Shown piece after piece: positions 1 to 64,000 of a stretch of DNA of 64,000 bases. Below the pieces are notes generated by a model that had not been told where the DNA came from, did no database searches, and worked only from the letters and a program-made list of their open reading frames with translations. Source of the stretch: Auanema rhodensis (taxonomy: Eukaryota; Animalia; Nematoda); assembly GCA_964057225.1 (NCBI GenBank), contig OZ059896.1, positions 6,572,001-6,636,000 of the forward strand, written 5' to 3'. Numbering within the stretch: position 1 is the first letter of the stretch; the number at the start of each line of letters is the position of its first letter. Both the position numbers and the translations under genes were made by a program.

Positions 1-1898
1 TTACTCATAGACAACCCTTCGTCATCTTGAAAATATGAGAGATTAGAAGTCTTAATATTGCGTGTTATCAGTACAGGATTAAGACGAGCTGCAAGATCCA
101 TTCTTTTAACTTCTCCACACATGTATTCCAGTCTGAAATGAGGAATTTTAGAAAATAAGTAACTTCTATATTTACTTCTTAATTCGGTCATCAATATCCT
201 TTCTTTTGATATATTCAACAGGAATACAGAGATTAATTATTTTTGAGTCCTTGTTTATTTCAGCATTAAGCTCACCTGATTCGACAAGTTTCTTAAAAAA
301 TTGAATACAATACTCGAAAAATTTATAGAAAAAAGATACCTCAATTATGCTGATTACAAGAGCCTCATCATTTAACTTAGATCTTGTTGTTAAATTTTCC
401 AAAGTAATTGAAGAAAATGATTTAGCTACTTTAAGCACAGCCTTGTATTTCAGTGTCTCAATCAAAGTCTCTACCAAGGAAAAATTTTCATCCTGAAACA
501 TATTTACACCTTTAGAATATGAATAAACTGCTTCAAAAAAACCTCTCGGAAAATAGTTGAATTGTCTTGCAGAGTTTTCTGAACTTCACAAATATTATCT
601 TCAGCGTCAGCAGCTAATGCAAGTTGGGTATAAGGAGCAGTACGAGCACTGGAAAAATGTTTTTCGAATTGTAAGTTATATATTTTGGAACTCACGATTT
701 CCAAGCCCTCAAAAGAGCTGACGATCTTGAGCTAGGGATGTCTAAACGACCATGCAATATGAGTGAGACAATATAAAATCTTAAAAAATAAATATTGCAA
801 AAAGTAATTTATCTATTTTTACTTCTTAAAAGCATTTATTTGGACCGGAGTTGGATTGCTAATTGGTAGTGTTATACTGTGCTCAAGGAAAATGATTGCA
901 CGACGATATTGATTCTGAGATATAAAATTAAAAACTTTATTTTTTTTAAGCTTACCAAGCTCAATAGAACGACGGCTGAGTAGTAGAGATACTGAAGCAG
1001 AAACTTGGAATCAAAGTACTGTGTTGTAGCATTTCTTGGTTTCCTTACGGTTAGATCAAATGGCGATTCAATTAGATAAGGGTTCTAATTTAAAAGTTAA
1101 TATATCTCACAATCAGCAACTTACTTCGTTTACAAGGCCACTCACATGCGAATAAATATATGGCAAAGCAGCTTGAAGTTTATTAAGCTCAATGCACAGA
1201 AAAAGAAAAGCAGAATGAAGGGAAGACACAATAAAATTTTCTTGATCAAAGATCAAAGTCATGGCTTTCTCTGCAATATCGTATCCAATTCCAGGCTAAA
1301 CATGAAAAAATATAACTTTTAAAAATGCGCACATTTCAACCTCTTTCTTCCTCTCAGAACAATAATATGCAGCGTTTCTTACAAGCGGGACAACTAAAAT
1401 TTACACAGGACAATATAAAAATTTAATGCAAAACTGAACATACATATATCAAGACAATGCTTCAGTTGGTCTGGTTTAAGAATTCCATTATCCAAGTAGT
1501 GTTTCAGAACTTCAATAGCACGATCGGTTCCAGCTTCATGGTTTTTCAATACAGAATTATCGTAAATAGCACGAATGCCAGCAACAAGCATGGGCTTAAT
1601 AATAACAAATTATCTGGTCAGAATTAGGAATAATTTTTACCACAGCGTACGGCAAATTTCCACACTCGATCAAAAAAGGCTCCAGGTCAGGAGCTTTTTT
1701 CTCCAGAACATCTTTATTTTTCCTTGCCATTTCAGCAATCTTCTGTACAACTTCAGCTAAAAAATAACGACTAAAACTAACTATTGAAATTTTCGAAAAC
1801 CTACATTTATTGTCGTTACTTTGAATGCCAGTCATTATTGTGATTATGTTTTCCACATTATTAACTTCAGGGAAAAGTTTGGCAAGGACTGCCGACAT
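1..1898 (-). CDS. csn-3: COP9 signalosome subunit 3-like PCI-domain protein, multi-exon, 3' end runs off the window
   Basis: Spliced translation includes SSLHSAFLFLCI, FLLQYLYYSAVVLLSL and a C-terminal PCI winged helix (VAKSFSSITLENL...LVESGELNAEIN). The last visible exon is still open at base 1. Confidence 0.7.
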
Positions 1899-2002
1899 TT
1901 CCTATAATAACGTTTTTTTTATTAAGATTTGAAATTTCACAAGAACTCGAGATATGAAATACGAGAACATAAATATATACAAGAGTTTGAACAAGAAATG
2001 TA

Positions 2003-2928
2003 CTAAAAAGCAGTATTAGGAGAGACACCGCCGGTTAAATCAATTAACCGGCTATGCATTTTAAACAATTTGTCACTGAGCTCATCATAGTGTTTGAAAT
2101 TAATATTAGAAACATCAGAATCTTTAGCACACAAAGCTAAATGTAAATTCGTTATATCTTCATGCTCTTTTTTAGCAGCTCGCATGTCAATTAATTGCTC
2201 ATCAGTGAAAGACTTCATGTTACCGGAGCGGAAATCTTCGAGCATTGATGTGAGAGACTAAAACATAGTAATAAATAAGAAGGAGCTGAAAGTGTTCACT
2301 TGTTCTATAGAGTCTTGCTCATAGTCCGCCTGCTGCAATCTGATGAGGTCATTGCCAGAGGGAGTCACCGGCACAATGGATTCATCTAAAGTGTCAGCCC
2401 TCCATTCGTACAGAGGCATGCCCTGCTCATTCCCCATATCAAGGGCCGTGCGAAAATTATCGCCCACAACCTCTTTCATTGGATACCTGTAATGAACATT
2501 ATTTTATGGACTATAGAACAATTGAAATACTACCAATCACTGTCATCAGAACTAGGAAATGTCAATTTGTCTGGTCTTTCAATATGTTTTTCCTCTTCAG
2601 CAATAACCACTTTTGGTTTTTCTTCCTTTTCAAAGCGAGTGAATCGATGAATAAAGTTCGAAAATGATGTAGCTGTATCTCTTCGACGTCCTTTGGGCTC
2701 ATCAATAGATTTGCGAAGCTTTTTTTTATCACCAGCTCCTTCTTTATCGATAATACGTTCTTCCACTTGTTCCGATGGAATAATAGAAGATGTTAGGGGA
2801 TCAGAGAATGATAATACAAGGTAATTATTAGCATCTTCGTTAATAGGAACGGAATATTGACTACTTTCATCAATTGTAGGAATTCGAATACGAATCTCCG
2901 ACGGAGAAGTACTATCTTCACGTGACAT
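2003..2928 (-). CDS. CCDC28-like (DUF4061) coiled-coil protein, 3 exons
   Basis: Three ORF pieces joined by short GT-AG introns. The C-terminal SMLEDFRSGNMKSF...MRAAKKEHEDITNLHL matches the CCDC28 pattern (LLxDFxSGxLxAF...LHF). Confidence 0.65.
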
Positions 2929-3162
2929 TATTTTAATGTATTATAGACCTATGCTTTACAGCTATACAGAAAATAAAAATATATAAAGCGATAAAGCAGG
3001 AGCAGCGAACACCGAAAGGCATGACCAAATTGAAAGCCGCAACCTAATAAACGTCACTCTGACGTATAGCGGGTGTGTTGACACATTTTGTTTTTTTGCT
3101 TCTGATTTAGCCTTGCAAAAAGCTAGAAATCCATAGCCTAACTTGTTAATTTATTGCTGTTA
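2929..3162. promoter_or_regulatory. 234-bp bidirectional promoter between CCDC28-like and gtf-2H1
   Basis: Head-to-head ATGs at 2928 and 3163. Contains the palindrome ACGTCA-ctc-TGACGT (3051-3065). Confidence 0.6.
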
Positions 3163-5413
3163 ATGGCGAATACATACAATGAAGATCTTTTACTTGAAAT
3201 TGATCATGTGAAATATCGAAAAGCTGGAGAAGGTCGTTCCCCAATAGGTCGTTTGATGCTATACAGGTTTACATTAAGTTCAGAAATATTTTGATTGAAA
3301 ATTTTAGTGAGCACGTAGAATGGAGAGATAATGCTAGCAGCGATGTGCTTTACGTGAAATTTATTCAAATTAAAGGTAAGAATAATACAAATAAATTAGG
3401 TTCAATGCTTTTAAGGGCAAAGGGTTTCTGCTGCAACCAAACCTAAAGTTCAGCTGCAGCTATGTTTACAAAATGAGGATCAAGCAACTTTTGTTTTTTT
3501 GGATACTTCAAAATCACGGGATCAACTATTAGAGCAGCGTGATTTGTTGAAAGAAACTCTACAGCAATCATTAATCGATCATCGAGCAAAAGTGAATCAG
3601 GTTTTTTCAATAAATTATGTTTATTTAACTAATATGGTGTAAAGTTAGCAGCTTCGCAAGAACAAGGATCTGTACATTCGGAATTAGAAACAAAACAAAA
3701 AATTCTTCAGCAAAATAAACAACTACAGTTGTTATACCAACATCTTGTAGCTTCTAAGCTAATAACACCTCAGGATTTTTGGGTTGAGTACTACAAAGTA
3801 GGTGCCAATGTTGTTTAATGCTTTATAACTCTCAACTTACAGCAAACGGACGGAGCTGAAGACAAAACTGGTGTAAATGGTGCATTCCTTTCAACCATTG
3901 CTACTCAAGATGGTACTAAAGGTGTGAAGTTGAATTTGAATGCAGAAATTATACAAGCAATATTCAACACTTATCCTGCAGGTAGGCTTCATGTGTCTTA
4001 ATTATTCTTAAATTTTATCTTACATTTTAGTCGAAAGAAAACACTTAGAATTAGTTCCTCATGAAATGTCTGAAGAACAGTTTTGGTCAAAATTTTTCCA
4101 ATCACATTATTACCATCGTCAAAGAGAGGTAAGGTATACTGTTTAAAACATTGAAAATAGTGTATTTTATAGGTTTTGCCAAACCCACACGATCCTTTTG
4201 CCGATTGTGTACGTTTTGATGATTTAGAAATAGAAAAATTAGTTGATGCCGGTGTTAAACGCAAAAGATTTGATTTGGATCATCTTAGTGATAATCTCTT
4301 TGATTCATCTGCGGCTGTAAGTGTTATTAAATATTTTTTGCTTGATATACTTACACAAGTAATTTTAAAAATTTCAGAAAGAGAGCTTAAAAACAGATCC
4401 CAAAACAACATTAGTTCGACGTTGTAACTATTTATCCGAAAGAATTATTCAAACTTTATCAAAAAATGCTCCAACTTCAACTACAGTTACTAATTCTAAC
4501 AACAATAAAGTGAAACCGAACGAAAAAGAGCCTTCTGGGTTTGCTATTCTTAATGTTAGTAATGGATGTTGTAACAAATTAACTTTGTACTATTTAGAGA
4601 ATTGTTGGTGAGGAAGAAGCAAGATTGGAATCAGATGAATTAATACATAAAACTGAAGATGTAGATATGCAAACTATTAAAATAAATAACGCTGCTCAGA
4701 GCTCAATAGTAGGATTTTCCATATTTCATGTAATCATAAGCACACTTATTCAGAGATCGTACGATCCCGTGGAAGCTGATAAGTATAAACAAATTGTACG
4801 AAATTTCCTAGATGATGCTACAGATGAAGTAATTTTAATTAATTTTACTTTTTTTAAATTTGTGATATCAGGATATTTTAATTCATGAAATTCCATTCAT
4901 GGAGGAAGAAGAATCTAACGGGTTTCCTCATTCAACTAATAAAGAAGTAAGTTTTCATGTTTGTTATCCATTAATATTATATTCTTAGCCTAAAAAATCT
5001 GGTAATAAAGAATGGAATCTAACTCCTCAAGAGTATAATGAAGTAAGGTTTCATATTTGATTTTGATTAATAGTTATTTCTTTTATTAGGTTCGGATTTT
5101 GCATGATTCCTGTAATGAAGTTCTAAAACATTTCTGGTCTTGTTTCCCTCCTATTAGCCAAGAATTAGAAGAAAAGGTAAAAATATGTTTAATTTCTTTG
5201 CTAAATCATTTCAGATGGGACGCATGGATACTGCTCTTAGACAATTTGAGGAAGGTCAGCTATCAAAAGCTGCTTTAAAGTTTGGTCCACACAGCGTATG
5301 TATCTTCGCATATTCGAATCATTACACATTCGTTATAGGTGGAGCATTGTTTCTTGATGATTTCAAAAGCACATGAACGCTACCAATCTTTCTTGGAACG
5401 TAAGAAAAAGTAA
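3163..5413 (+). CDS. gtf-2H1: TFIIH p62 subunit (GTF2H1)
   Basis: N-terminal PH-like domain (IKGQRVSAATKPKVQLQL), BSD domains (ITPQDFWVEYY; VPHEMSEEQFWSKFFQSHYY) and C-terminal LKHFWSCFPP. Stop at 5411-5413. Confidence 0.9.
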
Positions 5414-5640
5414 GGCATAGAGATAATATGTATATGAATGTTAATGTTTTAAATAGTTCCAAAAATTAATTTATTTGTAATCTACTTTCATTGTTAATTT
5501 TTCAATTTTTACGAGTATTGTTGATCTCTAAGGAGATAATCATTTTGAAATTAAATGTTTTGATATGCTCATCTGTATGGTTAATACCTCTAAATATCTG
5601 CTGAATATTACAAACCGTTTAACAACATATTTCAAATTAG

Positions 5641-7316
5641 ATGAATAAAATTGGCAAGTTCGCTCGATTAACATTTACATATCTGGGATCGACTCCAAGA
5701 ATAAGTTCAACATGTAGCTATTCTTCCCAAAGGCCTGAGTTGAATTTCGACTACTTATTAGAACAGGATAATATGGAAGCTATTAGAGCCAATATACAGT
5801 ATTACTAAAATTTTGTAGAAGTGGTAACTTTTGATGTTTAGGTCTCGAAAAGGTGTTGGCGATATTGATGCTCTACACCAAAAATGGCATGACATGGAAG
5901 CGTTAATAAATCAAAAAGAAAAACCTAAAATTCCTGAATATGAGCTTAGGAAGAAATGGGACGAGGTTAACTTCTGCTTTAAGCTCAAAAATGATTAAAA
6001 TGTGTAGATTTATGATTTGGCTCTTGACATACCTAATATGTCTATGTGTGATGTACCTATCGGTGATGAAAGTAACGCTAAGGTATGTATAATAAGGCTA
6101 TTACATATTATTTTTGAAACAGGTTCTGTCAGAGTGGGGAAAAAAACGAGAAGGTAATCTTTTAACAGCAGAAAAGTTAGTCCAAGGTTGGAGAGCTCTA
6201 CTTCACCCAACCGATGCTTGTGGAGAACGTAGTTATGTATTTTTAGGTAGTATTTTAATCATTTAATGTAAAAACTTGAATATTTTTTCCAGGTCCACTA
6301 GCAAATTTAGAAAAAGCACTCTTAGAATCTACATACGAACGCTTACTTATTCTGGGATTCAAGCCTGTTACAGTGCCTGACTTGGTTCCGTTGGATGTGA
6401 CGGAAGCATGTGGAGTAGTGCAGAGATCTAATAAACAAATCCAGGTTTTAAAATTTAATTGTAAAACTTATAGAGAAATTACTTATTTTTATAGTATACT
6501 CTGGTAAATGAGCCATCTATGGCTTTGTCCGGAACTGCCGAAATGGGAATTGCCAGTTTATTGAAAAATAAAACTTTAGATGCTGCTCAATTACCACTCA
6601 GATTTGTTTCCATGAGCAAGTTAGTAAGACAAATAAATTTTTCCATTGGAATAAAATTCAGATGTTACCGTCCCGAAATCAGCCATTCGGCCAGTGAAGC
6701 AAAGCTCTATCGAGTTCATGAGTTTAGTAAAATTGAAATGTTCACAGTATGCACTCCTGAACAGAGTGAGCATGAAATGGAGTTTTTGGTTCAAATTCAA
6801 AGAGGCATATTCGAGTCTTTGGGTCTTCATTGTCGGTAAAACATTATTTTTTGAATATTGTGTAAACATAATATTATCAGACAGCTTTTAATGCCAACAG
6901 AAGAACTAGGTGCTTCTGCTGCAAGAAAAATAGATATAGAAGCATGGATGCCCGGTCGGAAACGTTATGGAGAAGTCTCTTCTGCCAGTAATTGCACAGA
7001 TTTTCAATCTAGACGTTTAGGTATGAAATGTTTTCCTAGTTTCAAAATGATGTGTCTGTTAAGGAATTAAATACCGAACATCTGACGGTAAAAGTGATTT
7101 TGTTCACACCTTTAACGGAACAGGTATTGCTTCAACTCGGGCAGTTTTATCAATGCTGGAAACTTTCCAAACCGTACGGAATAAATTCAAAAATTTAGTT
7201 ATCATACTTCATTCTAGGACAAGAAAGGAATGCTGGAATTACCAGATGTTATTAAAAGTCGGCTTACGACACAAAGACCATCTCCCCTTCGTTTTAAAAC
7301 GTCACCAGCTTTGTGA
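5641..7316 (+). CDS. sars-2: Mitochondrial seryl-tRNA synthetase
   Basis: [13 protein letters not shown]...[49 protein letters not shown] and HTFNGTG motifs. Basic, Ser/Thr-rich N-terminus resembles a mitochondrial presequence. Confidence 0.92.
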
Positions 7317-8519
7317 TTTACCGGTATTTGATGTAGTGATCTTAATAAAGATTTTTTTCTTCGATAGTTCTATTTTTAATGGAAATTTTGTACAAAGATC
7401 TTAGTTTCATTTCAAGGATAACCTCCTATGCATTAAAACCCGAATATTACGTGAAAGTTACGTGATTAGTGCAGATCATTCAAAATGCGAACTTCAAGCT
7501 GAACGGTTGCTTTGTCAATATATTCTAAAATGCCTTGCAATCACAACTGACTCCTGTTTCGCATTCTCTCTCTCTCTCTTTCTGTCTCTTTTTCCCTTTC
7601 TCGCTCTCTACTGTCACATTTACATCTATCAGACTCCAACGTTGCCGTGCTGGTCTTGGTCCTCCTATTAAGAACAGTCTTTCCTTTTACACATGTCCTT
7701 GAACCCGTTTGGAGTAACGCCAACAAAACGACGATCCGCGGTTCTCTCATGAACTGTTTCGTCTTCATCACTAAACGTCATCTTCCGTTTTCATATCCCG
7801 TAACTCTAAGTGTGACTTTTCTCTTTTTCATTTCTGCATTTCGGCTACTTTCATTCGTGCTCCTCTCTTCTTTTAAAATTAAAATTTGCCACTGTTCTCT
7901 AGACATACAAAGACTAAAAAGAGTAGATCACAGTTATGAAAATGTTAGCAAAAGCAGTTTGTACAGCAAAAAAAAAAGAAAAAACTCAATTGAAAATTTA
8001 AATTGTTTCATTTCTCTACACCTGAATACTTTGACTCATCACACTGCTTCTCGTTTTCTTTCTATGGCCATTTCTTATATGTTATACGATTAAACTGACA
8101 CTTCTTTAATTTTTACTTCCTCGTTTCGGATTTTTTTGCTGAACCATGCAACAAACTATGAACACTTTTCACGGAAGCCTTTTTTATATTTATAAGTAAT
8201 ACAATGAAGTTAGCTTAAACATTGTGTAACCTAGAAGAACGATATTAAGAAAATAAAGAAACTGAGAAAATTTTTTTTGATAACACACAACTTCATAAGT
8301 AGATGCCCGTTCATCTACCAATCATTCAGTTCGATCTATGTATTTCCCTCCACTTTATTGATATCAGGCTGGTTTTAATCTAAAACGAAGAGTCAATTAT
8401 CTAACTTGTATTCAAAGATGATTGATGATTACACAACTCACTTTCTCTTGCACTTGTTTTGGCCTCTCTTCATTCTCGTCTACTGTATTTTCGTTCCTCT
8501 TCCTGCCATTCTCCTTATT

Positions 8520-8537
8520 TCCCTCTCTCTCTCTCTT

Positions 8538-8581
<44 letters not shown>

Positions 8582-8812
8582 CCCCCCCTCTCACTCTTTT
8601 CTTAATTCTCTCACTCTCTATATTTCTGTCCCTCTAGTGTGCTCTACTCTCTTTCTTCCTCTTCTTTATCTTCTCTCTCTATTTCTCTCTTTCACTCTCT
8701 TTATTTTTCTTTTTCCCTCTCTCACTCTCTCTCCCTTTCTCTTTCTCTCACTCTCTTTCTCTCTCTCTCTTTCTTTCACTCTCTCTCTTTCTCTCTTTCT
8801 CTCTATCTCTCT
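8520..8812. repeat. Degenerate (CT)n/polypyrimidine low-complexity tract
   Basis: Near-pure pyrimidine strand with (CT)n runs. It generates the spurious SL-rich and RE-rich ORFs. Confidence 0.9.
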
Positions 8813-10285
8813 CAAAAACGCCCATAATATTCTTTCCCCATTTTCTACCAACCATTCTAGTTATCTCCCTCTGTCTCAATCTACCTCATCATATTTGCTA
8901 TAAATTTTCATGTTTATTGTTTTTGATTTACAATTGAAAATAAGATTCAACATCGACATATGAATGAAAGTAATTTCTTCCAAGTTCAAGCTGTAGGCTC
9001 GATCACGTCCTTTTGAAAATGAAATAAGAGAAAATGAAAAAGAGAAATCAGTGTCGTCAAGATCTGCCTTCAGACTTTGACGACAAGAACGGAGTGATTG
9101 AACGAAGGAGAAACAGAGATATTCGGCGAGAAAGAGAACTTCTGCACCTTTCTTGCAACTAGGCTATCCAGGTATGGCGTGAGATATGAAAATGCAGAAG
9201 ATGACAAATCAGGAGAAGAAGACGAAGAAGAAGAAAAGGGGAGGAGTCGGATGAAGGGTGACGATAACGAACATATCTTCTTTTCCTTGCTCATCAGGAC
9301 GGCTGTCCCCTATCGGGCAACCCATGCCTCGAAATTAAATCCTCTCGGAGTTATTATAATTGAAACTTATATTCCAAATGTCGTGTAGAATTTAAAGTTC
9401 ATTCTTTCTCTCTTTCTTATTATCTTTGTTTTAATTTTTGAGTTCAATTTGGTTAAATTTAGATTAGATAGTTATATTGTCTTTGGTGTACAGTTAGTAG
9501 ATCCAAATTCTCTTAGGCACGATGAAGCTTTGCGACCTGGTAGGTAGACTTTTTCCAAATGATAAAAGCTTGTATTAACTTGATGAGCCTCAGTGAATAG
9601 CACATATGTCAATCAAAATCCTAATATTTTGAAGAAAGTGATTGCTTGATCGACTTCTACTAACATTGCTATCATTGCCAACATGCATCCTCGATATTTT
9701 CTCCTCAGCCACCTTCTTGTATCTTATGCTACACTGTCGCCAACCACAATGTCCTCCGTATCGTAATGTTTTGGTGCGAATCTTTTTCTGTCAATTGTTG
9801 TCGTCAACGTCATCAGCAATATCTTTCTTCGTCGTTGATATCACATTTTTCTAATACCCAACAACAAACTATTCTCTCGCTTAACATCACTATCTTCATT
9901 ATCATTATCTTTATTTTACTGTAGAAACTTTAGAAAATCTGGATGAAATAACTGAAATTCCGTTTCATATAGTCACTGTTTCACCCAAAGCTTTGCAAGC
10001 ATTTAATCGTAAAATCATATCATCATCAGCATCTGGCATCGAAATCACATCATCACGAGGGTGTTAATGATAACCAGATCAAGCGTGCGGCCTTCTATGA
10101 TATCTTGTCAATTGCACACACTTTTCGAGAAAATTTATAAAAAATGCTGGAATTAATTAAGTATTATAGCATATATATGTTTTTATTTATATGTAGAACA
10201 TATATAGAATATATTATATTCTTCGTGTCATTAGCTCGTTGTTAGGTCAAGATTTTTTCCTGTTCTCTTTCAGCAAACTCTTAAG

Positions 10286-11955
10286 ATGGACTTGCTGCGG
10301 CCGTTTGAAGAACCAGATCTTAGAATCATCATGCCGGGCACAATGGTAAGTTGCTTAAAATTTTCTTTTAAAAATTCGGTGATATTCATACAATGACGCC
10401 TTATTTATAACAGAATATGAATTTAAAAAATCTCTGTGATTCAGAGTTCAGAAACAGAAGAAGAAATGAGTGCTTCTGAACGAAGACGCTATAAAGCTTA
10501 TACAGTTATGCAACGATCTGGATTCCAACATACCGAGTGAGTTAAAACTTTTTTAATTTTCATATTACTTGTAAAGATGAGATTTTAAAACTATTTTGAA
10601 AGTAGACTTCGTTATAGAGTTTTATTCGCTAGTTATGTGATGCGTTCTTACTTTGTTCTTGTTCTTGAAGAAACATATATTATAAAATGCCATTTTGCGT
10701 ATATTGATAGCTATTCTCTTTAAAAAAACTGATATAAGTTCCCAAAAATGGTTTTCAACTTTTTTTGGAGATATGTAACCATGAAACGTAGCCCGTTGTT
10801 TTCATTGTTTGAAATTTTTGCTTAAAGCACATGCATCTTGGAGCTTACAAATGCTAAAAACTTTTAATTGTTCCAAAGTATTTAGTCTTCATTTACTCTG
10901 TTTTTTCGGGAATGTAGGCTGAATAGATAGAAAACAGACAGGTCTTCTCTCTTTCTGATGTCAGACCTCTGAACACTAGTCAATCGATTTTTAACGTCGT
11001 CAGATAACGAGAGGCAGACTGAATGGATTTGTCGAATTCTAGGAAAGCGGCTTTTTTAATCGAAAGAGGAAAAGAGGATAGAATCAGAGAAGCGAACACG
11101 TTTGATCGTTCTCTGGTCATAAAGAAAGCATGATAGTTGTAATTAGTAGCAAAATATTTATACTGAAGAATCTTGCTGATTCGATGATATTTAAAACTTT
11201 AATTGGAAATATCTTATAGGTATGTGAAAATAATGATACATCTATGTCGGGCTGAGATTTTGATCTCTCTAGCTTTCCTAGTTCATGGAATTTATTGTCC
11301 TGGATATCCAACAGAGGCAGAATATCAGTCAACATGCCACATGAATACAGTAGCTGCAATTGTAGGCTTAGTAACGGGAGCTATGGGTCTTGGAGCAGTT
11401 CATCGGTATTACCTAATACTGTGATTTTAACTTTAGCTTACAAACTTTTAGATATCGTTGGAGAACAATGTTGATGATGTGGCTGGTATTCTGCATTATA
11501 TCTGCCGTAGGAAATTTGTTGGCTGTTATTACAACAGGTAACTTGCTACATACTTCATTAATGATAAAGTTAACTTCAAATTTTAGGAATATGGCTAGAT
11601 CATTTGTCCAAAATGAAAGATAGAACAGGAATTGTCAATGGACTCTCTGGATTTATGTTGCTAGGTTCAGTGGCAGTCGGTATGATATTATATTTATTAT
11701 AACGTAATTAAACTATGAGAATTTGAGGTGTTTGCTTCATATTAACTGCTGTTATGATTTGTCATTATTGGAATTCCAATTCACCTAAATACCAACCTGT
11801 AGGAAAAATTGCGGTATACTTTGAAACTGATAGTAATGAAGTTGATTTTTAATTTACAGAAAAGATCACGCAGTGTTCGAAGACGATTAAGCAGGATGAA
11901 GAGTGTAGAAAAGAAAGATGCTAAGGCAGCTAGTAAAGGATATCATATAGTTTAA
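10286..11955 (+). CDS. Four-transmembrane protein of unknown family (CD20/MS4A-like topology); possible extra 5' exon at 9522-9539
   Basis: Seven exons with canonical GT-AG splice in frame: MDLLRPFEEPDL...YVKIMIHLCRAEILISLAFLVHG...MLMMWLVFCIISAVGNLLAV...GFMLLGSVAVGVCFILTAVMICHYW...GYHIV*. Four hydrophobic segments. Confidence 0.75.
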
Positions 11956-13089
11956 AGAACTAGTTGAAATACTTTCAAACGAATCTCAGAATTCAAATTC
12001 TAAATGAGCATGTTCATTCCTCTAAGGTTCGCAAAGTAGAGTAGACCAGAAAAGGAATACTTCTACTTCTGCCATCCTTGATTTCGAAGCGTGTAATATC
12101 CTGTGTATATGTCTTTCAAATAATAATATCTGAAATAAATCATTTTTTCGTATAAAAATTTAAAGTTATGATAATCGCAAAACACGTTTTCGGTTGCTTT
12201 AAATAACAAACAAGTCTTAAAATACTTCACTTTTTAAGCATAGGGTCTAACAGTTAATCAAATTTGAATAATGATTAATAAGCTTATATGAAAATTTCAA
12301 GTATCAACTTTTATAATTTCGAACCTTTCATGTGTTTGCCTGGTGAGTATTGTTCAATTAATCATTCATTTTAAAAGAAATTGTATTTTAATAAACTTCT
12401 ACATACACACCTTCAAATTAAAATGTGCTGTCGCATTAAAAATATAAGCAAAGAAGAAAAAGTGAGAAAAAGAAATGAAAACGGTGGAAGTTTCCTTATC
12501 AGCTGTCTGTGAGCAGACTAATCTGCTGAAGAAACATCATTTCAAAATATTTCCGAAATATTTTTTTTACCAACCACTGATAAAAACGGCAAAACAATTA
12601 ATTCCTTTTTTAAACAGACGTTTTGAATTAATCCATATAGACGTTTTTACTAGATGTTGCACCATATTGTTAAAAACATTTTCTGACTCAATGTTTCTTA
12701 CTTGTAGACGTTTTCGCACATCATTAACAGTAAAAAATAATGGAAACAGTTGAAAATACACCTGCATTTCTCTTCATAATAAAACCTGGTTACAAATTGT
12801 ATTAGGTGTTTACAAACCAGTTGAATGATTCAATTGATCTAGAACAGTTTTCCTCTAGATCCTAAAACCTTTTTTAATCATACCACAGACGCAAGTATTG
12901 GATATTATCTCTTTCGAGGGAATGCCGTTTTCGAAATCTTTGCTCATCTGATATAGATAACATCTCCCTCCCTTCATCTTCGCTCCACGAATAAAATTAG
13001 CTTATATATAAAGAAGTTCATTTAATTGATATCTAGTAAATCGAAAAGTTATAAGGCAGAAATTTATTATATAAATTCACTTTTCACAG

Positions 13090-14350
13090 CTAAACTTTTG
13101 TATTATTTTTGAATAATCGGTGAGCTTTTTCTAGGTTCCCGATAGAACCATTAATTCTGTAAAAACAATTCATACACATTTCTCTTTCTTTTATAGTTAC
13201 CGGAATTTATAGTTTTGTTGTGCCAACGCTTTCACAATGGCTGTAATATTTTGAACATCATCGATTCCACTATGAAGACGACCCTTTAGAAACGAAATAA
13301 TAATAATAATAATAATAAGTAGAATATCTAACCGTGTGTGTGATATTATAATATCTGAGCAAATCCATGATGCCTTTACAGTAATGTCCTGTGTGGTGAC
13401 TGTGGCATTTTTTTATATTAATCCATTTCGAAAAATACTCTTCCAACGCGAATCCTTTGTAAGCGGCTTCATCCGTAAGAGCAACTTTAAGATCCCAATC
13501 ACCGCAAGTAACAAAAGCAAAATTTGATGTGGAAATATTCTCCTACAACATCAACTGATTATATCAAATATAATTTATGGTACCCTTTCCAGCCATTCAT
13601 GAAACATAGCCAAAGTTTGATTGATTTGAGGACGATTTTCAACCATTTCCTGAATGGGTTCTATGTCAAAAAAATTGATAGTGATGAAACCTGTATAATA
13701 CCAGTAAGTTCACTACAAAATGATGTAAGAATGGGACGTTCGGTAGGTGATATATATTGATGAAACCTAGCTTTCTCTTTCCAAGTTTTGGTCTCAAGAG
13801 CTATAACAGGCATCTCAATTATTTCCTGAAAAATTTTATTATATGACATAGAAATATAGATGTATACTTGAACAGGCATGATGCGAGCACCTTTATCACA
13901 AGTTGCTTCAAAATCCAATACAAGTAGATAGTCGAAATCAGGCTCATTTGAAAATGGTAGTTCTAATTAATTCATTAATGAAAAAATTCAATTAGCTTGT
14001 TACCTCTTGCTGATGTTACATTATAAGCATTTTTCATATGTTTAACATAACCCTTAGAAACTTTCTTCTGATTTGGTTTATATGATATTGTCTAAAATTC
14101 TATGAATCAGTTGTGCAAAAACAAGATTCGCTTTTTTTTCAAACGATAAGGAACATATTGAGTTTTTTATGAATTTTTTGTGCGATGAGTTTCTGAATAA
14201 ACAATTGGCAAGTAACTCCCACTTCATTGTATACATTTTCAATGTTGCTTTCAGAGAAAATGCATTAAAAAAGTTAAGTGAAACTAACCTTAGCGTTTGA
14301 AAAACATATTGATGAAGATATTCTTCGTAATTGAATCGCTCTATATACAT
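13090..14350 (-). CDS. ERI1/ERI3-family DEDDh 3'-5' exoribonuclease
   Basis: FDYLLVLDFEATC, EIIEMP, LTSFCSELTGI, FVTCGDWDL, WINIKK and GRLHSGIDD motifs. The 5' exons (start 14350) are less certain. Confidence 0.85.
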
Positions 14351-15079
14351 TCATATAATATATCTATTATATAATTTTAGTAATATAATATAATACTTTC
14401 TAAAATAAGGTATACAAACTACACTTCATTACGTACACTTATTATAACCTACCGTCATTTTAAAAACTGTATGGAACATTCGCAATAAATTCTTTTAAAA
14501 TACATATGATTGACGCGTAAAGTCTTCGATTTTCCAAGATGTACTTTGAACTGTTATCGAATATCACTGAAATCGACATCCGAAATGATTTTTTGTTCAT
14601 CGTAGAAGAGTTTCCTATCCTGATTCTTAAATTCCATCTCGTAACTATCAATTTTGTTTCATGCCAATAAATTGTTTGCGTATATTAATGGTTCATCCGG
14701 TGAATTATTCAAAATTTATTTTTTCTGATTGAAGTCAGCCATTCTCTAAGTTTTCTTTACAAGATATTAGTGTCCTTCTAGGTATGTGCATCATCATTAT
14801 AGACATCAGGATATGCTCGACGAATAAACTAATCCAAATGTAACAAGATTGTTATATTCCGTTATCGAGATCTGTAATTCTAAATATTTTTGATTTGTAC
14901 AATCTTCAAATATTATGGTAATGAACATCCATGTGCAACTGAAAATCTTAAACAAATGGAATATATTTTTAAGTGCTTCTCATATCAATAAAACGAGCAA
15001 GAAAAGGGCACTGTGTAGGGTAAAATAGGAATTATTTTACAAGAATATTCTAATTCTCTTCCGTTGTCTTTATATTTTC

Positions 15080-16444
15080 ATGGTCATTTTTATGTCTTGC
15101 CATTTCTTATCTCCAACTCTCTTCAAGGTAACGCAGGGCTTAATCGTATCTTTCTGTCTTCTCTGGCAAGAATCAAACGCCATATTCTGGAGAAAATATG
15201 TGGGGCTGCTGTAGGTATGTTTCTCGGTTAAACTCATTTTTTTTACCAAAATGTGATCAAAACGAAACTTTCTGATTTAGTGCTGACGAGTTTCCTGCTA
15301 ATTCGCATATACAACACCATGATTTTGCCCATTACTCACAAGACCATATGCCTTGCTTTCAGGTATTTTTTTAATCATTTTTTGGTATATAACATCTATA
15401 TCACTGTTAGCATATTTATATGTATAACCTTGCATTTGTTAACAAGAGTAAAAAAAGTTCAGGAATTCGAGACTGTCATTCTTTACTCTTTTAACAAACA
15501 TAAAATAAAATTTGTACTACTAACACTGAAATATCGACTTAATTTTTTAATTATTAAAAAAATAATGTTTCATCTATAGCCTCCAGCAATACCTTCGGAG
15601 AAGTTTTCTGACTCAAATCCCATAACTACCAATTTTGATGTAAAATATCATCATCATCATCATCATCATCATGTTCATCAACAACATTGCCATGATCATC
15701 AACAACATTGCCATGATCATCATACCCATGATCATCATATTAGTCACCACTGTCATTATTACGTTGACCGTAATCGTATGTAGTCATCATGTATTTTTAT
15801 TGAGCATCTTTTTTATAGAGGCAAATCATGTTCCAGATGTAACTCAAGCTGAAATTCCTTGTCAATTCAATTGGAATTTAGGCTCATGCCCTCCTCAATG
15901 CGAAGATCGTCTTCCTGAAATGGGAATAGATGAGCCTGATAAGAAAAAAATTTTACAAGAAATACATGAAGAATGTGAGCATATGCTCGCTAAAGATGAT
16001 TGTGCATCTTGTCATATAAAGTTATTGATCTCCCAAAATATTTAGATAGGTTTTTTTTTCAGGTTTGGAGATAATTCAGATGTCAAAGCAATCCCCTTGA
16101 GTAAATTGGTCAATATTGTTCTGATGTCCGCTGGAGCATCTTTGGATGGTGAAAAATACAGTTCACACGCTGATATAATAAATATTTTTAGATGTGAGTC
16201 GTGCTGCATCAGCATTATGTAGGAAAAGAGAACAAAACAAAGAAGCTGCGTCAAAATATAGGGATCGACAAAAGAATAAGTCGGAGTAAGGGTCCAATAA
16301 TGTATTAATTTTATTGATTGAAGATGGCGACAGCTTACCGAAGAAAAATCTGAACTAGAAGAAAAGAATGATAAGCTAAAAAAAACTGTTTTGGCTTTGG
16401 AGAAAGAAGTTACAGAAATTCGTCGAAAGCTTTTGAACCAGTAG
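15080..16444 (+). CDS. bZIP transcription factor, ATF4/5 clade, ATFS-1/ZIP-3-like, with a His/Cys-rich tract
   Basis: Spliced C-terminus RKREQNKEAASKYRDRQKNKWRQLTEEKSELEEKNDKLKKTVLALEKEVTEIRRKLLNQ* (basic region plus zipper). Upstream exons splice in frame; the start codon is uncertain. Confidence 0.8.
15649..15756 (+). repeat. Coding (CAT)8 plus a 21-bp tandem duplication encoding a poly-His/HQQHCHD tract
   Basis: (CAT)8 at 15649-15672 and CATCAACAACATTGCCATGAT x2 at 15676-15717. Confidence 0.9.
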
Positions 16445-17122
16445 ATAATAAATTAATTTTAGAATCCTAAGTGTATGCAACTATTGACATGTTAAAGTAT
16501 AAGTACTGATAATGATTTAAATATATGGAATAACCAAGTAATGGTTAAACTTTCAACAATATAATACTTAATAAATTTACCTTCAATTCTAATACTGAAA
16601 AACATTTATTATAGTAAATGATTAAGATAGATAATTAGTTTATGCTCTGGATGGTATATTTAAATGTGTCATTGGGCGGATAATTTAGAGAATCCTGAAT
16701 CAAAAAAATATTAATCGACAACAACGACAATGACAAAAGAAGATTTTTTCGTTCATAGTTTCACAAGAAAATATCTCATCTCAACATAACTAAACGTCTT
16801 GCACCAATAATTATATAATTAACACGTTTCTATTTCAAAAAAGATGTTTATGAGGTTCAACTAGATATTTTACCTATAAAAGTAATTAACATGGTACAAG
16901 AAGTCAAATATCTAAAATTGGTGACCATCTGTGCTAGGTCAAACATTGGTGTAATATTTTTCCGCGCTCTACCGCCATTTTTATTCAACCTCTTTTGGCT
17001 TGGTTTGCTTTTGAAAACTAATGATTTTTTTAGATGCAGTATTTAGATAAATTGTATGATTTCTGGAGTTATATTATTACTATATTATTCTATATTGCTA
17101 TGTCATCTTTTTTTAGCTCATA

Positions 17123-17426
17123 ATGGAGGTGATGGATGATGAATTTACTGTAGAGGCTATTCTTAGTGTTAAACGAGTAGGAACACAAGTTGTATATTTA
17201 GTTCGATGGGCAACTTTTGGACCTAGCGAAGATACATGGGAGCCAGAATGGATCTTTCGCTGTAAGGCAAACTATATTTTACAGAATTAATAAATTTTAT
17301 TTAGACGACTTAGAGCTTTCAAATATGCTAGATAACTACATTGAAAAACATAAGGAGCGAATAAAAAAGTTGAAAGATAGGGCTCGGCTGGAACGACTCA
17401 AATCGAAGACTGTACAACATTTGTGA
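17123..17426 (+). CDS. Small chromodomain protein (about 86 aa; both ends uncertain)
   Basis: EFTVEAILSVKRVGTQVVYLVRWATFGPSEDTWEPE is a canonical chromodomain. One GT-AG intron, followed by a basic helix. Confidence 0.8.
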
Positions 17427-17780
17427 AATTAAAATCATGCTCAATTTGTTTTATCTACGGTTTAATGTTTTATTACTCACTTCATATGCAGCTGATTTAA
17501 ACTTCTATTATATAATTAAACGTCGTATTTCAATTAATTCCTTTGTTTACAAAAGTATATCTTGTATTATATTAGTTCCTTCACGTACAGTATCCTTAAA
17601 AAGGTTGTATATGAACGCTGGTTGTTTTCATCCTTTTATAATGCCACTGATTGTTTTTCATACTGATTATTTATAAATCTAGAATCTGATTCACTATGTG
17701 TGCTATCGTGTTTTACAAGCAAAGCAAAGTAGTTTAAACGATACGAATGAATAGGAAAAATGTGATTCAAAAAAAAATCA

Positions 17781-17823
17781 GTCGCGCGTTTTTACTGAAA
17801 TGGCTAGAAGCGCGCTCCAATGG
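17781..17823. promoter_or_regulatory. CpG-rich promoter motifs upstream of Rpp14-KDSR
   Basis: GTCGCGCGTT and GCGCGCTCCAAT in an AT-rich context about 130 bp upstream of the Rpp14 ATG. They resemble the CGCGCTCCA motif common in Caenorhabditis promoters. Confidence 0.4.
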
Positions 17824-17953
17824 ATATGAAAATTGTTTAAATTAAAGCTTAATTTATCAAAATGTGTTTTTAAACTGTGTTACTTCCTCGACCACTTTTC
17901 GAAAACTTAATAAATATATTGTAGAGCTTATATTGAATCACAAAGTTCTATTT

Positions 17954-18436
17954 ATGGGAAAGAGAACGCCTTCCATTGCTTCTGAGTACGCACGTTTGAC
18001 CGTTAAAGTGTAGGTCACTATTTTGTTATCTAGAAATAATTTCTTATCGTTATTGATTTTTGTTCAATAAATTCTCACCGCAATATTTATAGCGAAACAG
18101 AAGATTTTAATTTCGGATATTCTAAATTCGAACTTCTCGTTTCTCAAGCTATAAAAGAAATTTTAGGGTCTTGTGGCCCCGACTTCAAGGTAAGCACAGC
18201 ACGGCATTTCCCTTATACAATACATTTCTAGGTTGACTTCTACGACGCAACAAGTAAAAAGGGAAGTGTAATCGCTACCGGAGAAGATATTCTTCGTATT
18301 TGGGCTGCTTTATCTTGTTACGGTTCTTTGTACGAACGCCGAGTTGCAGTTCATTTTCACGCGGTAAACTTATGATTTTTTTCATTGCTTCTAACTCTTC
18401 CTAATTTAGTTAACAGAATATCAAGCATCTCAGTAA
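17954..18436 (+). CDS. Rpp14/Pop5-family RNase P/MRP protein subunit (103 aa), absent from the ORF track
   Basis: Exons 17954-18009, 18093-18189, 18232-18363 and 18410-18436 give MGKRTPSIASEYARLTVKVETEDFNFGYSKFELLVSQAIKEILGSCGPDFKVDFYDATSKKGSVIATGEDILRIWAALSCYGSLYERRVAVHFHALTEYQASQ*. AIKEILGSCG and RIWAALSCYGS match the RPP14 pattern (A-x-K-x-L-F-G-x-x-G; KLWSSLTLLGS). Confidence 0.85.
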
Positions 18437-18437
18437 A

Positions 18438-19768
18438 ATGTCAGCTCTTGTGTATTTATGGCTAATTCCTATTTTTCTTTTCGCCCTTTTTCTGGTCTTT
18501 GTTCTTTTGTTGTATTTTTCCACTCCTTCACGTAAAAATATCGAGTTTAAAGGGAAACATGCTCTTGTTACAGGTTTAATTGAATTTTTATTTTTTAATA
18601 TTGTTTTTGCTGTCATAGGAGGTTCTAAGGGTATCGGTAAACAGATTGCTCATCAGCTTCTACTGAGAGGCTGCCATGTTACAATTGTTGCTCGTAATGA
18701 AAATGATTTAAAGGTTAGATACATTTTACTAAAGAGAGTTAAAAAAATTTAGATTTCTTGTGATGATCTTCAATTAGTTGCTGATCAACGTGGACAGAAC
18801 CAAAAAGTTCAGTGGAGATCTGCCGATCTTACTCAAAATTTCGAGAATGTGAGTATCATAGTATTAGTTTTTTTCACTGAAGCAATTTAGATAGAAAAAA
18901 TGGTTCGAGATGCAGAGAAAGAATTGGGCCCTGTCCATATTCTAATAAACAATGCTGGCCACAGCGTTCAAGCTGGATTTGAAGATATCCCTGTAGATGA
19001 TTTTGAAAAACAAATGAAAGTCAATTATTTGAGTGCTGTATGTTATAGAACTTTAAATGACTTTTATTATCTTATATGACAGGTTTATATGACTAAATCT
19101 GTAGTCAAGGGTATGAAATCCAGGAGAGCTGGTCATATTTCTTTTGTATCTTCTGCAGCTGGCCAGTGTGGTATTTATGGATATACCGCTTATTCGCCTA
19201 CTAAATTTGCTTTAAGGTAAATCAATGCGTGATAATTATGAGCAACATTGAATTTTTTCAGAGGTTTCGCAGATGTGCTTCATATGGAGCTTTTACCGTA
19301 TAAAATCAACGTTGCTTTATTATACCCTCCTAATACTGACACAGAAGGTTTCAAGGTAGTGTAACTATTCATAAATTGATTTATTGGTATTTTATTCAGG
19401 TGGAGTTAGAGACAATGCCGGAAGAAACGAAACTGATGTCTGACTCTGCTGGATTGTTCACTCCAGAAGATGTTGCTGCAGCCCACGTTGTAGACATTTC
19501 TGATGGTCAATATACAACCACCATTGGCACCGATGGTTGGATGCTAGGAGTGCTTACTTCTGGAGCAGCTCCTGAAAAGAGTTTAGGAAGGGCTGTTGTC
19601 CAAGTAAATTATACAATTTCCATTAATAGTAATCATTTATTTAATTAGTGTTTCTTGGCTGGCGTGTTCAGGGCAATCATGCTCTGTTATGTGGGATATT
19701 TTAATGGTATTGTTAAGAAGTGTTATATAAGAAGGAGAAATGCAGAAATGGAGGAGAAACAAGAATAA
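18438..19768 (+). CDS. kdsr-1: 3-ketodihydrosphingosine reductase (KDSR/FVT1, SDR family)
   Basis: N-terminal hydrophobic anchor, TGGSKGIG, LINNAG, YTAYSPTKFALRGFAD (YxxxK), YPPNTDTEGF and a C-terminal hydrophobic segment. Confidence 0.93.
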
Positions 19769-20148
19769 TTGTTGTTGTTATTACTTTAGCTCTAAAATTC
19801 ATATTCAAATCACCTGTCAAAATAATTATCAGAACTCAAACTCTGAATTATTGTTGTTAGCATTCTACTGGTTTTAGTAGTTTGGCTTGATTAAGAAATT
19901 GTTTCTTAGTTATATGAAATAATAAACCAAGTAAGAATATTTAGTTAAGCACATTTTGTATTCTTTTATAGTTGAATGAAGTATTTACAATGTAAAAACT
20001 AAAGAGATGAACTTCTTTCTTATGTTTTGCATTCTGTTCATCTCATGATCTTTTGTGGCCGTATTCATGGATTTGCAACTGTATTATTAAAAAGAAAAAG
20101 CGATGTGAAGAATTTATTTTCGTAGTCAGTTTTCGATATTGATGTTTT

Positions 20149-21543
20149 CTATTCAATTGTTAGTATCGTCCCAGAAAGTAAAGGCTGAATTAATGCTAAG
20201 CGATAATAACGAGCTCGTGGTTGATGGTCTAATGAGGAGAAGCTGTCTTCCTGGTATTTAGATTTCCTGAGAGAAATTGAATTTACAATACATCAATATT
20301 TGATAACCTGGTTAATATTTCTACGAAATGTGAGCGGAAGTCATTATTTATTACCAAATAAACAAAAACATTAACTCCAGAATTCAGGCAGGTAGCCCAG
20401 ACAGCTGGTTTCGATATAGTATCGCTTACCTAAATAATGAATTTGATTTTTTCAAATGAAAACTCACTGAAGTTATTAATAAAGAGCACAAAGATAGACT
20501 GTTGGGAATTGATACCAAAACAGTAGATATACAAGAAACAACTAAGCAACTTTTAATGTTTTGTCGATGTTTTTCTCTAAACAATAAAAGTAGTAGGTAT
20601 GAATTAAAAATAGAAGGCTTTAGACCTATGCTCAGAAGAGGTATAACCTTCCGCTATTGGCTTTCGTAGAGCTAATCCATTTAATACAACACCACTAATA
20701 TATCCAATAACATTATGACTATAGATTATACCAGATAGAAACCTGATAAGTTAAAAAAATGCAAATCGAAAACAATAATTTATAAAAAAAACCTCCCGAA
20801 TGCGGCTTTTCGTCCACAATAATATTTGACTGTTCCAGCAGAACGATGATAATAAGAGGTAGTGTAAGCAATGAGAATATACAAGAATACAAATATTAAT
20901 GTAAAATATACTAGAATTTCTTGTCTAAAAATATTTATTTGTCTTCAAATTTGAAATTCGTTTCATCTACCGTTTCTTTGACGTTATTCGCTTACAAGCA
21001 CATGTATTCAAATATTGATCTAATCCCATTGAAAATTGTACAATTGGAGGCCATACATCACCTATATTATGCTATAACTTTTAGAGTCAATGACTTTGAG
21101 ATACCAATCGTTCGTATTAGAAGCCAAAACTCCAAAGCACAACTCCAACTATTTTCTTGTTGGGCTTGACCAGTTTCAAGAACATTATTGTACAAATAGA
21201 TACTAAATTATAATATATGTATATAATTTATATAATTTATGAAGTTATAGGTAAATTCTTACCGATCTAGACCCATTAAACATATTCCAACACAGTTGAC
21301 AAAGTCAGCAATTGCCAGGCATATAACAAGCTAGAAAAATAGCCTATTAGTATAAGCATCAAAATATTATTATAATTGCTTTAAAACCTTATTTTTCTGA
21401 CGCATTGCTCTATTAGTTAATAGACAATAAAGAAGAGCTATGGCTAGAACTGCACATGTAGCGCCAAGTTTAACGTTAACTTTATGGTAAATAATGATTT
21501 CTTGAAGATGACTACTTACGCTTTTTAGATTTACCTTTTCCAT
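20149..21543 (-). CDS. Nematode serpentine/rhodopsin-like GPCR (Srsx-like)
   Basis: In-frame exons with LAIADFVNC, MGLDR, WSCALEFW, YYCGRKAAFG, VSIPN and LNSGVNVFVYLVINNDFR; seven hydrophobic segments. Confidence 0.75.
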
Positions 21544-24299
21544 AGAAATTTTTCTGCAAAAAATTAGCTTTAAGTGTCAAATAATTGAATTAGAATCTTA
21601 TTTTGTGTTAGGAAACACATATGTATGCATATATATATGCATATATCTTCAAGAAAAAATAGTAAAAGCTTCTCTTACAACAGAATACGAAGACAATCGA
21701 AAAACATGAGACGTAAAAGTATATTTGGGATTTATTTTTACATTATAACTCAACTTTACTCAACCAATAACGAACTTTAAAAAAAAAAAAACAAGAACAT
21801 AAAGCAGTACATGAGACATCATCTACTCTAACGTAAACTCATGTTAAAATCATATGAACATCTGAAATATTTAAGTATAAGATGGAAATGTAAGTGCATA
21901 AGGTTTATTAGTCAGATTACTTGAATTCAAGTAGTATTCAGGATAAGAATGTGAATTAGACGGGAATAATAGCATTAACAGCAGACAAATTCATATTCTG
22001 ATATCCATTTATTCCTTCTATCAGAAATAAAAAAAAAGCTTATCAATCAAGTTAATGGTATGAAGAAAATTGAAAACAGAGAAATGAAAATATCAGTAGA
22101 ATATCAGATGATGAATAGAAAAGCCAAAAAAAAAAATATGAAGCTGTTCATATTCAGAAACGGTAAACCTGACTCCCGCTGAGGTTAGCCATAGTAAGCT
22201 AGGGTTTAACCATACGCATTGTTACTACTTATGTGAGAGTCTGAAGTAAACAGAGTAAATTTGCTAAAAAAAAAACCGAAACAGAGCTCCGCAACATAAT
22301 CCACTTTTTGAGCAACCCTTTTCTGTTTACTTTGTTTTCCATATAAGTAACTTTTATTTTTCTATCTGAAGTAATAATTATGACGAACTACTTCAGCTTT
22401 CTCACTATTTTTCTCAAATAAGTTAGTTTATTTTTGTTCAATGAATTTAATGCAGAGTACTTAACTAAAACCTAAAATTGTTTTCATCATCAGTATATAA
22501 GAGAAATAATTTAAGGAAAAATGTTTTTCTTTCATTACATATTTCATTTATCGGTGTCAGTATAGATGCTGTAAGAAATTCATCAACAAATAATCCATTT
22601 TTATATAAAATATTTAACTTTTAAATTATTTAATAATAATAATATAATATTTATGTCATCATCATTAATCATTGGTTGTTTCCAGTAGAAGAAAATTGAA
22701 CAAAAAAAAATGGTAGAAAAATAAAAATAAATCTATTTGAAATGTAATAAGCATAGCAAAAAAGAAAATCAAATAATGCATATATCTAGAACTATATATG
22801 TATATATAGATATAGATACATATGCGAAACAAGATGTTAAGAAAAGTAAAAATACTGGTCTCTTATGACTAAAAAAAGTAATTTAATCAAAGAAAATTGC
22901 TTTAACTTTAAAAACACTTCAGAAAAGATCGAAAAGATTAGCTCTTCACTATTAGCATGAACCAGGAAAGCAAATTTCATCCAACATCATCTATTTAAAA
23001 AAGGAATACATTTAATTAACTGAAAAGTTAAATTATTTTAATTTTTACCCTCCTGCTCTTCCGCTTTTCAAGTTTAGTATTTTAGTAGCATCTAATCGAA
23101 TATAGTACATGGTAACTGAAACAATTTTCAAATTGATGTGTACTTCTCTTCATTTACATAAATCATATTCATGTATAGCCGTGACGTGTGAACCAAATGG
23201 TTCATTCATTTTTAACTGAGAGCAGAGCTTAAACGGTTGAGCAGTAGAAATTTCACATACGCTATTTCACATTTAATCGTTTGAAGTTCCATTTCATGGA
23301 TACTTCAATTGGTTCGAAGTTCACTTCCCAAATCTATTTGAGACTCCACATAACGAGGTGGACAGCTAATTGTCATATCATATTCCAAGTCATATTATTC
23401 TCGTAAATTATATTTATTGATTTCTGCCTTTGAAAATTATTTAATAGATATAGGAAAGACGTTAAGAACATTTTTTCGAACTATGTTCAATACATAACCT
23501 AAGCAATGACGTCATGTATGCACAATTGAATTATGATCTTAACAACTTCTATTATTCCTTTGAACTTGAAAGGTTGCCTGATACGCATAAAAACAAAAAG
23601 GTAAAAAAATAAATTTATTGAAAAAACGAATGATTGTCTAAGACAATGTTTGTAGTTTCATTTCCATTTTGACCTTTAGTTAGTTAGTTGTCTAAGACAG
23701 ATGAAAGAATCTCATACAATTGACAGAAACTGCACAAACGTTGGCTCACATGGATAGATACGGGAATTTCCAATCATGGAATCATGAAGGTCTCAATGTT
23801 TAACAACATAAAATTGAAATTTACATAATATAATTAAATCAGGTTTTAAAACAATATACATCAATGGAATCCTGTTGGTCCACAGTCTGAATCTGGTATA
23901 GGTTGATCACAAACTATATATGGGAAACTATGCTAATTATGCATTTCTAATATAAAATATAAAATAGGGCCCGAAAATGTTTGAGAAAGTGAGCGAATAC
24001 ATGAAGAGCTGAATAACAAGAACCAAAATGTTCAAAATTTGTTTAAATTCTATTCGTATATCAGTGAGAAAAATGTTATTTCTATTAATTTCTATTAAGG
24101 AGAATTTTAAGTAAAAAACTAAAAAAATACGTTTTCTCCGTTTCAAAGTTAAAAAACCGAACTTTTGTAAACCCCTAATAGTAAGAATTTTAATATTTTA
24201 ATGAAAGAAATTTAATGTATAATGATCCGAGATTATAATACAAACTCAACAACATCATTTTACATAACTAGACGTTATAGTTAAGACTATTTATAGAGC

Positions 24300-27200
24300 C
24301 TATCGTGACACCGGCAGTACAGTATTAGCTCGAGTAGATCGAATACGGGCTCTTGCTTCATTAAGTTCATGCATTTGCCTATCTCGTAACTGCATCAATT
24401 GTATTCGATGTCTAGAATAAATTGAACAAAGATATTTTAAAAAATATATATCAACCCTCACCTTCTTAAAAGCTCTTGAATTTCGGGATCTTCGTAGTCT
24501 TCTTCATCAGCCTGAAAAAATAAGTTATGAAACAGTGAATATCTAAGTGGTCTATTAGAAGCAAGGCTAACATATATGACGAATACTTTTCGACTCATAG
24601 TATTATTCCTAATTATAATCATTCATAGTAAACTGGAACAAGAACAGACGGAAACAGCACAAAATAATTTTCATAAAACTACTTTGAATGACTATTATTA
24701 AGCACAAGATTTGCAATCTAATCATTATATCAAATGAGATATTTAAAGCATGCACCAAGCAAACGAAAGTAACCTGTTCTAATTCAGAATCCGAAGAATC
24801 CACTGGACTAAATGGAGGAGGAGTTCCAACATGAAAAGAAGCAGCACCACTCGTGGCAGCAGCAGGCTCTTCACGACTTATAGTTGGCCTTATATGTGTG
24901 CCAAGTGTAGATGAAAGTGCGTTATCCAAGCTACCAAGCGTCGTTACATTTTGACGGTTTTTGCTGTTTCTAGTTAGTTCAGGAGCTGTGTGAGATACGG
25001 CCATGCCATCCGGGTTATTTCCTCCATCCGTGGAACATGACTCATCATCAGCCAAAGACGACGCGGACAAAACTCCGCCAGCCAACGGCTAAGACAGTAA
25101 GCAGGTTAGCGAAATAACTTTAGTGACTATCAACAAAGTGGCAGAAACTAGCTACGACACATATGAACAAAAATGATGCGAAAAAAAACACACGGAAAAC
25201 TTACATGGTGACTTGATTCTGATGGAACATGGGGTGGAGTACATCGTCCATGCTCTGGCATGAAAGGTGTTGGCTCTCTTGGTTCGGTATTGATTACCTA
25301 AGTGAAAACTTAGCTTAAAATGGAACGTCAGGAACTTACCTTCTGCAAGGCCTGAGCTAGTCCATTCAATGTATCTACATGTATATCTTCTTGCATTGCT
25401 GGAACAGGAGCAGATGCAGGAATCGTGGCCGAGCTCGCAGTGGATTGAGAAGCCGGAGGATCATTTTCTTCATTTCTCTGTAAGCTTAGAGCAGCTAACT
25501 TCTCAGATAAACCTTAAATGTTGAAATAACAATAATTTGAAAACAAGTCACAGAAATTACGCACCAGCTAAATTGGTAGTATTATCAACTAAATGTCCTG
25601 GCGTGTGGGGCAAACTAGCCGCAGTATGTACATTGTGATGCACATTTGTTGTCTAAAGAAATTAATTAATTAATTAAGAGAGTATAATTCATACCATAAT
25701 AGAACTGTGAACATGAGGAATACCAGTTGATGAATGCAGAGATTGCGACATGGTCTCAGTAGTATTTGGCAAATGTTGGGAACTGTTTGAAACAGTTGGC
25801 ACTCCGCTTACCTAGAAACAAATAAATAAAACCATCATAGATACAACATTACCTTTTGAAGATGGCTTTCCAGTTTTTGTAGTGAACTATCCATAGAAAC
25901 AGTGGGAATATTATTAGATTCTACGGAAACCCCTGGATTGGCTTGGGTTAAGGCAGTTTGCTGAAATGAATAGACTTTTTACGTAAATATAATATTAAAA
26001 TACCCTTTGATTTTGTTGCAAAGCAACAGGAGTATGAATAGAAGATACTAAACTAGTGATACTACCATCTGTATGCGTTGAATTGGATGAAGAGAAGCCA
26101 GACTCGGCAGAGGGAGTAGGAGCAAGACTAGATTGCGGTACAGCTTGAACCTACAATTATATAGTTCTATAACTGAAACACAGTAGAGAACAAACCTTAA
26201 ATCTACTCCCAGTGCTAGCATTACTTGTTACAGATGATGTATTCGAATGAGCAGTTGTACTTGGAGACGATCCAGCGGATAAAACGGTGCTCGGAACCGA
26301 GAGCTGTTGTACTGTGCTTGACTCGGTTGATGCAACTAAACCAATTGAAACAGATGGAGGAGCAGGTGAAGGCGTAACAGATGCAACAGTAGATGGAGTA
26401 ACCTACATTAGAAAATAAAATAAGTTACAAGTGAAATACAAAGTGTTACTTGAAAACGTGAAGGCTTAGCTGTAGGTGCGGGTGTTGAGGAAGACAAAGT
26501 TTGTGCTGAAGTTGACTGAGTTATAGATGGCGTAGGAACATCAACTGATGAAGAAGGATCTGTGAAATGATTAGAAGGCAAGCTAGCGATAGTTGCCTGG
26601 AATTTTAAAAAATATCAATTTCATAAGATAATTAGTGTACCGTCGAGTTAGTTCGCTGTACTGTAGACGATTGAACGTGAGCATTTTGGTCTTGAATAGA
26701 TGGGGCTTGACTAGGTGAAGGGGCAGGATGTGGGCTTGAAAGTGGAGCAGGCTGAGAAGGCTGAGAAGCTGGTTGTTGTGATTCAACCGACTTTTGGGAA
26801 GAATTTGGCGTAATCTGGTTTGGCACGTTGATAGTTGTAGCAATAGCTTGAGAAGAATGAGGCTGTTGCTGAGAACTCTGAAAATTGTAGAAAATATAAT
26901 GGCTGCTATTCTCAAATTAACGGACTGATTGTGGAGGCATAGATGAAGTAGCAGGATTCGTTGTCGATTGAGTAGTTTGAGTTTCCACAACTGTAGTGAG
27001 CTTTGAACCGACTCCTCTGTTTGGCGCTGTATTAACCAACTGAAAGGTTAAGCAAATAAATGCTAAATATAGTAAAACCAGACATACCCTTATTACTTCT
27101 TCTAGTTGTTCTTCTACAATAGCTACATGATGTTGAGCTAAACAATTTTCAGCCAACTAAAACATATTGTGTGAAATGTTAAATAAAAATGTATCAAACC

Positions 27201-30200
27201 AATTTCTCAGCAATCACAGAAGGCTTATCGGAATCAGGAGCAAATTGAAATGTTACTGTTTTATACGCGGTATCTAATTTGCATGACACCAGCTAAAACA
27301 TTCAGAATAGAGAAGAATAACAAAAATATATCTTACCGGTTGATCTTTCGTCTCATCTACTTTTAAAATTTCAATAATAATTTTCCTCTTGGCTTTCCTC
27401 TTCTCTTCATGAACATGAGAGTTGTCAGTGTGTTCTTCGCCATTATTGCTCTGAAAAGAGTAAACTAATAAGAATTCAAAAATTCAAAGTTCATACTTGG
27501 TGTTCACCATCTGCAGCAGCGACAGCAGCGGCAGCTGCGTTCTGTTGTAGTTGAATAGCGTTCTGAAAATAAATAAGGTTAAAAACTTTCAAGAAAAATG
27601 CACATACCTGCTGCTCTATTCTTTCCTTCTCCTTTGCTCTCGCTTTCAGTTCTTCTTTGATCTCTTGTTCTTCTCGTTGCCTTTCTTCTTCTTCTTGCTG
27701 TCGCTTAATTTCGGCTATTCGGAAGTCCCTATCACGTTTAAAACCTTCAACCTAAAAATATATTTTAGTAATGTTACAATATCCTATGTAACATACCTTA
27801 TCTTTAATTAATTTGGTAATCATTTTAGTATCCTCTTCAGGTATATGCTGTTGCTCAACCATCTGCTGTACTACTTCTTCCGCTTTATCGTTTTCGATAT
27901 CAAAAGCGAACTGAAGACCTTCATTTTCTTTAAAACGATATTGCTTCCGTTTCTTTTCATCGAAAACGCGAAGTTGCATTTGAATCTGAAAAATATATTA
28001 CTGAATCTGCACATAGAACGAATCAAACCTCTAAATTTAACTCTGCCAAATGTACATCCCTATTCATAATCTCTACACGAATTCCTATCAGTTCTTCAGG
28101 AGTAAAAAAATCATCAGCTAACAATTGTTTTACAGTGCTTCTTTCTTCCCTTCGGACCCTGAATTAAAAAAATATGAATCCAATTCAAAGGTTCACAGCC
28201 TTACCTAATACATCGATCTATAATTTCTCGTATTTCTGGATACTGTTGAGGAATACGATTAAAGCATTCTGGTTTCATACCCTATATGTTAACAGTGAAA
28301 TTTCAATCAAAACTTTTTTTTTACCGTTGTGACCTTACGATAGATTTGAGCTGGAAACTGACATTCCGTGTAAGGATATTCCCCTGTTACCATTTCTAAA
28401 AGACACATTCCAAATGCATATACATCCACAGATTCATCATACATCTCATCATACATTTCGGGAGCCATAAACTCAGGTGTACCTGGAAATATATTTTCGA
28501 TCAACTAAATGATATTAATGCGTTTTTTCAGGATTTCAGAGCAATTCCAGATGAGAATAAATCCGAAAGTCTGAGTATCGTGCGACAGTTGCGACCATTT
28601 AGTTTTGAGTGTTTGGTCAGGCGGATAGCACATGATTCACAGCTGATAGAGTTCATAGGAGACTCTCATCAGTGTACAATAAAATGAGACTCATGCATAC
28701 GCATTTGAGACGGATAATAAACGCTCCTATGACACGAGACTCATTTTTTTTCCAAAATAAATATTAAGGAAAAACATACCTATCACACTTTTCGCATATG
28801 ACTTGTTCTTTAATGTTGCTAAACCCAGATCTCCAATTTTAACACTACCAGTAGTACCAGTAATGAAAATATTATCACATTTTAGATCACGATGAATTAC
28901 GGGAGGATTTCGTGAATGGAGAAAAGATAATCCTTTAAGAATTTGTCGACACCATGATTTCAAAACCTAAGGTTATTGCAATTAAACATGTATTGTCAAA
29001 TAATGCAAAACCTTAATATTAATCCGTTTGAAACGTTTCAAATACATCTTCAAAGTTCCAGAAGTCATGAGTTCAGTGACAAGTACAATATACCTTAGAA
29101 ATGCCTACTTTACCCTCATTAAATAAATAACAAACTTTCTCTTTCCCAGTGGATCCGAACGCTCCCAATAATCATAAAACCTCACAATATTTGGATGTTG
29201 TAATCCTTTAAGCATCTCCGCTTCATCACGAAAACGCTGGCGCTCAGTCTAATAGAGACAATATTAAAAAAAATATATGTAAACTAAATGTACCTTATTC
29301 AGTTTACTATCCTGTAGCTCACACCAAGCCACCGCAACACCCGTTTCTGTATCTAAACCTCTATACACAGTTTTGAAAGAACCTCGACCAAGCTCTTCAT
29401 CGAATTTCAAGAACCGTCCATCTGAAGAGACATATAATTCATTTAGTTACAGAAAAATCAAACCTTGGCTTTTATCAATAGGCTTTTCTTGCGAATCATA
29501 ATCATCTAACTCAATTGCATCTTTAGCCTTCTGCTCTTCTTCTCTGATTTCAGCCTCTTTCCGTTCCTATATTGAAAAAAATGTAATGCACTCGTCAATA
29601 TTCCACAAAACCTTTTCCTCTCTCTTTAGTTCTTCCTCCTGTTTCACTGGTTCGGGTTCAGGCACGGCATTTTGCTTCTCCGGTGTACCAGATGTTACAG
29701 ATGGGGATTTGACGGTAATCCTGGAAAAAGAAAAAAAAAGTTTTTAAAAGTTTTATAAAAGAAAACATTGAGAAGTATAATAATGAAATACCTTTTTCTT
29801 TCAAATATTCCTGTACCAGGCGTTGCTTCAACTGTGCAAATTTTCTCGGATCCATCAATGGTGGTCAATGGCTGCGGATCTTTAGGTGAAGCAAGCGAAT
29901 TTAAATCGTTGGGATCCCGTTTTCGTATCCAAGGCTGAATATGATACAAATGATGAAGCAAAATAACATCTAGATCATACTCTTTGATTCGGCCTACTTT
30001 GCCTCCAATCCCGTTGTACAGCTTCTAAACGAGATCGTTCTTCGCCAGAAAGCCAGTGTGTTCCCATTCTGAAAAAAACCATGTTACTCTCAAACAAAGC
30101 TTAAAATTATAAGTAGAAAACTTACCTTAAACCAACTTGCACACTAACATCATTAAAAAAAATTAAATTTATTTGAAAACGCGACAAACATGGTTCTCGT

Positions 30201-30622
30201 ACACTATCATCAAACAGTCATACTTCCCACCGATTTGCCCAGCATTGGAATTTCAAATCAGTCGTAATGCGATCATGAGGAACAACGAACAAAGCCGACA
30301 GGAGGAGTGGACATCGAAATCAAAATAACATAAGTCCATTCCCCCCTAATACGGTCATTATGACTGATTTAACGACTTCATTTACTTTGATAACAACAAA
30401 ATAGATGCAAAAACACTTACAAACTAGCATCAGCCGGAGGGTGAAGCTCATCAACTCTTTTCATTATTTTCCTTTTGTTCCCAGCCACTGGTGTGTCTGG
30501 CTTTTTAGAAGCCGTAGCAACGGGAGGTGGTGGAGGAGCAATAGGTACCTAAGATAAGAACTAAGAAATAAAATTTTAAAAAAGTTTACCTTATTGCCAT
30601 TTATGCTGATGGTATCGGGCAT
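24300..30622 (-). CDS. wnk-1: WNK serine/threonine kinase
   Basis: GRGSFKTVY (catalytic Lys in the Gly loop), [43 protein letters not shown], autoinhibitory domain ([10 protein letters not shown]), RFxV motifs and a C-terminal coiled coil. Confidence 0.96.
28531..28747 (-). ncRNA. Candidate structured intronic RNA element in wnk-1 (several hairpins plus a loop-stem complementarity)
   Basis: Inverted repeats at 28681-28747, 28643-28672, about 28577-28635 and 28531-28564, inside a 296-nt intron where about 45 nt is typical. Confidence 0.5.
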
Positions 30623-32402
30623 TGTTAATTTTGAAAATGTAATAATAAATACTTTAAATTATTAAAAACCAATCAATATGATTTATGCTGTGTGCTTTCT
30701 TATTGAATAGTGTGTGCACCTCGTACTGAACATTATACCATAAACGATCTACAGCATATCATGGCTTCTAAAATACCTAAAATCAAATTTGCATAAGAAA
30801 TAAACGAATGATTATGAAGAAAGAACAAAGAAAAAATGTAAGCACGTTAGACTTTTAAAAAATGAAAACTCTTATTCTAACTAAGAAACCTTATATCCCT
30901 GGATATGAAAGTTACTGATAACAATCAAATAAATATATTTTTATATAGAAACAAATTTTCAGTGAGGCCCCGCGCAAAACAATAATGCGATTATGCGTCA
31001 TCAACAAAACTTCAAGGCCACCTACTCATACAGAAACGTTCGCCGACATCAACTCTTACATGACGACCTGTGCTAGCTGTAAGCTTAATAAATTACCGAA
31101 GTTGGAAATTATTTAAAACTTTAAAAGAAGCAGAGAACTTCCGGATACACCGAAATCTTTTAAACCGGGGTGCGGTTGACGAGCCGCCAGGCAGAGTCCT
31201 CTGCGTCTCTGTACAGGCTTTCTCTAAACTCTATGTCAATACTCTACTGTCTCGCTTATGTGCAGCAGCGTTTTTCTCGGGACTCTTTCTCAGCCTGATC
31301 AATGCCCGTTTTTTAGCCGGCCAAGCACTTCTTTGATTAGCCAGAATGGGTTTTGAAATGTTAGAAAAAGACAACGGAATGTCCATTCGAGAGCTGGGAC
31401 AGGCCAAAATTGTTTCAAGCTATGCACTACATATTGAGTTCAGTCTTCAAATATGGAGAATTTTCTTGTAGAGTCGCTAAAAATACCGAGCTAACGCTCT
31501 CTTGGTATTACTTAATGACGCTGTTCATATATATATATATATATATATATGTCTGTGTGTATATTCCTGTCTTTTACGTGTCAGTCGTCGTTTACAAAAA
31601 AATCAGTGGAAATTTTTATAAAAAAAGGCTGAATGAATAAAATAGTGTATGCATGTGCTGCGTTGGTTTGTGGCAAAATGGCAGATGAGCAACGTTTCTA
31701 TTAAAATATTGTCAAGTTCTGGGAAACATTTTATGATAAAATGGTAGGTGATATAAAAATTCCTGAAAATGATAGATCGATTGTCCTTATTCGAAAGATC
31801 TTTTTAGAGTTTTTTTCCAAAAAGAGATGAATGTAATAATCGGAAGATTACGGTACTCTATAACAAAGAATTTTGGGTTGAATTTGGAAGATAATTAATA
31901 TTGCAAAGAACTGAATCTTCAAACTATTAAGTGAATCAAAAATAAAGTTATATCTTTCATAGTCACCGCTCTGTTATTATTATTATTATTACAACAAAAA
32001 AAAGATGTTCTTGTCTCTCTCGTCTTGGATAACAAAAGTTTATGAACTTATTTCATATGGGAGTATCTGTCCATCTTTTTATTATTCTTTTTCTCTAACA
32101 TCTCTTACTTCATCTTATGCTTTTCTTCTCTCTCGATCTTTCTATTATTATTCTCTATCTTGAATCCTATGCCATCTCTTTGCCTTATCTATTCAGTAGG
32201 TAGGTTGACTATCTAGAATAAACGGTTTAATACGATACATTCTTTTTCTATCTTATTTACTTCTTTTTACCAATTTTATCTTTTTTTTATAATTTTCAAC
32301 TGTTTGAATTTTCAAATATCTTTTATCATTTTGTCAACAATATCGATTATTTTCCATGTATTTCAATAAATTGAATTTACTTAGGTTCAACCAAAATTAA
32401 GG

Positions 32403-34299
32403 ATGTCAATGCTCCGAGATAATAAAGAGCTGCTGGGGGTGATCGGAGCATCGATAGTTACCTATAATGTAGCTTTTAGCTTTATTCAATTTTTTTCAAA
32501 ATAAAGCTGTTTTATAATTCATATTTTCAATACATTTTTGATATTTTCAGGCTATACTTTATCTTCGAAAAATTTTGAAGAGAAAGTCAACTCAATTTGT
32601 TCCTATTGGAGTTATTAGCGAGTTGTACATCTATCCAGTTAAATCATGCAAAGGAAAAAGTGTTAGAATAGGCCAATACTCGTAGGAATTAAAAATGAAT
32701 TCTTGAAGGTTTTCTCGCTTTATTGCGGTCCTAAAGGAGTTCAACAAGGAGAGAATAAAGACCGATATTTCCAAGTTATTGATGGAGAAAGCGGAAAGTA
32801 AGTAATATATGCATTTCTTAACATAAGTTTGAGAAGATTTATATATCAGAAAGAAGAAACATATGTAGATAAATAGAAAATATATGAAACAATTATTTTA
32901 AGGTTCTATACTGCCAGACAAAAGCCGTCTATGGTAATGGTTGAGGCTAATGTACGAAAAGAAAAGTTATATGTGAAATTTCCTAATGGAAAAGAAGTTG
33001 TAGTAGATTTAGAAGCCGTCAGAAATCGTCGTGATGTCCGACAGACCACGTGAGTCGATTTTCGTTGTCTACCATTTTTAGACTTATCGTACTATTTTGA
33101 CAATTGACGAATATATAACTATCATGTGCTCTTCGTAATGTATAGAGAGAGGAAAATGTATTGAAAAAAAAATCTAGTTCCACAGGAAAATTGGGGCGGG
33201 TAATTGATGGGTGGTGGGTGTTGGGTGTTGGAGGTGAAGAAGGATACGAGACTCATTACGTAAATACTTGACAAACCACTGCCGGTTTAGCAATTGATAT
33301 TGATGAAAAAAATAAATATGTTGTCATGATTAAACCTTTACAGGTCAGGAATTCAATATTGACGTAGCTTTTGATTTGATTATGTTTAATAGACTGTTTG
33401 TCAATTAATATTTTTTTCTAGTTTGCATTGCCAACTTCGAACAGATGGTTTGGATTGTGGCGATGAAATTTCTCAAGTTTTTTCGGAATACTTAGGAGAG
33501 AAGAGTAGTTATACCTGTTTAATAGGAAAACATGAACTTTAATATTAGATGTTCGATTGGTATTCTATACAGATGATCTGTTTACTGAAAGAACATGTGT
33601 TACCCAACAAAATTGGTGGATGAATAATCCAGTACCTAAGCGGACAGATGATGTATTTGAAAATTGAGAAATTGAGGAAAAGACAAGTTTTCAGGTTGCT
33701 TATTCGGATCTTGCACCTTATATGATTCAAACAGAAGGATCATTAAAAGAACTTCGCTCTCTAATACCAGACAAAGATGTTAGTTGTAATTTTCCAATTT
33801 TTAAATTAGTTTTGTATGAAAAAAGGTGACTCAATTGCACTTCCGCCCAGTCATTGTTATTGATAAGTGTGATGCTTGGGATGAAGATAAGTGGTTAGAT
33901 CTTCGTTTTGGGGATGTAGAGCTTCAATGCTTCAAGCCATGCACAAGGTTATTATTTGTATTTAAATTGAAGAAAAAAAGATTATATAGATGCATTCTTA
34001 CCACAGTTGATCCAAAAACTGGACAAAAAGATCCTGATATGCAACCATTGAAGAAATTACGAGAGTAAGATCTTATCGATAGTTTTGTCATGATCATTTG
34101 ATATTTGAAGGTTTCGTCTGGCTCCAGAAGGACCCATGAGAGAAGAATTCAAAGAAAGCCCCATTTTTGGTGTTAATGCTGGACTAGTTAAGCCTGTATG
34201 TTTCTAAAACGTTTCTGAATATCTACTTTGAAATAATTTCAGGGATATATCCATGTTGGACAAGTTGTTTATGCTCGTTATAAAGATGCTCATTATTAA
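32403..34299 (+). CDS. MOSC-domain molybdoenzyme (mARC-like)
   Basis: LYIYPVKSCKG, DRYF, DCGDE, FRPVIVI, WDEDKW, KPCTRCILTTVDP and PIFGVN motifs; N-terminal membrane anchor. Confidence 0.92.
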
Positions 34300-34403
34300 A
34301 TATTCTATATATCTTTCAAAACAGATATTAATGTCATAAAAATATTTTTTCTTCTATCATTTACTGTAATAAAATTTAAGTTTTCACAAATACGTTCAAC
34401 TAA

Positions 34404-36479
34404 TTAGTCTGAATGCTTATACATAATACTCGTTTCCACCGGTTTTCTTGGTAATGGCTCTACTTTCACTTTTCCACAACAGAATAGAAGAGGCACAGCT
34501 CGTCTGAAAACATTTGAAGATTAAAAAACACGAAAGTTACACAATTCTCAAATCAAAGATTTGCAAATCACTGCAAATAATTATTAAGCATTTTCTCTCT
34601 TTCATCTCCTCTGTTCTCTTTTTCTCATGGATAATTAAAAAAGTTGGAAAAAAATACCTATAAGGTGGTAAACATGTCATGGTTAATACTACCAACCATG
34701 TAGGCCTATAGTAAGCAATTAATTCTTTTAAAATTTCAACAGTGATCTGTATTTGTCGCATCCTTTCATCTTCTGTTCTACCCATTACAATAATCCAAAC
34801 AAACGATTCTACTGTAAATATTCGCACATAAAAATTCAACGTGGACGACTGATTAAGTTTACCAAAATAAGGGATAAGAGCAGCGTATGGTACAAATAAA
34901 TAGGCAAGAGTCCAGGCTAGTCGGCTTTTTGCATCACGCAATTGCATATCAACAGAAGCCGCATGATCATATGGAAGCCATTTCGTCATCAAATAAAATG
35001 ACTGAAAAATAATGAATAAAATGAAATAAAAAAGAAAAAAAAAGATATAAACTGAACAAACATACATAGCCAACTTGACAATTAAGCATAATGAAAGCAA
35101 CAATGGTAACAATACGTGAAAGGACAGATATAACTTTGATAGCAAATGAAGCTTCACCCTCGATGGCAATCAAAATACAGAGAAAAAAAGGAATAATTTG
35201 AAGAATCAGACAAATCATACTGTAAAATAATTTAATAATTTAATAATGGAGTACTGTATGTTTGCAATATTATTAATAAATATATATTTATAAAACATAC
35301 TTAACCGGAAAAGGAGTAATAGCATCTCCTTTTTTGAAACATAAATGACAGCAATATAATAACATGATTGACATAATTATGCAATTATAATGTATATAAT
35401 CATTCATAACAGCAGAAAGAGTAGGTGTCCACTGTAAAAATATCCTAAAAACATAATAATTTAATAATTTTTTTTAAATTTTTTAACAAGTTTACCTTGT
35501 AAATGCAGCATTTTCTTCTTCAGTTTCAAAAAAAAGTGATCGAAAAACTATGCATTCTCTATAGACATTCAATAATTCACTTGCTGCTATTGGAATAAAA
35601 ATGGAAAATGTAATTGATCTCATAAAATCTTTTGTCATCTGAAAATTAAATTATTACAAAAATATTTTAAATATCTTTATAAATCAAAAATTAAAATTCT
35701 TTTTTCTTTTTACTTTTTTCTTTTTAAATTAAATATTTGTAAACTATTATCAATTATTTTATATATATACAACCATTCTATTACTTAGAAAATTGAAAAT
35801 ATGATTTCACGTAAAAGCTTTACGCATTCTAATTTTGTTCGAAACATTAATATTTCGCGGATTTTTAACTTGAAAAATTTAAAATATTAATTGATTTAGC
35901 TTTTAATATGTTCATAATATACACATATTTGGTATATCTACGATTATATTAACAATTTTTCGTAAATATTCAGAATATAATTTGCCTTAGTTCCAAGTAA
36001 TAAAATGATAACAGCGATCATAACCCGTCCAATTAGAATACCCCAATTGATTAAATTTCCTTTAGTAAAGTAATGCGCTGAAATTGAATTTGTTTCTTAT
36101 ATTTTGAGTCATAATGCTGTTTTACCACAGAAGAATTCGGTGCAAAATGGAGCATATGGCTCATCATCGTAATAATATTCATCATTATCATCTACAGGTA
36201 CTGATGCTTTCTATAAATATTTATTTCTTTAATTATTATTAATTTTTGAAATATAATATTTGAAATTATATAATAAAATAAAAAATATATTTGAATTCAT
36301 ATATGATTGAATAACATTTTCTTTTGGAAAAAAAACGTATTGTTGTTTTACGATCTACAATAACATGGGATACAATTGATGTTAACACGAAAACTTTTGA
36401 AACATTTCAAATGACGATGATGGGAAAATAGTTTTTATAAAAAAAATATAAAAGAAAACGTTACCATAGTTGTATCCAT
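34404..36479 (-). CDS. Nematode multi-pass (7TM-like) membrane protein, paralog A
   Basis: In-frame exons MDTTM|KASVPV...|MTKDFMRSITFSIFIPI...DMQLRDAKSRLAW...PPYRRAVPLLFCCGK...HSD*. The 5' exons require a GC donor at 35985. Confidence 0.7.
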
Positions 36480-37754
36480 CGCTTTGTCTTATCTATAAAG
36501 TTCGTTCAGCTTGCTTGTTTTGCTAATAATATTAAGAGAAGTGATGATGATTTTCAAATAAAACTAGAAGCAATGCTTCGAATGAGCAACCTAAAATATC
36601 AAACTATTCTTTTTTATATAAAAGTAAAAGTGATTATGGTATAGAACATGAACAATTATAATTTAATTTAATTGAAAAAGGATTTTGATCAAATTGATCA
36701 TTTAACACTCATAGAATTCATTCAAACGTTCATGTATTCATGAAATAAAAGTTATAATTCTGGAGGTGGTTCAAGAGTACAGGATATGATTTGAAATAAT
36801 TTTGAGTTCAATTCAGCAAGTTAATACTCAAACTGAAATAGATCACTAAGCTTAAGATTACAAGTAAAACACAAAATACGAAATGAATATTTTGAGATTT
36901 AGTTAATAGAAAATGAATATGAATAGGAAACAAATAAAAAAAAATCTAATTAATTCATACAGACAGACAGACAAACTTATACATACATATATATATTATT
37001 TACAATAAATAAAAATAATTTTATATTTAATGTTTATGAAAATATGAAGATATTTAAGAAATTTCAAAGTAAAAAGTTCCTGAATATGGAAATGATGAGG
37101 ATGATGATGATGATAAGGATCGTCATCAATCATAATGATAACTATAGTATGTATGATTTGAAGTAAAACTTTTCTTTTTTTTTTAAAAAGTGAATTCAAC
37201 GTTATATGTTTTCTATGATACATAATAATATGGGTGATAGTTAAATCGCAGAGATTAACTTGATTACTTTGGTGTCAATTTGTGAAGCAAATTTTCTTTT
37301 TTTTTTTGCTTGAAACTCAGAGAATTTTGCGAGAAAATGAGTAACTACCTATTATTATTTTTTCTTCTCATACTATTCGATATTTGATCAATATTAACCT
37401 TGTTTATTTTCTTGTCCAAATAACAATATACATTGAATTCGGAAAAAATGAAAAGAATTTTTGAATATTAATTGAAAAACAGCAAAGTCAGATGGAATAA
37501 ACTTTTTTGCAACTTAGAACAATAAAGAAACTGATAAACATTATGTCCAAGGAAACAAACATGAGGGACTGTAACTGGTGGGATATGAAACTAACTCAGT
37601 TATGATTTTTTCATCAAAAAAATTGTGCTTGACAACAAAAAAAAAAGAAATAAGAGAACAGGTGGATGAGATTTTAAATGAAATAAATGAAAACTTTTAT
37701 GAAGAAAATGAAAATAAGCAAGTAGAAAAGATGACAAAGAAAGAGAAAAAGATT

Positions 37755-37760
<6 letters not shown>

Positions 37761-37804
<44 letters not shown>
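37761..37804. repeat. (GA)22 microsatellite
   Basis: Perfect GA dinucleotide run. Confidence 0.95.
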
Positions 37805-37809
<5 letters not shown>

Positions 37810-38782
37810 GAAGATCAAGTTAATCAGAGAAGGAAAATGAAATGAAACTGAGATATATGTATATTAGTATCTGATGATTGCATAAACGATATATCTTAAC
37901 AACGAAAATGTAAAAAAATCTTGAACTTCACACTTATATTTCATAGAAAAGGGCGATTAGTATCAATTCACAGACAACCTATATGTATATCTTGGTTGTC
38001 AAGTTGAATACAACTGGAGCAAGCATTCTCATAAGTAGGCGGAATGAATGAAGTTTGATCGTCATTATGCTTTCACTGCAGACGGCATATACAGTATGAT
38101 CTATTGAGTTAAATTAAATAAAAGATGGTATAAGTTATTTTTTTTCTTAAAATGATCTTTATTTAACGATTTCAATAAAATTACAAAGTTTTTTTTTTAA
38201 CTTGAACATAGATTACATACATGGCAGAAAAGGCAGCAACATAGCACACTATATGAAATAGAGACATACATGTACATCTACAAATGCATGTTATAAGAAT
38301 ATTTGTTTTAAGAAAAAGAATAAAAATTGGAGAAAATAAGCATTTTAAGAGGTGAAAAGCATAAAAATCTGAATATTTAAGCTTAAAATGCAGATTTACA
38401 TACCTGAAAATGTTATTTCGACATTAACATTTCAAATATTTCTGATGTTTTCAAGCAATTTTATTTCTTTTTCTTTAAGTTGTTGAGTAAAGTGATAGCA
38501 CCGAAGAAGTAAAAACAAATACTTTCCATGAAAATACTATTGATTATTACAATTAGTAATCTTCAATGGATTTATGTGATCTTGTACGTGAATATCAAAC
38601 CTTAGGTTTTTATAGGATCAGGTGAACAACCTTACAAGGAAATACACGTATGACACGACTTCAAATTGAATCGTTTGAATATAAAATTATGGTTTTTTCG
38701 GTAATTTAATAACAAAATTATGCTTAAAAATCTAGAAAATAAGAATTTTGACTATTGAATGTGTTCAAAAACTAATTTAGGC

Positions 38783-40370
38783 TTAGACACGGCGGCAGCA
38801 TGGACAGAAAGTTGCAAAAAACTTTTTGCGATAGGGAACAAGCAACAGAACGATAGCTGGAAGGATAATAATTGAACGGATCATGAACAGAGTAACATGA
38901 AGAACAAATAAATCAGTAGCTAAACGATGCTCGAAGTCAACTTGGAATCCAAATAAATCCGAGAAATCGACGGTTAATGAAAGAGCTGACCAAGCTGAAA
39001 TAATAAAATAAAGCTACTAATCAAGTAATCTAACCCAAGAGGAAATGAGCCTCACGGTTCGGAGGCTGAGGTGATATCCGTAATAATTTTGAAAAAGAAT
39101 AAAAGGAAATTATCTCTATGATATCACCCCGAATCAAAGATTAGTTTGATTGAAAAATATTTGCGGAACATACCAATATAAGGAGCATTGAGAGCTTGAA
39201 TGAGAAGTTGGAAAAGAATAAGCCAGAACAAACGCCATTTCGAGTTGCGAATTTGATCATATGGTGATGATTTAGTATATTCATCACGTCTCGAGCAGAA
39301 TACAAATAATGACTGTAAATATAATATATTATATACATATAGTAATGAAAACTTACAAGAAAAACTTGGAATATAAGTGCAATTACAAAGATAATGGCAA
39401 TAAGACGGATTAGAACAATGGTTGGGAATGCTACAGCTTCCGGTAATTCAAATTGGGTTATCATAACATCCAAAAATGTCAGAGCAATTGGGAAAACAGC
39501 AAATTTAAGATATGTCCAACTAAAAAAATTTTCATATAATTCTAATATTAAATTTGATTTAAACTCACAGATAATGAGAATATGAAATTTCATCAGGACG
39601 TTGAACTGCTCCATGTGAGAAATAAAAAGCAACTAAAGAATAAAAGATAGTTGTCCAAAATAGAAAATCTCCAAGAATATAAAGAATTAATGGAACATAT
39701 TCAATTGCTGGATAAACAGTATAAGTTGTATAATAATGATGAACTTCAGAATAAATAGTTAATGCTTGTCTAAAAAAAAGAAATAAATATAATATTAAAA
39801 TAAATAATAAACATACTCTTGTAGTTTATAAAGTGAAATATTATTATAATTACCATAATAATAGTCCCAATGTTGTTCACTGTAATTCAATGTTTTAAAA
39901 AAAATTAAATTTGTATTCTACTTACGTTACACCAAAAACAGATGTGCTGATGTTAATCTCTGTGAATACATCCAAGCCACATTCAAGGAATATCGGAATA
40001 ATAAGTAAAAGAACGAAAATCTAAAGGTTATTTTGGTTATAATATACTTATATTGTTATAATAATAGTATATACTTTCAAAAAATCTCTTTTACGAGAAA
40101 CAGCTGACAGAAGAAGAACAAGAAGTGTCAAGATACATTTCAGAGAAAGTAATCCTATCTTGTAATAATTAGGAGAATATGGTAGTAATTCTTAAAATAA
40201 TAAAAGAAATTATAAAATAAATATAAAAATATAAACATACTATCTTTAACAATAAGAGTTTTTATAGTATCATTTGCTAATAATGAATCATCTGAATCAA
40301 AATTCATTATAGTAGTTGTTACATCAGCTGGTTCCTGACCAGAAAAGTCTAACAGACTATCTGCATCCAT
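38783..40370 (-). CDS. Nematode multi-pass (7TM-like) membrane protein, paralog B
   Basis: In-frame exons MDADSLLDF...KRDFLKIFVLLLIIPI...DQIRNSKWRLFW...VPYRKKFFATFCPCCRRV*. Confidence 0.75.
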
Positions 40371-43300
40371 TCTATAACAAAAATATATTTAACTTATATG
40401 TTTTTAATAATTTAAAATTTGTAATTAAGCTAAGTATAATATTCATCCTCAAAAAAAAAAATATTGGGTGAGCAAAGATCAAATAATCGCTAATGATATG
40501 AAAAAAGAACAACAGGATTGCTATATAGTGTCTGGAAAATCGGTGATGATAATCGAAAAAAATCAAGTAGAATTTTCTTTAGAAAATGAACAAAATTCGA
40601 TATAAAGCTAGAAAATTAATTAAATGAGATGTAAAGCTTTGAGGACGATGCAGAAAAAACGTCTAAAAATCAAGACATGGATCATTGGCTAAATTCTTAA
40701 TTTGATTTCTTTCAACTTTGACACCGATTGCAAATGAAAATACATAAAAAAAGAAGAAAGAAAGAACAAAAAATACTTGTAAAATGTGAAAAAAAAACAA
40801 TTTTATATCATTTATTTAATTGTAGATAAATAAAATAATGATTGAACTTGATTTTATCAAGTATTGAAACAAAATAATTTGTATAAAAATACAAATTGTC
40901 AAATACAAAATGTAGAAATAAAATAATTTTGAAGACAGATCGATGCTTGTTCATTCCGGTGTGAATGAAATGAGAGAAAAGTATATAAATTGATAGAGAA
41001 AGTATTGGCAATAATGAAGAAGAACAATTCAAGTCGGCTTCATGACAACTTTGTCATTTAGCCGTCCATCATTGCCATCCACGGTTTGTAACATAGCTGC
41101 TGATTTTGTGTGATTTAAGGAAAACTTCTCAGGAGACGAAAAAGAAGAAAAACATGCCGATAAAGAAATTGGAGAAGAAAGTAGCGAAGAAGAAGAAGAA
41201 GAAGACGACGATAATCAAAGAAGTCAAAGTACCGAAAATCAGAAACTGGTCGTCCTATTGGCATCATCTCATCTTCCTTACCTTCACAATCTATCAGATT
41301 TCTTTTGGTATTGATGATAGAATGATAAAGATAAAAGTTGTTAACACAATAGCTTAAGATTATCGAAAGAAATTTCAAAGAAAACGAGAACTAGAAGACT
41401 TTTTTTCCAAATAAATAGCAACTTGAGTTTTAAATTAATTATTCTATTCATTCAATATTATTCTATATCTATGTATTCATGATATTTTCGGATAGAATTC
41501 TAATAACCGCATCATCATTATCAAAAGGAATTCGAAATCGCTTATTGAGAACCTGTGTTAAGCTTTGAGAGAGTGTTGGGAAAATTTGATGGATTGCCAT
41601 ATAACATGAAGCTAAAGGTTTGCCTATTTCCATTTTGAGTTAAAAAACCAATTTTGCTTCTGAATTTTAAGTTCTTACATCATTTCAATAAATAAAATAA
41701 TATATAAAAATAAATAAATAAATATTATAAATATATATTTATATAATATTAATAATAATTTATATATTCAAATATCTATATAATTTTTTTTTTCTTTCAA
41801 TCTCTACTTTCTCTCGCACACTCCCTTTCTTATTCTAATTGTTCAACACTTTTTTTTCTTTCAAAATGATCAATTTCATTTCATTGCAAAAAAAATGATG
41901 AAAAAATAGATAACATCCGGAGATTCTTTCAAACATTTTCTGATTGTTTTACTTGAAGTTTACATAATTTATAAAATGGTCTTTCATATATATATATATA
42001 TAGTTAATTTCTAAAAAAAAACTAATATTAGTAAAGTTTTAAACAAAAAGTTGAAGAATATACTTAACTATACATATAATATAAAATAAAATTAGATATA
42101 GTCTATGCTTACTGATACATTCAATGTACATATGGTTAGGTGTTTACTTGAATATGTTTGAATGTCATTTCTATAATCTCTTTCAATGAAAGCTATACAT
42201 GGAACAACAACAATCAAATTTAAAACAAAACGGAAAACAAGTAGATATTCCTTTTCAAAAATGGAAAAGAAGACTTCTTTACTCGTTTTTGTCGGATGTC
42301 GAAGCTTTTGCGCGGATGTTGTATAACTAACATACTTCTCGAGCATCTTTTCTACTAACATGCTATTTTGAAACGTAATTACGTTGCCAAGTTTTAGGTT
42401 TTCAAATGGGATATGGTCAGTGAACTTGGAGTAGTAATACAACTGAATCAACTATCTATTCAATGAAGTAAATAATTGAGAACTTCTTTTCCATTAAGCT
42501 TAATGACAAAAAGACAATTTTCTAAACAAAACAAAAAAAAAAGTAGAAAAATGAAATAAATGGAATAGTTAATGGTTAAAACGTATGATGTAAATAACAT
42601 AATAATATAAACAATTTGTCTAAATTGGCTATATGATACTGAAATTTATAAAATTTTAAAACAAAATTTTATAAACTAATAGTTAGATATACATGATGAC
42701 ACTATACAATACAATATATTAAAATATAATTAATTTTAATTTAATTAAAATATATAAATTATATAATAATAATAATAATAATTAATATTAATATTAAAAT
42801 TGATTAGTTTAATGATTGATCATATGATTTCAAAAATCAAATAAGTTAAGATGATTAACTATAGATTGCTGTAATTAGTTTTAGTTCCAAATCAAAATGA
42901 CCTTCCGGTATAGAAGAACATTAAAATTCCGTTGATTCTGGGCTTCAGTAAATTTACACTGATGATCGCACAAACGCCCTTGACTTCATTTCAATAAAAG
43001 TTGAAAATGGAGTAGAAAAGTCATGCCTTTTATAGAAAATATATTTTATATAAATATTTGAACAAATAATTAAATTATAAAACCAAAAAAAAGATATATA
43101 ATTAAGTAATAATTTAAGAAAAAGATTTAAATAGATATTCAATGAATGAAATCAAATAACATTAGTTTTTGAATAACTGAATCTTTAGTGAAATAACATA
43201 AACAATATTGAAAAAGATCTATTATATAGACAAGAGAGGTTAGATATAATCGTTTTGATTTAAAGCTAAAAGCTACTTGTAAGAGTGACATTCAATTTTC

Positions 43301-46300
43301 TTTTTTAATTTTATAAGAAATAGTTTAAAAGAGAAATGATATGATGTATATTTATAAAATATTATGACTGAATAAGTAAGTTAAGTCTTTAATCTTAAAC
43401 ACCTGTGTCTGTTTGATGGTCATTTATTATATTTGAGGAAGATGATATGGGAAATTGAGCTCTTTTCTACATTTAGGATGACAAACGACTAACAGCCGAC
43501 AACTATTTGAGGTCAGAAGTAGAGAAAGGTATTAGATCCTAATTATAATAAACTTATATATATAAATATAAATTTCAAAATAGTATTCTATTTAAGTTCA
43601 ATCATCTTAATATCTGGTTTTTCAAGTATCTGAAGTCTTGAAGTATTTTATTAAAAACCTCCATTATATTAGTTAGTTTTTCTAATTTCATGGAAGAAAA
43701 ATAATATATAATAGCATAGGTCAGATTGAGATTAGTTTGTTTATTATTTTATTATTAAACATAGAAAAATCAATAACATTTCTTTTTTCGGTTTTGCTTC
43801 TAAAGAATCAAATGTTACTAAAATCTTTTTTTTAAAAAATCATTTTTGGATATTAATAAAGATATAATGATCGAGAGAACAGGTTCAAAATTATAATAAG
43901 AGCACTACTAGGCATAGTTAAGTTTTAAAATAAAATAAATATAATAAAAAAATTTATTGCGAAAAGTCTTTAAATGGGATTGAATGATGAGACAACCCGT
44001 ATATACGTATCTTTTCTTCTTTTTCTTCCAGATTGAAAGTGAAATCTTAAGAAAAAGCTTCGATAAAGCATAAAAACTGGATTTTTTCCTTTTTTTCCCG
44101 ATTAATGAGAAATCTTTTACCTACTTAAATAGTTTCTTAATAAATTTCTAATAATAATAATATTATTTAAATCTTTTAAATATTAAAATAAAAATAAAAA
44201 TATTATATAATAGAAACATCATTGATTCATTAGAAATACATACATATCTGATCTTATAGATAAGCCAGAATATAAAGTTTTTAACAATTTTTTGTTTTTT
44301 TTTTGTTCATTTTAATTGAAAAAAATATAAAATGCAATATCTTTATGTATAAAAGAAGATTAAGATTTAAGTTTACAATACAGATGTTAGACAATCGAAA
44401 TGAATGAAAGAGAACACAAAATCAAATATAAATGAAATATAGATTTCATTCAATTATATTGTTTCAAATATATTTTATAATTTTAATTTTAATATATAAA
44501 AGAAAAATTAAATTAATAAAAGAAAATAAAAGAAATATTTCAAAAAATCAAATGAAATACATATGTGTGTAGGGAAAAACAGTTGTATAAGAGATCGTGA
44601 AAAATGCGAAATACAACCATTTATTAGTCAGAGTTTCTCTTAGAAAACGAAAAAAATGAAAATAATTTTTTCTCACCCCAGATGAAACTGATTTTGGCTG
44701 CTCCCTCAGACTGGACGGCAGCTGACCAATAACATTAGTTGGAGAAGCTTTAGTTGAGCTTAAGCACCGCCTGTCATTCCTTTACCCATTTGTTGATGTT
44801 GGAGCATCCCATTTGCTTTTTTCTGTTGAGAGAAATCAACGAAAAAAGATTTGTTTCACAGTTTATGGTTTCTTTGTTTCCAAACAAATAATAAACTCTT
44901 TTTCATAAATAATTTGGCAAAAATGATTCGTTTAGTATAACATATCATAGTTTATCTGAAATATTCTTTGTACATCTGATTAGTTCAACTATCAGGATAA
45001 TCATGTCAGCTGTATGTGGAATCCTATTTCCTTCTCAGTTTCTATGATATTACGAGAGAAATGAAAAAGCTGTTAAGTATTCAAGAATGTTCCAAGCAAA
45101 ACTTAGTTAAAACATTGTTTCAATTCATTCAATATTCGAAAAAAATTTTTTAAAATAGACATTCTGTTTTCCAATGAAATTGAATTTCTTTTCAAATGGA
45201 ACTGCAGAAGAATAGTAGAAGCAGTTAAACGAAGACAAATTCATTGAATATTGTTTCGTTCAAGTAATTAGCTTCTTGTAAAGACACATAAGCTTTTCTA
45301 TAAGTCAGTCTAAAATTAGCATCAGAATTGTTGAAGCTCTTCAACTTAATGCTCAAGATGTTACTTCAACTTTGTCGTCTTCTTCTTCTTTATATATTTA
45401 TACTTCTTATAGTTCATTCCAAAGTAACAACTTATTTTAAAAAATAATAATTTATAATATTCATAATAAGATATATAGTATATATATATAAACTTAAAAT
45501 ATTTTAAAATATACATATATTAATATATTTATTATTTTTTTTTTTATTTATAATATACATATAGTATAGTATATATACATGTTCTCTAAATTTTGAAACA
45601 TAAAAACTGTTTGAAAGGACGATGTATTCCTTTTCACAAATTATCGCAAAATAACAAGTGTTGAAGAATTTTTGAGTGACAAGGGGAAACACAAAATTTC
45701 AATTTTATTTTTCGTTCAATTCAACAATTTTTTACAAAAAAAAAAGTAAAAAGAAAAAGAAGTATAAGACATGAATTGACCCAATACTATCACATAATAA
45801 CGGTTTCCTTAATATAAGTTTTTCTTTTTTTTGTTTAATAAATCAAAACAACATTTATAATTAAGTGAAACTATGAATCATCAGAGAATATTATGACAGA
45901 CAGATTTATATCACAGTTTGAGCATTGTGCATGTGTGACTAAGATTTTAAAAAAATAATTATTAGTTTTCACAAAAAAAAAAGACAAATCAAGTATACAA
46001 TATTTGGATTGAGAATTATTTTTCTCTTTCTGGCTTGTAAGAATCACAATAAATTTTTAAAAAAAAGATGACTGGAATCGTTAGGTTTCGTAGGACGAAT
46101 AGTATAGTTAGAGTATTAGATATCACTCGATATATTAGTTTTTGAAGAAAGACTGACGAGTGACTACTATGATGCTGACGATGCTGATGATAATGAAAAT
46201 TCATAATTGAATCTTCTTTTGTTTTTGAAAAAGGAGACATGTTACTGAGGAAAAGGAGCCTTCATACAATAAACACAAACAGAATAAAATCAAAAATATG

Positions 46301-46692
46301 ATCTATAAAACAAAATTGAATACGTAAGATTCTTTTGAAGCGCATTTTACAGAAGAAGTATAATCTGCGCAGCAGATTCAACATATAGGTTCTACATGTT
46401 TAAAAAGAAAAATGATCTCTATGGAAGTGAAAAAAACAAACAAAAATTAGAAAAATACTAAATTTGGGTTAATATCATTACTATATCACTGGGAAATACC
46501 GTTCTTTTCCATATAGTCTTCCTCAATAAATGAAAAAAAAAGTTCAGTGTAGGAAGAGAGGTTAGGAGTACCTTCAGGGTCGGCGACGGCACAGGAGAGC
46601 TAAAGCAATCACGCATAAAGCATTATTTTATCTAAAACATATTTATAGATATATAAATATATTTATAGAATACCTTAAAATGCCTTCTGTTC

Positions 46693-49674
46693 TTAGTGAT
46701 CATCGTTCTCAAAACCGATGAAGAATTCACTGCTACGCTGATTCTCACGGCGATTTCCGGGCACATCTGCTGGAGCACTTGATGGTGCCGTTGTGGAAGC
46801 TTTCTTTTTAGTATTTTCATCAGATTTCTTGTTGGACTGCTCCACATCGATATCGATTACTGTTTGCTCCAACTTTTTATCTTCTGATTTATCTTTTTCA
46901 GATGAACTCTTTTGTGATTTTTCATCATCATCTAGGCATTTACGCTCAAGTGTGGATGGATCAAAAATACTTTTTTTCCGAACCATCTATAAATAATGAT
47001 ATAAATAGCTTTTAATAATAAAAATATTAAATGTTTACCTCTTCTTCAACTTCTTCCATTACATCATCTAATACATGATGTTGGAATTCATGGGCTGGTT
47101 TAATGTTAGAGCTTGAAGACGACTTGCGAACTTCTTTGCCGGTAGTATTAGCATGAAGGGTATTTGGTCTTTCTACGGCTATAGATTGATTAAAAGCATT
47201 ATTGACATCTTCTTCTGAAAGTGAAATGATGTTTTAAATAAATTTCCATCAAGTTTCTCATTGAAAAACGAAAATAATAACATACGACTCTCAATAAAAG
47301 CTCCATTTGTGAAGGATTTATCGGCTGTTGGAGTAGTTTCTCCACTTCTGAATGACATTTTCTTAGTTCGATCCAGATGTTCTAGATTTCCATGTGACAT
47401 AGTCTTTCTTGGTAATTCTTCTCCCATATGGCTACGTGAAAACGATCTGTAAATTCATTTAAATATAAAATTTGGGAAGAACAAATGGATAAAGTAACCT
47501 CTCAAATTTGTGTTTCATGTTACGGAACATATCTAAAGAGCCAACAGATGTACGGCTTTGACGATGCTCGTTTCTATAATTCATTATTGAAATATTTTCA
47601 ATTAAAATGTTTCAATTTCTCACTGTCGAACAGGTACTACGCTGACTCTTCTCCGTAACGATGGAGAATTCTGTAACAGAGGATCACGGTCATCATAGTG
47701 GGGCACCATTTTAATTTCAGTGACATGTTCAGGAAGTCTGAAAATGTTTAATTTTTTTTAATTGCTATGATCATTTGTTAAGAAGTGAAACATACTTGAC
47801 TTCACTAACAGATCCTTTGAGTGGATTATTTGGAATTCTCGCCGATTCTTCGGAATACAATGGTTCAACCTAAAAATAAATATTATAGTATAGGAAATTC
47901 AAATAAATTGCAAAGTTTACATCTTCGTCCCAAAATGGATCGCGTCGAAGCTCAGGTGGTCTATCGTAACCCTTATCAACCATCATAAGCACCATCTAAA
48001 CATATCAATTTTTTCTTTTTGTTTATCTAAAATTATGAGAACATACAGTAATATTACGATCAATCAGAGCATTGCATTCAAAATCATCATCATCTTCACC
48101 AAATGGATTTAACATTGCTTCAGCAACCTATTAAGCATTATATAAATATATATTTTGATTATTATTATATTAAAATACCTTCATCCAACCCATATAAAAT
48201 ATAAATTGTAATGTTGACATAATTGGGAAATAGAGATCAACCTGTAAATTTATCTTCAAATTTATTTTCAAAAGGCGTAATAAAGATATGTTTTTCAGTA
48301 GAAAATTTCAAATAGGCGGAGCTTTAATTTCAATTTTTTTGGAAAACTAGCCTTTTATTGAAAAGCAAACATTCTTTCAAAAAGTATATAAGATCAAAAA
48401 ATCAGTTTTAGTTAATAGTATGGGTCATATGATAGTTATAAGATGAATTAAAGACCAAAATGTTTCTTTATAATAACTAAACATAAATATGTTTTAGTGT
48501 CAAAACCTTAGACGCAGGTCAAAAATTTAAAACAAACTTTAAACTTGATTCAAACATGTTTCTAAATCTTTTAATATAATAATTTTCTCAAACTAACCTC
48601 AGTTTTGTTATCTGCATGATCAGAAATTACGTATTGTCGAGCTAATAGACATACAAGGAAATATGTATGAACTGCTAAGCAAACCAATTGTGGATACATT
48701 ATTGGAATTGGTACCCAATCATAGTTACAGATCCAAGCAAGACCAGTACGGAATCTTTTAATTTCCTAAAAAAAGTTTTAATTAATGTTTTAATATGAAA
48801 ATAAACAACTTACTTCTTGTACAACAACTTGGTAATAATCACTCTCAATCAAGCCTTTTTTACGAGCATCATATGTTAAGGCTAATGCCCATTGAAATGG
48901 CATCCAATACTTACTGTATCTATATTGAATCTCATCAAATCGTTCTTTTTCATGTGGCATCATAAATCCTGCAAATATTTTTTACAGTAAAATCTAAAAA
49001 AACTTTCATTTAAATTAAATATATTGATTATAAAATTAATGTTTATACCTGCTGCTACTACCGTATCCAATGTTGGAAAACGACGTCTTGTTCTCATGGA
49101 GATATCACGAAATACAAGAACTTGAGCTAATTCACAATATCTGTTTTGAGATGTAAGACGTTGGCATCATTTAGATTTTAATAATTAGTACCTAACAATG
49201 TTGCGACGAAACATCCGAGCTTGTTCTGATCGTCCTCTCACATATTCAGCTGTCATCAAACCTATGCTGAAAAAGGTTATAAAATATTAAAAAAAGTGGT
49301 CTTGTAGTTTGATTACTTATCAATAAATCCAATAATTTGATATAAATATGTCCAACGATTAACTACAGCTGTAACAAAAAATCCTAACATAAAGTTTAGA
49401 GGAATATAGCTTAGACGGTTGTCGCAATATTGTACAATTCGTTCGAAAGTTCTGAAAAAGAAATAACATAAAACATGTAAATAAAGTAAATTAACCTTTG
49501 TTGATCTGGTGATAATGCAGTTCTGTATATTATACTTAATATAGCATATAGTATAAGCCATACAACAAGTTCTAATATAACTGCTTTCCATATACTACCA
49601 CGCCATTTTAGTAGTAGCTTAAAGAGTGTCCAAGGTTTTGACGTCGATACAGCCAAGTTATAATTAATCGTCAT
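46693..49674 (-). CDS. best-24: Bestrophin chloride channel
   Basis: WRGSIWK, FMLGFFV...RW, RRRFPT, YDWVPIP and [12 protein letters not shown] motifs. The family is certain; the paralog number is from memory only. Confidence 0.93.
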
Positions 49675-50397
49675 CTATACTTATATATAAATAAGATAAA
49701 TGTTTATATTTTTATAAAATCAACACGATAATATACAAAAAAATGAAAAGAAGGTAAAGGATGAGTTTGGTGTAGTTTAAGAGTCATCGAGGCTAGTGAA
49801 CTTGATGATCTTTGTTTTAACAGAGAATATTCAATAAGCACATGCAAAACACGTGGTAAATAGATTACATACAAAAGAAATTATAAATATAATTAAAATA
49901 AATTGATTATAAAGAAATATATTAGTATTTTGACAAAACCTCATCTGATATAAAGTTCATATAGGTATTTGAAGAAAAGTGCATTATAGGTTAAAATGAC
50001 AAAAATGACATGATAGAATCTGGAAACACCCAAAAAGAGACGAACATTTCGGGGTATTGTATCTGAAGATTACAACGTATATGAATTTATGAAAGTTATA
50101 GATATATTTGCGCTTGCTTGGAATAAAAGATCGTTGAGCGACAACGGCCGTGCCTAACATTTACAAATCATTTTAAGACTATTTGCCATACAAGAAAAGA
50201 GGAAAGTCAACAAAAATTATGAATAAATGAAGGGAAATAACTGATCAAACCAAATTTGCTACCGGTTGCCAGAGAGATCGTCAAAATTTAGGAGACGAGA
50301 GTGTGAATCACAGAAACAGATCAATTTTATCTAAAAAATCATAAAATGTGACAAACAGGAATCCGCTTAAAGCTTTTAAAGAGAACGAGAAGAGATC

Positions 50398-50478
50398 GAG
50401 AGAGAGAGAAAGTGAGAATAGGCATACGAGAGAGAGAGAGGGATTGAGAGAGAAAGATTGAGAGAGAGATAGAGATAG
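50398..50478. repeat. Interrupted (GA)n tract upstream of the bestrophin
   Basis: Several short GA runs. Confidence 0.7.
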
Positions 50479-53047
50479 AAGGTTGAGGTGTAGAGGGAAC
50501 GAAAAGTTAACTTGAGAAATAAAAGAGACTACGGTAGCAAGTAAAGAAATCTATCAGTTAAGCAACAAGAAAGTTTATAATCCTGTTCACTTTTATAAGC
50601 AATATCTTTCAACTTTTAAAAGTAGACGGAAACTATAAAATACTAAATGGGAGAGTTTCAAATGATTTTTAGAAGCAATCTTAAGTGATCTTTGAATAAG
50701 AAATGATGGTATATTCAGTTGAAAAGATTGTTGACTATTACATATAGTATACAATATAATGTTCTAATAAATATTTTCATAACAAGACGAATGTACATAT
50801 ACAGCATGCCAATACAGAAGAAAACGATGAGGAAGCGATAATGGTTTGCCAGCATTCTGATGACGCAAGCTTCCCAAAGTTTTGTATGCTACTCTAATAT
50901 TTACTAGAAAAACAAGATATTTTATGACACTTTTCAATAATAAACTGAATTTTAAGATTCATGAAATTCAGACAGAAAAATGCAAAAATACAATTCGATG
51001 AAGGCAAATTATGATGATGTTACTGTAAGGTTACAACACTTGTAATGGATAAAATCATAAGTAATTTAACTACTTTCTTCATTTATTCAGAATTAATGTA
51101 TAAATTATAATTTTAAAAAATGCTATAAAAACACATTTGAGGAAAAAAACTTATTAATCATAATAGTATAGTATAAAAATATTCTTGAGGAATGAAATGC
51201 TGTAAGAATTAATTTGGAAAATAAATCAATGAATGAAGCATTCACGTCCGGAAAAAAAAGGTATTTTTTGAATGATTATAAGGCAAAATCGATGAAAAAT
51301 AATATGAATAAGAACAATTCACTATTAAAGTAACTGCTGATTGTACAATTCTTTTTAATATTCATCATTTTTCTCTTTTTTTTACTTTTTCATCTATACA
51401 TTCAACAGTTCTCTAACATTTTCTCTCATTTACCTTTATCTTTTTTCAAATTGTCATTTTGTCTCTCATTTTCACAATGCTCAATAATATGTCTTCATAT
51501 AACGTAAATGGTAATTCTGAGCTGAATGACGAGCCGATTTCCAGTAAATTCAAAAATAATTTGCATTTTGTGTAATTTTAACTGAAAATGGCCATTCACT
51601 CTCTAAATATCAGTTAAAAAGACTGATTTCTTTGTCAACGATCAAACGGTGAAATGATTATTTTAGGAGACCAAATAGGAAATTTAAAGTTCAAAACTGA
51701 TAGATCAAGATTTTGGATCATATATGAATGCTTTTCTACTTAACTCATAATCATATTAGAAATTCTAGTCTATATATACATATATGTAAGATAGAAGTTC
51801 AAACGGTGCCTAAAAGACAAAATTTAACATAAAATATTGAAAAAACATAAAAATAGATGTGAAAGTATAGTTAATTATCTAAAAAACATACTTAAGGAGA
51901 AAGATACAAGACTTTTTTTGTGAAGTGACTCACAGAACGCGCATAGATTAATTGACGGAATACAACAATTAAAGTAGTGTGAATTTCAACATTAAAAAAC
52001 ATAAACAAGTCTTATAAAAGATTGTTTGGAAATAAATTGCTTCACCGAAATAAAATAATAGAAAATGGAACGATGACGAAGGCCTAAACAATTTGAAGAA
52101 TAACCATGGGACGCTCGATGACAATGATCGCATTTTGGCAAACGACTGGCAGGCTGACTATCAGTATTATTGATGTTAAAATGATCAAGAAATCAAGTTC
52201 ATGTCAATTGCTTAGCAAATTTAAAAGGAAATTAATCTAAAACTAAGAACATTTTGAACGATTAATCAAAATAGATTTATGGCGAAGAAGACGTATTTAA
52301 CGAAAAGGCCAATGACAATACTCAACAGATAATATGATGAATCGTTATAAATATTTGAATCATATATTATCGAAAAAAAGAAAAATATAACCTATATACT
52401 GTTCTTCAGTACTGAATTAATATAATTAAAAGAATTTTACAATAGGTGTGATATTTATTTGAATTTCGTTTTGGAAACATTAAGCTCAATAGTAACCAGT
52501 GTGTAGGTATGTCTATAATTCCTAACTGGTTTTATGCATATTTTTAAAGATTAACTGTAAATTTCTCCATATGAACAGCAAATTTTCAATATTTGCAAAA
52601 ATGAGAATACGTATATGAAAATTCAAGAACTTTATTAAAGAACTCAAAAGTGCAAATGGTGAAAAACAGAAAATGCCACATCTGTGAAATTTTTTTAAAG
52701 AATAGCTAAATTCCCATGTATAGTTCGATAAATATTTGTGTGATGTGTGTATCATAAAATTGATGTATAGTAAAAACAACTAGGGTTGAATAAGGTGGAT
52801 AATCTTTTGTTTGAAAATTGGGTTTTTGAAAGTTCTGACAGATTTTGCAAAAGGTTTCCAACAAAAACTACCACTGATCTTACTTTCAATTCAAGTTTTC
52901 AACATTTGTTCTATAGAATCTTTATTGTGCTAAAGATGATATGCCTTAATATATCTGATAGCTCTATGTTTAAAAATTAAAAATGCTGCATTCTGCATGA
53001 CTAGTTTTAGCACATTTCTAGCCCTACTACAAAGAAACCGGGAATTC

Positions 53048-55791
53048 TTAAGAGCTCTGGAATTTGACCAAAACTGAGTTCTTTGGCACATTTTTTCCTG
53101 GAACACAGGATACAGATTCAATTGTACAATCTAGAGGAGCCCTGAAAAAAAAATAATGGCTACAAATATTTTAATTAACAAATACTTGATTATGTACTCC
53201 ATTTTCATAGCAGTCATAACAACAAGAGAGTCTCCCTGCTTTACCTACAATAGCCTCCATTGAAATGTTTTAGTTTTAAAATGTAACTGACAGTATCTCC
53301 TTCTTTAACTAAGACTTTTTCGATGATACCAGGCATAGGTGCAACGGCAACAGTTTTGGAACCATCTCCAGAACCCATAGCCTCGGCTTCGAAATCTCTA
53401 TTGGCTGTGGAAAACTCAGACTGTTCTTCACCAATAACCTGAGATAAAACACATTAGTATAAAAATGACTCGAGTGAGAGAAACCATAGCAGACTTATCA
53501 AGTTGGATAGCGGTGGCTTCCCATCGCTTTCCATCCCATTCAATTGTATAAGTAACAGACTGTCCGTTATTCTGAACCCAAAAGATTTAATTACATCATT
53601 TAGAGCTATCCTTACAGTAATATTATGAACAGAACAAACAAAGTCTTTTCCATCGCTTGAAATAACAAATTCATTATCGCCCTTGGAACTTATAGTGACT
53701 TTAGAAGAATCTTAAGAAGAAGAAAATTAAATAACTAACTGAATGAAGCACTACCGAATGGAATGGTTTCCGTGAGACTGTGGTTGACGCGGAATTCGGT
53801 TATGTTTTCAAAGAGATTATCAGAAGAGCGTAATCTATCAAGAAGAACTTTGGCGACGGCCTTTTCGATAATTACTTCGCTCTTTACAGGAAGTGGGGTA
53901 AACAACTCAGTTTGGAAATCAGGAATGAAATCAGTATACACATTGCCCTTTCATAGAAAATCATGAAAAACAGAAGAAAACAACTATAACTTACTTTTTT
54001 GAATTCTTCATGATTCAAAACAGTACGGACAAAATCAATGTTGGTAGGCAAGCCACTGATTAAAGAATTTTTTAAAGCAGCATCTAACTTAGCAGCAGCT
54101 ACTTCTCGATCGCGACCCCATACAATAACCTAAATATTATGTGAATAAAGCAAAAATAAACAGTCTTTACTTTAGCAATCATGGGGTCATAATGAACTGA
54201 GACTTCATCTCCTGAGACCACACCAGTATCAATGCGGGCATTCTCGGGAAAGGAAATGTGATTAATTTTTCCTTAAGAAATTTTGATTTTTCAAAAAACA
54301 AGAGTTGGCATACCAGCAGTAGGCATAAAAGCTCCATTCTTGGTGTCTTCAGCGTAAACTCTGCATTCGAAAGCATGACCATTAAGAGGTATTTGCTCTT
54401 GTTTCAATGGAAGTTCTTCACCCTGAGCAACTCTAAGTTGCCATTCAACCAAATCAGTACCTACATAATTAAATTATTAAAGGAATATAAAACAAATTCA
54501 CCGGTAATTGCTTCAGTAACGGGATGCTCAACTTGTAAACGTGTATTCATTTCCATAAAATAGAAATCTCCTCGTGGGTCCATAATGAACTCAACAGTTC
54601 CTGCTCCAACATATCCAACAGCAGCTGCAGCTCTCTTGGCTGATTCTCCCAACTTTTCCCTAGTTTCCATATCTATACGATTGTGATAAAAATAGAAAAA
54701 CTAAGCTATATCTTACTAATAAGAGGAGCAGGGGCTTCTTCAATAATTTTTTGGTGCCTTCTTTGAACTGAACAATCACGCTCCCAGAGATGAACATAAT
54801 TTCCGTGATGATCTCCGAAAACCTGTAAAGAACACTTACACACAGAGATGATGAAAAAATTTACCTGGACTTCAATGTGTCTTGGTCTTTCCACAAACTT
54901 TTCAACTAACATTTCATCGTTTCCGAATGATTTCATAGCCTCATTACGAGCAGAACTCAGTTTTTCATCAAACTCAGCTTCGTTCCAAGCAATGCGCATA
55001 CCTGTAGCATTATTACAATATGAAAAAAATAAGATTATAAACCTTTTCCGCCGCCTCCATAAACAGCTTTCAACATTACAGGATATCCTAAAGCATACAT
55101 ATTATAGCACCTAGCTTATGACCACAAGCTAACCAATTTTTGCAGAATGAATTTTCAAATTAGCATCGGATTGATCTTCTCCATGATATCCTTCAACTAC
55201 TGGTACCTATTTTCAGAAGTAAAATAAAAATATCAACTTTTAAATAAACTTTAGCTTGTTGCATGATATGTTTGGCCAAGCTTTTCGTTCCCATATCCTT
55301 AATAGCTTGAACAGGAGGTCCAATAAAAACTAATCCATTTTCTCTACAAGCTTCAGCAAAAGAAGCATTTTCGGATAAAAATCCATAACCGGGATGAATA
55401 GCCTAAAAGTGTACTCAACTATGAATATAAGGTGAAAATAGTTTCAATACCTGAGCACCAGATTTTAAAGCAGTTTCAATTACTTTATTAATATTAAGAT
55501 AACTCTGAGAAGACTGAGCAGGACCAATGTTGAAAGCCTACGAGTTTACAGTTAGTTCCATTTAGAACAAAATTGTACTCTCACCTTGTCTGCTTTTTTA
55601 ACGAAAAGAGAATTTCTGTCAGCATCAGAAAACACGGCCACTGTCTCAATACCCATTTTTCTAGATGTATTCATGACTCTGATTGCAATTTCTCCTCTAT
55701 TTGCTATTAAAACTCTATTAATTTTTTTTATTAAGGGAGCTGTAGAATTCATTCTAAGTGCACCAAAGCCCATCGGTCTTACGCGCAACAT
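53048..55791 (-). CDS. mccc-1: Methylcrotonoyl-CoA carboxylase alpha (biotin-containing) subunit
   Basis: [67 protein letters not shown], the biotinyl AMKM motif and a mitochondrial presequence. Confidence 0.9.
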
Positions 55792-56097
55792 TCTGAAAAA
55801 TAAATGAAAAACGTTAAATATTCCAAATTAAATAATTTTTTTAATTAAATGAAACAAATAGAAACACAGGAAATATAAAAGCCTGTCCAGTACTTATCAT
55901 TTTCCTTTATCTTAGAAAAAGTCTTTTTTTCAACCACGACCTCTTACTAAATTCAACTCCATGCTTTACGTATTTGCTCTTCAGTTGGTAAAATTATTGA
56001 ACATTCATCCCTATTCTTTATTGTTCTATTGTCTCATTTTGTTTTGTATTTTCCTACTGTTATAAAATTAACACTTATGAAAAAAAGTATTTAGGAA

Positions 56098-56686
56098 ATG
56101 GCTACTCAAAATGTTACTGCTGCTGATCAACAGCAAATTAACAAATTCGCACGTCTTCATCAAAACTTTACTCAATTAAAGGTATTTTCTACCAAATGTT
56201 ATTTAACATCATTCCAGCCATGTTTATGAAATGTATTTGATTTATTATTTGTTTTGAGGAAGAAATGGCTGAGTTGTTGAATGAAGTGCAAAATATTAAT
56301 GAAGCAGCCGACGAACTTATGTTATTAGATAGCGAAGATGCTGCTTCCATCCCATATAGAGTGGGACAAACTTTCATTCACTTTGATGGGGTAGTTTCTG
56401 TTATATTGGGCCACTTTATTTTTTCTTTGCTAGGATGATATGACTGAAAAACTAGACAAGCAAAAGGAGGAGACTGAAGCCAAATCTGAAGTTAAAAAGG
56501 CTAGTAGAATATTTCGTTTATGGCTTATCGCTAGTTTTTATGATGCTTAAGTAGTGTCCATTGCAAATTATCACTATATTGCAGATAGAATTCGCAAATA
56601 TTCAAAATGAAATGGAACATTTGAAGAAAACTTTATATGCTAAATTCGGTGATAGAATTAATTTGGAAACCGACAAGGACGAATAA
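56098..56686 (+). CDS. pfd-4: Prefoldin subunit 4
   Basis: VTAADQQQINKFARL...IPYRVGQTF...LKKTLYAKFGDRINLE. Confidence 0.93.
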
Positions 56687-57592
56687 GAATGATCTATGCT
56701 TTATATTTTACTTTTTTTGGCAATTTTTGTATTTCTGCTTTGTTTCGTTTTTATTGTTAGATAAATAATCAGCTTTGTTCTCTATTTCATAATGATATTT
56801 GTAACTGGTCACTGTGTTATCTATCGTTCCATATGGTGTGAATATCAAATATGATTAGCTGAGGGAAATTCTCAGGAAAACGTTGTTTTTCTAGAATGCC
56901 AAAACGCATAATTGCAAATCAAAGTGTCTTTTATATATGAAAGGCATATATTTGGTGGAACAGAGATAAAATCAGTATTATAATCCATATATGTATATGC
57001 AAGACTTGTCTTGTCTACTATCAAAATGATTAGTTGCGATTTGTAATCATTCATACGATTTATTGAGGACTGCCCCTTACACCACAGGTATTCCTTCGAA
57101 TGTGTGTTAGTTATTAGTCACTCTGGCAAACCATAGTGATGTCTTGTTTGTTGCGAAGAAGAACTAGTTGCATATTGAATTGCCCCATTCTTTTATTACT
57201 GGTGTTTGCTCGTTTTTCATTCTGTTCCCGGCCTCCTGTCATACTTCTGAAATCGCTGTTGTCGTGTAACTGCAAGCAAAATGTTTAATTTCATTTCGTT
57301 GTGTGGTAGTAGTTTTTCGTCGAGATTTCAAAACTAATCATATCTACTTTTATAATCTGGTCATCGATTGCGCGATCTATTTATAGATTAACGTACCTCA
57401 TAACAAATATTTGCAGTCAGAACCTTTATATCTGTTGCGAACTCATTGGTAAAACTTCATTTCCAAGCTTATACTACAAACCTTTTTTGCACTTACCTTA
57501 CAAATAATTTGATAGCTCACTAGTGTTTTGTTTCATTTGCTTCTTTTTTTCGATTTATATACTTTACACTTTCAATCAAAATATATTAAGAT

Positions 57593-59817
57593 ATGGAGCT
57601 TAATCGCGGCCGTTCAAATTCGTCTTCCGCTCCTCTTTCTCCGGATGTGGTTCAACATCTAAAAGAATCTATGGAGAAGAATATGCAGTTCGATCCACCT
57701 TATGTGTTTGTGGTTTTCGGAGCATCTGTAAGCTTATGCCTGACCATGACCTTTCCTCATTTCTTATCTAGGGTGACTTGGCTAAAAAGAAGATCTTTCC
57801 TACCCTTTGGTGGTTGTATAGAGATCAACTTTTACCTCCTAATTGTACTATTGTTGGGTATGCAAGATCTGATCTTACGATTGAGAAATTGAGAGGCTCT
57901 TTCGAGAAGGCCTGCAAGGCTAGTACTTTTTCTTGCAATGTTATTTATTTATATTTAATTTTAGGTCCGCGAAAATGAAAAAGATCGATTTGAAAACTTT
58001 ATTGCTACCTGTACTTACATAATGGTAATCATAAATAAGTATTAAAAATAGATTTATTCTTTATGTTTTGTCAGGGAAAATATGATACTCCGGAAGGTTT
58101 TCTGAAACTTCAATCTTTTATTGATGAAACACAAGCACGTTGCAGTAATAGTAAGATATATTAATATAACATTGAAATCTATGTGCATGTTTCAGAGCCA
58201 GTAAATCGCTTGTATTACCTTGCACTTCCACCATCAGTTTTTGAAGTTGTCACGAGCAATTTGAAAGCTCATTGCATGGACCGTGGGTTAGTGCAAAATT
58301 ATTTGTCAACAATTTGAAATTTTGTACCAGGGATTCTTGGACTCGTATTATCATTGAAAAACCATTCGGACATGATTTGGAGTCTTCTGCCCAGTTATCT
58401 GCTCATCTTTCAAAACTTTTCACAGAGGTATGGTTAGTGTCTCTGCAACCCCATTAATTGTTATTATTTCAGAATCAACTTTATAGAATCGATCATTATT
58501 TGGGTAAAGAGATGGTTCAAAATTTGATGGTTCTCAGGTAACATTAGATGAAAAACCAATTATACAATTCTATATATTTAGATTCGGAAACCGTTTCCTT
58601 GGTCCGTCATGGAATCGCGATAATATCGCTTCCGTTATGATCTCGTTCAAAGAAGATTTCGGAACAGGTGGAAGGGCAGGCTACTTCGATGCTGCTGGCA
58701 TTATTCGGTAAATATAAAATATTGAATGTTAATCATTGTTCTATATAGAGATGTTTTGCAAAATCATTTGATGCAAATTCTAACTCTAGTTGCTATGGAG
58801 AAGCCTCATAGCTTGAATGCTGAGGATATTCGTGATGAAAAAGTTTGGTTCATTATAAAATAAAACTTATAGATATTCTTTTAGGTAAAAGTTCTTAAGG
58901 CTATCAAGCCTATTGAGCTCAAAGATCTTGTTATCGGACAATACGTTGCTGATCCCACATTTAACCGTTAGTTATATTCGATTTTAATATAATAGTATTA
59001 TATATATATATAGATCCTGAAGCCACACAAGGATACAAAGACGATCCAAGCGTGCCTGCTGATTCCAATACACCAACATATGCTTTGGCAGCTCTTCAAG
59101 TTCATAATGAAAGATGGGAGGGCGTTCCTTTCTTTTTGAGATGTGGAAAAGGTAAAGAATGTTATATACAACTTTATCAAACTTGAATATTTAAGCTTTG
59201 AATGAAAAAAAGGCGGAGGTTCGTATACAATTCAAAGCTGTTAATGGAGATATCTATCCTGCAGGAGAGCTAAAAAGGTTTCCTTTTTATATATAAAATT
59301 TACATTAGTTTGTATTATTTCTAGAAGTGAATTGGTTATGAGAGTTCAACCTAATGAAGCTGTTTATCTCAAGCTCATGACAAAAACCCCGGGAATGGGC
59401 TTCGGTGTTGAAGAATCCGAACTTGACCTTAGTTATAACTCAAGATATAAGGTAATACATCCTAATTATTTTACTAATATATTATTAAATCGCTTTTTTA
59501 GAATGTACGTCTTCCTGATGCATATGAGCGTCTTTTCTTGGAGGTATTCATGGGCTCACAAATTAATTTTGTTAGAACTGATGAATTGGAAAATGCATGG
59601 AGAATTGTAACACCTGTTTTAAAAGAATTGGAAGAGAAAAAGATTAAGCCCATTGATTACAAATTTGGAAGGTATGTTCAGTATATTTCTTTCCTTTATA
59701 AACAAAATTCACTTCAGCCGTGGACCTGTTGAGGCTGATGAATTAATGAGAAATCATGGTTTCGTGTTTTCTGGTACTTATAAGTGGGTTGATCCGGCAA
59801 CTAATAACAAACTATAA
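57593..59817 (+). CDS. gspd-1: Glucose-6-phosphate 1-dehydrogenase
   Basis: [45 protein letters not shown] and PDAYERL motifs. Confidence 0.97.
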
Positions 59818-59911
59818 ATATTCTTTATTTTTCGTTGGACTAGAATGTATTAAATTGTTTTTTTTTCTATAAATATAATAAACAATATATATATAAATAT
59901 CAAAGAGCTTC

Positions 59912-60453
59912 TTATCGACTGTTCATTTTAACCTTTTTTTGTGCCTCCATTCTACATAAATCAGCATATTCTCTTTGAGCTGTCTTAATTTCCTCAAGAT
60001 ATATTCCGTGTTCCTGAAACAAAAAGGTTTAAAACTAACTATAGCATTACAAACCTTTTCGTAGACTGGCTTTGATAAGTTACTAATGCGTTTGGTGACT
60101 TGATTAATTTCTTCTGTTAAATTTTTCATTTTATCGGCATCAAATAAAGCTTCAACTGGTGTTTCAGCGGCTTCCACTAACTAAAAAATACAAAAATAAT
60201 AGCAACTTAACTAAACAAGGAAATATTAAAAAAAAATAATGAAACTTGCCGCATGACTAGCTCTCAAAATACCATCAAATTCGCGATGTCTCTCATTCTT
60301 CTCAAAACTAAAAAGGATTTGATTCAGTTTGGTCCTAGCTTTGCTAATTTACCGGTCAACAAATATATCCAGTTCGGCCTGAATTGCTGGAGTATGATCG
60401 AAAACTTGTTGGGCTATCAACTCAATATCACGAATAACAGCAGGTACAGACAT
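59912..60453 (-). CDS. mutd-1: BLOC-1 subunit 5 (Muted)
   Basis: Four exons giving MSVPAVIRDIELIAQQVFDHTPAIQAELDIFVDRFEKNERHRE..., which matches the Muted pattern DH-x-P-x-IQ-x-E-x-x-x-FV-x-x-FE...RE. Confidence 0.8.
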
Positions 60454-60927
60454 ACTTCTAAAACAAGTCCGACACTAAAAACAAAAAGGAAAACATCGAA
60501 ACAATGACATCACTTTTAAAATATCTACCTGGTTATTACCGTCGTAGAAGAAGCTTCAACCTATTCAAGAAGAAAACTTTATTACAGAGCATTTAGTATG
60601 CTTTACTTTGTTAAAAATGATCATAAAATTCACGAAGAAACACAATATTGCTTACATATATATTTATATTTTAAAAAAATATATAACCCAAAAAAGGGTA
60701 TACCGGACATGTTCTTGAAGCTATGATAAAATGTATGAAATAAACAGTTGATAACTTTGTCGAAATCGTAGAACGTGCAGCAAATCTAGGTAAAAGCGAA
60801 TGAAGTAAACCCTGATATTTACAAAACATGATACAAATCGGACGTCTGACAAGTAATAAAGATGTTTGTACAAAAATAAAAATCTGAACGGCATTAAAAT
60901 ACAATTCATCATTAAAATTCTTTTGAA

Positions 60928-63900
60928 TCAATTTAAATGAAATCCTTTTTCGTTTACAGCAGTTAAGAGGCGTTCACGTAAAATATCCGCTGAAGAGTAC
61001 TCTGGTAATTTCAGGTAGTGGACGCAAGTGTTAACCTTAAATACATAAAGTTTATTTTCATATCTTAAAAATATATTAAAAGTATACCGATGGGTAACTT
61101 CCATCTCCACTCTCCACTTTCCTGACAATAGTAAGCCTAGGATGAAGGTTTGCCAAACCTCCTAAAAATGATAAAGATAAAAGGATCAAAAAAATATATA
61201 TCGTACCAGGAGGAAGACTCGAACAACCCGTAGCAAATTGAAGGAAATTTTTCCTCTCTTGGGCATTTAATCCCACCATGACATCAACAAAACGTAAAAA
61301 TCCAGGTGAATCTTTAGTGTATCCTAATTTTGGCTCGGTAAATTGTAAAATATCTTCTCTTGTCCATTCAGGACATTGTTCTCCCGATATTAGTCGCTAA
61401 AAGTATTTTTTGTCCAAAAGAGACTAAACAAACTCGCTCACCTGAACTTCTTCGGGAGAATAAGATCGTAACGCTTTCAACGGGAAAACTTTATCAAATC
61501 CTTCGCGGAAAGCTTTCATCTGAAAAATAAATAAGTAAATAAGTAGAGCTAACAAAGAATTTAAAAATGCTCACCTGTTCAATGATACCAGAATTCAAAT
61601 AAAAATCTGTACATTTTTCAACATAAATATCTAAGTTATCCACTGTGACATCCATATCAGCTCCTCCTTCGATAAGTTCCATCTCATCATATTCAAAAAC
61701 AGCAGAAGGTGGATTAACACTGAAAGAATACAATTTATACTCACATAAGTAGAATGAATGACGTCAAACATACGTAAAATTCAAAGCCAAGTCCTCCACT
61801 TTGCATCTGGTTCCATGAATGCATAATTTGAGTTCGTCGATCTTTCTTCTTTTGGCCTCGCGATCGAGGGCAGAGTCATTTTCTATAGCACGTTTGCGTT
61901 GAGCCAACGCTTTCAACTCTTTCAAAAATCCTCCTAAACAAAATAAGTACGTTGGTGTAATAGAAATCCAAAAAAAACCTTTTACAGGATGAACTTCTTC
62001 AAAGTCATCAAGGGTAAGAACACGATCAAGATTGGGCTGATCTCCAACACTCAGTTGAGGACTAACCACCATTTTTAAGAATGGACGAGATAACGGTAAA
62101 TCCACTAATCGGCCATCTTGTAATACCTTGAAATTTGTTTTTTTATATAAAATTTGAATAAATCTATGTATACTTTAGCAAAGAAAATTCCAAGCGATTT
62201 GAACATCTCCGCAGCCCGTCTGACTTCTTCGGTATGCGGTGGAAGGGGTGCTGGGAAAAGACCACCTGCTCTTCGAACATAGAAACTGAAACAAAAAATA
62301 CTGTAAAACAACAAAATGGCTATCCTACCCCGGGGGCTTCTTTCCTTCTCCTAGGTCTAATTCACGCTCTTCCATTTTCAACTGATGTTCGTCCATATCA
62401 TCGCACCACCAAAGAGCTAATGTTTTTCTTTGCAATTCGGCAGCAACAAGAGCATAAAACTCAAGTGTTGGACCTAAGCCTGTTCCTTCTTCTCCGTTGT
62501 ATTCAATTTCCAAAACAGCTTTACGATCAGAATGGAATTTCATTAAACGTATAGCTTGTTCAAGAAGAACATCCTCAGAACGAGTAATCTACAAAGAAAA
62601 CAAAATAAAAAAAATCAAATAAGTATATAAACCTTGATTCGTTCATGCTTCAGACGACCAATACGATACTCTTGATAACGATCATTACGAGCAGCACTGC
62701 TAGCAGCACCTTGAGCAGCTCCTCTAGCTCTATCTGCTACCTGATCACGACGATTTTGAAGCCAAACGATAGCACGAGATACTCCGTATGCCGTAGCATT
62801 AATGTACATGTTTCTGGAAGAAAACATTATAATTAATTAATATGTTTATTCTAACCTTGTTTCCATTGCGAAAAGGCAGGGATAAGCATATACTAATCGT
62901 TCACACCAATATGGAAGAGCTCGGGAAGCCACAACGAGAGCATCAGATAATTCCTAAGTAGTAAATTAATAAAAAAAATGGCCAGCAAATATTTTTCATA
63001 CTTGTGTTAACTTTAGTGTTATCTTATCACTTATAAACACTTGGGGAGTGATCTGAGCATCAGGTAATTTTTCCATCACGCGTGCTAACAAACGAATTAC
63101 TTCCAAGCACTAAACAAAAAAAAATAACATTCGTTTATGGTGTGATATCACCTCATTGACAGTCTCTGGCACAGAATCATATTCTGAGGGCACTTCGTTA
63201 GCAATAGTAATGGGGGGACAAGATTGATCTTCATAAATTAATGTGTATGTTGGTTCCCAAACTCTACGATTTCTCTCAAATTTCTGGAATGAATAACATA
63301 AAAATCTTTTACGAAAAAGAACATACGGATTCCCATTTGATAAGATTGATAAGATCTTGCACATATCGGAAGATGCTCTCATTTTCATCTTTCATCTCAA
63401 TGGTAACATTAGGAATACCAGGCATATTAGGTCCCTTCAAAAACACCCGTAAGGAGCTCCCCTCATTCTGAAATTGTATAGATAATAAATATAATGGAGG
63501 TAAATAATACAATTGGTGCTTTTTGGGCAACTGTGTCAGGTACAACTGATGGTAATTCAACTTCTTGGGTTTGATTCACATTTGTTCTTCCTGGTCTAGG
63601 ATCAAAAGCAGGGATAAGAGCCTTAATTGAATATCATTAAGAGGCTCATCACATCTCTTCAAACCGGGAATGAGCATTTTAAGACAACTTCATCGTCCCA
63701 TCCCCTGACATTTCTGGAACTTGAACGAGATTCGCGGAAACGAGAGTCTAGTGTGTTGCCCATGATTTGCGAAAGCTAAAAAAAGTGCATGTATCACGGA
63801 AATAAAAAAATCGGATACCTGCTTCCAATTCAACTTATAAGCACTGTCTGTTTTAGATCCTCCAAAGACAGTTAAAAGAGATTCAACAGGGACATCAAGA

Positions 63901-64000
63901 TGGAATTCTTCGTCAATATCTTCTTCATTTCCATCTTCTTCATCATAATAGTCATCTTCATCAAGAAGCTCTTCTACTTCCAAAGGCGTGTTGCTAGGAT
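60928..64000 (-). CDS. hecd-1: HECTD1-type HECT E3 ubiquitin ligase, 3' part only
   Basis: [72 protein letters not shown] and GFHLN*. Confidence 0.95.

What the first reader, a model, noticed from the sequence alone, without database searches (positions are those of the whole stretch)
17954..19768. Rpp14-KDSR locus: a 7-nt acceptor choice would switch between a bicistronic mRNA and an RNase P subunit-sphingolipid reductase fusion
Seen: a three-exon Rpp14/Pop5-family ORF ends in a phase-0 donor (GCG|gtaaac, 18363/4). The next acceptor region is tttAG|ttaacAG|aatatcaAG|catctcAG|taaaATG. The AG ending at 18409 gives Rpp14+LTEYQASQ and TAA at 18434-36, one nt before the KDSR ATG at 18438. The AG ending at 18416, 7 nt downstream, gives NIKHLSK in frame with KDSR, i.e. 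one Rpp14-KDSR fusion protein. The AG at 18425 also fuses; the AG at 18433 stops at once or could be a trans-splice site for KDSR alone. There is no intercistronic space, so free Rpp14 must be made from an RNA carrying KDSR sequence. Established: RPP14 is an RNase P/MRP subunit, KDSR performs step 2 of sphingolipid synthesis at the ER, and vertebrate RPP14 is bicistronic with a different lipid enzyme, HTD2. Inference: splicing sets the ratio of free nuclear Rpp14 to a membrane-tethered fusion, linking tRNA/rRNA processing to sphingolipid synthesis independently of the vertebrate arrangement. I have an unverified recollection of a similar arrangement at C. elegans kdsr-1, so novelty must be checked.
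Basis: partly seen in the sequence, partly recalled or inferred. Interest (0 to 1): 0.92.

Follow-up and report, generated by a model that had tools for sequence, protein, structure and literature searches.

The report
Nematode Rpp14–KDSR two-gene mRNA
In this worm one spliced messenger RNA carries two complete genes, the RNase P subunit Rpp14 and, one base after its stop codon, the sphingolipid enzyme KDSR; the first gene has no further start codons, so ribosomes can probably slide past it to the second, and the proposed splice switch to a fused protein finds no support.

Summary
RNA contigs of four runs (one study) give one about 1.55-kb transcript. It starts with an SL1 leader joined at 17925, and all ten introns are removed. 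Rpp14 exon 3 (ends 18363) is cis-spliced only to the first acceptor (exon starts 18410). Rpp14 therefore ends ...HFHA-LTEYQASQ-TAA, one base before the KDSR ATG at 18438. No fusion junction was seen.

The +7 AG comes from Thr-Glu codons (ACA GAA). It occurs only in this species and Auanema JU1783. The LTE tail in the bicistronic frame is kept, with synonymous changes, in Caenorhabditis, Pristionchus, Steinernema and Dirofilaria.

The same two-gene mRNA appears in RNA contigs of C. elegans and five other species. C. elegans annotates the pair as Y37E11AM.4 ("Ribonuclease P") and Y37E11AM.3, so the arrangement is not new.

What is new is an ATG desert:
- There is no ATG in any frame between the two start codons in seven RNA-verified species (0 in 1915 nt; 39.5 expected).
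- Position -3 is T at every Rpp14 ATG and a purine at every KDSR ATG (5 of 5).

This points to leaky scanning. Both genes are single-copy here. Verdict: a real, old dicistronic mRNA; the regulated fusion is unsupported. The scan found a similar AUG-poor dicistron (TMEM242–PIG-L) elsewhere in this genome.

The parts
17923..17924 (+). AG acceptor for SL1 trans-splicing; the mature mRNA starts at 17925
   Evidence: In run X1 the contig carries the loose letters CAAGTTTG just before 17923. Together with AG these form the 3' end of nematode SL1...CCCAAGTTTGAG. The SL1 sequence is from my own knowledge.
17925..18009 (+). Exon 1: 5'UTR 17925-17953 and the Rpp14 start. The ATG at 17954 sits in a weak context, ctatttATGg, with T at -3.
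   Evidence: RNA joint 18009->18093; start-codon context.
18093..18189 (+). Rpp14 exon 2
   Evidence: RNA joints in four runs; translation.
18232..18363 (+). Rpp14 exon 3, ending in the phase-0 donor GCG|gtaaac
   Evidence: RNA joint 18363->18410, GT..AG, in four runs.
18364..18409 (+). 46-nt linking intron between the last Rpp14-only exon and the shared exon. It contains no AATAAA.
18410..18573 (+). Shared exon. It holds the Rpp14 tail LTEYQASQ (18410-18433), TAA 18434-36, a spacer A at 18437, the KDSR ATG at 18438 (context agtaaaATGt, A at -3) and the KDSR N-terminal membrane segment.
18415..18433 (+). No use of them was seen in RNA contigs.
   Evidence: The +7 AG is not conserved.
18619..19768 (+). 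KDSR exons 2-8: 18619-18713, 18753-18848, 18891-19037, 19083-19216, 19262-19355, 19400-19603 and 19649-19768. The stop is at 19766-68.
   Evidence: Gene model; all joints present in RNA; Pfam adh_short 4e-47; named KDSR homologues.
19769..19952 (+). 3'UTR with AATAAA at 19921-19926. Contigs end at 19950-19952, and at 19998 in X2.
17957..18437 (+). ATG desert. In the mature mRNA there is no ATG in any frame from the 5' end at 17925 to the KDSR ATG, apart from the Rpp14 ATG itself; 310 exonic nt lie between the two start codons.

Best explanation
The locus makes one SL1-capped, polyadenylated dicistronic mRNA of about 1.55 kb.

The 5' cistron is the single-copy nematode Rpp14, an RNase P/MRP subunit of 103 aa. 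Its last eight codons and its stop lie in the first 27 nt of the exon that also starts KDSR. The 3' cistron is the single-copy 3-ketodihydrosphingosine reductase, 341 aa. The join is made by ordinary cis-splicing from the Rpp14 exon 3 donor to what was probably once the trans-splice acceptor of KDSR. This is shown by RNA.

How the second protein is made is inferred, not shown. Some 40S subunits pass the Rpp14 AUG, which has a weak context (T at -3). They then scan about 310 nt that hold no AUG in any frame and start at the KDSR AUG, which has a purine at -3. This is leaky scanning. Termination-reinitiation across the 1-nt gap could add to it.

If so, the ratio of the two proteins is fixed by start-codon context, not by acceptor choice. 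The arrangement is old: it is found in Rhabditina, Steinernema (Tylenchina), Spirurina, and probably Plectus.
For: Shown:
- One contig per run, in four runs, spans 17923 to about 19950 with all ten introns removed, joint 18363->18410 and an SL1 remnant at the 5' end.
- The same Rpp14-then-KDSR RNA contigs occur in C. elegans from five separate runs, in three other Caenorhabditis-like species, in one further rhabditid and in a Pristionchus-like species.
- Genomic loci of Auanema JU1783, Steinernema hermaphroditum and Dirofilaria immitis have the same donor, acceptor, LTE tail and a stop 1-2 nt before the KDSR ATG.
- Rpp14 identity: the nematode profile matches human RPP14 at E=3e-6. An AF2 model of the C. 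elegans orthologue (pLDDT 84.5) has only Pop5/Rpp14/Pop8 chains as its top matches. The profile's distant hits pass the Pfam thresholds for PF01900 and/or PF20976.
- Both genes occur once in this genome.

Signature of leaky scanning:
- Seven RNA-verified species have 0 internal ATG in 1915 nt, against 39.5 expected from the ATG density of KDSR on the same mRNAs.
- Over seven of the mRNAs, three of them the genomic models, the count is 4 against 25.4 from dinucleotide shuffles and about 12.7 from synonymous-codon shuffles.
- The four exceptions are one in-frame Met and three ATGs in two tiny ORFs that end before the KDSR ATG.
- Position -3 is T at the Rpp14 ATG and a purine at the KDSR ATG in 5 of 5 species.
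- Nematode Rpp14 proteins carry 0.59% internal Met, against 1.6% in distant Rpp14/Pop8.
Against: - No translation data were available. Leaky scanning rests on sequence signatures alone.
- Contigs drop rare variants and short SL tips, so a KDSR-only SL-spliced mRNA or a rare fusion isoform cannot be excluded.
- All window RNA comes from one study, and the runs are only guessed to be RNA, although the removed introns show that they are.
- Once the Met-free protein sequence is given, much of the ATG depletion follows. Synonymous shuffles expect only 0.4-4 ATG per species, and single-species P values are weak.
- Auanema JU1783 and Dirofilaria each have two internal ATGs.
- Species are related, so the counts are not fully independent.
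- The very short stop-start gap in most species is not required by leaky scanning.
Confidence: 0.62

Rival explanations
1. Two mRNAs share one acceptor. The dicistronic RNA serves only Rpp14, with KDSR as a long 3'UTR. KDSR protein comes mainly from a monocistronic mRNA made by trans-splicing SL1 or SL2 to the AG at 18409 or 18433, which discards the Rpp14 exons as an outron.
For: Nematodes normally resolve polycistrons this way (established knowledge). The AG at 18433 lies 4 nt before the KDSR ATG. Contigs cannot show that such a form is absent. Strongyloides stercoralis KDSR contigs carry no Rpp14 in their 5' 70-123 nt.
Against: No contig or loose end with SL letters lies at 18410 or 18434 in any run. 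None of the 16 KDSR-bearing RNA contigs I read from other species starts with an SL at that place; the ten from species outside Strongyloides all run back into Rpp14. This model leaves the ATG desert and the weak/strong start contexts unexplained. From my own knowledge (Conrad et al. 1993), an upstream donor converts a trans-splice acceptor into a cis-splice acceptor in C. elegans.
Confidence: 0.2
2. Termination-reinitiation. Ribosomes that finish Rpp14 at TAA 18434-36 stay on the mRNA and restart at the ATG one base downstream, which couples KDSR output to Rpp14 translation.
For: The stop-to-start gap is 1-2 nt in 6 of 10 species: TAAaATG here and in Dirofilaria, TAAcATG in Auanema JU1783. 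The mechanism is known in viruses with UAAUG-type overlaps (PMC3035654, abstract listed).
Against: The gap is 11, 15 and 41 nt in Pristionchus-like L016, C. elegans and L001. By established knowledge, reinitiation after an ORF of about 100 codons is usually poor without a dedicated RNA element, and none was looked for or seen here. The model does not explain the ATG desert or the weak Rpp14 start context.
Confidence: 0.1
3. Regulated choice among tandem acceptors (18409, 18416 or 18425) sets the ratio of free Rpp14 to a membrane-tethered Rpp14-KDSR fusion.
For: The +7 and +16 acceptors would give uninterrupted fusion frames. The +7 site ttaacAG resembles the nematode TTTTCAG consensus about as well as aatttAG does (read by eye). 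Auanema JU1783 keeps a +7 AG. From my own knowledge, closely spaced alternative 3' splice sites are common in C. elegans.
Against: Only the 18363->18410 joint appears in four runs. The +7 AG is missing in eight other species, and fusion-capable AGs are absent in C. elegans, L002, L004 and L016. The frame relation of the two ORFs is not conserved. The bicistronic-frame tail LTE is under protein-level selection. The public 'fusion proteins' are gene-model artefacts that use different, unsupported joints.
Confidence: 0.05

Closest known systems
C. elegans Y37E11AM.4 ('Ribonuclease P', 109 aa, NP_001334199.1) and Y37E11AM.3 (3-dehydrosphinganine reductase, 347 aa)
   Same: This is the orthologous locus. 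It has three Rpp14 exons, then a splice into the first KDSR exon, which encodes the tail LTETPVTNIV*. One RNA contig carries both ORFs in five runs. There is no ATG between the two start codons.
   Different: The gap is 15 nt, so the two ORFs are in the same frame. The linking intron is 530 nt. The 5' end carries SL2, not SL1. It is annotated as two genes. No paper in the searched library mentions Y37E11AM.4 or discusses the dicistronic mRNA.
Vertebrate RPP14 / HsHTD2 bicistronic mRNA (Autio et al. 2008, as cited in PMC4705651)
   Same: Rpp14 is the 5' cistron of a functional two-gene mRNA whose 3' cistron is a lipid-synthesis enzyme.
   Different: The partner enzyme is unrelated: a mitochondrial fatty-acid-synthesis dehydratase in vertebrates, the ER short-chain dehydrogenase KDSR here. 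According to that review the translation mechanism has not been investigated in vertebrates. I did not test whether vertebrate RPP14 is AUG-poor; the vertebrate-like representative P0179 has one internal Met. The two arrangements most likely arose independently.
Nematode operons resolved by SL2 or SL1 trans-splicing, including 'SL1-type' operons with no intercistronic space (my own knowledge, Blumenthal reviews)
   Same: Two unrelated genes are transcribed together in a nematode with essentially no space between them. The unit itself receives a spliced leader: SL1 here, SL2 in C. elegans.
   Different: The upstream gene has no cleavage/polyadenylation site. The downstream acceptor is used for cis-splicing, so the mature mRNA stays dicistronic.
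Leaky-scanning polycistronic mRNAs with AUG-poor, weak-context first cistrons (plant CDC26-TTM3; green-algal polycistronic loci; my own knowledge, not checked here)
   Same: The sequence signature matches: a weak first start codon, no intervening AUG, and a strong second start codon.
   Different: The genes and the phylum differ. Here the first cistron's C-terminus is supplied by splicing into the second gene's first exon.

Membership tests
Rpp14/Pop5 family (Pfam PF01900; RNase P/MRP subunit) | Sequence match to PF01900 at or above the gathering score | tested here: not met
   The window peptide gives no Pfam hit even at E<=10. Only 3 of 11 nematode homologues match, best E=0.0022.
Rpp14/Pop5 family (Pfam PF01900; RNase P/MRP subunit) | Profile-level homology to bona fide Rpp14 | tested here: met
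   The nematode profile matches human RPP14 (6ahr_H) at E=3.2e-6 over 89 of 99 positions. Eight of the ten most distant profile hits scanned pass the gathering score of PF01900 and/or PF20976 (Pop8).
Rpp14/Pop5 family (Pfam PF01900; RNase P/MRP subunit) | Pop5/Rpp14 alpha-beta fold | tested here: met
AF2 pLDDT is 84.5. Foldseek ranks 1-9 are archaeal Pop5, human Rpp14 (TM 0.70), human Pop5 and yeast Pop8.
Rpp14/Pop5 family (Pfam PF01900; RNase P/MRP subunit) | Physical presence in the RNase P/MRP holoenzyme | not testable with these tools
   This needs purification or interaction data.
KDSR / 3-dehydrosphinganine reductase (SDR family) | Short-chain dehydrogenase domain with a TGxxxGIG cofactor motif and a YxxxK catalytic motif | tested here: met
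   adh_short at 4.1e-47. TGGSKGIG and YSPTK can be read in the translation.
KDSR / 3-dehydrosphinganine reductase (SDR family) | Full-length orthology to characterised KDSR | tested here: met
   41-46% identity over 87-100% of the length to vertebrate KDSR, and 81% to Auanema KDSR. Single copy in this genome.
KDSR / 3-dehydrosphinganine reductase (SDR family) | Enzyme activity on 3-ketodihydrosphingosine | not testable with these tools
   This needs an assay.
True dicistronic mRNA translated by leaky scanning | Both complete ORFs lie on one mature, spliced RNA | tested here: met
   One contig in each of four runs has a splice joint linking the two genes. The same is seen in six other species. 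These are contigs, not single molecules.
True dicistronic mRNA translated by leaky scanning | Weak first start context, strong second, and no AUG between them | tested here: met
   Position -3 is T against purine in 5 of 5 species. There are 0 ATG in 1915 nt against 39.5 expected.
True dicistronic mRNA translated by leaky scanning | The downstream ORF is translated from the dicistronic RNA, and its output depends on the upstream AUG | not testable with these tools
   This needs Ribo-seq or reporter mutagenesis.
Nematode operon resolved by trans-splicing | The upstream gene has its own 3'-end signal, and the downstream gene carries a spliced leader | tested here: not met
   There is no AATAAA and no contig end between the genes. 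The linking stretch is removed as a GT..AG intron. No SL letters lie at 18410 or 18434. Absence of a rare SL form is not proven.
   It was not seen in contigs of four runs, but contigs drop rare variants.
   The +7 AG occurs in only 2 of 10 species. Four species have no fusion-capable AG.

The most novel reading that the evidence does not exclude
Across chromadorean nematodes, an essential RNase P subunit and the only KDSR gene are made obligately from one mRNA, in a ratio hard-wired by leaky scanning. This holds even though these animals have trans-splicing to separate cistrons. Rpp14 has thus been joined to a lipid-synthesis enzyme twice independently, to HTD2 in vertebrates and to KDSR in nematodes, which would hint at a real functional link between RNase P/tRNA processing and lipid metabolism and not mere chance adjacency.
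Probability: 0.2. Interest if true: 0.8.

Novelty: new member of a known kind. Interest (0 to 1): 0.55.

Why it matters
Nematodes are the textbook case of animals that separate polycistronic transcripts by trans-splicing. This locus does the opposite. It cis-splices two unrelated single-copy genes into one mature mRNA and, by its sequence signature, relies on leaky scanning to make the second protein.

The arrangement is old. It is present in the model organism C. elegans as Y37E11AM.4 and Y37E11AM.3, so the mechanism can be tested directly by genome editing and ribosome profiling.

There are practical consequences too:
- Many public nematode gene models wrongly fuse Rpp14 and KDSR.
- RNAi or mutations aimed at one gene will hit the mRNA of the other.

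The parallel with vertebrate RPP14-HTD2 is striking but may be coincidence.

Tried and rejected
- **Pfam on the window peptide:** no hit.
- **Word-indexed homologue search with the 103-aa peptide:** no candidates. This says little, because in many genomes these proteins are hidden inside fused gene models.
- **Structure prediction with the spliced window peptide:** I did not resend it, and used the C. elegans orthologue P0134 instead.
- **Read-through of the exon 3 donor (…HFHAVNL*, TGA 18373-75) as the true Rpp14 end:** rejected, because the intron is removed in all contigs and the LTE tail is conserved.
- **The look-up of encoding contigs for the 246-aa C. elegans isoform:** not on record.
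- **First shuffle script:** timed out and was rewritten.
- **Ditylenchus destructor locus (L014):** no LTE tail. The only acceptor lies 2 nt before the KDSR ATG, and the public model skips the KDSR N-terminus. There is no RNA, so it stays unresolved.
- **Strongyloides stercoralis KDSR contigs:** 70-123 nt of 5' sequence without Rpp14 and with an upstream ATG. The linkage is perhaps lost there, but this is unresolved.
- **Literature:** no paper holds RPP14 + bicistronic + elegans, kdsr-1, or Y37E11AM.4.
- **Tool limits:** Only one sequencing-run run and one read-laying run were allowed, so isoform and SL counts at read level could not be made.
Full report
**1. Observation**

- Three exons (17954-18009, 18093-18189, 18232-18363) give a 95-codon frame that ends in a phase-0 donor, GCG|gtaaac.
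- AGs end at 18409, 18416, 18425 and 18433. TAA is at 18434-36 and an ATG at 18438.
- Eight further exons, up to TAA 19766-68, encode a 341-aa protein.
- That protein has a short-chain dehydrogenase domain (adh_short 4e-47). Its full-length best matches are named 3-dehydrosphinganine reductase/KDSR: 81% identity to Auanema sp. JU1783 and 41-46% to vertebrates.

**2. What the RNA shows**

Four public runs of one study hold 60% of the sampled words of 17900-19900. When laid on 17600-20200, each run gives one contig of 1552-1600 nt.
- The contig starts at 17923 and ends at 19950-19998.
- It lacks all ten GT..AG introns, so it is RNA.
- The joint that matters is 18363->18410, the first acceptor. 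No joint to 18417, 18426 or 18434 is present.
- In run X1 the contig begins with CAAGTTTG followed by the genomic AG at 17923-24. This is the 3' end of nematode SL1 (sequence from my own knowledge). The mRNA is therefore trans-spliced at 17925, 29 nt before the Rpp14 ATG.
- AATAAA lies at 19921-26, about 25 nt before the contig ends.

The mature mRNA is therefore SL1, then Rpp14 (103 aa, ...HFHA-LTEYQASQ), TAA, one A, KDSR (341 aa), the 3'UTR and poly(A). There is no polyadenylation signal and no contig end between the two genes.

Three limits apply. Contigs show only the main form. All window RNA comes from one study. A contig is not a single molecule, although the splice joint lies only 28 nt from the KDSR ATG, so single reads must bridge Rpp14 and the KDSR start.

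**3. Identity of the first cistron**

The window peptide alone gives weak results. Pfam finds nothing, and human RPP14 is the best PDB match at only E=0.02. A word-indexed search found no free-standing homologue. The KDSR search explained why: many nematode gene models are Rpp14-KDSR fusions of 400-450 aa. These include Caenorhabditis bovis, C. auriculariae, C. briggsae, Steinernema, Ditylenchus, Plectus, Dirofilaria and Litomosoides.

Stronger evidence comes from profile and fold.
- A profile of the N-terminal parts of these models matches human RPP14 at E=3.2e-6.
- Run against 1.84 billion representatives, a profile of this family (A2) finds 54 proteins. Of the ten most distant I scanned, eight pass the Pfam thresholds for PF01900 (Rpp14/Pop5) and/or PF20976 (Pop8).
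The model has pLDDT 84.5.
- Foldseek ranks 1-9 for that model are archaeal Pop5, human Rpp14 (TM 0.70), human Pop5 and yeast Pop8.

Both genes occur once in the window's 181-Mb genome.

**4. The arrangement in other nematodes**

RNA contigs from other species carry the end of Rpp14 followed directly by KDSR.

| Source | Rpp14 tail | Gap, stop to ATG |
|---|---|---|
| L001 | LTEYEGVF* | 41 nt |
| L002, L004, L005 (Caenorhabditis-like) | LTETSAASIF* and variants | 2, 2 and 1 nt |
| L016 (Pristionchus-like) | LTEVSSSL* | 11 nt |
| C. elegans L007-L011 (five runs) | LTETPVTNIV* | 15 nt |

In the C. elegans genome record the 109-aa CDS ends 15 nt before the KDSR ATG. It is named Y37E11AM.4, 'Ribonuclease P' (NP_001334199.1), and KDSR is Y37E11AM.3. 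The locus structure is therefore already annotated.

I found no paper that mentions Y37E11AM.4 or a nematode Rpp14-KDSR dicistron. [quoted passage not shown]

Genomic loci show the same donor, acceptor, LTE tail and near-abutting stop and start:
- Auanema JU1783: LTEYDQEF*, TAAcATG.
- Steinernema hermaphroditum: LTEIEN*, gap 2.
- Dirofilaria immitis: LTEVQQR*, TAAaATG.

**5. Test of the splice-switch idea**

The first nine bases after the acceptor differ between the ten species but always code Leu-Thr-Glu. The variants seen are TTAACAGAA, CTAACAGAA, CTCACCGAA, CTAACCGAG, CTAACTGAA, CTAACCGAA, TTGACCGAA, TTGACGGAG and TTAACTGAA. Synonymous change under a constant peptide means that the bicistronic frame is the selected one.

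The +7 AG exists only where Thr-Glu is coded ACA GAA, in the window and in JU1783. AGs able to fuse the frames are absent in C. elegans, L002, L004 and L016, and lie at scattered offsets elsewhere. The gap, and so the frame relation of the two ORFs, is not conserved.

The public fusion proteins use varied joints that the RNA does not support, and some skip the KDSR N-terminus. I conclude that the fusion switch is not a conserved feature and is not seen here. A rare isoform stays possible.

**6. How KDSR is probably translated (inference)**

In the mature mRNA of the window there is no ATG in any frame between the Rpp14 ATG and the KDSR ATG, a span of 310 nt. The 29-nt 5'UTR holds none either.
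- The same holds in C. elegans, L001, L002, L004, L005, L016 and the Steinernema model.
- Across the seven RNA-verified species there are 0 ATG in 1915 nt. The ATG density of KDSR on the same mRNAs predicts 39.5.
- Over seven of the mRNAs, three of them the genomic models, the count is 4. Dinucleotide shuffles predict 25.4, and synonymous-codon shuffles that keep each protein predict about 12.7.
- The four exceptions are one in-frame Met (JU1783) and three ATGs in two tiny ORFs that stop before the KDSR ATG.
- Nematode Rpp14 proteins hold 0.59% internal Met, against 1.6% in distant Rpp14/Pop8.
- Position -3 is T at the Rpp14 ATG and A or G at the KDSR ATG in all five species where both contexts are known.

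This is the classic signature of leaky scanning. Part of the 40S flow skips a weak first AUG and meets no other AUG until the second cistron. Termination-reinitiation across the 1-2-nt gap may contribute, but it explains neither the desert nor the 11-41-nt gaps.

A separate SL-spliced KDSR mRNA cannot be excluded with contigs. It would leave these signatures unexplained. From my own knowledge, an upstream donor turns a trans-splice acceptor into a cis-splice acceptor in C. elegans (Conrad et al. 1993).

A likely history is an ordinary Rpp14-KDSR operon in which Rpp14 lost its 3' end and gained a donor that captured the KDSR trans-splice acceptor.

**7. Comparison and novelty**

- The closest thing known is the orthologous, annotated C. 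elegans gene pair.
- The closest parallel is the vertebrate RPP14/HsHTD2 bicistronic mRNA (PMC4705651). There too Rpp14 is the 5' cistron, but the partner is an unrelated lipid enzyme and the mechanism has not been studied.
- The locus differs from nematode operons because the mature RNA stays dicistronic.
- Another agent of this scan reported an AUG-poor first cistron at a TMEM242-PIG-L pair elsewhere in this genome (s1-387517). I tested neither. Together they suggest a small class of such loci.

I file this as a new member of a known kind, leaky-scanning dicistronic mRNAs. It has moderate interest because it is old, involves two essential single-copy genes, occurs in a phylum that could have separated them, and can be tested in C. 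elegans.

Noticed in passing
window 17807-17821: The 15-mer GAAGCGCGCTCCAAT, about 135 nt upstream of the Rpp14 ATG, is identical in Auanema sp. JU1783 (L003), inside an upstream region that otherwise aligns poorly. It may be a promoter element (CCAAT-like), which would suggest that the dicistron has its own promoter.
   Followed up: partly
window 17123-17690: Same-strand ORFs have a chromodomain-like sequence (…VYLVRWATFGPSEDTWEPEW…), and an RNA contig covers 17600-17686. This looks like an upstream gene whose 3' end lies about 235 nt before the SL1 acceptor. I did not determine whether it forms an operon with the dicistron.
   Followed up: no
L009:24-30; L007 and L008 (C. elegans RNA contigs): In C. 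elegans the dicistronic mRNA carries the 3' end of SL2 (ACTCAAG) 11 nt before the Rpp14 ATG. Two contigs run on upstream into another ORF. There the two-gene mRNA appears to be a downstream unit of a conventional operon.
   Followed up: partly
L006:3983-4003 (C. elegans): In C. elegans the Rpp14 and KDSR ORFs are in the same frame, separated only by TAA and five sense codons. Stop-codon read-through, and not splicing, would give a fusion there. This was not tested.
   Followed up: no
L014:3818-4301 (Ditylenchus destructor): There is no LTE tail. An ATG sits at the end of the Rpp14 exon, and the only acceptor lies 2 nt before the KDSR ATG, so a direct splice would be in frame. The arrangement may differ in Tylenchomorpha. 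No RNA was available.
   Followed up: partly
L017-L022 (Strongyloides stercoralis RNA contigs): KDSR contigs have 70-123 nt of 5' sequence with no Rpp14 coding sequence and with an upstream ATG. The Rpp14-KDSR linkage may have been lost in this lineage.
   Followed up: partly
P0006, P0013, P0023, P0030, P0043, P0044, P0059, P0072, P0074 and others: Many deposited nematode 'KDSR' proteins of 400-450 aa are gene-model fusions of Rpp14 and KDSR made through unsupported joints. This is a systematic annotation error caused by the shared exon.
   Followed up: yes
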